Positions 1 to 38,970 of a stretch of DNA of 38,970 nt are shown in pieces. A model generated the notes under the pieces. That model was not told where the DNA came from. It saw nothing but the letters and a program-made list of their open reading frames with translations, and did not search any database. The stretch lies in the IMG/VR virus record IMGVR_UViG_3300045988_077187, positions 1-38,970 of that record. One strand, written 5' to 3'. Positions within the stretch are counted from its first letter, which is position 1; every line of letters begins with the position of its first letter. The position numbers were made by a program, and so were the translations under genes. Source of the DNA: a virus.

Positions 1-119
1 ATTTTTTTTTTGGCGTGAGACTCAAACTCGCGCCGGAAACTCAACCTCGGGTGTGGAAAAATTTGCGGCACTGTAGTGTCCGTGGAATTTTTTACACCCG
101 TTTTTTTAACATGCGCCCC
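1..119. repeat. Left copy of exact 119-nt terminal direct repeat
   Basis: Nt 1-119 (ATTTTTTTTTTGGCGTGAGACTC...CATGCGCCCC) are identical to 38852-38970. Identity stops at nt 120. Confidence 0.95.
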
Positions 120-173
120 TCTCTCAGCTATGGCTGGGGGAGGGACTTTTTGTTGTTCGGTGGCTTGTTCCGT

Positions 174-195
174 GGCAACATTTTGGCAACATTTT
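174..195 (+). repeat. Tandem GGCAACATTTT x2, candidate integrase arm-type site (P arm)
   Basis: GGCAACATTTTGGCAACATTTT at 174-195 is identical to 383-404. A single extra GGCAACA lies at 235-241. The two copies flank the tRNA-like core at 298-323. Confidence 0.6.
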
Positions 196-267
196 TTAGA
201 AAACGACGTGATTTTCGTAATCTCGATAAACATTGGCAACAGTCGCAAACCGTTGGAAATAAAGGAG

Positions 268-289
268 AAGCCGCCATTTCTGGCGGCTT
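268..289 (-). terminator. Hairpin downstream of the tRNA-like fragment
   Basis: AAGCCGCC-ATTTCT-GGCGGCTT forms a perfect 8-bp stem. On the minus strand it follows the tRNA-like 3' end and is followed by CTCCTTTATTTCC, which is only moderately U-rich. Confidence 0.4.
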
Positions 290-297
290 TCAATCCG

Positions 298-323
298 TGG
301 AGATGCGGGGAATCGAATCCCGC
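298..323 (-). other. tRNA 3'-end mimic (T-loop plus 3' acceptor strand); candidate attP core
   Basis: The minus strand reads GCGGGATTCGATTCCCCGCATCTCCA: TTCGATT T-loop, CCCCG 3' T-stem strand, CATCTCC acceptor strand, A discriminator. There is no D arm, no anticodon arm and no complementary 5' acceptor strand upstream, so only the 3' part of a tRNA is present. It lies about 35 nt from the integrase stop. Confidence 0.6.
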
Positions 324-357
324 TACATCAAGCCCGAAAGCCCTACTCCCACTTGAA

Positions 358-1488
358 TCACGCCGCGCTCGCAGTCGTTTTTGGCAACATTTTGGCAACA
401 TTTTCCCGAAGCAGCAACGAATCCATCGCCAGACCGACCGCGTCCAGATCGTCGTCGAACAGGTCGGCGTACACATCCAGGGTCATCGCCGCGCTCGCGT
501 GGCCGAGCTGGTTCTGGATGGCCTTGACGTTCGCTCCGGAGCTGACCATGAGGCTCGCCGCGGTATGGCGCAGGTCGTGGTAGGTGAGTCCGAGAGGGAC
601 ACCGGCGCGCCTCTTCGCCCGCCAGAACCACTTGGTCGGGTCGTTCGGCGGTGCGGTGCGCGCCAGATATCCGCCGTCCTGCGCAGGGAACAGCGGCTCG
701 CAGCCTTCCCTTCCCGCGCACCGCTCGCGCAGCGGGGCGTCGAGTGTTCTGGGGAACACGACCTGCCTCGGCCTGCCGGATTTTGGCAGGTCTACCACTA
801 CCTCGTGGCCGACTGTGGTGGCGCTCCGTCTGACCGAAAGCCGGTGTCTGGCGAAGTCCACGTCCTCGACGTGCAGGCCGGCCATCTCGCCCCATCTCAG
901 TCCGCACAGGCCAAGCACGAGCACCATCGTCCGCCGGTCGCCGGATTCGTCGGCGAGTCGGAACAGCTGTTCGATGGTGAGGTACGTGTGCTCCTTGCGC
1001 TTCTTGCGTGGCGTCTCGATGCCGTCACATGGGTTGGATGGGATGAGCCTGTCGGACACGGCGTCGGCGCAGATGCCGCGCAGGATTCCGAGGTTGCGCA
1101 GCACGACGGTGGCGCTCTTGCTTTCGGCCTGCCCGCTGACCCATTCCTGGATTTCGGCGCGGGTCAGTGATTCGAGCGTGCGCGCGCCCCATTGCGGTTC
1201 GACATGGACGCGCCATGCTCGTTCGAGCGATTCGACGTAGCTGGCCTTTGACGAGACGCGCTTCTTGGCTATCCATGCCGGCCAGAGTCCGCCGACCTTC
1301 CGGCGTCCGGCCTGCGGGTCGATGTACGTTCCGCTGGCCTTGGCGACGGTGACGTGTTCGGCCAGCCATTCCTGGGCGTCACGTTTGCGTTGGAAGCCGC
1401 GCCGGCTGGTCTGCGTGCCGTCTGGTTTGCGGTAGATGACGCGCCATCGGCGTCCGTTCTTGGTGTCGTATGCGTCAATGGTCGCCAT
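358..1488 (-). CDS. int: Tyrosine recombinase / phage integrase
   Basis: 376 aa. N-terminal SAM-like domain (RRWRVIYRKPDG...). Catalytic signature GLRWGE (R), HDLRHTAAS (HxxR), LGHASAAMTLDVYADL (H...Y). Adjacent to the attP-like region. Confidence 0.95.
   Translation of the reverse strand: MATIDAYDTKNGRRWRVIYRKPDGTQTSRRGFQRKRDAQEWLAEHVTVAKASGTYIDPQAGRRKVGGLWPAWIAKKRVSSKASYVESLERAWRVHVEPQWGARTLESLTRAEIQEWVSGQAESKSATVVLRNLGILRGICADAVSDRLIPSNPCDGIETPRKKRKEHTYLTIEQLFRLADESGDRRTMVLVLGLCGLRWGEMAGLHVEDVDFARHRLSVRRSATTVGHEVVVDLPKSGRPRQVVFPRTLDAPLRERCAGREGCEPLFPAQDGGYLARTAPPNDPTKWFWRAKRRAGVPLGLTYHDLRHTAASLMVSSGANVKAIQNQLGHASAAMTLDVYADLFDDDLDAVGLAMDSLLLRENVAKMLPKTTASAA
383..404 (+). repeat. Tandem GGCAACATTTT x2, candidate integrase arm-type site (P' arm)
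   Basis: Identical 22-mer to 174-195, in the same orientation. It lies inside the 3' end of the integrase CDS. Confidence 0.6.
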
Positions 1489-1690
1489 CTTCCGCCTTCT
1501 TCCGTGGCCTGCCGCCGCCGACGCCTCGGCCGGGGCGGCTGGCGTTCCACCGGTCGATGGTGTCCTCGCGCCAGCCTCTGGCCTTGCCGACGACCACGTC
1601 GGGGTCGGGCAGCCTGTAGCGTGCCAGTGCGCCTTTGGTGATTCCGAGGCGTTCGGCCACCTCGGTCATGCTCAGATAGCGTTCAGTCAT
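1475..1690 (-). CDS. xis: Excisionase-family HTH DNA-binding protein
   Basis: Start chosen at MTERYLSMTEVAERLGITKGALARYR... (HTH_17/MerR-like). It overlaps the int start by 14 nt and the upstream gene's stop by 8 nt, consistent with translational coupling. Confidence 0.7.
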   Translation of the reverse strand: MTERYLSMTEVAERLGITKGALARYRLPDPDVVVGKARGWREDTIDRWNASRPGRGVGGGRPRKKAEDGDH

Positions 1691-1916
1691 CCTTGCCGCC
1701 CCGTCTGTCCATGGCGAGCGTGGCAAGGCTCCAGATGCCGGCCGCGAGTCCGAACAGTCCGGCCTGCCATGGTTTTCCAGCGAAGCCGAGCATGGCCGAC
1801 AGCAGGCCGCATGTGATGCCGCAGACGGCGAATATGGTGCTTGTTTTCATGATGGCCATGAAATAGGATGGAACCGGGGTTCCGGGCACTAGGTCTGCTC
1901 GGAACCCTTTCGTCAT
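1683..1916 (-). CDS. Small membrane protein (2 predicted TM segments)
   Basis: 77 aa with hydrophobic stretches IFAVCGITCGLLSAMLGF and GLFGLAAGIWSLATLAM. Its ATG overlaps the stop of the upstream 35-aa ORF (ATGA). Confidence 0.6.
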   Translation of the reverse strand: MTKGFRADLVPGTPVPSYFMAIMKTSTIFAVCGITCGLLSAMLGFAGKPWQAGLFGLAAGIWSLATLAMDRRGGKDD

Positions 1917-2020
1917 CTCTTATGGCGTGGTCTGCGCCGGATCGAGATGACGAGCGCCGCCAGTGCGATGATGTTGCTCACCACCGAGCTGATGGCGGTC
2001 ACGATGTCCGTCCATTTCAT
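1913..2020 (-). CDS. 35-aa single-TM peptide (below the ORF-track cutoff)
   Basis: Hand translation: MKWTDIVTAISSVVSNIIALAALVISIRRRPRHKR. Preceded by GGAGGTGAGC-ATG. Its stop overlaps the next start (ATGA). It is the first gene after a consensus-like promoter. Confidence 0.5.
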   Translation of the reverse strand: MKWTDIVTAISSVVSNIIALAALVISIRRRPRHKR

Positions 2021-2047
2021 GCTCACCTCCTTTCCGTTGACATAACT

Positions 2048-2076
2048 ATTATAACAAAGTATGTAAAGTAATGCAA
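2048..2076 (-). promoter_or_regulatory. Sigma-70-like leftward promoter TTGCAT-N17-TATAAT
   Basis: The minus strand reads TTGCAT (2076-2071), a 17-nt spacer, then TATAAT (2053-2048), about 28 nt upstream of the ATG at 2020. A plus-strand TTGACA (2037-2042) lies back-to-back, which suggests a divergent promoter region. Confidence 0.55.
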
Positions 2077-2206
2077 GTCAGAACACGACGAACCACACTC
2101 ACCAAAATCATCAAAATGTGTCAGGATTATCCAGATTGTGAAGAAATGTAGACGATGCCGCGCGCTCGCATGTAGTTTGAAAGACAAGGCAAGGGAAGGG
2201 CGTGCG

Positions 2207-2734
2207 ATGAAGTCGATGACATATGGAGAGGCGAGACAGATTGCACGCGATCTCGCGAAGGATACATTGGAGAACTACTGGTCCGGCTCATACCCGGTGG
2301 ATCCGGTAGCGATAGCACGGAGCGCCGGGATAGAGGTTTACAGCTCACAGCTTGGGGTGGATACATGGGGCATGCTTGTCGGCGGCGACAACAGTGTCAC
2401 CATGTACCTTGACAAGGACCAGCCGTTGAACAGAATGCGCTTCAGCGCTGCGCATGAGCTTGGCCATTATATGACGCACACCGCATCTGATGAACGGCTC
2501 GCGGATTATGTCAAGGTGATACCAGCCGGCAAAGGATACGTGGACAAACGTAGCGACGCCGGACGCGGGAACCTCTTCGAGGTGATCGCGAACGAATATG
2601 CCGGGGCACTTCTCATGCCGGAGCAGGAACTGCGGAGAATGGCGAAAGCCGACGACAGCAACATATCCATAGCGAGAGCCTTCCGTGTATCCGTGGATGC
2701 CGTCGCATACAGACGAAAGATCCTCGCGCTGTGA
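2207..2734 (+). CDS. ImmA/IrrE-family zinc metallopeptidase (orphan copy)
   Basis: HEXXH motif in FSAAHELGHYMTH. COG2856-like C-terminal ANEYAGALLMPEQELRR. Start chosen at MKSMTYGE after GGGAAGGG. Confidence 0.8.
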   Translation: MKSMTYGEARQIARDLAKDTLENYWSGSYPVDPVAIARSAGIEVYSSQLGVDTWGMLVGGDNSVTMYLDKDQPLNRMRFSAAHELGHYMTHTASDERLADYVKVIPAGKGYVDKRSDAGRGNLFEVIANEYAGALLMPEQELRRMAKADDSNISIARAFRVSVDAVAYRRKILAL

Positions 2735-3150
2735 CGAAGGAAGAGGATTACTTCGGATGGGCCGACGCGTCGGATGACGACGGCATCCCATCCATCGATG
2801 ACGATTTCGCGCAGATCGATGACATGCCTCCAAGGGATGACGATTCACAGATCGACAAACTGCCGGATGATCTAGGTATGGAACATTCCTCCCAACCAGT
2901 CTCCGAAGACGCAAGCATGAGCATGCTGCTCAAAGCTGCTGGGTGGCATCCGTTCCTCCACCTATTCGTCAGAATCTCGAACATGCTATACGGAAATTAT
3001 CCAGAATGGCAACGCCCCAACATCCTCGCATCAAAGCACAGACGCATGTTCTGGTACTCATGGATAAGCGATCAAATAGTCCAGTGGCTATGTGTATTGG
3101 GAGTCCTGGCATTCGTCGCCGTCACTGCATGGAAAGCACTTTTCGCATAA
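2731..3150 (+). CDS. Acidic N-terminal / C-terminal TM protein
   Basis: GTG start overlaps the peptidase stop (GTGA). The N-terminal about 60 aa are very D/E-rich. C-terminal hydrophobic segment WLCVLGVLAFVAVTAW. Confidence 0.5.
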   Translation: MTKEEDYFGWADASDDDGIPSIDDDFAQIDDMPPRDDDSQIDKLPDDLGMEHSSQPVSEDASMSMLLKAAGWHPFLHLFVRISNMLYGNYPEWQRPNILASKHRRMFWYSWISDQIVQWLCVLGVLAFVAVTAWKALFA

Positions 3151-3260
3151 ACAAACCCCGGCGCTCGCGGTATGCGGGCGAGCCAGTATTCAACGCCATC
3201 TTCTTCGTGGGAAAGCGCGTCGAGCTCGTTCGCGTGACGTGCTATCTCGTTTTTGTCCAT
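3072..3260 (-). CDS. Hypothetical 62-aa protein
   Basis: Strong RBS AAGGAGGAGACAC-ATG. The first about 36 codons have GC-rich third positions. The 3' 79 nt overlap the convergent gene 2731-3150. Confidence 0.45.
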   Translation of the reverse strand: MDKNEIARHANELDALSHEEDGVEYWLARIPRAPGFVYAKSAFHAVTATNARTPNTHSHWTI

Positions 3261-3274
3261 GTGTCTCCTCCTTG

Positions 3275-3318
3275 ATGGTTGGGATGATTTCCTGACCTCA
3301 GGAAATCATCCCAACCAT
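3275..3318. repeat. 44-nt near-perfect palindrome (21-bp arms, 2-nt centre)
   Basis: ATGGTTGGGATGATTTCCTGA-CC-TCAGGAAATCATCCCAACCAT. It ends 3 nt from the RBS of gene 3072-3260 (-). The 18-mer ATGATTTCCTGACCTCAG occurs at 3284-3301 and again at 3319-3336. Confidence 0.85.
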
Positions 3319-3380
3319 ATGATTTCCTGACCTCAGCAAAATGGTCTAATCCCAGTGTTTCCAACGGTTCCCGCATGGTT

Positions 3381-3420
3381 TGCAATTCACTCCAATTCAC
3401 TGCAAATCACTGCAATTACC
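3381..3420. repeat. 4 x 10-nt tandem repeat
   Basis: TGCAATTCAC TCCAATTCAC TGCAAATCAC TGCAATTACC, head to tail. Followed by TGTGGGCA x2 (3428-3435 and 3439-3446, 11-nt pitch). Confidence 0.85.
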
Positions 3421-3460
3421 GGAAAAGTGTGGGCAAAATGTGGGCACGGATTGGCGTGGC

Positions 3461-3967
3461 TCACCAGACCATCGGTAGTCCGAGGCATTGGCGCGCCCAC
3501 CGTTCCACGGCACGATTCTCCTCGTCATCGCCAAGCATGAGGAGGAAGCCGGCGTTCTTGCCGAGGGTGGCGGGCTGTAGACATTTGATGAGTCCTTGGT
3601 CGCGGAGGAATTTCCATGCTTGGACGATTCGGACCTTGGCGGTGCCTTCACGTGCTTTCATCGCGGCTTCCACCTCTTCTTCCGACTTGCCGATGACTTG
3701 CTCGGGGGAGAGTGCCATCATTCCGTGGTCTTCGGCAAGCGTCTTCCAGCCCTTCGTGTAGTAGCGGCATGGATAGCCCTTGAATTTAGCGTCGCGGATT
3801 GGCTCTTGGTGTTCTCTGTCCCAGTCGTAGCTTGAGAGCGCCATGTCGATGAGCATGAGTTCCGCCATCGTGTGCACCGTGATCTTGCCGCCTCGCGGCT
3901 TGAGCAGTTTTCCTGCGCGGCTGAGCTCGTAGACTGCTCCAGCGTTGCGGTATCCCATCTTTTCCAT
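3461..3967 (-). CDS. Hypothetical protein, possible winged-helix DNA-binding domain
   Basis: Start chosen at MEKMGYRNAG after GGAGAGGAAAGCG. The C-terminal VRIVQAWKFLRDQGLIKCLQP...GFLLMLG resembles a wHTH. No confident family call. Confidence 0.6.
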   Translation of the reverse strand: MEKMGYRNAGAVYELSRAGKLLKPRGGKITVHTMAELMLIDMALSSYDWDREHQEPIRDAKFKGYPCRYYTKGWKTLAEDHGMMALSPEQVIGKSEEEVEAAMKAREGTAKVRIVQAWKFLRDQGLIKCLQPATLGKNAGFLLMLGDDEENRAVERWARQCLGLPMVW

Positions 3968-3975
3968 CGCTTTCC

Positions 3976-4060
3976 TCTCCACGCCTAGAGGTAGAATCTT
4001 ACGTGGAGACGCTAGTCCGTTTCCTGCCCTTGGCGTGAGGTTTGAAGAGCACGCCAAGGG
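3976..4060 (-). promoter_or_regulatory. Structured 5' leader with RBS-sequestering hairpin
   Basis: An 8-bp inverted repeat TCTCCACG (3976-3983) / CGTGGAGA (4002-4009) includes the GGAGA of the RBS of gene 3461-3967. A second, perfect 11-bp stem is CCCTTGGCGTG (4027-4037) / CACGCCAAGGG (4050-4060). Confidence 0.4.
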
Positions 4061-4160
4061 CTTTTCCTTATGTGAAATAATATACCACATGAGGTGTATT
4101 AAACACACCCACAGAGATAGATTATTTTAAAACTCATAGGGATGTTTAAATATCCTATAT

Positions 4161-4175
4161 ACATGTATTACATGT
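4161..4175. repeat. 15-nt perfect palindrome ACATGTATTACATGT in AT-rich divergent intergenic region
   Basis: Read directly from the sequence. It lies between divergent genes 3967(-) and 4284(+), in the most AT-rich stretch of the window. Confidence 0.7.
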
Positions 4176-4283
4176 GTTTATATATTTCTTTTACAAGAGC
4201 GCCAATGCACCGAAGAAAGGAAGAATCGGCACGTTCCAATCCCCATCTGTGGTAGCTTGAAGCAGAGAGAAGGAAGGGGAAAA

Positions 4284-5069
4284 ATGAAGAAACTGATTTA
4301 CTTCGTGCTATCCGTGCTGTGTGCAATCTCCGGTATCTACGGCATATACGACACCATCACCACGCCGAAGTACGATCTGGCCACAAGCATCATTGCGGTT
4401 CTACTCCTCGCATTCCTCGCATGGCTTTTCATGCATCTCTTCCTCAAGCCTGAGCCACGCCATAAGCATCAAGCGGAGAGTGCCCCTGAATCATCGTCGG
4501 AAGCCGTCTCAGACGCTCCAGCAGTGGAAACGGTACCAATCACTCATGCCGACACGAATGATGGCGTGGAGGACGATTACGTGGCCATCGACATCGAGAC
4601 CACGGGATTGGGCAGAAGCGCTCGAATCATCGAGCTAGGAGCCGTGAGAATCAGGCACGGACGCAAGGTCGCGTCATTCAGCCAGCTCGTCAACCCGCAG
4701 ATTCCGATACCGGCCAAGGTCACGCAGATCAACGGCATCACCGACCGGGACGTCAAAGGCAAACCCACCATCGACAAAGCGCTACCCAAGTTCTACGCTT
4801 TTTGCGGTCATGATACGTGGATAGGGCACAATATTCGCCGCTTCGACCTGCCGGTCATCGCCCGCGAAGCCGAAAGAGCGGGCGTCGGCATGCCGGACGT
4901 CAGCTTCTACGACACCTTGGAAATCTCTCAGACACTCTTGCCGCAGCTTGACCGCCATAGGCTGCTCGACCTCATCCGCTATTTCGGCATCGCCAAGACG
5001 GAGCGTCATAGGGCCGCCGACGATGCCGCACAGACGGCACAGGTATTCGAGCGCCTGAAGCAAATATAA
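4284..5069 (+). CDS. Membrane-anchored DEDDh 3'-5' exonuclease (DnaQ/epsilon-like domain)
   Basis: Two N-terminal TM segments (LIYFVLSVLCAISGIYGIY; IIAVLLLAFLAWLFMHLFL). Exo I VAIDIETTG, Exo II GHNIRRFDLPV, Exo III HRAADDAAQTAQVF. RBS GAAGGAAGGGGAAAA-ATG. Confidence 0.85.
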   Translation: MKKLIYFVLSVLCAISGIYGIYDTITTPKYDLATSIIAVLLLAFLAWLFMHLFLKPEPRHKHQAESAPESSSEAVSDAPAVETVPITHADTNDGVEDDYVAIDIETTGLGRSARIIELGAVRIRHGRKVASFSQLVNPQIPIPAKVTQINGITDRDVKGKPTIDKALPKFYAFCGHDTWIGHNIRRFDLPVIAREAERAGVGMPDVSFYDTLEISQTLLPQLDRHRLLDLIRYFGIAKTERHRAADDAAQTAQVFERLKQI

Positions 5070-5098
5070 GCTTTATAAAAACTTATAAGACAATATAA

Positions 5099-5121
5099 AA
5101 GCCCCACAGATTGTGGGGCTT
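5099..5121. terminator. Bidirectional intrinsic terminator between convergent genes
   Basis: AAGCCCCACA-GAT-TGTGGGGCTT forms a 10-bp stem. Flanked by an A-run upstream and TTAATGCTTTT downstream. Confidence 0.75.
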
Positions 5122-5128
5122 AATGCTT

Positions 5129-5419
5129 TTAGAGACTGTTCACGGCATTATAGAATTCCTGCGCGTCCTCGGCTTTTTTGAATTTCAGCGGCAGTGAGCG
5201 CAACGCACTGTATTTCCATGTGACGGTGCGCTTCTTGATCGTCACTCCTTGCAGGTCGCTCACCTGGTATGCTTCGGTCTTCTTGTACCGGTGCAGGTAC
5301 GTCGTGCAGACATCCAATTCCAGGCGATTGGCATACAGGCGGATACCCATAAACAGCGGGTCGTCAAGCCTTTCGCACTCGTAGATCGCGTCCGGTGCTG
5401 GCTGTGGTCTCTTCGCCAT
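5129..5419 (-). CDS. Hypothetical protein (last gene of the repressor operon)
   Basis: 96 aa. RBS GGGAGCAATC-ATG. No recognisable motif. Confidence 0.6.
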   Translation of the reverse strand: MAKRPQPAPDAIYECERLDDPLFMGIRLYANRLELDVCTTYLHRYKKTEAYQVSDLQGVTIKKRTVTWKYSALRSLPLKFKKAEDAQEFYNAVNSL

Positions 5420-5456
5420 GATTGCTCCCTTCTTCTTTTCTCCTTGATTCTATTGC

Positions 5457-5906
5457 TCAAATGATGCAGACTCGCTCAGACATTGCCAGTCGGAAGTCTC
5501 CGAGCACCTGCTGGGTCACCTCCAGTTCCTGGGAGATGTTCCACGAATTCCCTTCGTACATTTGTTCCAGCATGCCGTAGCGGAGTGGGTCTATCAGCGT
5601 CAAGGCAGTTTCGCGTCTCGCCCGCCGCTCTAATTTCGAACTATCGTTCGAACAGCCGGTGTCGCCATGCCGCCAATGCAAGAGCTCGTGCACGAGCGTG
5701 CACCGTTTTGCCGTGTACGTGAGCCTGCGGTCAATCAAGATGACATGATTCTCGGCGTCGTAGCAGCCCCATAGTCCGTCCGGAAGTATGGCGCTGGACG
5801 CGGTGACGGGCAGTCCGATGATGGCGCGGCGCATGGCCCCGTATGTCATGCGCCGGTCGATCGGCAGGTCAGGCAGGCTCGTCGTAATCCGGCCCAGCCT
5901 CTCCAT
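5457..5906 (-). CDS. ImmA/IrrE-family zinc metallopeptidase paired with the CI-like repressor
   Basis: HEXXH in TLVHELLHWRHGD. Start chosen at MERLGRI after AGGAGG plus a 6-nt spacer. It overlaps the 3' end of the repressor gene by 38 nt. Confidence 0.8.
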   Translation of the reverse strand: MERLGRITTSLPDLPIDRRMTYGAMRRAIIGLPVTASSAILPDGLWGCYDAENHVILIDRRLTYTAKRCTLVHELLHWRHGDTGCSNDSSKLERRARRETALTLIDPLRYGMLEQMYEGNSWNISQELEVTQQVLGDFRLAMSERVCII

Positions 5907-6246
5907 TAATAGCCTCCTGCTTGCCAGCGGCCCGATACGCCGCAAGGGCCACGTCGCCCCTCTGCAGCTTGTTGAGGGTTTCGGCGGTTCTTTTTTCTTC
6001 CTGTGCTGCCAGCGCGTTTGCGAATAGCTGACGCAATGTCATCCCGCATGTCTTGGCGATTCGCTCGCAGTCCGATACCGTCAAGGGCGCGTCGAACCGG
6101 GCGCGGACGAACCAATAGTTGCGGCTGAATCCACATTTCGCGGCGAAATCCGTAGCGGTCATACCGCTCCTGGATTGCAGTGCTTTGCAGTATTCCATGA
6201 CGCTCCGCGCTCCGGCGGTAACGTCAGTGTTAGCTCTTGTTCCCAT
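5869..6246 (-). CDS. CI-like XRE-family HTH repressor (no S24 autopeptidase domain)
   Basis: HTH SGMTATDFAAKCGFSRNYWFVRAR. 125 aa, divergent from the Cro-like gene. An alternative start MEYCKAL lies at 6198. Confidence 0.85.
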   Translation of the reverse strand: MGTRANTDVTAGARSVMEYCKALQSRSGMTATDFAAKCGFSRNYWFVRARFDAPLTVSDCERIAKTCGMTLRQLFANALAAQEEKRTAETLNKLQRGDVALAAYRAAGKQEAINGEAGPDYDEPA

Positions 6247-6260
6247 GGCTCCATGATACC

Positions 6261-6324
6261 CAATTGTGTACTTTTTGTAAAGTAATCAATTAAGTACTCT
6301 CGTAAGAGTATCCAATTAAGTACT
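6261..6324. promoter_or_regulatory. Three 12-nt operator-like direct repeats at exact 26-nt pitch
   Basis: CAATTGTGTACT (6261-6272), CAATTAAGTACT (6287-6298), CAATTAAGTACT (6313-6324). Candidate leftward promoter TTTACA-N17-TATCAT ends 6 nt before the repressor ATG, which would give a near-leaderless transcript. Confidence 0.65.
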
Positions 6325-6360
6325 ATCTGTAATCAGCAACGAAACGAGAAAGGAGGTTGG

Positions 6361-6609
6361 GTGACAAGCGAAACGGAACTCATGAGAGCCAATATCCGAG
6401 GGGAGATGGCTCGAAGGGGCATGACGCAAGAAGACATAGCCAAAGCGATTGGATGCGAAAGGCCGCTGGCGAACAAGAAACTCACCGGCAAGAAAGACTT
6501 CACCGTAAGTGATCTGGAAAAAATCGCCGACATGTTTGGAATGACCCTCTTCCAATTCACTGCGGTGCTGCTCCAGCCGATCGACAGCATCAAACAATTC
6601 AAAGCCTGA
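6361..6609 (+). CDS. Cro-like XRE-family HTH regulator
   Basis: GTG start after GAAAGGAGGTTGG. HTH GMTQEDIAKAIGCERPLANKKLTGK. Confidence 0.85.
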   Translation: MTSETELMRANIRGEMARRGMTQEDIAKAIGCERPLANKKLTGKKDFTVSDLEKIADMFGMTLFQFTAVLLQPIDSIKQFKA

Positions 6610-6633
6610 AATCCACAACCAAAGGAGCGTCCG

Positions 6634-6858
6634 ATGGACAGCAAGAACGACAACAAAGACCTGCGCAAAGCCTGCGTGAAAGCCGTCTTCGACGAATTCG
6701 CCGAGCATGGCGACATGATCCGCCCGCAATACGCGGGACAGTGGAATGAAATCGACGCTAGCCGATTCCTGGGCCACATCACCGGACCGATGGACATCGA
6801 CGTGACCGACCTCGTGGACGTCATCATCGACACGATCGTCAAGGAAGCACAGAAATGA
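6634..6858 (+). CDS. Hypothetical early protein, paralog of 8956-9156
   Basis: RKACVKAVFDEFAEHGDMI...DIDVTDLVDVIIDTIVKE aligns with RKACVRAVFDEFDDHGDAI...DLDVTGIVDLIIDTINKE. Confidence 0.75.
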   Translation: MDSKNDNKDLRKACVKAVFDEFAEHGDMIRPQYAGQWNEIDASRFLGHITGPMDIDVTDLVDVIIDTIVKEAQK

Positions 6859-7085
6859 GCGGACAACTGCTTACCCCGCCAGCGCCGCCCGAACAGCGGA
6901 AGACGGTCTTCGACCCGCGGACGATCATGCTCGGCCTGACCGGCTACGCCATCCAAGTCGGCGAACACGACGCCAGACTCGTCAGACTCCACGAGGACGG
7001 GAAGACCATCCTCACGGAAGTGGACGCCAAAACCACAGAAACATTCGCCTACCACCTTTATGACGCGATAGGAGGAACACGATGA
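6855..7085 (+). CDS. Hypothetical early protein
   Basis: ATGA overlaps with both neighbours. 76 aa. Confidence 0.65.
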   Translation: MSGQLLTPPAPPEQRKTVFDPRTIMLGLTGYAIQVGEHDARLVRLHEDGKTILTEVDAKTTETFAYHLYDAIGGTR

Positions 7086-7288
7086 GCCTCACCACGGATG
7101 GAAGCCTCTACTTCGAAATCCTCGATGACGGCACCACTCGCAGCGACCATTCAGCCGTCATCCAGCTCGCCATCGACACGTGCGACAGCCACGCGCGATA
7201 CCTGCTCACGCAGACAGACCTGGCGAACATCCGCCGCGACTGCAACCGCATCTTGAAGGAACTATCCGAAAGGAGGATGGCGAAATGA
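7082..7288 (+). CDS. Hypothetical early protein
   Basis: ATGA overlaps. 68 aa. Confidence 0.65.
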   Translation: MSLTTDGSLYFEILDDGTTRSDHSAVIQLAIDTCDSHARYLLTQTDLANIRRDCNRILKELSERRMAK

Positions 7289-7509
7289 CCGACCACAACT
7301 ACTGGCTCGAAGACCAGCGGGAGAAGACGCGGAAGCCGAACTACACGCGCCGCCGCATCCTCTTCGCCATCGTCAGCATCGGCCTCATCTCCAGCCTGAC
7401 CATCATGCTCACATGGCATGGCGGCAGCACCACCGCCGCGCTCATGGTGGAAGGCGTGTACATCGCCACCGCATTGTGGCTGATCGTCAGATTCGCGCCA
7501 CGCGACTAA
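7285..7509 (+). CDS. Small membrane protein
   Basis: The ATG at 7285 overlaps the upstream stop. RBS GAAAGGAGGATGG. Two hydrophobic segments (ILFAIVSIGLISSLTIML; VYIATALWLIV). Confidence 0.65.
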   Translation: MTDHNYWLEDQREKTRKPNYTRRRILFAIVSIGLISSLTIMLTWHGGSTTAALMVEGVYIATALWLIVRFAPRD

Positions 7510-7949
7510 AAGACTTCCCACCAGCCGACAGTCCAAACAAAACAAACCAAATTAGGGATGTTTTCGCGGACATCCACGTTCACCATTGTCGGCTGGCGGG
7601 AACCATAACTGAATATCGACAAACAACAAATCCGCCACGGCGTTTACATACACCATTCTGTCGTGGCTTCGGCTGGGCGACGGTTCACCCGTCCACGGAT
7701 TCCAATCTCTTCTCTCTCTCTATCAAAAACGCAGGCACTCCGGTGCTTGCAAACCCTTTCAAGTCCGCCTGACGGCTTCCATCGCCGTCGGCCACGCCAC
7801 CGGCCGTGAACACGTTCAGGTTGTGTTCCAACAGTCAAAGGGGCGTTCGGAATCCAAGGACGGCATCGGTTCGACTCCAATGCCAGTCACTCAGCCCCAT
7901 CCACTCGTCATGGTGGGGCACACAACGTCAACAAGCAAAGGAAAAGCCT
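7510..7949 (+). promoter_or_regulatory. 440-nt noncoding, hairpin-dense leader / candidate ncRNA upstream of the antirepressor
   Basis: No credible ORF or RBS. At least 7 stem-loops (listed in the finding). A CT tract lies at 7706-7722. A T-arm-like ATCGG-TTCGACT-CCAAT lies at 7865-7881. Confidence 0.55.
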
Positions 7950-8738
7950 ATGAGCAATGAAATCCAGCGATTCGAGTTCAAGGACGCATCATTACGCGCC
8001 CTGACCGACGAGGCGGGGGAGCCTTGGTTCGTCGCCAAGGACGCGTGTGACATCCTCGGCATTGACACAAATCATCTCCGTGAAGCTCTTGATGATGACG
8101 AAATCACAAACCTCCGCAATTCGGAGGTTTGGAATCAGCCAGGTCGTGCGCCTCTCATCATCTCTGAGCCAGGCCTGTACAAGCTCATCATGCGCTCGCG
8201 GAAGCCGGAAGCTCACGAGTTCCAGCGTTGGATGACGCATGAGGTGCTTCCCCAGATCCGCAAAACCGGCGGCTACATTCCGACGTCCGAGTCGGATTCG
8301 GATGAGGACATCATGGCCAGGGCCGTGCTCGTCGCGCAGAAGACCATCAAACAAAAGAACCAGCAGATCGCCGAACAGCAGAAGCGCATCGTGGAACTGG
8401 AGCCGAAGGCCCGGTTCGCTGACGCCGTTGCCGCATCCGACGGCACCTGCCTGATCGGCGAGCTCGCGAAGATGCTCCGGCAGAACGGTCTCAAGGTCGG
8501 TCAGAACCGGTTGTTCCGGATCCTGCGCGACGACGGGTATCTCGGCAAGTCCGCCTCGAACCGGAACGTGCCGACGCAGCGCGCGATGGAACTCGGCCTG
8601 TTCCGCATCAAGGAGACCACCGTCACCCACTCGGACGGGCATACGACCGTCAGCCGCACGCCGAAGGTCACAGGCAGGGGACAGGCGTACTTCATCCGCC
8701 GGTACTGCCTCCAGCCGTCGTTGGAAGCGGGTGCGTGA
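7950..8738 (+). CDS. ant: Antirepressor, Bro-N plus KilAC domains
   Basis: The N-terminal IQRFEFKDASLRALTDEAGEPWFVAKDACDILGI is Bro-N-like. The C-terminal LIGELAKMLRQNGLKVGQNRLFRILRDDGYL is KilAC-like. Start chosen after AAAGGAAAAGCCT. Confidence 0.85.
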   Translation: MSNEIQRFEFKDASLRALTDEAGEPWFVAKDACDILGIDTNHLREALDDDEITNLRNSEVWNQPGRAPLIISEPGLYKLIMRSRKPEAHEFQRWMTHEVLPQIRKTGGYIPTSESDSDEDIMARAVLVAQKTIKQKNQQIAEQQKRIVELEPKARFADAVAASDGTCLIGELAKMLRQNGLKVGQNRLFRILRDDGYLGKSASNRNVPTQRAMELGLFRIKETTVTHSDGHTTVSRTPKVTGRGQAYFIRRYCLQPSLEAGA

Positions 8739-8959
8739 TGGTCTTGCAGCAGATGATGACCACCACGCAGGTGGCGAGGCTTTTCGGGGCCGAGACGCCG
8801 GAGGAGATTCGGACGCGGCAGGGGTATCTGGCCCAGTTGCGTTTCCGTGGACAGGGTCCTCGGTTCGTGAAGCACGGGCGGATGATCCTTTATCCGGAAA
8901 CGGCCGTGGCCGAATGGCTTGAGGAGGGCGAGACGAATTGCACAAGGAGCATTGCATGA
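8738..8959 (+). CDS. Excisionase-family HTH protein (second copy)
   Basis: TTTQVARLFG...GQGPRFVKHGRMILYPETAVAEWL. Start overlaps the ant stop. Confidence 0.7.
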   Translation: MVLQQMMTTTQVARLFGAETPEEIRTRQGYLAQLRFRGQGPRFVKHGRMILYPETAVAEWLEEGETNCTRSIA

Positions 8960-9156
8960 ACGACATTCGCAAGGCGTGCGTGAGGGCCGTGTTCGACGAA
9001 TTCGACGACCATGGCGACGCCATCATGCCGGCCTGTGGCTACGTATGGGACGAAATCGAAGCAAGGCGTCCGCTCGGTCACATCGTCGGATACGTCGACC
9101 TCGACGTCACCGGAATCGTGGACCTCATCATCGACACGATCAACAAGGAGCTGTGA
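8956..9156 (+). CDS. Hypothetical protein, paralog of 6634-6858
   Basis: Start at MNDIRKACV after AAGGAG. ATGA overlap with the upstream gene. Confidence 0.7.
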   Translation: MNDIRKACVRAVFDEFDDHGDAIMPACGYVWDEIEARRPLGHIVGYVDLDVTGIVDLIIDTINKEL

Positions 9157-9407
9157 TGTCACTCAGGAGAATCGACGTGGAAACGCTGCTGACGCCACCC
9201 GAACCGCCGAAGGCGAGCATCGTCATGCTCGGCATGAGCGTGCGCACCCTCGCCAACTGGCGGAGCACCGGCAAAGGCCCGCCGTACTTGAAAATCGGCG
9301 TGGAACCGCCCGAAGGCCATCAGGACAGGCGCAAAGTCCGCTACCAGCGTCAAATCGCAGAAAAGTGGGCTTTAGCGCACAAGTACCAGAGGACGGTGGC
9401 GAGATGA
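9156..9407 (+). CDS. Excisionase-family HTH protein (third copy)
   Basis: MLGMSVRTLANWRSTGKGPPYLKIG...VRYQRQIAEKWAL. Confidence 0.7.
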   Translation: MSLRRIDVETLLTPPEPPKASIVMLGMSVRTLANWRSTGKGPPYLKIGVEPPEGHQDRRKVRYQRQIAEKWALAHKYQRTVAR

Positions 9408-10210
9408 GAAACGGAATGTTCGTTCCGGTGACACGGGTCCAAAGCAGTCCAGACGTCAAAAGCGATGGGAAGGCACGCGTCGACACCGGCAAGCCGACCC
9501 TCACGCAGCAGGGAATCGACGTGGACGAGTTCATCCGCAAAAAACCACGCGCTCATCGAAAGACTCAGGAAAGGAACACGTTGAAACACGAATACACAGC
9601 CGACGAGCTCGCCGAGCTGAAAAGCATCTACGACGAGTCAGGCGAAGCCGGACTCCAGATCGGCGAAATGCGTGCGTTACGCAAGGCCGGACTCCTCACG
9701 CAGGGCCTACCGGCGAAACCGGCGGAACCGTCGAAACGCGATCTCATCCTCGCGCACTGCAAAAACCGCATCAGCCAAGGCCAGCCGTTCGACGGCAAGG
9801 AAACAGCCGAAGCGCTAGGCATGAGCCAGAAAACAGTCGGCAACATTCTCAGCCAACTCCGCAAGGAAGGACTATTGCCGGCCTTCGACAAGCACTCGCC
9901 ACGCAAAACCACCACAAGCGGAAAGAAGAAGGAGACCATCATGACCGTCGCATCGAAACCAGTCGCCAACAAGGAGGAACCAATGAGCCAGGAACTCACC
10001 GCCAACAAGGAGACAGCACCGGGGAAACAGTGCGAGAACCCACGCGCCATCATCTCCAACGCATTGACCGGCATTTTCGACGCCATCAGCGCTCTGCAGA
10101 AAACCGCGTTCCAAGCCAACGACAAAGTCGTCTACGGCTTCGCCACCAAGCTGCTGAACGGCGAATTGATGGACTTGAAAGCCAACTACTCGAAGGACGT
10201 GGTGAAGTGA
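9404..10210 (+). CDS. Hypothetical protein with internal HTH-like segment
   Basis: The ATG at 9404 overlaps the upstream stop. Contains ETAEALGMSQKTVGNILSQLRKEGLL. Confidence 0.6.
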   Translation: MRNGMFVPVTRVQSSPDVKSDGKARVDTGKPTLTQQGIDVDEFIRKKPRAHRKTQERNTLKHEYTADELAELKSIYDESGEAGLQIGEMRALRKAGLLTQGLPAKPAEPSKRDLILAHCKNRISQGQPFDGKETAEALGMSQKTVGNILSQLRKEGLLPAFDKHSPRKTTTSGKKKETIMTVASKPVANKEEPMSQELTANKETAPGKQCENPRAIISNALTGIFDAISALQKTAFQANDKVVYGFATKLLNGELMDLKANYSKDVVK

Positions 10211-10383
10211 GACTCAAGTTCAATAGCGAGAGTGGCGTTTTCACCATTGAGCCAGAGTCCAGGGCGGAAACCATCAAGCTCAGAACGTCCGCGTTGGACA
10301 TCGCCAATCTGCTGGTCAATTATTTCGACGCCGACATCATCAAAGCAGACATAAACAAGCCAAGCAATCAGCAGGGAGCCTGA
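10207..10383 (+). CDS. Hypothetical 58-aa protein
   Basis: GTGA overlap with the upstream stop. It fills the gap before the exonuclease gene. Confidence 0.45.
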   Translation: MRLKFNSESGVFTIEPESRAETIKLRTSALDIANLLVNYFDADIIKADINKPSNQQGA

Positions 10384-10385
10384 AA

Positions 10386-11351
10386 ATGAAGCGTATCCCA
10401 CTCAAGGACACGGAACGCTATCAGATCGAGCGTTTCAAGCAGGGCAAGCAGGCCGAGCGGCATCTTGCCTGGCTGAAAAGCAGGAAGGCCGGTGTGGGCG
10501 GGTCTGACATGAGCACGATTCTCGGCCTGAATTCCTTCAAGACGCCTTACGATCTGTGGCTTGAGAAGACCGGCCGCGTGGAGCCGGAGGACATTTCGGA
10601 CAAGTGGGCGGTGGTCAAGGGCAACGCCCTGGAAAACGAATTAAGGAAGCGATTCCGCGCGCAGCATCCTGAAATGCTCGTCACGGACGGTACGGACAAG
10701 CAGTTCATCAGCCGAGGGAAGCCGTATCTTCGCGCTTCGCTTGACGGCATCCTGCAAGGGGAGGACGGGAGCTTTGGAATCCTCGAAATCAAGACGGCGA
10801 GCAGCCGTCGAGCGGGGGACTGGCATGACGAGGACGGCAACCTCCGAATTCCGCCATACTACTTGGCTCAAGTCGAGTTCTACGCGCTCGTCACTGGATG
10901 GACGTGGGGCTACGTCTACGCGGCCATCGGAGACGACGAGCCGGCGGAGATACCGTTCAAGGCCGACGTGGAGGATATGGCCGCGATCGACAAGGCCGCA
11001 GCCGACTTCTGGCAATTCGTCACCACCGGCACTCCACCGCAGCTCACCACAGGCGGGGACGTGCAGAAGGCGTTCCCCGAGCCGACGCCGGACATCGTGG
11101 ACGAAAGCGCCGACGATGACCTCTACGCCCTGCTCGCAAGATACGAGAGCGCCATCAGAATGCTGCATGACCTGAAGGCCACTCAGAAGGAATTGCAGGA
11201 GCAGATCATCCTGCGCATCGGCTCGCATACGGGCGTGCGCTGCGGCAACCTCCAAGCCACCTACAAGCCGACGACTCGCAAGGAATACGTCGTCAAGGCC
11301 ACCACATACCGCAAATTCGCATTCAAATCCATCGAGGAAAAGGAGCAATGA
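10386..11351 (+). CDS. YqaJ-like recombination exonuclease (PD-(D/E)XK)
   Basis: GVGGSDMSTILGLNSFKTPYDLWLEKTG, SLDGIL, GILEIKTAS. Directly upstream of RecT. Confidence 0.85.
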   Translation: MKRIPLKDTERYQIERFKQGKQAERHLAWLKSRKAGVGGSDMSTILGLNSFKTPYDLWLEKTGRVEPEDISDKWAVVKGNALENELRKRFRAQHPEMLVTDGTDKQFISRGKPYLRASLDGILQGEDGSFGILEIKTASSRRAGDWHDEDGNLRIPPYYLAQVEFYALVTGWTWGYVYAAIGDDEPAEIPFKADVEDMAAIDKAAADFWQFVTTGTPPQLTTGGDVQKAFPEPTPDIVDESADDDLYALLARYESAIRMLHDLKATQKELQEQIILRIGSHTGVRCGNLQATYKPTTRKEYVVKATTYRKFAFKSIEEKEQ

Positions 11352-12220
11352 CAATGGGACAGATCGCACAGCAGGCACAGGGACAGCAGTTGCAGCCGCT
11401 CAACCCGAGGGGCAAGCTCAAGCAGCTTGTGGAACATTCATGGCCGCAGATCGCACGTGTCATCGGCGGCAACCTCGACAGCGAGGCATTGCTGCAGATG
11501 TGCATCAGCAGCATCAACCGCACGCCGGCCCTGGCGGAATGCACGCCGGTCAGCGTCCTTTCCTGCTTCATGCAGTGCGCCGCCCTGGGCTTGCGCCCGT
11601 CCGACGTTGACGGCTTGGGACAGGCATACATCCTGCCCTACGGCAACAAGAACTATGCGAACGGGGAGAAGCAGGCCACGTTCGTCATCGGCTACAAGGG
11701 CATGCTGAAGCTGCTGGAGAACAGTGGAATCTACGCGCAGCCGAGAGCCGTCTACGAGGACGACAACATCAAACTGAAGCTTGACGAGAACGGCGTACCG
11801 ACCATCGAATGCCCCGACGAGGTGAACGTGGACGCCGACCATAGCGAGGACAAGCTGAAATTCGTGTATCTCAGCGTCCAACTGCCGAACGGCGGACGCT
11901 ACGCCGACTACATGTCGAAACGCGATCTGCTCGAATACCGCGAGAAGTACGCGCCACGCAACCGCAGCCGACAGATCACCGGACCGTGGGTGAAGAACTT
12001 CGTGGAGATGGCGAAGAAGACCATCATCCGCTGCAGTTTCAAGTACCTGCCGGTCAGCATCGAAGCGAAGAAGGCCGCGAGCGTTGACGAAACCACGCCG
12101 GACTACAGCGACGTGTTCCAACCGGTAATCACCTCCGATGCGACTGATGACGTGACCGCCGAGGTCATGGAAGCGGATACGCCGGAGGATACCGAAGCCG
12201 ACGTGAAGGAGGCCGAGTGA
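11348..12220 (+). CDS. recT: RecT-family single-strand annealing protein
   Basis: [12 protein letters not shown]...AYILPYGN...[13 protein letters not shown]. Position between the exonuclease and SSB. Confidence 0.85.
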
Positions 12221-12693
12221 TGGCAGGCGAAACCATTATCACGATCGTCGGCAACCTGACCGCAGATCCGGAATTGCGCACGACGTCCGCGGGCGCGCAG
12301 GTAGCGTCGTTCACGATCGCCAGCACTCCGCGCTCCTGGAACCGCAGCACGAACCAGTTCAAAGACGGTCAGGCTTTGTTCATGCGCTGCAGCGCGTGGC
12401 GCGACCTCGCCACTCATTGCGCGCAGAGCCTCGCGAAGGGCATGCGTGTGATCGCGCAGGGCCGACTGCAGCAGCGTTCCTATCAGGCGCAGGACGGTTC
12501 CAACCGCACGGTCATCGAATTGCAGGTGGATGAAATCGGCCCGTCCCTGCGTTATGCGACGGCTCAGGTGCAGAAGATGCAGTCAGGCGGATACCAGGGC
12601 GGCAACGGTGGCGGCTATCAGCAGCCGCAGCAGGCGCAACAGCAGTCGCAGGGAGCCGACCCGTGGGCTGCGCCAGTAGAGCCTGAATTCTGA
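12220..12693 (+). CDS. ssb: Single-stranded DNA-binding protein
   Basis: [31 protein letters not shown]... OB fold, Gly/Gln-rich tail, acidic C-terminus [10 protein letters not shown]. Confidence 0.9.
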
Positions 12694-12836
12694 TGCGCGA
12701 ATGGTTGGAACCGCCGGACGTTGAACCGGTATGTCAGCAGCATTGGTGCGCGCTGTATCCGGCGCGCCCCATCCCATGCCCCGAATGCGAAATCGAAGCC
12801 GAAGAACAGGAGGCCGACCACTATGAGCGAGATTGA
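12693..12836 (+). CDS. 47-aa Cys-rich (zinc-ribbon-like) ORF below the track cutoff
   Basis: Hand translation: [52 protein letters not shown] overlap with the ssb stop. It overlaps the rusA start. Confidence 0.4.
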   Translation: MREWLEPPDVEPVCQQHWCALYPARPIPCPECEIEAEEQEADHYERD

Positions 12837-13215
12837 AATCGCGATAGGCAGGCAATTGTGGTGGACGCAGAACCGTCGAAGCCGTAGCTGGGCGGTGCCA
12901 TACCGGAGGAAGAAGCAGGTCAAGACGATGAGCCTGCTCACCTTCCGCAATCTCATCAACAGTGGCAAGCTCCAAAAGCCCGAGCATTGGCCGGTGCATG
13001 TGACCGCCATCATCCACCCACTGACCCACGGACGCTTCGACCCGGAAAACGCGGCCCCAATGGTCAAGGCGATACTCGACGGCATCACCCAGTCAGGCTA
13101 CTGGCCCGACGACAACGCCGACTACGTGCTCGGCCCGGACTACCGGCTAGGCGAGCCAAGCACCGAAAAAGGCGTCTACCACATCACCATCCGAATCGAA
13201 GAGGAAGAACACTAA
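12823..13215 (+). CDS. rusA: RusA-like Holliday junction resolvase
   Basis: RFDPENAAPMVKAILDGITQSGYWPDDNADYV (D/DN motif context). Start after GGAGG at MSEIEIA. Confidence 0.75.
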   Translation: MSEIEIAIGRQLWWTQNRRSRSWAVPYRRKKQVKTMSLLTFRNLINSGKLQKPEHWPVHVTAIIHPLTHGRFDPENAAPMVKAILDGITQSGYWPDDNADYVLGPDYRLGEPSTEKGVYHITIRIEEEEH

Positions 13216-13217
13216 CC

Positions 13218-13454
13218 ATGGCTACGAACGTGACCGAGAAAGACAAGACGCTCAACGAGATCATCGACTTGGTGAAAAGTCGCTGTCATGAAGCCGGACT
13301 TTCCAGATTCGATGTCCGCAGAAAGAGCGACCGAGACTTCTATGACGGCCAAGTTAACGCATTCCATGAAATGCTAGAGCTTTGCCGTTCCATGCTCGGC
13401 TATTCCGGCTCCATGCCGTCCGAGGTGCCGAATCAAAGCGAGGATGCGAAATGA
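13218..13454 (+). CDS. Hypothetical protein
   Basis: 78 aa. Its stop overlaps the next start. Confidence 0.55.
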   Translation: MATNVTEKDKTLNEIIDLVKSRCHEAGLSRFDVRRKSDRDFYDGQVNAFHEMLELCRSMLGYSGSMPSEVPNQSEDAK

Positions 13455-13936
13455 GCGCGTACCAACCTGTTCTTGACCCTGCTTGCGGCGGGCGAATGTT
13501 CTGGTTCGACAAATCAGACAGCCGGGTGCTCTTCGGTGACGTGCGCGACGAAAGTTGGGAACTATGTGACGGGCGCAGATTCGAAGTCAAGCCGGACATG
13601 CTGATGGACTACCGCGATCTGCCATTCCCTGACGAGACGTTCCGTATGGTCGTGCTCGACCCACCGCACCTGCGCAATGCGGGAGAGACGAGCTACATGG
13701 CGCAGAAATACGGATGCCTCGACCAAGAGACATGGCAAACAGATATCAAGACCATGTTCAGCGAGTGTTTCCGCGTCCTGAAAGAGCATGGCGTGTTGAT
13801 TTTCAAATGGAATGAGACACAGATACCCGTCTCTCAGATACTCAAGCTCACCGACCATAAGCCACTCTTCGGCAACAAACAGCCGAACCGCACCGGAACA
13901 CATTGGATCGTCTTCATTAAGGAGGACGCGGAATGA
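13451..13936 (+). CDS. Putative DNA methyltransferase (orphan)
   Basis: SAM-binding-like VLDPACGG followed by the catalytic-type motif VVLDPPHL. 161 aa. No restriction partner in the window. Confidence 0.6.
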   Translation: MSAYQPVLDPACGGRMFWFDKSDSRVLFGDVRDESWELCDGRRFEVKPDMLMDYRDLPFPDETFRMVVLDPPHLRNAGETSYMAQKYGCLDQETWQTDIKTMFSECFRVLKEHGVLIFKWNETQIPVSQILKLTDHKPLFGNKQPNRTGTHWIVFIKEDAE

Positions 13937-14103
13937 GCATCAGATATGTCGAATGCGCCCACTGCGGAGAGGTTGTCGGCACCTACTACGTCACCTGCCC
14001 GTACTGCGGATACAAGCTGTCCGTGCGCAACAAGCCGACTGGCATGGATCCGCTGTATGGCATGACCGACAGCGAATTCTACAAGCGATTCGGGAGCATG
14101 TGA
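13933..14103 (+). CDS. 56-aa zinc-ribbon ORF below the track cutoff
   Basis: Hand translation: MSIRYVECAHCGEVVGTYYVTCPYCGYKLSV... (CxxC...CxxC). ATGA and TGATG overlaps with its neighbours. Confidence 0.55.
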   Translation: MSIRYVECAHCGEVVGTYYVTCPYCGYKLSVRNKPTGMDPLYGMTDSEFYKRFGSM

Positions 14104-14294
14104 TGGAAGATGTCGGGATTCTTCTCACGCCGCCACCGGACTTGGTGGAGATCGCGGAAGCATTGGACATCATGGCCAAGCCGCACGTCGGCAGCGGTTG
14201 GGCGAACCTCAACTTCGACGGCCTTCCATGCACCACGCCACGGCAGGAAGCCATCTGGATGGCATACAACGGAATCACAAGAGGAGAGGAATGA
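14103..14294 (+). CDS. Hypothetical protein
   Basis: 63 aa, translationally coupled. Confidence 0.5.
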   Translation: MEDVGILLTPPPDLVEIAEALDIMAKPHVGSGWANLNFDGLPCTTPRQEAIWMAYNGITRGEE

Positions 14295-14297
14295 GCG

Positions 14298-14795
14298 ATG
14301 GGCTATTTCCAGATTCCAGTCTCTTGGTATCGGGACGAAACGATGCTGAACCTCATGGACAAGAACCCCGCATCCATAGGCATTTACGTGATGATGATCT
14401 CTTGGTGCTCAGACAACAAAAGTTACGGAGACATACCATACGTAGACTTCCGATATGTCCTCGATGGTGAAGATGAAGAGCTTCAGGCGCTCATAGATGC
14501 AGGACTCATCACGAAGACCGACAAGATTCGTCTGCGCGAACCCGTCTACCACATCAAAAGCTTCAGACGCTTCGACCCGCGATCAAGGGAGCCGATCAGC
14601 AAGAAGCTTCGCAAGGCCGTGTATGAGCGTGACCATTACCGTTGCGTCGAATGTGGAGCCACCGATCATCTGAGCCTTGACCACATCATCCCGTGGAGTC
14701 TTGGCGGCGAGGACACCATGGAGAATCTTCAGACCATGTGCCGTTCATGCAATTCAAGGAAGGGGAACAGGGGCGATGTGGTTCAAGGTGGATGA
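14298..14795 (+). CDS. Replisome-organizer-like N-domain fused to an HNH endonuclease
   Basis: C-terminal HYRCVECGATDHLSLDHIIPWSLGGEDTMENLQTMCRSCNSRKGN. The N-terminus resembles the N-terminus of the next gene. Confidence 0.8.
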   Translation: MGYFQIPVSWYRDETMLNLMDKNPASIGIYVMMISWCSDNKSYGDIPYVDFRYVLDGEDEELQALIDAGLITKTDKIRLREPVYHIKSFRRFDPRSREPISKKLRKAVYERDHYRCVECGATDHLSLDHIIPWSLGGEDTMENLQTMCRSCNSRKGNRGDVVQGG

Positions 14796-15615
14796 TTCGT
14801 TCTTCTCGAACCCGAAGACCGCCATGCTGTCGGACGGGGCTACCGCATTGTGGCTCCGTTCCGGCTCATGGTCGGCACAGCAGTTGACTGGCGGGTTCGT
14901 GCCAGCTCGCATGGTGCCGATGTTCCGTGGCTCCGATGATTCCGTGCGCGAACTGTGCGATGTCGGATTGTGGGAGCGTGACGATGAACGGGATGGCTAT
15001 TGGTTCCACGATTGGAGCGACTATCAGCCGGACGGGGAGGAAGTGGACGCTCTGCGCCGGAAGCGGAGCGAAGCGGGCAAGAGGGGCGCGGACCGTCGGT
15101 GGAAACGGAAAACCGTTGACGAAAATGGCAAAAATGGCAAAACCGATGGCAAATGCCATGGCAAACCTATGGCAAACGCATGGCAAACCGATGGCAAGTC
15201 GATGGCAAACTCATGCCCCGTTCCCGTACCCGTACCCGATAAGAAAGAGAAAGAAGAAAATTCTTCTTCTTTCTCCAAAGAAATCGGCGTAAGCGACTTC
15301 GAGTTAGTGAGGGAGAAGGCGCACGCCAACGCAGACATCATCCGAAACTATCCGAAACTCGACCTGTCGGACGCGTGGAATGCCTTCGCCGCTCGCCACT
15401 ACGGCGAGACACGCACCGTCAACGACTGGTGCCGCCAATGGAAAGGCTGGTGCCAGCGCAGAGCCAAAATGAGCGGCATACCACCCTCGAAACACCACAA
15501 GCACACATGGCAGTGCGAACACGTGCTGCAAGCGCTCGGACGAAACAAGGAAACCGCCACACCAGACCAACGAGCCTGCCAGATGGCGAAACAACTCAAC
15601 AAGGAGAAATCATGA
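14776..15615 (+). CDS. Replication initiation / replisome organizer-like protein
   Basis: MWFKVDDSFFSNPK...ALWLRSGSW...GFVP...LCDVGLWERDDERDGYWFHDWSDYQ is typical of actinophage organizer or wHTH proteins. It contains the iteron array. Confidence 0.65.
   Translation: MWFKVDDSFFSNPKTAMLSDGATALWLRSGSWSAQQLTGGFVPARMVPMFRGSDDSVRELCDVGLWERDDERDGYWFHDWSDYQPDGEEVDALRRKRSEAGKRGADRRWKRKTVDENGKNGKTDGKCHGKPMANAWQTDGKSMANSCPVPVPVPDKKEKEENSSSFSKEIGVSDFELVREKAHANADIIRNYPKLDLSDAWNAFAARHYGETRTVNDWCRQWKGWCQRRAKMSGIPPSKHHKHTWQCEHVLQALGRNKETATPDQRACQMAKQLNKEKS
15125..15210 (+). repeat. Eight ATGGCAA(A/G) iterons, candidate ori
   Basis: Copies start at 15125, 15134, 15146, 15158, 15169, 15180, 15191 and 15202 (spacing 9, 12, 12, 11, 11, 11, 11 nt), inside the organizer CDS. 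Confidence 0.7.
15241..15276. repeat. A/T-rich purine/pyrimidine imperfect inverted repeat next to the iterons
   Basis: AAGAAAGAGAAAGAAGAAAA / TTCTTCTTCTTTCTCC. Candidate unwinding element. Confidence 0.45.
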
Positions 15616-15770
15616 GACACGACGAACCGGAAACCATGTGCAGCCTGGAATGGTTGGAACACGAACGGCGCAAGGCATGGCAGGAAGGTTACGCGGCCGG
15701 GTGGAAAGACCAGGAATGCGATTTTCCGCAATATACAAGCGAAAACCCATACAAGGAGACCATCGAATGA
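15612..15770 (+). CDS. Hypothetical 52-aa protein
   Basis: ATGA coupling. RBS AAGGAG. Confidence 0.5.
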   Translation: MRHDEPETMCSLEWLEHERRKAWQEGYAAGWKDQECDFPQYTSENPYKETIE

Positions 15771-15856
15771 AACACAACCCGTTTGAAATCGCGTTCGGCA
15801 TCGTATTGACCGTCTGCCTATGCGTCGCCACGATCATCATATTCATCCTCGATTAA
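15767..15856 (+). CDS. 29-aa hydrophobic peptide
   Basis: MKHNPFEIAFGIVLTVCLCVATIIIFILD. ATGA coupling. Confidence 0.35.
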   Translation: MKHNPFEIAFGIVLTVCLCVATIIIFILD

Positions 15857-15867
15857 GGAGTCCAAAA

Positions 15868-16248
15868 ATGAGTGACAATATCAATCCATCGCATTACAAG
15901 GATGGCCCGTTCGAATGCATCGAACTATCCCGCCTGCTGTCAAGCGACTGGGGGCAAGCCGTCCAATACTGCTTCAGGTGGCAGCACAAGAACGGTGTCG
16001 AAGACCTCAAGAAGGCGATCTGGTTCATCAATGACGCAATCACGCATAATGTGCCGTTCTTCGCCGCGTGCTGCAAACGGAACGCCGACATTCTCGAAGC
16101 TCAGGCAATCAGGCTTCTTAGCATCCTACAGGCCGAGAACTGGGCTGATCTCGAACAGTTCTGGCGGAACCTCAAGTGGGGAGACCGCGTGGACGTGCTC
16201 GAAGCCCTCACCGAAAAGATCAATGAAATCGAAAAGGAAGGCAAGTAA
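15868..16248 (+). CDS. DUF3310-like protein
   Basis: The N-terminal INPSHYKDGPFECIE signature is common to phage DUF3310 proteins. RBS TAAGGAG. Confidence 0.6.
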   Translation: MSDNINPSHYKDGPFECIELSRLLSSDWGQAVQYCFRWQHKNGVEDLKKAIWFINDAITHNVPFFAACCKRNADILEAQAIRLLSILQAENWADLEQFWRNLKWGDRVDVLEALTEKINEIEKEGK

Positions 16249-16532
16249 TGGCGGTAGGAGCGATGGACGAACCGGTGATAAATCACGTTGACCATAAAAG
16301 CGTCTGGTGCGACTTCGGAAATGCTCTCGACAGAGTCCTGCTTCTTTGCTTTGCGCAACGCGAAGCCATTGCGCGGATTCTGCAAAACAACAGCACGGAG
16401 AGCGTGATTGCCTTCGCGGAAGGACAGATTGCGGCTTATATGCAAATCGAAGCGGCTGTCAACGAACTTGAGAAAGTCCATTTAGACGATCACACGAAGA
16501 AGGTGTGCAAAATGACTAAGGATGGTGAGTGA
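16248..16532 (+). CDS. Hypothetical protein
   Basis: 94 aa, TAATG overlap. Confidence 0.55.
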   Translation: MAVGAMDEPVINHVDHKSVWCDFGNALDRVLLLCFAQREAIARILQNNSTESVIAFAEGQIAAYMQIEAAVNELEKVHLDDHTKKVCKMTKDGE

Positions 16533-16765
16533 TGGATAAGACGAGGGTGGCCCTCACGGCGATTATCTGCATCACGATTGTCTTGACTTCGTTCAGCTTT
16601 GGAATGGCACCTAATGTCGGCGAGAAGGCCAATACGGGTTTCCAAATGGAAACGGTCAAGACCGGTGACGTGACATGGGCCTGTCTGAAGCATAACGGCG
16701 AATACATCGGCTGCAACACTTCGCAACGAATTATTAAGACCTTCGAACCAAGGAAAAGCAAATGA
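16529..16765 (+). CDS. Small secreted/membrane protein
   Basis: N-terminal signal or TM segment VALTAIICITIVLTSFSFG. Confidence 0.55.
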   Translation: MMDKTRVALTAIICITIVLTSFSFGMAPNVGEKANTGFQMETVKTGDVTWACLKHNGEYIGCNTSQRIIKTFEPRKSK

Positions 16766-16905
16766 AGAAAATCCTTGAGGAAATGATCCTGAAATGGCAT
16801 GAGGACGGTATCACCCTGGAAGAAACCGCCAGACTCGTGCCACAAGTGCCAAAAGCCGAAATCACCGCCATAATCCACCAGCACGACAAGGAGACCAGAC
16901 TTTGA
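16762..16905 (+). CDS. 47-aa HTH-like ORF below the track cutoff
   Basis: MKKILEEMILKWHEDGITLEETARLVPQVPKAEITAIIHQH... ATGA overlap upstream and TTGA overlap downstream. Confidence 0.45.
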   Translation: MKKILEEMILKWHEDGITLEETARLVPQVPKAEITAIIHQHDKETRL

Positions 16906-17657
16906 CCGACTGCCAGCACTGCCACAAGCCAATGAAAACGACAGCAGACAATCCGCTCTGCCAAACCTGCCGTGAAACCTACTGGACGCTGATCCGCCAG
17001 CTCGGACACGTCCAACTGCCCGCCCTGCGCAGTATTATGCTCCGTCAGGCGCACATCGGCCCCACAGGCCACACGCCAAACAAAGGCAACGCGCCACTGC
17101 CGATCGACACCCACGCTCAAGACCTCATCGCGGACAGCGAGGCATGGTTGGCGGAACAGGCAGGCAAAATACGCGCCGCATACGCTGGATACGACTGGCG
17201 GAAAGCATGGTTCGCCATCATAAGCAACCGGCACACCGTCCTCAACATGAGCACCGCAGCAGACGACTACGCCGCCCTGGAACACATCACCAGACGCAAC
17301 GAACAAGCGTTGACACCGGAAGACGAGCTCATAATCCTCGGCACCTGCCCAAAATGCGACAGCATGCTCACCGGCACGCCGGAAGCCGAGTCGGTCACAT
17401 GCCAAGGCTGCCACCGTGAATGGGCTGCGCCAGCAATCAAAGCAGCCCGAGACGAAAGATTGTGGCAAGTGCGAATCACCGGCACACCAAGCGATGCGGC
17501 CAAAGAGCTGAAACGATACGGCCTGACCGTATCACGCAACCTCATCAGCCAATGGCTCAAACGCGGCAAACTGTCGCACGCCACGCCGACGGAACACAAG
17601 CGGCAGTACAAGTTCAACCTCGGAGAACTCGCAGCACTACTTGACTGTCACCGTTGA
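16902..17657 (+). CDS. Zinc-ribbon plus C-terminal HTH protein (possible late regulator)
   Basis: CQHC...CQTC and CPKC...CQGC motifs. C-terminal AAKELKRYGLTVSRNLISQWLKRGKL. It is the last gene before the late promoter. Confidence 0.6.
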   Translation: MTDCQHCHKPMKTTADNPLCQTCRETYWTLIRQLGHVQLPALRSIMLRQAHIGPTGHTPNKGNAPLPIDTHAQDLIADSEAWLAEQAGKIRAAYAGYDWRKAWFAIISNRHTVLNMSTAADDYAALEHITRRNEQALTPEDELIILGTCPKCDSMLTGTPEAESVTCQGCHREWAAPAIKAARDERLWQVRITGTPSDAAKELKRYGLTVSRNLISQWLKRGKLSHATPTEHKRQYKFNLGELAALLDCHR

Positions 17658-17668
17658 AATGCTATACT
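17641..17668 (+). promoter_or_regulatory. Sigma-70-like promoter TTGACT-N16-TATACT
   Basis: Read directly from the sequence. It overlaps the end of CDS 16902-17657. Followed by an 11-15-bp leader hairpin (17683-17722) and the tRNA-like gene. Confidence 0.55.
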
Positions 17669-17729
17669 GTCGTATGTTCGTAGAATGAATGGCTCAGCAT
17701 AATGATAGCTGGGCCATTATTCATATCAA

Positions 17730-17889
17730 GCTTCGGTAGCTCAGTGGCAGAGCACGAGGGATAGCACAGATACCTAGGACGGATACCAAACCGGCCATGG
17801 CTTCCTACTTCTTTAAATCGAATGCCCGTAATGATAAAAAGACAGTGCACCCCACACAAGCGCTGGTTCGACTCCAGCCCGAAGCACCA
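17730..17889 (+). ncRNA. 160-nt tRNA-shaped RNA with the anticodon arm replaced by a roughly 100-nt extended arm
   Basis: Acceptor GCTTCGG/CCGAAGC (7 bp). U8 A9. D arm GCTC-AGTGGCA-GAGC. 5-nt variable loop CAAGC. T arm GCTGG-TTCGACT-CCAGC. Discriminator A plus encoded CCA. No 5-bp/7-nt anticodon hairpin exists anywhere in 17755-17861. Confidence 0.75.
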
Positions 17890-17904
17890 CAAGGCGGTGA
17901 TCGT

Positions 17905-18213
17905 ATGCCAGGAAGAACGCGCAAGACCAGCCGCCAATTCGAGAAAGACAAAGCAACATTCTTCGCACAGTGCAAGGCACAGCATGCAGTCTGCTGGTTG
18001 TGTGGCATGCCGATAGACTATGCAGCCACGAAGAACACCACCGATGATTCATTCAATCTTGATCACCTCTATCCCGTCTCGAAGCACCCCGAGTTGCAGT
18101 TCGACCCGGCAGGCTTCAAGCCCTCACACACCAGCTGCAACCGATTGCGCGGCAACCAAGACCCGCCAGCACCAATCGGCACACTAAGCCGACAATGGAT
18201 TCAGACAGCATGA
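17905..18213 (+). CDS. HNH endonuclease (packaging-associated position)
   Basis: CWLCGMPID...NLDHLYPVSKHPEL...SHTSCNRLRGN. Start chosen at MPGRTRK after AAGGCGG. Upstream of TerS/TerL. Confidence 0.85.
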   Translation: MPGRTRKTSRQFEKDKATFFAQCKAQHAVCWLCGMPIDYAATKNTTDDSFNLDHLYPVSKHPELQFDPAGFKPSHTSCNRLRGNQDPPAPIGTLSRQWIQTA

Positions 18214-18491
18214 GCAAGGAGGCAATGATGCCACAGCAGCCAGTCACACTAGAGCTCACCGCCACAATCAGCGACAAGACATTCCCAATCAGCTCATTCA
18301 CCGTCAACATCCCGATCAACGTCACTCACAACGAGGTCAACACCTTCATGGTCGGTGACGCATACACCACACTCATCACGCCCAAGCCACCAAGCACAGA
18401 CGAACTCATCACACGATTCACAAACGCAATCAAAGCATTCAAAACAGCATTCGAAACCAACCCCAAAGGGGTAGGGGCGGTGAAATCCTGA
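18210..18491 (+). CDS. Hypothetical protein
   Basis: The start is uncertain: ATG 18210 has an ATGA overlap, and ATG 18225/18228 follows AAGGAGG. Confidence 0.55.
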   Translation: MSKEAMMPQQPVTLELTATISDKTFPISSFTVNIPINVTHNEVNTFMVGDAYTTLITPKPPSTDELITRFTNAIKAFKTAFETNPKGVGAVKS

Positions 18492-18584
18492 AAACCACCC
18501 CGAACCGACCCACGTCCCGCGTGGTTGCTCTTCCTCTCCCCGATGATGTTTTTTTGTTGATGGGTCGCGCGCGAAGGAGGCTCT

Positions 18585-18947
18585 ATGACGGTCAAGAAGG
18601 GTGTTTCCGAGCGTCGTTTTCCGCATGAGTCCGTGGCTGATGCGTTGGAGAGGTCTTTGCGGAATGCGAAGTCGTTGCGTGCGGAGAATGCGGCTGTCGT
18701 GGCCGCTGCGCGTATCCTTGCCGCTCGGATTGATTCGGTTTGCGAGACTGGTTTCATCGATGAGAACGGGAAATTGGACAATGTGTCGGTTCCGACGTTT
18801 TTGAAATACTGCCAGTCGCTTGGTCTGACGCTGGTGGAGCCTGCCAAGGTTGGGCGTCCAGCGAAGGCGAAGCCTGAGCCGAAGGCCGAGGAGTCAAAGA
18901 GCGGCAAGGTCATCGCGATGGATGAGTTCATGAAGCGTTTCGGCTAG
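18585..18947 (+). CDS. terS: Terminase small subunit (actinophage type)
   Basis: 120 aa, immediately upstream of TerL. Contains FLKYCQSLGLTLVEPAKVGRPAKAKPE with a basic tail. RBS GAAGGAGG. Confidence 0.7.
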   Translation: MTVKKGVSERRFPHESVADALERSLRNAKSLRAENAAVVAAARILAARIDSVCETGFIDENGKLDNVSVPTFLKYCQSLGLTLVEPAKVGRPAKAKPEPKAEESKSGKVIAMDEFMKRFG

Positions 18948-18960
18948 AAGGTGGTGTCCG

Positions 18961-20574
18961 ATGGCGGCGGAGAATCTTACGGTTTTCGGTGCCATCGACG
19001 ATGAGCATCATGGCGTGACTTTGCCGCGTATCTTCACTCCGCCACTCAGGCCGTTGACCAAGGAGACCTCGAATGGTTTCGCGGTGATCGCGTTCGCTGA
19101 AATCATGCTGCACGTCCACCTTTACCCGTGGCAACAATGGCTTTTAGTGCATGCGCTCGAATTACTTGAGGATGGCAGCTATCGTTTCCGCAAGGTCATC
19201 GTGCTTGTGGCCAGACAGAACGGCAAGACCACGCTGATGGGCGTGCTGGCCGCATGGTGGCTGTTCGTGGACTCCAACAAGCATCCCGACCGAGTGCCGC
19301 CGGTGAAGTTTCTGGTGGTCGGTGCAGCGCAGACGTTGGACAATGCGAAGGGCCCGTACAATCAGGTCAAGGAGTGGTGCAATCCTCAGCCTTCGACTGA
19401 TGAGGAAGCGGATCTGGTGATTCCGGATCTCGCTGCAATGACGCAGAAATTCGTCAACACGAACGGCGAGGAGGCGATTATCACCCGCTCGAAAGCCCGG
19501 TATATCGTCCGCGCGGATAAGAACATTCGAGCGAAGTCGGCGGCGCGCGTGGTGTTCGATGAGCTTCGTGAACAGCATAATGATGATGGCTGGAATGCCG
19601 TCAGCCAGACCACGAAGGCGGTCTGGTCGAGCCAGTTATGGGGCATTTCCAATGCTGGCGACTATCGTAGCGTCGCGCTTCGCAAGCAGGTGGACAAGGG
19701 GCGCAAGCTTGTTGACGAGTGGACTCGTCTGAGCGCCGACGGTGGCAATCCGGCCGACGTGTTCCTGTCCGGCGAACAGGACGGCAGCTTCGGATATTTC
19801 GAGTGGTCTGCGCCTGACAAGTGTCCGGTGGATGATGCCGACGCTATTCGCCAGGCGAATCCGTCGCTCGGATATGGGCCGATGACCGTCATGTCGGTTC
19901 GGTCCGATATTGACGGCATGACCGAGGCCGCGTTCCGCACCGAAGTCCTGTGCCAATGGGTTACGGCTGACATCATTCCTTTCATCAATCCGAAAATGTG
20001 GGCCAGCGGCCTTGACTCGCGTTCCACGATTCCTGACGACAGTCGTGTCGTCCTGTCCGTGGACACGTCGGCTGACCGTAAGACCACGTATGTGGCCGCT
20101 GCCGGAATTCGTGCGGACGGGTTGCCGCATGTCGAGCTGATCGCGCGCCGTGACGGCATGCTGTGGGTGCCGCATTATCTCGACCTGCTCCAGGAGCGTT
20201 GGCCGCATATCACGGAGATCGCCGTGCAGGGCAAGGGCTGTCCGGCAGTCGATTTCATTGACCCACTCACCGGAAAAGGCTGGAACGTCCACCTCATCGA
20301 AGGCTTCCGTCTGGGCGCGTGCTGCGGCCGTTTCCACGACCGCGTGCGTGAGGGCAAGCTGCGGCACCTGCCGCAGCCCGCCATCGAACAGCAGGTGAGT
20401 GTGGCCGTGTCCCGAAGGCTCGGCGAAGTCGAGGTGTGGGACCGCACGAAATCCGCATTGCAGATCAGCGGCTTGGTTGCCGAATCGCAGGCATTGTACG
20501 CGTTGGAGACCATGCAGGCTGAAACGCTTAAACCGAAATACGAGCCCTCGCAAGGCGTGAGGGTCAGATTCTAG
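18961..20574 (+). CDS. terL: Terminase large subunit
   Basis: Walker A VLVARQNGKTT. 537 aa. Position upstream of the portal gene. Confidence 0.9.
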   Translation: MAAENLTVFGAIDDEHHGVTLPRIFTPPLRPLTKETSNGFAVIAFAEIMLHVHLYPWQQWLLVHALELLEDGSYRFRKVIVLVARQNGKTTLMGVLAAWWLFVDSNKHPDRVPPVKFLVVGAAQTLDNAKGPYNQVKEWCNPQPSTDEEADLVIPDLAAMTQKFVNTNGEEAIITRSKARYIVRADKNIRAKSAARVVFDELREQHNDDGWNAVSQTTKAVWSSQLWGISNAGDYRSVALRKQVDKGRKLVDEWTRLSADGGNPADVFLSGEQDGSFGYFEWSAPDKCPVDDADAIRQANPSLGYGPMTVMSVRSDIDGMTEAAFRTEVLCQWVTADIIPFINPKMWASGLDSRSTIPDDSRVVLSVDTSADRKTTYVAAAGIRADGLPHVELIARRDGMLWVPHYLDLLQERWPHITEIAVQGKGCPAVDFIDPLTGKGWNVHLIEGFRLGACCGRFHDRVREGKLRHLPQPAIEQQVSVAVSRRLGEVEVWDRTKSALQISGLVAESQALYALETMQAETLKPKYEPSQGVRVRF

Positions 20575-20599
20575 ATTCTTCACAAAGAGGGGAGTATTG

Positions 20600-22006
20600 A
20601 TGGGATTCCTTGACCGGCTCCTCCACAATAACGCAGCAGCTATCGGCATGAAGATGGCCGAGGCAGACGCACATCCGACGCCAGCGACAAGCATTCCACT
20701 CGCCAACGGCGACAGTTGGCCGTCCGACATGGACTTTTACGGGTACGCGTCCGGCGCCTACTGCAGGGAGTATGCGGTGCGTGTCGTGGTGGACTTCATC
20801 ACCCGCAACATCGCCTCGCTGCCATTCAAGGTGTATCGGAAGAACGCCGATGGGGATGCCGAGGAAGTCTCCGACGGCGCTCTTGCCGATTTGATGAAGC
20901 GTCCTTCTCCTCTTCCTGGAATGACACGCTATCGTTTCATCAGCACGCTACTTCGTGACATGCTGCTCGATGACCGGTGGCTCATGCTCCTGGGCGTGAA
21001 CGGTGGACGTTTCACACTCAGGCGCATACCGTCGGACTGCTATCAGCTTTCCGGCAACGCTTTCGGCGAGATTACCGGCGTGAATCTGCTGACGATGGAC
21101 AGTCAGCAGGCCATGCATTTTGATCTGCCTGATCCTCGCGTGCATTTGGACGTCGGCTTCATCTCCGGCCTCCAGTTCGGCGATAGTGTGACCAACGTGC
21201 TTCGTCCGCTCTTGGCGGAGGCGAAGGCGATGGCCAATTACCGGCGTGGCATCGCCAAGAACGGCATGCAGGCCGGAGGCTACGTCTTCCGGCCGAAGGA
21301 GATGCCGTGGCTGTCGCAGGAGGATTACGACGATTTCACCAATGGATTGCGTAATTTCATTCAGAATGGTGGCCGTGAGGGTGGCTGGCCTGTCCTGAAG
21401 GACGGCATGGAGATGCGTCCGCTGGACAACGTCTTCAAACCGGTGGACGTGAACGATTTGGAGGCGCGCGACCGTATCAATATCGCGGTGTGCAACGCCT
21501 TCCAGATTTCGCCGGAAAACGTCGGCTTCCGAACCGGCACCAATTCCAACATCAGCGCGTTCAAAGAGCAATTGTGGAATGTTGAGCTGATGCCATACAT
21601 CGTGGCATTGGAAGAGGCGCTGAATCTGAGCCTTCCCGAGGCCGTGGGCGAGCCTGACTGCTACATCAAGGCCAACGTTGACGCGAAACTACGTGGAACC
21701 ACGTCCGAACAGTATCAGGCGCTTTCCACGGCTACCGGACGTCCTTTCATGACCACGAATCAGGCGCGTCAGATTCTGGACATGCCGCGCGTGCCAGGTG
21801 GCGACCAGCTCATCACGCCATTGAATGTGAGCGAGGGCGGCCAGCCCAGCCCGCAAGACGGCGGCAAGACGCAGAACGCGCAGGAGAACAATCCGGTCAA
21901 CGGCGAGGACGCAAAGGCCATGCTCGCCGAATTCAAACGGCTTTACCGGTATGACGCGCAATTCCACGCCGAGTGGGACGCGCTTACCAAGGAGGAAACA
22001 TCATGA
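20600..22006 (+). CDS. Portal protein (HK97-type)
   Basis: 468 aa between TerL and the prohead protease. Typical portal length and composition. Confidence 0.85.
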   Translation: MGFLDRLLHNNAAAIGMKMAEADAHPTPATSIPLANGDSWPSDMDFYGYASGAYCREYAVRVVVDFITRNIASLPFKVYRKNADGDAEEVSDGALADLMKRPSPLPGMTRYRFISTLLRDMLLDDRWLMLLGVNGGRFTLRRIPSDCYQLSGNAFGEITGVNLLTMDSQQAMHFDLPDPRVHLDVGFISGLQFGDSVTNVLRPLLAEAKAMANYRRGIAKNGMQAGGYVFRPKEMPWLSQEDYDDFTNGLRNFIQNGGREGGWPVLKDGMEMRPLDNVFKPVDVNDLEARDRINIAVCNAFQISPENVGFRTGTNSNISAFKEQLWNVELMPYIVALEEALNLSLPEAVGEPDCYIKANVDAKLRGTTSEQYQALSTATGRPFMTTNQARQILDMPRVPGGDQLITPLNVSEGGQPSPQDGGKTQNAQENNPVNGEDAKAMLAEFKRLYRYDAQFHAEWDALTKEETS

Positions 22007-22746
22007 GGCTTGATTTCAAGGGCTTCGAGCTGAAATCCCTTGATGACAGTCAAGGCGAGGGCGTGTTCAGCGGTTACGCCTCGACGTGGGACAAGGATTT
22101 GTACGATGACGTGATCGTCAAGGGCGCTTTTGCCGATACTTTGCAGAACGATTTCCAAGGTTCCGGCGCGGGCATTCCGATCCACTGGCAGCACAAGGAC
22201 GACAAGCCGACCGACATCATCGGCGAGACGTTGAGCGCTGTGGAGGACGAGCATGGACTGCTCGTCACCGCCCGTCTTGATCTTGACCTTCAGGAAGGCA
22301 AGCGCGCCTATGAGCTGCTGCAGCGTGGCCTTATCCATCAGATGAGCATCGGCTTCATCGCCGAGGAGACCGCTTTCGTGCAGGACGGTAAGAGCGCTTG
22401 GGACGGTTACCGTGAGATTCGTCAGGTGAAATTGTTCGAGATTTCCCTCGTGCAGGTCGCCGCGAACCAGGGCGCCGAAGTGCTTGAAGTCAAGAGCGGT
22501 AGAGCCATCAGTGCCTCCAACGAGAGCAAGCTCCGTGCCGCTCTCGACAGCCTGCACGAGGTTCTTGATGGCATCGATTCCGACAACAGGAAGCCGGACG
22601 ATTCGTCCGATGACTCCACGGATGATTCCAGCGACGAGCCGGACGATTCCACGGATGACCCGAAGAAGAAAGACCAGAAAAGCTTTGACCCGCAGTGGGC
22701 CAAGGAATATCAAACCATCAGCGACTTCTTCTCGCTGGAACACTAA
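22003..22746 (+). CDS. Prohead protease (HK97 / S78-like) with acidic repeat tail
   Basis: GVFSGYASTWDKDLYDDVIVKGAF...IPIHWQHK...IHQMSIGF...EISLV. C-terminal DDSSDDSTDDSSDEPDDSTDD. Start at the ATGA overlap with the portal stop. Confidence 0.85.
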   Translation: MRLDFKGFELKSLDDSQGEGVFSGYASTWDKDLYDDVIVKGAFADTLQNDFQGSGAGIPIHWQHKDDKPTDIIGETLSAVEDEHGLLVTARLDLDLQEGKRAYELLQRGLIHQMSIGFIAEETAFVQDGKSAWDGYREIRQVKLFEISLVQVAANQGAEVLEVKSGRAISASNESKLRAALDSLHEVLDGIDSDNRKPDDSSDDSTDDSSDEPDDSTDDPKKKDQKSFDPQWAKEYQTISDFFSLEH

Positions 22747-22760
22747 CCGAAAGGGGTGCC

Positions 22761-23957
22761 ATGAATCTCATGGACAATCTCGCCGCCGAGAAGAAGGCGG
22801 CACAGGCCATCCTCGCCAAGGGAATGGATAACATCACCGAAAAGGAGCAGGAGGAACTCAAGCAGCATTACGCCGAGGCGAAGAAGCTGCAGGAGCGTAT
22901 CGACCTGTTCAAGGAAGCCGGCGAAGGGCTCGACCGTCTCGCCGGAACCTCGAAGACCGAACGTAAGGGCGTCGAGGCGAAGACCCTCGGCGACTTCTAC
23001 GTCAAGTCCCTGCAGGAGAAGGGCTTGAGCGTGCTCGCAACCAAGGGAGGACTGTTCTCCACACCGGAATTCAAGGCCGCGTCTGATACCCATGCCGAGG
23101 GTGGTGCCGGTTACGCGCCGTTCCTCACCGAAACCGATCAGAACGGCGTATGGCCGTATGAGCGTCCGCTCGTCATCGCCGACCTTTTCGCGTCCGGCAC
23201 CATGAGCGGCACCACCATCAAATATCCGGTCTACGGCTCCCTCGAAGGCAACGCCACCACCGTCGCCGAGGGCGCGCAGAAGCCTCAGATTCACATGCCT
23301 GATCCGACTTGGGTGTCCGACAGCCTGCACGAGGTCGCCGCATGGTGGAAGATCACAGACGATATGGCGGAAGACCTGCCGTTCGTCGTGTCCGAGATTA
23401 ACCAGCACGCACAGTACAACCTGAAGCTGCAGGAGGAGATTCAACTCCTGTCCGGCGATGGCACCGACCCGAATCTCAATGGCATTCTGAACCGCGAAAT
23501 CCAGACCAAGGCGCAGGCCGACGATTCCGACCCCGACCGTATCTTCGCGGCCACCACGGATATCGCCACCGCGACCGGCTTCTCCGCCGACGCCGTGGTC
23601 ATCAACCCTGCCGACTATCAGACAATCCGCCTGTCCAAGGACGCGAACGGCCAGTATTTCGGCGGTGGCTTCTTCGCCGGCCAGTACGGCAACGGCGGCA
23701 TCATGCAGAACCCGCCGCTGTGGGGACTGCGCACCGTCGTCACCGAGGCGATGACCAAGGGGACCGTGCTCGTCGGCGCGTTCAAGGCCGGCGGCACCAT
23801 CTACCGCAAGGGCGGCCTGACCGTCGAATCCACCAACAGCCACGAAAACGACTTCACCAACGACAAGATCACGTTCCGAGTTAAGGAACGCCTCGCCCTG
23901 CAGGTCAAGTACCCCAAGGCTTTCGTCAAGGTGTCCCTCGGCAAGGCCGGAAAGTGA
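22761..23957 (+). CDS. Major capsid protein (HK97 fold) with N-terminal coiled-coil delta domain
   Basis: 398 aa after the protease. N-terminal EKEQEELKQHYAEAKKLQERIDLFKE. No separate scaffold gene. Confidence 0.85.
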   Translation: MNLMDNLAAEKKAAQAILAKGMDNITEKEQEELKQHYAEAKKLQERIDLFKEAGEGLDRLAGTSKTERKGVEAKTLGDFYVKSLQEKGLSVLATKGGLFSTPEFKAASDTHAEGGAGYAPFLTETDQNGVWPYERPLVIADLFASGTMSGTTIKYPVYGSLEGNATTVAEGAQKPQIHMPDPTWVSDSLHEVAAWWKITDDMAEDLPFVVSEINQHAQYNLKLQEEIQLLSGDGTDPNLNGILNREIQTKAQADDSDPDRIFAATTDIATATGFSADAVVINPADYQTIRLSKDANGQYFGGGFFAGQYGNGGIMQNPPLWGLRTVVTEAMTKGTVLVGAFKAGGTIYRKGGLTVESTNSHENDFTNDKITFRVKERLALQVKYPKAFVKVSLGKAGK

Positions 23958-24313
23958 GGCGAACCGTGAAGCAGTATCGGCTGGCCGACACATCCAAGGC
24001 CAAGGTGGACGCTTCGACTTACATTGAGGACGTGCTCTTCGTGGACGGCAACGACAGGCCGGTAAACGTCACCGGCGGTTCCACTTCCACGCCGTATGTG
24101 CTTCCCGCTGCCGCTGAGAACGCTCTCGGTGGCGTGAAGCTGGCGAATGTCACGATCTCCGGCACTGCGAACGCCTCCGTCGCGGCTGCGGCCTCCACCG
24201 CTCCGACGAAGGCAGAGTACGACGCGCTCGTTGGCGCTTACAACGATCTGGCGCAGCGTGTCAATGCTCTTGTGGCTGGTCTTGTGGCTGCTGGCGTGGT
24301 GAAGACGAGCTGA
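23954..24313 (+). CDS. Head fibre / decoration-like protein
   Basis: LPAAAENALGGVKLA...APTKAEYDALVGAYNDLAQRVNALVAGLVAAGVV, a motif pattern seen in phage head-fibre proteins. Start is either GTG 23954 or GTG 23966. Confidence 0.55.
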   Translation: MRRTVKQYRLADTSKAKVDASTYIEDVLFVDGNDRPVNVTGGSTSTPYVLPAAAENALGGVKLANVTISGTANASVAAAASTAPTKAEYDALVGAYNDLAQRVNALVAGLVAAGVVKTS

Positions 24314-24327
24314 GACGGGAGGTCGGC

Positions 24328-24843
24328 ATGAGTGAAGTGAATGTGATTCCTGACATGATTGCCGACCCTTCGGCTTTCGAGGATGACGCCGAGTTCCGGA
24401 TCAGGGCCGCGCAGGCGGCCATCCGCCGTGAATGTGGCTGGCATGTCATGCCGAACGCGGCCTTGACGGGAACGCTGAACACTCGCGGCGGCACGGTTAT
24501 CCGGCTGCCCGCACGTCATGTGACGAGCATCGAATCCCTGACCGACCGTCAGGGCAATCCACTGGCCTACGCCTATGACCCGGAAACCGGTCTCGTGGAG
24601 TCGCTTTCCGGTGGCTTCCCGGCCGGTGTTGCGGCCATCCGCTACGCGATCCATGCCGGCTATGATGACGCGCCTGACGTGCAGCAGGTGCTCATCAGTG
24701 CCGCGAAGCGAGCTGGCATGAGCCCGATCGGGCTCGTCACCTCGCAGTCCACCAACGGCTCCAGCGCGAGCTTCGACGTGGTGTCGCTCATGCAGGCGGA
24801 GAAGGACAAGCTCAAACCCTACAGGCTTGGAGGATTGCCATGA
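24328..24843 (+). CDS. Head-tail connector (gp6-like)
   Basis: Call based on position and size. RBS GGGAGG. Confidence 0.6.
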   Translation: MSEVNVIPDMIADPSAFEDDAEFRIRAAQAAIRRECGWHVMPNAALTGTLNTRGGTVIRLPARHVTSIESLTDRQGNPLAYAYDPETGLVESLSGGFPAGVAAIRYAIHAGYDDAPDVQQVLISAAKRAGMSPIGLVTSQSTNGSSASFDVVSLMQAEKDKLKPYRLGGLP

Positions 24844-25235
24844 GCCTGCTTGACGACATGAATGCCGGTGGCGGCGGATGGCGTATGCCGGGCGCCACCA
24901 AATGGCGGCGACTGCGTGCGAGGAAAGTCGATGACCCGTATTCCGGCGAGCAGGCTGGCGAGGACTGGTCCAATCCGGAAACTTTGGATTTCACCGGCGC
25001 CCTCGCCAGCTCCAGCAGCACGCGCACGCCCGACGGTCTGCGCGAGCATACCACGAGCACGGCTTACCTCACGTCTCCTGACACGTCCTTGGACATCATG
25101 CCGGGTGACAGGATTCGAGCGTTGCCGGATGACGGGCGATGTTGGGAGGTCAGCGGCTATCCGAGTCGTGACGCGAATGCTTTCGTGTCATGGCAGCCGA
25201 CGGTCGAGATTCCACTATCCGAGTACAGGGGGTGA
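24840..25235 (+). CDS. Head-tail adaptor / head closure protein
   Basis: Call based on position and size. ATGA overlap. Confidence 0.55.
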   Translation: MSLLDDMNAGGGGWRMPGATKWRRLRARKVDDPYSGEQAGEDWSNPETLDFTGALASSSSTRTPDGLREHTTSTAYLTSPDTSLDIMPGDRIRALPDDGRCWEVSGYPSRDANAFVSWQPTVEIPLSEYRG

Positions 25236-25239
25236 CGTG

Positions 25240-25518
25240 ATGGGTGTGATGGTCAAATTCAATGACCGTTATTTCGACGAATTGATGAATTCGGCTGGCG
25301 TCAAGGCCATGACCCGTCGTGCCGCCGAGAAGACGCTCGCATATGCGCAATCGCATGCTCCGGTTGATACTGGAGCGTATCGCGATGGCCTCCAAATCGA
25401 GGAGGTCAAGCACGCGCATCGAACCACATGCATGGTGGTCGGCACTGATCCGAAGACCCTGCTCGTGGAATCGAAGACTGGCAATCTCCGCAAGGCGTTG
25501 AAGGCAGGCAAGTCGTGA
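25240..25518 (+). CDS. HK97 gp10-like tail-joining protein
   Basis: AEKTLAYAQSHAPVDTGAYRDGL is characteristic of the HK97 gp10 family. Confidence 0.65.
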   Translation: MGVMVKFNDRYFDELMNSAGVKAMTRRAAEKTLAYAQSHAPVDTGAYRDGLQIEEVKHAHRTTCMVVGTDPKTLLVESKTGNLRKALKAGKS

Positions 25519-25934
25519 CCATGGTCCTGCCACCGGATCTTGAGCTTTGGCTGTGCTCGTATCTGCGCGCACGGTTGAAATCGTCTTTCCCGACGATCAT
25601 CGTTTCGAATCGTGAGCCGGACGATTACGACGGCTCACGGCCGCTCGTCGTGGTGCGTGATGATGGCGGATCGCAGTCGAATCGCGTGCTCTTCGACCGG
25701 AGCGTCGGCGTGACCGTGCGTTATGGGGCTCGTGCCGCTCCGAAATCCTGCCGTGACTTGGCGGCACGGATCTACGGCATGCTCACCGACCCCGATATTT
25801 GCTCGCTTGATGGTTCTCCGATCGCGGGCATTGATGAGGCTGGGTGCAATGGTCCGTATTTCGTGGCCGAGGACGCGAATATCGCCAGATGCTATCTGGC
25901 TCTCGAATTCTCCGCTATTGGAAAATTCCAATAA
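25515..25934 (+). CDS. Tail completion / tail terminator-like protein
   Basis: Positioned before the major tail gene. GTGA overlap. Confidence 0.55.
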   Translation: MTMVLPPDLELWLCSYLRARLKSSFPTIIVSNREPDDYDGSRPLVVVRDDGGSQSNRVLFDRSVGVTVRYGARAAPKSCRDLAARIYGMLTDPDICSLDGSPIAGIDEAGCNGPYFVAEDANIARCYLALEFSAIGKFQ

Positions 25935-25955
25935 TTCAATAATTCTTAATTTTTA

Positions 25956-25987
25956 GGCGTTGAAACGTTTGTTTCAGCGCCTTTTTT
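25956..25987 (+). terminator. Intrinsic terminator just upstream of the major tail gene
   Basis: GGCGTTGAAAC-GTTT-GTTTCAGCGCC (11-bp stem with one G-U pair) followed by TTTTTT. Confidence 0.75.
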
Positions 25988-26004
25988 GTTTGAAAGGACA
26001 AAAT

Positions 26005-26658
26005 ATGGCAGCTGATTCAGCAGGCAATGACCTTAGCGCCGCGAAGATCGTGGTGACAAGCGCCTTCTACGTCGCACCTTATGATGCGACGCAGAAGCTG
26101 ACCTCCAATCTCATCGCGCCGACCGTGGCCGACGTGAAGACCGGCTTGGACAAGATTTTCACCAAGGGTGGCTTCGTCGGCCTTATCACCGAGGATGGTG
26201 CCCCGCAGGACAGCCGTGACGCCGATGATGCGATCAAATTCCACCAGCCTGGATATTCGATTAATGGCAAGGCGTCGCTGACCACGCAGTTCACCGTGGC
26301 CGAGGATAACGACATCACGCGCCAGATGACCATCGGCAAGCCGGACTCCAGTGGCGTGTATCACGTGACCGATGTGATTCAGGACGGCAAGTGGTTCTGT
26401 TATCAGGAGACGGTGTTCAAGAACGGCACGCACCGCCGCCGTCTGGGTGTCGTGAATCTGACCGGCAACGAGCAGGGTCAGGAGACCTCCGGCAAGAACA
26501 CCGGTGACGCTTGGACCATCGAATGGATTCAGGACGACGCCTGCGATTCCGGCAACAGCAAGTATTTGGAGTCCTTCGTGACTCCGACTGTTTCATCCGG
26601 TCCTCATACCGATGGTCATCAGGCTGATGATTCCGAGTCTCAGCCGGTCACCGACTGA
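26005..26658 (+). CDS. Major tail protein
   Basis: 217 aa, directly upstream of the G/GT chaperone pair. RBS GAAAGGA. Confidence 0.75.
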   Translation: MAADSAGNDLSAAKIVVTSAFYVAPYDATQKLTSNLIAPTVADVKTGLDKIFTKGGFVGLITEDGAPQDSRDADDAIKFHQPGYSINGKASLTTQFTVAEDNDITRQMTIGKPDSSGVYHVTDVIQDGKWFCYQETVFKNGTHRRRLGVVNLTGNEQGQETSGKNTGDAWTIEWIQDDACDSGNSKYLESFVTPTVSSGPHTDGHQADDSESQPVTD

Positions 26659-26773
26659 CGTTGATTCTTCCCATCATGTGTTTCTTTCTTCCTTTCTTCG
26701 CATGTGCTGGGATTCTTCCTCTTCATCCAGTGAAGCAAAGGAAAAATTTTTAGTCGTTTGAAAGAAGGAAGAA

Positions 26774-27193
26774 ATGACCAAGAATGTGATGCCCTCCGCC
26801 GCCGATTTCGGAGCCTGGACTCAGGAGGACGAGGAGAAGGCGCTTGAAGCGTCGGCCGAGCGGATGAAGGTGAAGCACCTCATCAAGGACGACGGCGTGT
26901 GGTTCCTCGCACCGCACGGCCACATTTACAAGCTGCCTCTGAATCTCAGCATCGATGATTTCGTGCGCCTGTCCGACCTGCAGTCCAACACGGAGCAGAT
27001 TCAGACTTTGAAGGATATTCTCGCGGCTTTTGCTGGCGAGGATGCGGCCAAGGAGTTGGCGAAGGAGCCGGCAATGGTTCCATTCAACATCCTCAACGAT
27101 TACGGCGAGGTTTTGGCGAAGATTCAGGGTGTGGAATTGGGAAAATCGTCGGCTTCTGCCAGCTCCTCCAAGGAGACGGTGGCAGTCGAATAA
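26774..27193 (+). CDS. Tail assembly chaperone (gpG-like)
   Basis: 139-aa acidic protein between the major tail protein and the tape measure. Contains the slippery site near its 3' end. Confidence 0.8.
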   Translation: MTKNVMPSAADFGAWTQEDEEKALEASAERMKVKHLIKDDGVWFLAPHGHIYKLPLNLSIDDFVRLSDLQSNTEQIQTLKDILAAFAGEDAAKELAKEPAMVPFNILNDYGEVLAKIQGVELGKSSASASSSKETVAVE

Positions 27194-27510
27194 GGGCTGA
27201 TTTCGCGGCTCGCGGGTGGAGTCTGCAGGCTGATTTAGGCGGCAGACTCCGCTACTGCGACGCGATCGCATTGTGGGAGAACCTTTCGGCCGACCCGAAC
27301 ACTTACACCGGCATGACTGCGGTGCATATGGTGCTGCCGATGGATGCGACGGCTATCATCACCGCGATTCAGGCTGGCGGCACGTCGATTCTTGGCGACC
27401 TCGCGCCGGAAAAGGCTGGGGAGAAGCATGTCGAGGTGGCCGATGAGGAGCGTCGTGCGGCTTTGGCGTCGATGAGCAGCATCTTCGGCTTCAAAAAAAC
27501 AAGTGAATAG
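26774..27510 (+). CDS. Tail assembly chaperone -1 frameshift product (gpGT-like)
   Basis: My hand translation shows the -1 frame is open from at least 27061 through 27510. The shift would occur at GGGAAAA (27139-27145). Confidence 0.7.
27139..27145 (+). promoter_or_regulatory. -1 programmed frameshift heptamer G GGA AAA
   Basis: X XXY YYZ pattern in the zero frame of gene G (GGA 27140-27142, AAA 27143-27145). Confidence 0.7.
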
Positions 27511-27521
27511 AGGAGGCTGTC

Positions 27522-30491
27522 ATGGCTGGCGGTAGCGAGCTTGGATCCGCGCATGTGAGCATTTTCCCGCAGATGAAGGGCTTCCGCCAGAATGTGGCCA
27601 AGGAGACCGGCAAGGCCGTCTCCGACATGAAAAACTCCTTCACGAAGGGCTTCAATGGCGCGCAGCAGGGCAAGCAGATCGGCAGCGCCTTCAAAAGCGG
27701 TTTCAACAGTGGTGCGGCCGAGCTGAATTCCGAAACCCTGAAGTCCTTTAAAAAGGACGTGGCGCAAGCCTCGCAAAAGAATACGGACGCCTTGCTGAAA
27801 TTCAAGGCGGCTGGCGTGCAGGTGCAGGCCGCTCAGGAAAAGCTGAACGCGGCCACACAGAAATATGGCGCGGACAGCACGCAGGCTCAGGCTGCGGCCA
27901 TCAAACTCGAACAAGCTCAAATCAAACAGAAGACGGCGGCTGACAATCTCAAGGCGGCGTCCGACAATCTCAAGACGGCGCAGGGACGGCTCAAGGACCT
28001 CGAAACGCAATTGGCGGACGAATCCGACAAGTCCAAGAATGCGTTCAGCCGTCTGGCGTCCGGCTTCACCTCAACGGCACAGCAGATCGTCGGCAAGATT
28101 CCAGGCGTGAACGCGGCGGTGCAGAAGATCAGTTCGACGGCTGGCGATGTCACGTCCAACATCAAAAGCAAGTTTTCGGCTGCTTGGAATGCTTTGCCGG
28201 AGGGTGCGCGTAATGCGGCCGCGAAGGCCGGTAATGCGTTGCATTCGGGTTTGAGCAAGGCTTCCGGGTTCGCTTCGAAGGCGGTGTCCGGCATCGGCAA
28301 GGCGGCTAAGGGCATGGCCACCGTCGTGTCCGGCGCCGCTGCCGCCGCTGGCGGATATCTGGTGAATTTCGGCAAGCAGGCCGTGGATGCGGCTCTCAAG
28401 GCCGGTGAGGTGACCGCGAAATTCCAGCAGGTCGCCAAGAACAATAACTGGAGTGATGAAGAGCAGAAGTCGCTGCTCAGCCTGAATAAGACGCTTGGAC
28501 AGACCGGCGTCATATCCGGTGGCACACTCAAGGCCGCTCAGGCGCAGTTGGGTACTTTCGCGCTGACCGCCGATCAGGTCAAGACTTTGACGCCCGCTTT
28601 GGCGGACATGATAGCCAACAACAAGGGCTATAACGCGACGGCTCAGGATGGCGTGCAGATCGCGAATCTGCTCGGCAAGGTCATGACCGGCAGCGCTACC
28701 GCGCTGAGCAAATATGGCGTGACCATGACGGACGCGCAGAAAAAAGTCCTTCAGGAAGGTAGCGCGTCCGAGAAGGCCGCCATGGCCGCGAAGGTCCTGG
28801 AAGCGAATTTCGGCGGCATCAACAAGGCTCTTGCGGAGACTCCGCAGGGCAAGATGACCATCCTGCAGCATGAGATTGCCGGTTTGAAGACTTCGGTCGG
28901 CAATGATCTCATCCAGGCTTTCGGTGGTGTCGGTGGCGCTGTCATCAAGATGGTGCAGGCCGTCGAACCGCTCATCACCGCGCTGTTTGACAAGATCGCT
29001 CAGCTGGCGCAGAAGATCGGCCCGCCGCTTGAAAAAGTGTTCGGCGCTGTCGCTGACAAGATCAGCAAAATCAATTTCAGCGGCTTCACGGGCCAATTGT
29101 CTGGATTGTCCGGCCCTATCGCAGCCGTGACTGGTCTGCTTGGCGCGGCTGGTCTTGGCGGCGCTTTGAGCGGATTGAGTGGCGTGCCGGTGATTGGCGG
29201 ATTGCTGTCGAAGTTCGGCGGCGTCCTGAGTGGTCTTGGTGGTCCTGTCACTTTGGTGATTGGCGCTCTGGCCGGCCTTATCGCCACGAGCCCGCAATTG
29301 CGCAGCGAATTCGGCACGATGCTGCAGAACGTTTTCGTCAGCTTGCAGCAGGCATTCCAAATGCTTCAGCCGTCGATTCAGACGCTCATGACGGCTTTGA
29401 GTCAATTGGCGGCAGCTGTCATGCCGGTAATCGCCAATCTCGTCGGCCAGATAATCCCGCTGCTGACGCCGATAATCTCCACGCTTGTGGGTGCTTTGGT
29501 GCCGGCCATTCAAGGCATTCTGACCGTGGTGACCACCGTCATTCAGGCGATAACTCCGGCCATCCAAGGAGTCCAGCCGGTTGTCACGGCGGTGGTCGCG
29601 GCCATCACGGCTGTGATTCAGGCGCTCACGCCGGTCATCTCGCAGATCAGCAGTCTCATCACTGACGTGGTGGCTGCCATCACGCCGGTGATTCAGGGCC
29701 TTGAGCCTTTGGTTACGACGGTGGTGCAGGCGATTACCAGCGTGATTCAGGCTCTGGTGCCGGTGATTCAAGCTCTCGCACCATTGGTGTCCACCATCAT
29801 TTCCGCGATCGTCGGCTTCATTAGCTCGACGCTTCTGCCGACCGTGCAGGCCATGCTGCCGTTCATCCAGGGCGTCATCAACGGGATCGCTTCGGTCGTC
29901 AGCGGCATTGTCAATGTGATCCAGGGCGTCATCAACATGGTGACTGGCATCATCAACGGCAATTGGTCGCAGGCGTGGAATGGATTCAGGCAGATCGTGC
30001 ATGGTGCCGTACAGGGCGTGCTTGGCTTCCTTGGCGGCATCGGCAGCGCCATCATGGGCTGCTTCTCCGGTGCTGGCGCATGGCTGTGGAACGCTGGCGC
30101 GAGCATCATCAATGGTCTGCTCAATGGACTGAGATCCGCATTCGGCCGAGTGAAGAGCTTTGTGAGTGGCATAGGCGATTGGATTGTCAGGCATAAGGGT
30201 CCGCTCAGCTACGACAAGGTGATGCTTAAGCCTGCTGGCTTGGCGATCATGCAGGGCTTTGACAAGAGTCTCAAGGCTGGCTGGAAGGACGTGCAGCGCA
30301 CCGTGAATGGCATGAATGCGCAGATCAATGGCGGTTTCGACGTGGATGCGTCGAAGTCGGGGCGCGCGAATGTCAGCAATGGCGGTGGTTCGACCACGTA
30401 TGTCCAGCAGACCTTCAACTATCCGGCGATCGCTCCGACGTGCATCAGCACGCAGCAACGATTGCAGACGGCGGCGATGCCGCAATGGTGA
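27522..30491 (+). CDS. Tape measure protein
   Basis: 989 aa, Ala/Gly/Val-rich with repeated IQA(L/I)xP(V/A) helical repeats. Position after G/GT. Confidence 0.9.
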   Translation: MAGGSELGSAHVSIFPQMKGFRQNVAKETGKAVSDMKNSFTKGFNGAQQGKQIGSAFKSGFNSGAAELNSETLKSFKKDVAQASQKNTDALLKFKAAGVQVQAAQEKLNAATQKYGADSTQAQAAAIKLEQAQIKQKTAADNLKAASDNLKTAQGRLKDLETQLADESDKSKNAFSRLASGFTSTAQQIVGKIPGVNAAVQKISSTAGDVTSNIKSKFSAAWNALPEGARNAAAKAGNALHSGLSKASGFASKAVSGIGKAAKGMATVVSGAAAAAGGYLVNFGKQAVDAALKAGEVTAKFQQVAKNNNWSDEEQKSLLSLNKTLGQTGVISGGTLKAAQAQLGTFALTADQVKTLTPALADMIANNKGYNATAQDGVQIANLLGKVMTGSATALSKYGVTMTDAQKKVLQEGSASEKAAMAAKVLEANFGGINKALAETPQGKMTILQHEIAGLKTSVGNDLIQAFGGVGGAVIKMVQAVEPLITALFDKIAQLAQKIGPPLEKVFGAVADKISKINFSGFTGQLSGLSGPIAAVTGLLGAAGLGGALSGLSGVPVIGGLLSKFGGVLSGLGGPVTLVIGALAGLIATSPQLRSEFGTMLQNVFVSLQQAFQMLQPSIQTLMTALSQLAAAVMPVIANLVGQIIPLLTPIISTLVGALVPAIQGILTVVTTVIQAITPAIQGVQPVVTAVVAAITAVIQALTPVISQISSLITDVVAAITPVIQGLEPLVTTVVQAITSVIQALVPVIQALAPLVSTIISAIVGFISSTLLPTVQAMLPFIQGVINGIASVVSGIVNVIQGVINMVTGIINGNWSQAWNGFRQIVHGAVQGVLGFLGGIGSAIMGCFSGAGAWLWNAGASIINGLLNGLRSAFGRVKSFVSGIGDWIVRHKGPLSYDKVMLKPAGLAIMQGFDKSLKAGWKDVQRTVNGMNAQINGGFDVDASKSGRANVSNGGGSTTYVQQTFNYPAIAPTCISTQQRLQTAAMPQW

Positions 30492-30515
30492 CACACAAGT
30501 GAAAAGGGTGGTGCA

Positions 30516-31334
30516 ATGATTCTCACGGATTATCTCATCAATGGTCAGCAGCTGACTGGTGAGCGTTCGAGTCTGATAGTCGGCACCACCCATTTCACGA
30601 GCATCAGCCCGCGTATTGATTCCGTGACGGTGAACGGCCGGTCCGGCGTCATGCTTCCGGCTGGGCCGGTGGCTTTCGATGCGCCGGAAATCACGTTGAA
30701 ATTCATTACGGGCGGGCTTGATGCGGATACTTTGATGCACCGCTTTTATCGGCTCTGCCGCCTTGCGTCCGAGTTGACTCGTGTGGAGCGTGACGTGTCC
30801 ACTGGTCTGACGCGACGCATGACCGCCAAGGCCGTGTGCACGTCCTGTCAGCCGGACGGTGACGAAATACCATGGAGCAATCATCGTGCCGCCACGGCTG
30901 TCTTTCAACTGCCTGACGTGTTTTGGCAGGGTGATTGGCAGACTGCCAAGCTTCCCGCTGCGGGCGGCGTATTCCTTCACGGCGAGGCCAAGCCCGGCAG
31001 TGAGGGGTGGTATTCCAATGCTCCGCTGCTTAATCTCATCCTCCGTTTTTCTAACGTGTCGTCCGTGACTGTGTCCGACCCGGTGACCGGCACGGATATT
31101 AAGTGGAGCGGGCCGAATGCGTCGAATCTTTATCTTGATGCCGGTAATCGTCGCGCGTGGACCGCAGGTGGCAATAACGCTTGGACTGGTGGCACTGATG
31201 TGACTGCTGGCATTGATTGGACGAGCGAACCGTTGCAGGTGTGGCCTGCCGCCGATTCCGGCAGCTACGCGCTGCAGGTCAAACAGTCCAGTACGTCTGC
31301 GGTGACGTGCCGTTTCAAACCTTCCTGGGAGTGA
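30516..31334 (+). CDS. Distal tail protein (Dit-like)
   Basis: 272 aa, immediately after the TMP. Confidence 0.65.
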   Translation: MILTDYLINGQQLTGERSSLIVGTTHFTSISPRIDSVTVNGRSGVMLPAGPVAFDAPEITLKFITGGLDADTLMHRFYRLCRLASELTRVERDVSTGLTRRMTAKAVCTSCQPDGDEIPWSNHRAATAVFQLPDVFWQGDWQTAKLPAAGGVFLHGEAKPGSEGWYSNAPLLNLILRFSNVSSVTVSDPVTGTDIKWSGPNASNLYLDAGNRRAWTAGGNNAWTGGTDVTAGIDWTSEPLQVWPAADSGSYALQVKQSSTSAVTCRFKPSWE

Positions 31335-31336
31335 TT

Positions 31337-34300
31337 ATGGCTAAATCTTTGCATGCTCGTCTCGTGGCCTACCGGCCTTTCGGCGCGCGTATCGGCGTAT
31401 TGGCTGAGCCGGTGAGCTTCAGCGCTTCGATGCTGCACGATGACGATGGCGCGATCAGCATCGAATACTCCATGCTGTCCGGTGACGCGCAGGCATTCGA
31501 CCGAGAGCTGACGGACGGCCTAGAAGTGGCCGTGGAAGTGTCGGACGGCACCGGCTATCAGGAGCCTGATAATGCGCGTTTCGTGATCACCGGCCGTTCC
31601 GGCAAGACCGACGACCGGACTCGCACCGTTACCTACAGTGGCCAGTCGATCAGCTGGCTGCTGTCCAAGGCGGAAAACAACGATTCTTCGCATCTGCTTG
31701 CGGATGGCGACAACAAGGGCAAAAGGCCCTTCTATTCAGCCAATCCGGGTGTGATTCTCAAGACCCTGTTGGGCGAGAACAAGGCGCGTGGTGGCGTGGC
31801 CACCGGCCTGTCGCTCGGCTTCGATACCGCCAAGGACGCGGGCGGCGCTGCATGGGCGAAGAAATATACTTTGTATTATTCACTTGGCACGGATCTGCAG
31901 ACCATCCTGAGCTCTCTCGTCAATGGTGGCGGCTGCGACTGGCGCACAAGCGGTAGGACGCTCAGGCTTTGGAACGCCGACAGCGCGGCGTTGAGCCGTG
32001 ACCTGAGCAAGAACGTCATCCTGCGATTGGCGCGCGACATCGGCGAAGCTCCATACGAGGAGAGCATCAGCGATCTGGCCAGCACGATTCTCGTCGAGGG
32101 TGACAATAATCTGCTTTTCCGCATGGATAATCCGGCTGCTCCGACGCCGTGGGGCAAGTGGGAATCCTACAGCTCGCAGGGCGGCGTGTCCGACAAGGAC
32201 ACGGCACAGGCTTTCATGCAATCCACGCTCGATGATGCGGCTAGGGTGCGCGGCCAGTACACGCGCAACCTCATCGTTTCCGACGTGGACAGTCTGCCAC
32301 TCGTCGACTATCATGCCGGCGATTGGATTACCGCGCCAACAGTCACTCACGGCGAGAAGGTGCGCGTGCAGGAAATCGACCTGAGCATGCGCCAGGGCGA
32401 GGGACTATCCGTCAGCATCGCACTGAACGACATCAAGTATGATGCCTCGGTCAAGCAGGCGAAGAAGATAAAGGGCATCACGGGTGGCGCCGCGTTGGCC
32501 GGCAGCGAGGGTGGCACGACCGCCTCGTCCGACCGTGACCATCGCGTGCCGAAGGCCCCGCAGGGACTTGTCGTGCAGACCGACGCCTATATAGGCTCGG
32601 ATGGCTATGCGCATGGTCTGGCCACAGCCTCGTGGAGCGCGGTCACGCAGGCCACGAACGACACATCAATCGAAATCTCCACCTATACGGTCGAGTGGAA
32701 GCTGCACAAGGATGGTGCGCCCTGGCAGGCGGCCGGCACCACCGACAAGACGCAGCTTGGCTTTGGTGGCCTTGATTGTGGCACGCGAATCGAGGTGCGC
32801 GTCAGAGCTGTGCCGACATATTCCGACAAGCTCGGCGAATGGTCGGAAGTCTTCGTGGCTACAGTGGAGTCGGATACGACGCCCTGCTCCGTGCCATCGA
32901 AACCAATCGTCTCCTCCAAGTTGGGCGTTGTCACCATCCACTGGGATGGCAAGACCTCGACCGGCGCGCAGATGGAGCCGGACTTCGACCATATCGAGGT
33001 GGGCAAGGGTGCCACGGCTGCCGGCATGCAGGTCATCAGCGCCACACAGGCCGGACAGGGCGATTATGTCATCACCGGTCTGGCAATCGGCAGCCGGCAC
33101 AGCTACGCGCTCCGCTCCGTGGACCATGCCGGCAATCGGTCAGCCTGGTCCGCGATCGCTTCGGTGACCGTCGCAAGCGCCGTCCCGCAGGAGACATTGG
33201 ATTCGATCAATAAGGACATTGCCAAGGCCGAAGCCGAGGCCAAGGCAGCGAAGACCACCGCGGACGGTAAAAACAAGGTCTTCACCCAAGCCGTCGAGCC
33301 TGCCCATTCCGGGCTCACGAATGGTGACTTGTGGCAGAAGCTTGACGCGAGCGGTCATATTTCGTCGGTCAACATCTGGAACGGCTCGAAATTCGTGGCC
33401 TATTCGCTCGTGGCTGATAGTCTGCTTGTCCCAGGCAGTGTCAATGGCAGCGTGCTCATCAAAGATGGCAGTGTCGAGGCGAAAAACATCAAAATCGGCA
33501 ATGGCGAGATTCTGACCGAGCTGCTGAAAGCTCGAAAAATCGTCACCGATGATGTGGAGGCAGGCCAATTCAAGGGCTACGTGTTCACCGGCGCCGTCTT
33601 CCAGAGCTCCGAGGCCGCGAACACCGGAGTGAAGCTCAACTCGACCGCCTTGCAGATGTGGGATTCCGGCCACAACCAGACCGTCTATCTTGACGGTGAG
33701 GGCAAGTCGAATGTGCTGACCGGCACTTTCCAAACCCGTGTGAGCGGGCATAGGCTTCGCATCAGCCCGGATTTTAAGGCCAGCACCGTCGGCGGCACAG
33801 AAACGTTCACCGGCGACGGATTGGAATTCCTGGCGTACAAGGGGGCGACCGAATATTACAGTCATCCAACGATTTCGTCGCTTATCCAGTCCAATCAGGT
33901 CGGCGAGATGGGCGAATTGGACTTGTGGAGCGGACGCGTCGCCAAGCATGATCCGGCTGCTTTCCTGCGACTCCAGTCGAAGCCACGCAAGAAAGGCGGT
34001 ACCGGCAGCGGCGTCACGTCACAAGTGTATCTGCACGCCGACACGAATTATGACGAGTCCGACTTGTCGAAAAAAAGCTCCTCATGGCTCACCATGCATG
34101 GTGTCGGCGGATCGGGTGCAAGCGCGTATCTCAACGTGCGCAGTGATTCCGGCAGCTTGTGCGAGGTCGGCGTGCACTCGCAGGGCGCGAAGGCCCGCGC
34201 GTACTGCACCGCATCCGATGCGAACGGCGAGGTTGGCGTGGTCTCGGACATCAGCACCGGATACGTGTATCTTGGCGGCTATTTAAGCGGCATAACAAAC

Positions 34301-34573
34301 CGTTTCACTTTCCAAAGCACCAATTGGCGAATCTACCAGAACGCGACGCTAACCGCGGACTTCACCGTGCCACAGACCACGTGGTCATGGACGCCGGCGA
34401 AATACGGACGCTACTACGGCGTCTGCAATTCCGACCTCAACTGGGGGTCGATCTTCATGCACGTGTGCAACACCGGCGGCGCTGGTTCGATGCAGGTCAT
34501 GGGATACAACGCCGGAAGCGGAACCTTCAAGGGCGATATGTATGTCAACGCTTTCGCGTGGCTCGTCAAATAA
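31337..34573 (+). CDS. Tail-associated protein (Tal-like) / large minor tail protein with FN3-like repeats
   Basis: 1078 aa. Start chosen at MAKSLHARL. Central PKAPQGLVVQTDAY...WSAV and PSKPIVSSKLGVVTIHWDG segments look fibronectin-III-like. Confidence 0.75.
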   Translation: MAKSLHARLVAYRPFGARIGVLAEPVSFSASMLHDDDGAISIEYSMLSGDAQAFDRELTDGLEVAVEVSDGTGYQEPDNARFVITGRSGKTDDRTRTVTYSGQSISWLLSKAENNDSSHLLADGDNKGKRPFYSANPGVILKTLLGENKARGGVATGLSLGFDTAKDAGGAAWAKKYTLYYSLGTDLQTILSSLVNGGGCDWRTSGRTLRLWNADSAALSRDLSKNVILRLARDIGEAPYEESISDLASTILVEGDNNLLFRMDNPAAPTPWGKWESYSSQGGVSDKDTAQAFMQSTLDDAARVRGQYTRNLIVSDVDSLPLVDYHAGDWITAPTVTHGEKVRVQEIDLSMRQGEGLSVSIALNDIKYDASVKQAKKIKGITGGAALAGSEGGTTASSDRDHRVPKAPQGLVVQTDAYIGSDGYAHGLATASWSAVTQATNDTSIEISTYTVEWKLHKDGAPWQAAGTTDKTQLGFGGLDCGTRIEVRVRAVPTYSDKLGEWSEVFVATVESDTTPCSVPSKPIVSSKLGVVTIHWDGKTSTGAQMEPDFDHIEVGKGATAAGMQVISATQAGQGDYVITGLAIGSRHSYALRSVDHAGNRSAWSAIASVTVASAVPQETLDSINKDIAKAEAEAKAAKTTADGKNKVFTQAVEPAHSGLTNGDLWQKLDASGHISSVNIWNGSKFVAYSLVADSLLVPGSVNGSVLIKDGSVEAKNIKIGNGEILTELLKARKIVTDDVEAGQFKGYVFTGAVFQSSEAANTGVKLNSTALQMWDSGHNQTVYLDGEGKSNVLTGTFQTRVSGHRLRISPDFKASTVGGTETFTGDGLEFLAYKGATEYYSHPTISSLIQSNQVGEMGELDLWSGRVAKHDPAAFLRLQSKPRKKGGTGSGVTSQVYLHADTNYDESDLSKKSSSWLTMHGVGGSGASAYLNVRSDSGSLCEVGVHSQGAKARAYCTASDANGEVGVVSDISTGYVYLGGYLSGITNRFTFQSTNWRIYQNATLTADFTVPQTTWSWTPAKYGRYYGVCNSDLNWGSIFMHVCNTGGAGSMQVMGYNAGSGTFKGDMYVNAFAWLVK

Positions 34574-34584
34574 GGGGGCATGTT

Positions 34585-35136
34585 TTGCAAACTGTTTTCG
34601 AAGACGGCAACCTCATCATCAGAGCGGAAACGGAAGGCGAGCGGGGGCTTGTGTGCGGTATGGACGCTATCGCCGCATGGCGGGCGCTGCTCGGCACGAC
34701 GAGCGTCGCCGAAACCTGCGCGGCCATGATGCAGGCAAGGGAATCGGACGACTCGTACGATCCGCCGACCGGACGTAACGCGTACACGACCGCCTATGAG
34801 GGCTTGGAGGCGGCCTTGTCGGATACCGCGGCGGAATCCGTGTCCATGATGTCCGACAGTGGCGAGGTTCAGGACGATCCGATGACGGCCGCACGCAACA
34901 TGACGCGGACAGCGTTGGGACTGCCACCGATCACCAACGATGCGGACGCGGCCATCCAGACGGCCACGCTGTCTGGCGGAGCGGCAGATGCGACGCCGAC
35001 CACCGGCATCGACACGGATTGCGTGGACGCCAAGGCCATCGGAAGGCTTTTCGACACCGACGAAATGCGTGCCGATTTGGACGAATGCGAGGAGCGATTC
35101 TTCGAGTCGCTCATGCCATCGATAAAGGAGGAATGA
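34585..35136 (+). CDS. Hypothetical tail-region protein
   Basis: TTG start after AAGGGGG. 183 aa, acidic. Confidence 0.5.
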   Translation: MQTVFEDGNLIIRAETEGERGLVCGMDAIAAWRALLGTTSVAETCAAMMQARESDDSYDPPTGRNAYTTAYEGLEAALSDTAAESVSMMSDSGEVQDDPMTAARNMTRTALGLPPITNDADAAIQTATLSGGAADATPTTGIDTDCVDAKAIGRLFDTDEMRADLDECEERFFESLMPSIKEE

Positions 35137-35312
35137 TGCCACAGATACCAGCCGACGCGAATCAGGTCATCGACCAGCTTGCCACGCAGGTCGGCCAGTT
35201 TTCAAAGGAGATCGCGATTTTGAAAAGTCAATTGTCGGCGGCGATGAGACTGATTCCCGCCGACGTGCTCGAAGCCATGAAGAATGAGGAGGAGCGCGGT
35301 GACGCAGATTAG
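35136..35312 (+). CDS. Small coiled-coil protein
   Basis: AAGGAGG RBS. MPQIPADANQVIDQLATQVGQFSKEIAILKSQLSAAM. Confidence 0.55.
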   Translation: MPQIPADANQVIDQLATQVGQFSKEIAILKSQLSAAMRLIPADVLEAMKNEEERGDAD

Positions 35313-35958
35313 GTTTAGGTTTCGCAGGCCGGACGCATCGCACGTGTCCGGCGTGCCTGTGGAGGGCGTCATATCCTGCAATCCGACGATGCGTGTCGTG
35401 CAGGAGGATGAGAGTCTGCTCCTGCCGGTGCCTTTCGCGGTGCGGTTGCCGTCCGATGGCGGTGATCTGACTCTTGACCTCAAGCCGACAGGCGTGGACT
35501 GGTGCTGGCGCATCGAGGAGCGGATCAAGGGTTTGACGCATGTGCGTCGCGTGATCGTCCCGGACAGCACGCAGATTTTGGATTATGCGACTCTTTCCGA
35601 GGCTGCATGGAGGGGAACGTCTGATTGCGCCGGTGGCTTGGCGCACAGCATTCGCGTCTTCGCCGGCGTCATCGGTCTTGGTGATGTGGTGGATGTGGAT
35701 GATCTGCGCCCGTCCGATCATGTGTCCGCTGGAGATTCGGTCGTGGATGCCGAAGGGCATTTGTGGATTGTCAGCCGTTTCGATGGTGGGAAGGTGATTT
35801 TCGGCATTGATGGTGGTGTGAGCTTGCGTGGGCCGAAGGGGGAGCGGGGTTTGAGTTTCCGCAGCGGCATGGGCGTGCCGGGTGAGGCGACACAGGGTGT
35901 GGTCGGTGACACTTATATTGATTTGACGACTGGTGCCGTGTACCGGTGTCAAGCCTGA
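35299..35958 (+). CDS. Minor tail / fibre protein with short collagen-like stretch
   Basis: GTG start after GAGGAGG. C-terminal RGPKGERGLSF...GVVGDTYIDLTTGAVY. Confidence 0.65.
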   Translation: MTQIRFRFRRPDASHVSGVPVEGVISCNPTMRVVQEDESLLLPVPFAVRLPSDGGDLTLDLKPTGVDWCWRIEERIKGLTHVRRVIVPDSTQILDYATLSEAAWRGTSDCAGGLAHSIRVFAGVIGLGDVVDVDDLRPSDHVSAGDSVVDAEGHLWIVSRFDGGKVIFGIDGGVSLRGPKGERGLSFRSGMGVPGEATQGVVGDTYIDLTTGAVYRCQA

Positions 35959-36001
35959 TTTTTTGTAAAAATATCAAATCTCATTAAGGAGGAATAATAG
36001 T

Positions 36002-36658
36002 ATGGCATGGCAGGCTACGGGCGGAAATCTCAAAGGCCCGAAAGGTGATAATGGCGCTGATGGTGCGAAGGGTGACGCTGGCAAGAGCCTGCACGTCGCC
36101 AACATCACCGTCTCGGACAATTCGGACGTGAGCGTGGCCGCTTTGAGTCCGGCGACGCCTATCGCGACCGGCGATCTGATTTCGGACGTGGATGGCAGGC
36201 TTTTCACCGTCTCGTCCGTGGTCAATGGTGATACCGTGCATGTGTCCAATCGGATTGACGGCGTGAGCTTCAAGGGGCCGAAGGGCGACAAGGGCGAGGA
36301 TGGCAAGCCGGGTGCTGACGGCAAGGACGGCACCGGCGTCAACATCAAAGGCTCCTATGATAGCCCCGATGCTTTGAAGCAGGAGCATCCGACCGGAGTC
36401 TCAGGCGACGCTTACCTCGTCGCGGGCGCACTGTACGTGTGGTCCGGCTCGGAATGGACGAATGTCGGCTCGATTCAAGGTCCGCAGGGGCCGAAGGGCG
36501 CGGATGGCACGAATGGTCAGGATGGCAGGCCCGGCAAGGACGGTACTAACGGCTTGGGATGGACTTGGGGGTATGGTGTCCCGTCAGGCTCACAGCCGGT
36601 CGGCTCCCTCTACCTCGACCTCGACTCCGGCGACGTGTACTCCTACACACAGGATTAA
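36002..36658 (+). CDS. Collagen-like repeat tail fibre protein
   Basis: G-X-Y runs GPKGDNGADGAKGDAGK, GPKGDKGEDGKPGADGKDGTG and GPQGPKGADGTNGQDGRPGKDGTNG. C-terminal GSLYLDLDSGDVY. RBS TAAGGAGG. Confidence 0.85.
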   Translation: MAWQATGGNLKGPKGDNGADGAKGDAGKSLHVANITVSDNSDVSVAALSPATPIATGDLISDVDGRLFTVSSVVNGDTVHVSNRIDGVSFKGPKGDKGEDGKPGADGKDGTGVNIKGSYDSPDALKQEHPTGVSGDAYLVAGALYVWSGSEWTNVGSIQGPQGPKGADGTNGQDGRPGKDGTNGLGWTWGYGVPSGSQPVGSLYLDLDSGDVYSYTQD

Positions 36659-36670
36659 AAGGGGTGGAAT

Positions 36671-36931
36671 ATGGCATGGTCCAATGTCGGGAATTTGAAA
36701 GGTCCCAAGGGCGACATGGGCGAGACCTCCGACGGTATCCCGCAGGGAGCGGTCGTCTTAGCCTACAATGCCAGTCCAACGTACAAGGCACTGCGGAAAA
36801 GCAACGAATGGGTCGAATATGGGAATTTCGCCATCCGAATAAATAATCCGACCTATGATGCCGCCGGCAATCCGACGCCGAATTATTCCGGTATGGCAGA
36901 CCGCCGTTTAGTGCTGTTCGCCAAGGCGTGA
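36671..36931 (+). CDS. Short fibre-associated protein sharing the N-terminus of 36002-36658
   Basis: MAWSNVGNLKGPKGDMGE compared with MAWQATGGNLKGPKGDNGA. Confidence 0.65.
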   Translation: MAWSNVGNLKGPKGDMGETSDGIPQGAVVLAYNASPTYKALRKSNEWVEYGNFAIRINNPTYDAAGNPTPNYSGMADRRLVLFAKA

Positions 36932-36946
36932 TTTGGAGGACAGTCA

Positions 36947-37033
36947 GTGACGCATCTCATGGTTGCAATCGTAGCGTACCTGCTGTTGCTCGCGCTCGTC
37001 ATCATGTTCAATCATGGCGCGCACAGGCGTTGA
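36947..37033 (+). CDS. 28-aa hydrophobic peptide, copy 1
   Basis: GGAGGACAGTCA-GTG. Sequence (V)THLMVAIVAYLLLLALVIMFNHGAHRR. Paralog of 37484-37567. Confidence 0.5.
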   Translation: MTHLMVAIVAYLLLLALVIMFNHGAHRR

Positions 37034-37045
37034 TTTTCACACTTC

Positions 37046-37076
37046 AAGGCCATCCCATTTCGGGATGGCCTTTTCT
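37046..37076 (+). terminator. Intrinsic terminator, copy 1
   Basis: AAGGCCATCCC-ATTTC-GGGATGGCCTT followed by TTCTATT. Confidence 0.7.
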
Positions 37077-37097
37077 ATTGCCCTAAGGAGAGGTAAT

Positions 37098-37487
37098 GTG
37101 CTGCAAAATTTTCTAGCCGGTTTCGGGGGTGTGGGCGGCGCGTGCGCCCTCATCACCCTGCTGCTCAGGATATGGCCGGGCGCTTTGGACGCGCTGGCGA
37201 CCGGCCTGTACTCGCACGTGCAGCCGGAACGGTTGCCATACGACAGTCCACTTTCCCAGCATTTCGCCAAGACCCGACAGCTCGGCGAGCGTACTGAGAA
37301 ATTCGATGGACGGTTGGACGAACTCTGCCGCGACACGATCAAAAACACGATCATCAGCCTGATCTACGGCGACAAGGACACCGACCACAGCGAGGCCGTC
37401 AGCTACGAGCTGACGAAGCTTGAGAAATTGGACGCGCAATGCTGGATAGTTGCTGCCGCCGAAAAATACTTGGAGGACCGGCAATGA
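37098..37487 (+). CDS. N-terminal TM protein in the lysis cassette (holin-like candidate)
   Basis: GTG start after AAGGAGAGG. TM segment FLAGFGGVGGACALITLLLRIW. Confidence 0.6.
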   Translation: MLQNFLAGFGGVGGACALITLLLRIWPGALDALATGLYSHVQPERLPYDSPLSQHFAKTRQLGERTEKFDGRLDELCRDTIKNTIISLIYGDKDTDHSEAVSYELTKLEKLDAQCWIVAAAEKYLEDRQ

Positions 37488-37567
37488 GCGGACCAGTCGC
37501 GTTGGGCGCGTATCTCATCCTGCTTGCGCTCATTCTTATCTTCAATCATTCGGCGCACAAGCGCTGA
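37484..37567 (+). CDS. 27-aa hydrophobic peptide, copy 2
   Basis: GGAGGACCGGCA-ATG, ATGA overlap. Sequence MSGPVALGAYLILLALILIFNHSAHKR. Confidence 0.5.
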   Translation: MSGPVALGAYLILLALILIFNHSAHKR

Positions 37568-37586
37568 CATCGATTTTTCCAAAAAC

Positions 37587-37615
37587 AAGGCCATCTCTTC
37601 GGAGGTGGCCTTTTT
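37587..37615 (+). terminator. Intrinsic terminator, copy 2 (UUCG loop)
   Basis: AAGGCCATCTC-TTCG-GAGGTGGCCTT followed by TTTCAAT. Confidence 0.7.
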
Positions 37616-37648
37616 CAATGCCCCGTTGGGGGCGGGAAGGAGGCCGTC

Positions 37649-37768
37649 ATGGACGAAGTGACCATGACGCCGGAAATGACACCGCAGGGCGACAGTCTGC
37701 CGCCCGAGAACATTCAGGTCGTGTCCGAGGAGGATGCGGCCAAGGCCGTGGAAGGATTGGAGGACTAG
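37649..37768 (+). CDS. 39-aa acidic ORF upstream of the endolysin
   Basis: GGGAAGGAGGCCGTC-ATG. Sequence MDEVTMTPEMTPQGDSLPPENIQVVSEEDAAKAVEGLED. Confidence 0.45.
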   Translation: MDEVTMTPEMTPQGDSLPPENIQVVSEEDAAKAVEGLED

Positions 37769-37772
37769 CAGC

Positions 37773-38561
37773 ATGGCAAGCGTCGGCACTTTGATCAACC
37801 GCATGCGCTACTGGTGCGCCGTGGCAAACTTGGGCTATTCGCAGGCGGACCGTTGGAACTTCAATCCCTCGGTGGGTAATTGCGATTGCTCCAGTCTGGT
37901 GATCCACTGTCTCAAGGAGGCTGGATTCGATACCGGCTCGGCCACCTACACCGGCAACCTGTCCGGCAATCTGACTCGTCGCGGATGGATTCGCCTGCCC
38001 GCGAACGGCAATCCGCAGGCTGGTGACATCCTGCTTAACGACGTGCACCACGTCGCGGTCTATCTGGGTGGCGGCAGGCTCGCACAGGCAAGCATCTCGG
38101 AGCGCGGCACCGCGTATGGCAGGGCGGGCGACCAGACCGCCCGCGAAACCAATATCAGGGGCTACTACAACTACCCGTGGAACTGCTATCTGCGCTACGG
38201 TGGCGTCTCTTCGGCTTCCACCGGCGCTCTCGCAGTGGATGGCAATGTTGGTCCGGCCACCGTGCGCCGTTGGCAGCAGGTGATGGGCGCTACGGTGGAT
38301 GGCATCATCAGCGGTCAGCAGGTGCCTGACGGCAGGACCTACGCGCGTCCCGCAATCGATTCGAGCGTGGTCCGCTATGGCAATGGCGGCAGTGATCTGA
38401 TCCGCTCCGTGCAGCGTCGCCTGGGCTGTGGCACTGATGGTCTGCTCGGACCGGCCACCATTCGCGCCATCCAAGCGCATTACGGGTTGGCTCAGGACGC
38501 GAGCTTCGGCCCCGCCACCGCACGCGCCCTGCAGTCGGCGCTCAACCAAGGACGATTCTAA
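37773..38561 (+). CDS. Endolysin: NlpC/P60- or CHAP-like peptidase plus three PG_binding_1-like repeats
   Basis: Catalytic context GNCDCSSLVIHCL ... DVHHVAVYLGG. C-terminal repeats VDGNVGPATVRRWQ, TDGLLGPATIRAIQ and FGPATARALQ. Confidence 0.85.
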   Translation: MASVGTLINRMRYWCAVANLGYSQADRWNFNPSVGNCDCSSLVIHCLKEAGFDTGSATYTGNLSGNLTRRGWIRLPANGNPQAGDILLNDVHHVAVYLGGGRLAQASISERGTAYGRAGDQTARETNIRGYYNYPWNCYLRYGGVSSASTGALAVDGNVGPATVRRWQQVMGATVDGIISGQQVPDGRTYARPAIDSSVVRYGNGGSDLIRSVQRRLGCGTDGLLGPATIRAIQAHYGLAQDASFGPATARALQSALNQGRF

Positions 38562-38573
38562 GGAGGAGGACAG

Positions 38574-38852
38574 ATGGCTCAACATGCAGCGCCAACGACT
38601 TTGGAGACCACGGTCAATAATCTGACCAACGAGTGCGAGGATGGTCAGGACAACCAGCCGCCGACGGCTTACACGCCCGTCTTTTCTAAGGGCGTGCGCA
38701 CCGTGGTCTACGTTGCCGGTCTCATCGCTTCATGCGTCGGCTTGGGTTTCATGACCTTCGGCGACGCCGCGATCGGCGGCTACATTTCGACCGTCGCCGG
38801 CTTCATCGCCAGCGGTCTTGGCGTGGCCTACAATCCGCTGCGCCGTGATTGA
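38574..38852 (+). CDS. Holin-like protein (2 TM)
   Basis: VVYVAGLIASCVGLGFMTF and YISTVAGFIASGLGVAY. Positioned directly after the endolysin. RBS TAAGGAGGAGG. Confidence 0.7.
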   Translation: MAQHAAPTTLETTVNNLTNECEDGQDNQPPTAYTPVFSKGVRTVVYVAGLIASCVGLGFMTFGDAAIGGYISTVAGFIASGLGVAYNPLRRD

Positions 38853-38970
38853 TTTTTTTTTTGGCGTGAGACTCAAACTCGCGCCGGAAACTCAACCTCG
38901 GGTGTGGAAAAATTTGCGGCACTGTAGTGTCCGTGGAATTTTTTACACCCGTTTTTTTAACATGCGCCCC
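38852..38970. repeat. Right copy of exact 119-nt terminal direct repeat
   Basis: Identical to 1-119. It begins at the last base of the holin stop codon (TGA 38850-38852). Confidence 0.95.

What the first reader, a model, noticed from the sequence alone, without database searches (positions are those of the whole stretch)
17641..17904. Promoter-driven 160-nt tRNA-shaped RNA whose anticodon arm is replaced by a roughly 100-nt extended arm, at the head of the packaging operon
17730-17889 has a full tRNA top half. It has a 7-bp acceptor stem GCTTCGG/CCGAAGC, U8 and A9, and a D arm GCTC-AGTGGCA-GAGC with A14, G15, G18G19 and A21. A26 is present, as is a 5-nt variable loop CAAGC whose C48 can pair with G15. 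The T arm is GCTGG-TTCGACT-CCAGC with G53-C61, followed by discriminator A and an encoded CCA. Positions 27-43 do not form an anticodon arm. CGAGG (17755-17759) faces CCACA (17852-17856), giving 3 G-C pairs and 2 mismatches. This helix continues as G17760-C17851 and GCAC/GTGC (17764-17767/17845-17848), and it encloses a 77-nt, more AU-rich distal domain. I tested every 17-nt window of 17755-17861 for a 5-bp stem with a 7-nt loop and found none. The distal domain contains GATACC twice, the palindromes CCTAGG, GGCCATGGC and TTTAAA, and an in-frame TAA-TGA-TAA triplet. The insertion is far too short for a group I intron, and pair 3-70 is U-A rather than G-U, so it is not tmRNA-like. Upstream lie TTGACT-N16-TATACT (17641-17668) and an 11-15-bp leader hairpin (17683-17722). 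The HNH/TerS/TerL operon RBS starts immediately after the CCA (ATG at 17905), so RNase P/Z-type processing would define the 5' end of the late mRNA. Possible roles are a tRNA-mimic decoy or anti-defence RNA (against anticodon nucleases or tRNA-sensing systems), a processing or stability handle for late transcripts, or a new kind of interrupted tRNA. I know of no described class matching this architecture.
Basis: partly seen in the sequence, partly recalled or inferred. Interest (0 to 1): 0.85.

Follow-up and report, generated by a model that had tools for sequence, protein, structure and literature searches.

The report
tRNA-shaped RNA lacking an anticodon
A group of temperate Bifidobacterium phages carries, just ahead of their DNA-packaging genes, a conserved 160-base RNA gene with the top half of a tRNA but a branched ~100-base arm in place of the anticodon arm; it cannot decode, matches no catalogued RNA family, and probably uses the cell's tRNA-processing enzymes to release a stable RNA of unknown function.

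Summary
Window 17730-17889 has a perfect 7-bp acceptor stem, D arm, T arm and ACCA. Positions 27-43 are replaced by a ~10-bp helix with a bulged A, leading into a 77-nt domain with two hairpins. It lies between a sigma-70-like promoter plus conserved leader hairpin and the RBS of an HNH-TerS-TerL operon.

It is not a one-off. I recovered 64 distinct versions from about 150 viral contigs and two genome assemblies, all from Bifidobacterium phages. Among type-A copies the tRNA-like half is about 10 times less diverse than synonymous sites. Arm stems are almost invariant, and arm loops drift at the neutral rate. The T stem and proximal helix each show two compensatory pairs.

It is not a decoding tRNA, and a spliced intron-containing tRNA is unlikely. 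No single deletion restores a canonical anticodon arm in 0 of 64 copies, against 38 of 63 control phage tRNAs with insertions. It is also not tmRNA, YrlA or any Rfam family.

It is dispensable. A second subtype looks degraded, several copies carry deletions, and more distant relatives have only the leader.

Best reading: a natural "tRNA scaffold" RNA excised from the late leader by RNase P. Its function is unknown.

The parts
17641..17668 (+). Sigma-70-like promoter, TTGACT-N16-TATACT, with TG before the -10
   Evidence: Found by the promoter scan with 10 of 12 matches. It is conserved among type-A loci (pi 0.075, against 0.27-0.28 at third codon positions). It is also present in type-B and deletion variants.
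17683..17722 (+). Leader hairpin (11-15 bp) followed by a U-rich tract; possibly an intrinsic terminator or a 5' leader structure
   Evidence: Present in the MFE fold. The alignment fold gives 11 pairs, all kept, one of them compensatory CG/UA. Relatives without the element also have a promoter plus hairpin upstream of HNH. The terminator scan did not call it in this window.
17730..17754 (+). 5' acceptor strand (17730-17736), U8 and A9, D arm (17739-17753) and A26 (17754)
   Evidence: Read directly from the sequence. This is the most conserved block of the locus (pi 0.029 measured over 17730-17755). D-loop variants (AGTGGCA, AGCGGTTA, AACGGCA) keep G18 and G19.
17758..17767 (+). Proximal arm helix, 5' strand: GGGAU, bulged A, GCAC
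   Evidence: Two pairs show changes on both sides between subtypes (GC to AU, and AU to GC).
17768..17776 (+). J1, conserved junction strand (AGAUACC..)
   Evidence: pi 0.089. The ATACC motif is kept in both subtypes.
17777..17796 (+). Hairpin Pa: GGACGG, 8-nt loop, CCGGCC, with one internal mismatch
   Evidence: Stem pi 0.019 and loop pi 0.233. The helix is kept in type B with the mismatch at a different position.
17797..17829 (+). Hairpin Pb: AUGG/CCGU outer pairs, GCUUC/GAAUGC inner pairs, 15-nt loop
   Evidence: The outer stem is 100% paired, with one-sided changes at all 4 pairs. Stem pi is about 0.03 and loop pi is 0.298. Locus L273 has a natural deletion of just the loop. An alternative pairing of CAUGG with J1 CCA cannot be excluded.
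17830..17844 (+). J3, A-rich junction strand holding the UAA-UGA-UAA run
   Evidence: pi 0.152. No conserved reading frame lies upstream of the stops.
17845..17853 (+). Proximal arm helix, 3' strand: GUGC, ACCCC
   Evidence: Partner strand of 17758-17767.
17854..17861 (+). Variable region, 6-9 nt in relatives, ending in C48
   Evidence: The most variable part of the element in sequence and length (pi 0.343). In type-A copies the last base before the T stem is C.
17862..17889 (+). T arm (17862-17878), 3' acceptor strand (17879-17885), discriminator A and CCA (17886-17889)
   Evidence: Two T-stem pairs are compensatory: GCUGG/CCAGC in some copies and GUGGG/CCCAC in others. ACCA is present in 44 of 48 type-A versions.
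17891..18213 (+). RBS (AAGGCGG, 17891-17897) and HNH endonuclease gene (17905-18213), first gene of the packaging operon
   Evidence: PHROG 338, E 6e-27. TerS, TerL and portal lie downstream.

Best explanation
The element is a tRNA-derived, non-decoding structured RNA built into the 5' leader of the late (HNH-terminase-structural) transcript of a clade of temperate Bifidobacterium phages.

**Proposed mechanism.**
1. Transcription starts at the conserved promoter and passes the leader hairpin.
2. The nascent RNA folds into a tRNA top half: acceptor stem, T arm and the D/T elbow.
3. Host RNase P cuts at G1. The 3' end is trimmed to, or maintained at, ACCA.
4. This releases a roughly 160-nt RNA. 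Its tRNA body acts as a natural "tRNA scaffold" that gives defined ends and nuclease resistance.
5. The same cuts leave the HNH mRNA starting a few bases before its RBS.
6. The arm that replaces the anticodon arm is a helix with a bulged A, leading into a three-way junction with two hairpins. This arm is the specific part, and it is most likely recognised by a protein through its helices and junction rather than by base-pairing through its loops.

**Shown here.**
- The anatomy of the element.
- Its recurrence in many related phages.
- Purifying selection on the tRNA body and on the arm stems.
- Compensatory changes in the T stem and proximal helix.
- Absence of any anticodon arm.
- Its fixed position in the late leader.
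- Its dispensability.

**Inferred only.**
- That the RNA is transcribed and accumulates.
- RNase P and 3' processing.
- Accumulation of the free RNA.
- Protein binding.
- Any effect on the phage or the host.
For: **tRNA top half.** It is complete and nearly invariant. pi is 0.029, against 0.27-0.28 at synonymous positions, among 70 distinct type-A loci.

**Compensatory pairs.** There are two in the T stem and two in the proximal arm helix. 91.9% of cells are paired, against 29-39% for slid controls.

**Arm conservation pattern.** Stems have pi 0.02-0.03. Loops have pi 0.23-0.30, which is the neutral rate. One locus has lost exactly the Pb loop. This pattern fits a folded RNA read by shape and argues against loop-mediated antisense action. 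No antisense target in the phage exceeds chance.

**3' end.** ACCA is encoded in 44 of 48 type-A versions, and bacterial RNase P uses an RCCA 3' end (established knowledge).

**Precedents for processing.**
- Engineered RNAs with exactly this design are processed and stabilised in E. coli for inserts up to about 250 nt (PMC3753655). Their design is an acceptor stem plus T and D arms, with the anticodon stem-loop replaced by a hairpin-closed insert.
- An actinobacterial tRNA-like RNA (M. smegmatis YrlA) is cut by RNase P and receives CCA in vivo (PMC4201824).

**Genomic position.** The element always sits between the leader hairpin and the HNH RBS, with no terminator of its own.

**Not coding.** Database proteins that read through it differ in length and frame.
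Against: - There are no expression, end-mapping or processing data.
- The distal domain is not unusually stable (z-scores -0.1 to -1.6). Its fold is not fixed, because CAUGG could pair either with CCRUG or with J1.
- Most arm pairs are invariant, so they say nothing about structure. The sequences are closely related, so low diversity could partly reflect a recent spread of the cassette.
- Type B has an A7.A66 mismatch and a UCCGACU T loop. It often lacks CCA and shows several deletions.
- Sister lineages and more distant relatives manage without the element, so any function is accessory.
- Late, co-transcribed expression is an odd fit for an anti-defence role.
- The Rfam tRNA model gives no hit even at E up to 10, so the likeness to tRNA is partial.
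Confidence: 0.5

Rival explanations
1. Purely cis-acting processing or insulation signal. The tRNA-like fold serves only to recruit RNase P and 3' processing. This detaches the leader hairpin and gives the HNH-terminase mRNA a defined 5' end next to its RBS. The released RNA has no role of its own, and the arm is a tolerated insertion.
For: - The position is fixed and the CCA lies 1-2 nt from the RBS.
- There is no separate terminator.
- The element travels with the promoter-hairpin cassette.
- The tRNA body is far more conserved than the arm.
Against: - Arm stems and junction strands are as conserved as the tRNA body's helices, while the loops drift. A tolerated insertion should drift throughout.
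- Relatives with the same promoter and hairpin but with the element deleted or absent still carry the operon.
Confidence: 0.2
2. Neutral relic. It is a captured phage tRNA gene (its 5' half is identical to that of tRNA-Phe of some Clostridia) that was disrupted by an ~80-100-nt insertion. It is now decaying and appears conserved only because the phages are closely related.
For: - Type B carries tRNA-incompatible changes and several independent deletions (L177, L183/184, L216/229/235, L287).
- Mosaic recombination junctions fall inside the element (L185, L228 group).
- The element is absent from other lineages.
- Ordinary tRNA-Phe genes share its 5' half and acceptor stem.
Against: - Within the 160-nt type-A element, diversity ranges from 0 in long blocks to about 0.3-0.45 in loops and the variable region. 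Flanking synonymous sites show 0.27-0.28.
- The T stem and proximal helix show compensatory changes.
- D-loop variants keep G18 and G19.
Confidence: 0.12
3. Intron-containing tRNA. The arm is an intervening sequence that is removed to give a functional tRNA (Ala-like anticodon).
For: - It calls Thr(AGU) or Ala(AGC) in relatives.
- Short unexplained introns do exist in phage tRNAs (PMC6784885; my scan).
Against: - No single excision restores a canonical anticodon arm in 0 of 64 versions, even allowing one stem mismatch. The figure is 38 of 63 for control insertion-bearing phage tRNAs.
- With relaxed geometry only 6 of 64 give a perfect stem, and the implied anticodons disagree (AGC, UGC, AGU, CGC, GGC).
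- The junction length varies between relatives.
- Pair 3-70 is U-A, so AlaRS identity is missing.
- The insert is far shorter than group I introns and has no Rfam ribozyme or intron hit.
- The Rfam tRNA model detects the control intron-bearing tRNAs at 44-52 bits but not this element.
Confidence: 0.06
4. DNA-level site (cos or packaging site, attachment site, or regulator binding sites) that only looks like a tRNA.
For: [quoted passage not shown]
- The distal domain holds several palindromes.
Against: - In phiSASD1 the cos site lies between HNH and TerS.
- One viral contig starts at window ~18504, in the 18491-18585 gap downstream of HNH. This places cos about 600 bp away from the element.
- Compensatory changes in helices and a complete tRNA top half have no DNA-level rationale.
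- The GATACC repeat and the palindromes are not kept in relatives.
Confidence: 0.04
5. Miniature tmRNA-like ribosome-rescue RNA.
For: - The topology is that of tmRNA: a tRNA-like domain whose anticodon arm is replaced by a long helix enclosing another domain.
- A run of in-frame stop codons is kept in most relatives.
Against: - Pair 3-70 is U-A in all 64 versions except one that has C.A.
- No conserved open frame or tag lies upstream of the stops, and the frame shifts between relatives.
- ARAGORN tmRNA mode and the Rfam tmRNA families give nothing.
- A full D stem is present, unlike tmRNA.
Confidence: 0.02

Closest known systems
Engineered 'tRNA scaffold' RNAs (Ponchon and Dardel; PMC3753655)
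   Same: Identical architecture: acceptor stem, T arm and D arm are kept, and the anticodon stem-loop is replaced by a helix-closed insert. In E. coli such chimeras are processed by the tRNA maturation enzymes and shielded from nucleases.
   Different: Those are man-made, and here the design occurs naturally. Processing of this RNA in Bifidobacterium is not shown.
Short 'enigmatic' introns in phage tRNA genes (Lak megaphages, PMC6784885; many more found)
   Same: Phage-encoded tRNA-shaped genes with an insertion of tens of bases in the anticodon-arm region and no group I features.
   Different: - Removing the insertion from those genes leaves a perfect canonical tRNA (38 of 63 in my control set, many with the insert after position 28/29). 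They also score 44-52 bits with the Rfam tRNA model.
- The bifidophage element has no recoverable anticodon arm (0 of 64) and no Rfam tRNA hit.
- Those genes lie in tRNA arrays of large phages. This one is a single gene in a late-operon leader.
tmRNA, including reduced mitochondrial forms
   Same: A tRNA-like acceptor/T domain with CCA. The anticodon arm is replaced by a long helix that encloses another domain.
   Different: No G3:U70, no tag reading frame, a full D stem, only 160 nt, and no match to tmRNA models.
Bacterial Y RNA YrlA (PMC4201824)
   Same: A non-coding RNA with acceptor-, D- and T-arm mimicry, also found in actinobacteria and their phages. M. smegmatis YrlA is cut by RNase P and gets CCA.
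   Different: - The topology is permuted. In YrlA the RNA ends form the Ro-binding stem and the 'acceptor' stem is loop-closed. Here the ends form the acceptor stem and the arm is closed.
- The GNCGAAN0-1G motif is not conserved here.
- There is no Rfam YrlA hit.
- No Ro60 gene was seen among the 20 phage genes scanned.
Phage T4 stable RNAs 'species 1 and 2' (rnaC, rnaD); RNase P-processed phage regulatory RNAs (P1/P7 C4, P4 CI).
   Same: Small phage RNAs with tRNA-like ends that depend on RNase P for maturation. The function of the T4 RNAs is still unknown.
   Different: No sequence relation was tested, and the genomic context and host are different.

Membership tests
Canonical (decoding) tRNA | 7-bp acceptor stem, D arm and T arm with the conserved elbow nucleotides, discriminator base and CCA | tested here: met
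   Read from the sequence. Kept in all type-A versions.
Canonical (decoding) tRNA | 5-bp anticodon stem with a 7-nt loop (U33, anticodon, R37) | tested here: not met
   ARAGORN at default settings finds 0 genes. The Rfam tRNA model gives no hit even at E up to 10. Positions 27-43 are replaced by a ~100-nt arm.
Intron-containing tRNA | Removing one contiguous insert restores a canonical anticodon arm, with the same anticodon across relatives | tested here: not met
   0 of 64 under canonical geometry, against 38 of 63 in control phage tRNAs. Under relaxed geometry the implied anticodons are inconsistent.
Intron-containing tRNA | A recognisable intron class or splicing route (group I core, or bulge-helix-bulge) | tested here: not met
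   There is no Rfam intron or ribozyme hit. The insert is 73-83 nt as called by ARAGORN. The proximal helix has a single bulged A and not two 3-nt bulges around 4 bp. Actual splicing is not testable with these tools.
tmRNA | G3:U70 alanine identity pair | tested here: not met
   U3-A70 in 63 of 64 versions and C.A in the other.
tmRNA | Conserved tag reading frame ending in stop codon(s), and a match to tmRNA models | tested here: not met
   Stops are present, but the upstream frame is not conserved. ARAGORN -m and Rfam give nothing.
YrlA / bacterial Y RNA | RNA termini form the Ro60-binding stem, the tRNA-like module is distal, and a Ro60 (TROVE) gene is adjacent | tested here: not met
   The topology is the reverse (compared with PMC4201824). 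No Rfam hit. No TROVE-like protein among the 20 window genes scanned. The remaining genes were not scanned.
tRNA-scaffolded RNA (functional analogy, not a natural family) | tRNA acceptor, T and D arms kept, with the anticodon stem-loop replaced by an insert closed by a helix | tested here: met
   compared with the description in PMC3753655.
tRNA-scaffolded RNA (functional analogy) | Cleaved by RNase P, 3'-matured and accumulating as a stable RNA | not testable with these tools
   Needs Northern blots, end mapping and in vitro RNase P assays.
Intrinsic terminator (for the leader hairpin 17683-17722) | G+C-rich hairpin followed directly by a run of U | tested here: inconclusive
   The hairpin is conserved. 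The window's tail, AUUAUUCA, fails the scan's T-run rule. Many relatives have AUUUUUCA.

The most novel reading that the evidence does not exclude
Phages have independently arrived at the 'tRNA scaffold' trick. The element would be a trans-acting RNA whose tRNA body hijacks host RNase P and CCA maturation to produce a long-lived RNA late in infection. Its three-way-junction arm would bind and titrate or recruit a specific host or phage protein, for example a nuclease, a defence sensor or a packaging factor. That would define a new class of tRNA-bodied effector RNAs. It might also link to the much larger, unexplained population of insertion-bearing tRNA genes in gut phages.
Probability: 0.25. 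Interest if true: 0.8.

Novelty: new variant of a known kind. Interest (0 to 1): 0.6.

Why it matters
If the RNA is made and processed as proposed, it would be a natural case of a tRNA body used only as a processing and stability chassis for another RNA module. That principle is so far known mainly from engineering and, in permuted or specialised form, from YrlA and tmRNA.

It would give a simple, testable handle on late-gene RNA processing in Bifidobacterium prophages, which are common in the infant and adult gut.

There is also a practical point. Public annotations translate straight through the element, producing false N-terminal extensions of the HNH protein. tRNA finders miss it.

The side observation that many phage tRNA genes carry short structured insertions suggests that tRNA-embedded RNA modules in phages are under-explored.

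Tried and rejected
- **Catalogued RNA families.** Rfam at gathering threshold on the whole window, and at E up to 10 on 17600-17950. The only result was a chance Plastid-ycf2 hit on the minus strand.
- **tmRNA.** ARAGORN -m found nothing. There is no G3:U70 and no conserved frame.
- **Small peptide or N-terminal extension of HNH.** ORF 17797-18213 is in frame in this window, but relatives have frame-breaking indels and early stops.
- **Spliced tRNA.** The exhaustive single-deletion test failed.
- **Bulge-helix-bulge intron.** The helix has one bulged A and lacks the required geometry.
- **Hammerhead or k-turn reading of GUGAUGA.** The motif is not kept in relatives.
- **cos site inside the element.** Two contigs end inside it, which is about what chance predicts. 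A better candidate for cos is 18491-18585.
- **Antisense regulator.** No complementary target in the phage exceeds shuffled controls, and the loops are unconstrained.
- **YrlA or Ro.** The topology is reversed and no Ro gene was seen.
- **Similarity to the sarcin-ricin loop or to CRISPR repeats.** I noted this by eye, but the matching bases are not conserved in relatives.
- **More distant homologues.** I searched by synteny using TerL, an HNH alignment and three look-ups of distant HNH proteins. These relatives have no tRNA-like element at all.
- **Genome-wide scan of species-representative genomes.** Only B. ruminantium and one contig binned as 'Collinsella' carry the element.
- **Thermodynamic stability of the arm.** Not significant.
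- **Literature.** I found no description of this element.
Full report
**1. What is in the sequence**

- G17730-G17736 (GCUUCGG) pairs with C17879-C17885 (CCGAAGC).
- U8 and A9 follow. Then come a D arm GCUC-AGUGGCA-GAGC with G18 and G19, A26, a T arm GCUGG-UUCGACU-CCAGC, discriminator A and CCA (17886-17889).
- Between A26 and the variable region there is no 5-bp/7-nt anticodon arm.
- Instead GGGAU-(A)-GCAC (17758-17767) pairs with GUGC-ACCCC (17845-17853) and encloses 77 nt.
- Upstream lie TTGACT-N16-TATACT (17641-17668) and a 40-nt hairpin (17683-17722).
- Downstream, one or two bases after the CCA, an AAGGCGG ribosome-binding site precedes the ATG at 17905.
- That gene is an HNH endonuclease (PHROG 338, E 6e-27). 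It is followed by TerS, TerL and portal.
- The window as a whole is laid out like a temperate actinophage or prophage: integrase, RecE/RecT, SSB, RusA, methylase, replication initiator, then the late genes.
- ARAGORN at default settings and Rfam 15 find no RNA gene anywhere in the window. A permissive Rfam search of 17600-17950 gives only a chance hit on the opposite strand.

**2. It is a family, and which phages carry it**

A 20-nt D-arm probe and a gapped D-arm/T-arm probe recovered the same long element from many IMG/VR contigs. Loci fetched through TerL and HNH homology added more. In total I collected 64 distinct sequence versions, 125-162 nt including the four 3'-tail bases.

Only one GenBank phage record, an unannotated human faecal scaffold, has it. 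Among one genome per prokaryotic species it appears only in Bifidobacterium ruminantium and in a 21-kb contig binned as Collinsella. Named homologues of the adjacent HNH protein come from B. breve, B. pseudocatenulatum and other bifidobacteria. The nearest named phages share at most 37% TerL identity and infect other actinobacteria. The size and gene layout fit the dnaJ2-integrated bifidoprophages described by Mavrich et al. (PMC6109161).

**3. Two subtypes, decay and absence**

The slot upstream of HNH holds one of four things.
- **Type A**, as in the window (48 versions).
- **Type B** (16 versions), about 60% identical to type A. It has an A7.A66 mismatch and a UCCGACU T loop. In 9 of 16 versions the tail is ACUU rather than ACCA.
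- **Deletion derivatives.** L177 is reduced to about 77 nt. L183/184 have lost Pb. L216/229/235 have lost almost everything. L075/L287 have lost the T arm.
- **No element at all.** Some of these loci keep only the last ~12 bases, so recombination junctions fall inside the element.

More distant relatives have a promoter and a hairpin or terminator in front of HNH, but no tRNA and no tRNA-like gene. These include other IMG/VR lineages and prophages of B. panos, B. miconisargentati and B. sp. UTCIF-37. The element is therefore a lineage-specific, dispensable insertion between the leader hairpin and the RBS.

**4. Is it under selection as an RNA?**

Mean pairwise diversity among 70 distinct type-A loci:

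| Region | pi |
|---|---|
| Third codon positions of the flanking genes | 0.27-0.28 |
| First and second codon positions | 0.12-0.22 |
| 5' acceptor strand plus D arm | 0.029 |
| T arm plus 3' acceptor strand | 0.079 |
| Pa stem | 0.019 |
| Pb stems | about 0.03 |
| J1 | 0.089 |
| J3 | 0.152 |
| Pa loop | 0.233 |
| Pb loop | 0.298 |
| Variable region | 0.343 |

Most of the variation in the T arm is the covarying stem. One locus (L273) has lost exactly the Pb loop while keeping the stems.

On a 24-sequence alignment of both subtypes the proposed structure has 91.9% of cells paired, against 29-39% when partners are slid. Four pairs have changes on both sides: two in the T stem and two in the proximal arm helix. 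The outer Pb helix is 100% paired, with one-sided changes at every position.

There are caveats.
- Most arm pairs never vary.
- The sequences are closely related and recombining.
- The arm is not unusually stable (z-scores -0.1 to -1.6).
- The MFE fold offers an alternative partner (J1 CCA) for the CAUGG strand.

I regard the cloverleaf top half and the proximal helix as established. The two-hairpin junction is the best current model.

**5. What it is not**

- **Not coding.** The window's ORF 17797-18213 is in frame with HNH. Many database 'HNH' proteins of 129-176 aa are read-throughs of the hairpin and the element. Relatives differ by frame-shifting indels and early stops.
- **Not tmRNA-like.** Pair 3-70 is U-A. 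There is no conserved frame before the UAA/UGA run. No tmRNA model matches.
- **Not a group I intron or a known ribozyme**.
- **Unlikely to be a spliced tRNA.**
  - With introns allowed, ARAGORN calls Ala(UGC) in the window. It calls Thr(AGU) or Ala(AGC) in relatives, with odd geometry.
  - I tried every single contiguous deletion. None restores a canonical arm in 0 of 64 versions, even allowing one stem mismatch.
  - With relaxed geometry only 6 of 64 give a perfect stem, and the implied anticodons disagree.
  - The same test on a control set of insertion-bearing phage tRNA genes succeeds in 38 of 63. The Rfam tRNA model scores those controls at 44-52 bits.
- **Not the cos site.**
  - In phiSASD1, HNH sits at the right end of the genome and TerS/TerL at the left, so cos lies between HNH and TerS.
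  - One viral contig begins at window ~18504, inside the 18491-18585 gap.
- **Not an antisense RNA against the phage itself**.

**6. How it most likely works**

The architecture is exactly that of the engineered 'tRNA scaffold'. That design keeps the acceptor stem and the T and D arms, and turns the anticodon stem-loop into a helix-closed insert. Bacteria process and stabilise such chimeras (PMC3753655). An actinobacterial tRNA-like RNA, M. smegmatis YrlA, is cut by RNase P and receives CCA in vivo (PMC4201824).

My proposal runs as follows.
1. The late transcript is cut at G17730 by RNase P and matured at ACCA17889.
2. This releases a stable ~160-nt RNA.
3. It leaves the HNH mRNA starting just before its RBS.
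4. The conserved helices, the bulged A and the junction strands, set against free-drifting loops, point to recognition by shape, most simply by a protein.

The anatomy and the selection pattern are shown. Everything from transcription onwards is inference.

I cannot decide whether the released RNA acts in trans or the processing event itself is the point. The strong constraint on the arm favours the first. Late, co-transcribed expression, the CCA-RBS abutment and the dispensability keep the second alive. Type B looks like a copy under relaxed constraint.

**7. Comparison with known systems, and novelty**

- It works like an engineered tRNA scaffold.
- It resembles tmRNA in topology only.
- It is the circular permutation of YrlA.
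- It differs from the 'enigmatic' Lak-phage tRNA introns (PMC6784885) in having no recoverable tRNA.

I found no description of it in Rfam or in the papers searched. I class it as a new variant of a known kind (tRNA-derived structured RNAs). It is real and conserved, but confined to one phage clade, accessory, and of unknown function.

**8. Side finding**

I scanned viral contigs for a common D arm followed by a T arm 55-85 nt later. That spacing excludes normal tRNAs and neighbouring tRNA pairs.
- 80 of the 120 hits have a perfect 7-bp acceptor stem.
- Many sit in the tRNA arrays of large gut phages.
- Many carry a 40-56-nt insert after position 28/29. The insert consists of a hairpin followed by an 'ACAGCAA' motif. 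Its removal leaves perfect tRNAs of many isotypes.
- Others are giant-virus tRNA-Tyr genes with eukaryote-type introns.

Short insertions in phage tRNA genes are therefore far more common than the single Lak-phage report suggests.

Noticed in passing
L350-L469 (viral contigs), e.g. L468:2477-2591, L354:6304-6422, L354:6456-6572, L354:6751-6877: Many phage tRNA genes carry 30-60-nt insertions. They lie mostly in tRNA arrays of large human-gut phages that also encode tmRNA. A large subgroup has the insert after position 28/29, inside the 5' strand of the anticodon stem. That insert is a closing helix, a hairpin and a conserved 'ACAGCAA' motif. Removing it leaves perfect tRNAs of many isotypes: Asn, Ile, Pro, Arg, Cys, Gly, Val, Lys, Thr and others. 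Rfam's tRNA model still scores them at 44-52 bits. Only Lak-phage 'enigmatic introns' seem to be described (PMC6784885). The splicing route is unknown.
   Followed up: partly
window 18491-18585: This G+C-rich non-coding gap between an unassigned ORF (18195-18491) and TerS is the likely cos region. One viral contig (L191) begins at about 18504. In phiSASD1, cos lies between HNH and TerS.
   Followed up: partly
window 17683-18213; proteins P0022, P0045 and about 50 others: Gene callers in public databases extend the HNH ORF upstream through the tRNA-like element and even the leader hairpin. This gives spurious 129-176-aa 'HNH' proteins whose N-termini are translated RNA-gene sequence.
   Followed up: yes
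L185, L228, L239, L198, L208, L244, L175, L300, L308, L319 (region upstream of HNH): Mosaic recombination junctions fall inside the element. L185 has a foreign 5' side joined at GGCAGAGCA. The L228 group keeps only GCACGAAGCAC.. plus the RBS, behind a divergent leftward gene. The conserved element may serve as a recombination linker between the early and late modules.
   Followed up: partly
L271, L272, L274, L302 and L348 (about 200 nt upstream of HNH): Relatives that lack the element still have a strong promoter followed by one or two hairpins upstream of HNH. One is a textbook terminator, CCCCGGGCGCTTGCGCTTCGGGGTTTTCTT. This suggests that late genes in this phage group are controlled by antitermination. 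The 251-aa zinc-ribbon/HTH protein (window 16902-17657, PHROG 908) just upstream is a candidate regulator.
   Followed up: no
L252:7345-7487, L253:4162-4308, L256:547-694 (Nonomuraea genomes): The same 16-nt tRNA 5' half (GCTTCGGTAGCTCAG) is followed by about 110 nt and then a T arm whose acceptor strand is not complementary. It sits directly after another tRNA. This could be an integration scar or another kind of interrupted tRNA.
   Followed up: no
L273 (upstream of HNH): A natural variant in which exactly the 13-nt loop of hairpin Pb is deleted (CCATGGCTTCCGAATGCCCGTG). The stems are intact.
   Followed up: yes
window 14298-14795: A second HNH endonuclease gene (165 aa, many PHROG HNH hits) lies in the replication module and overlaps the start of the replication-initiator ORF.
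   Followed up: no
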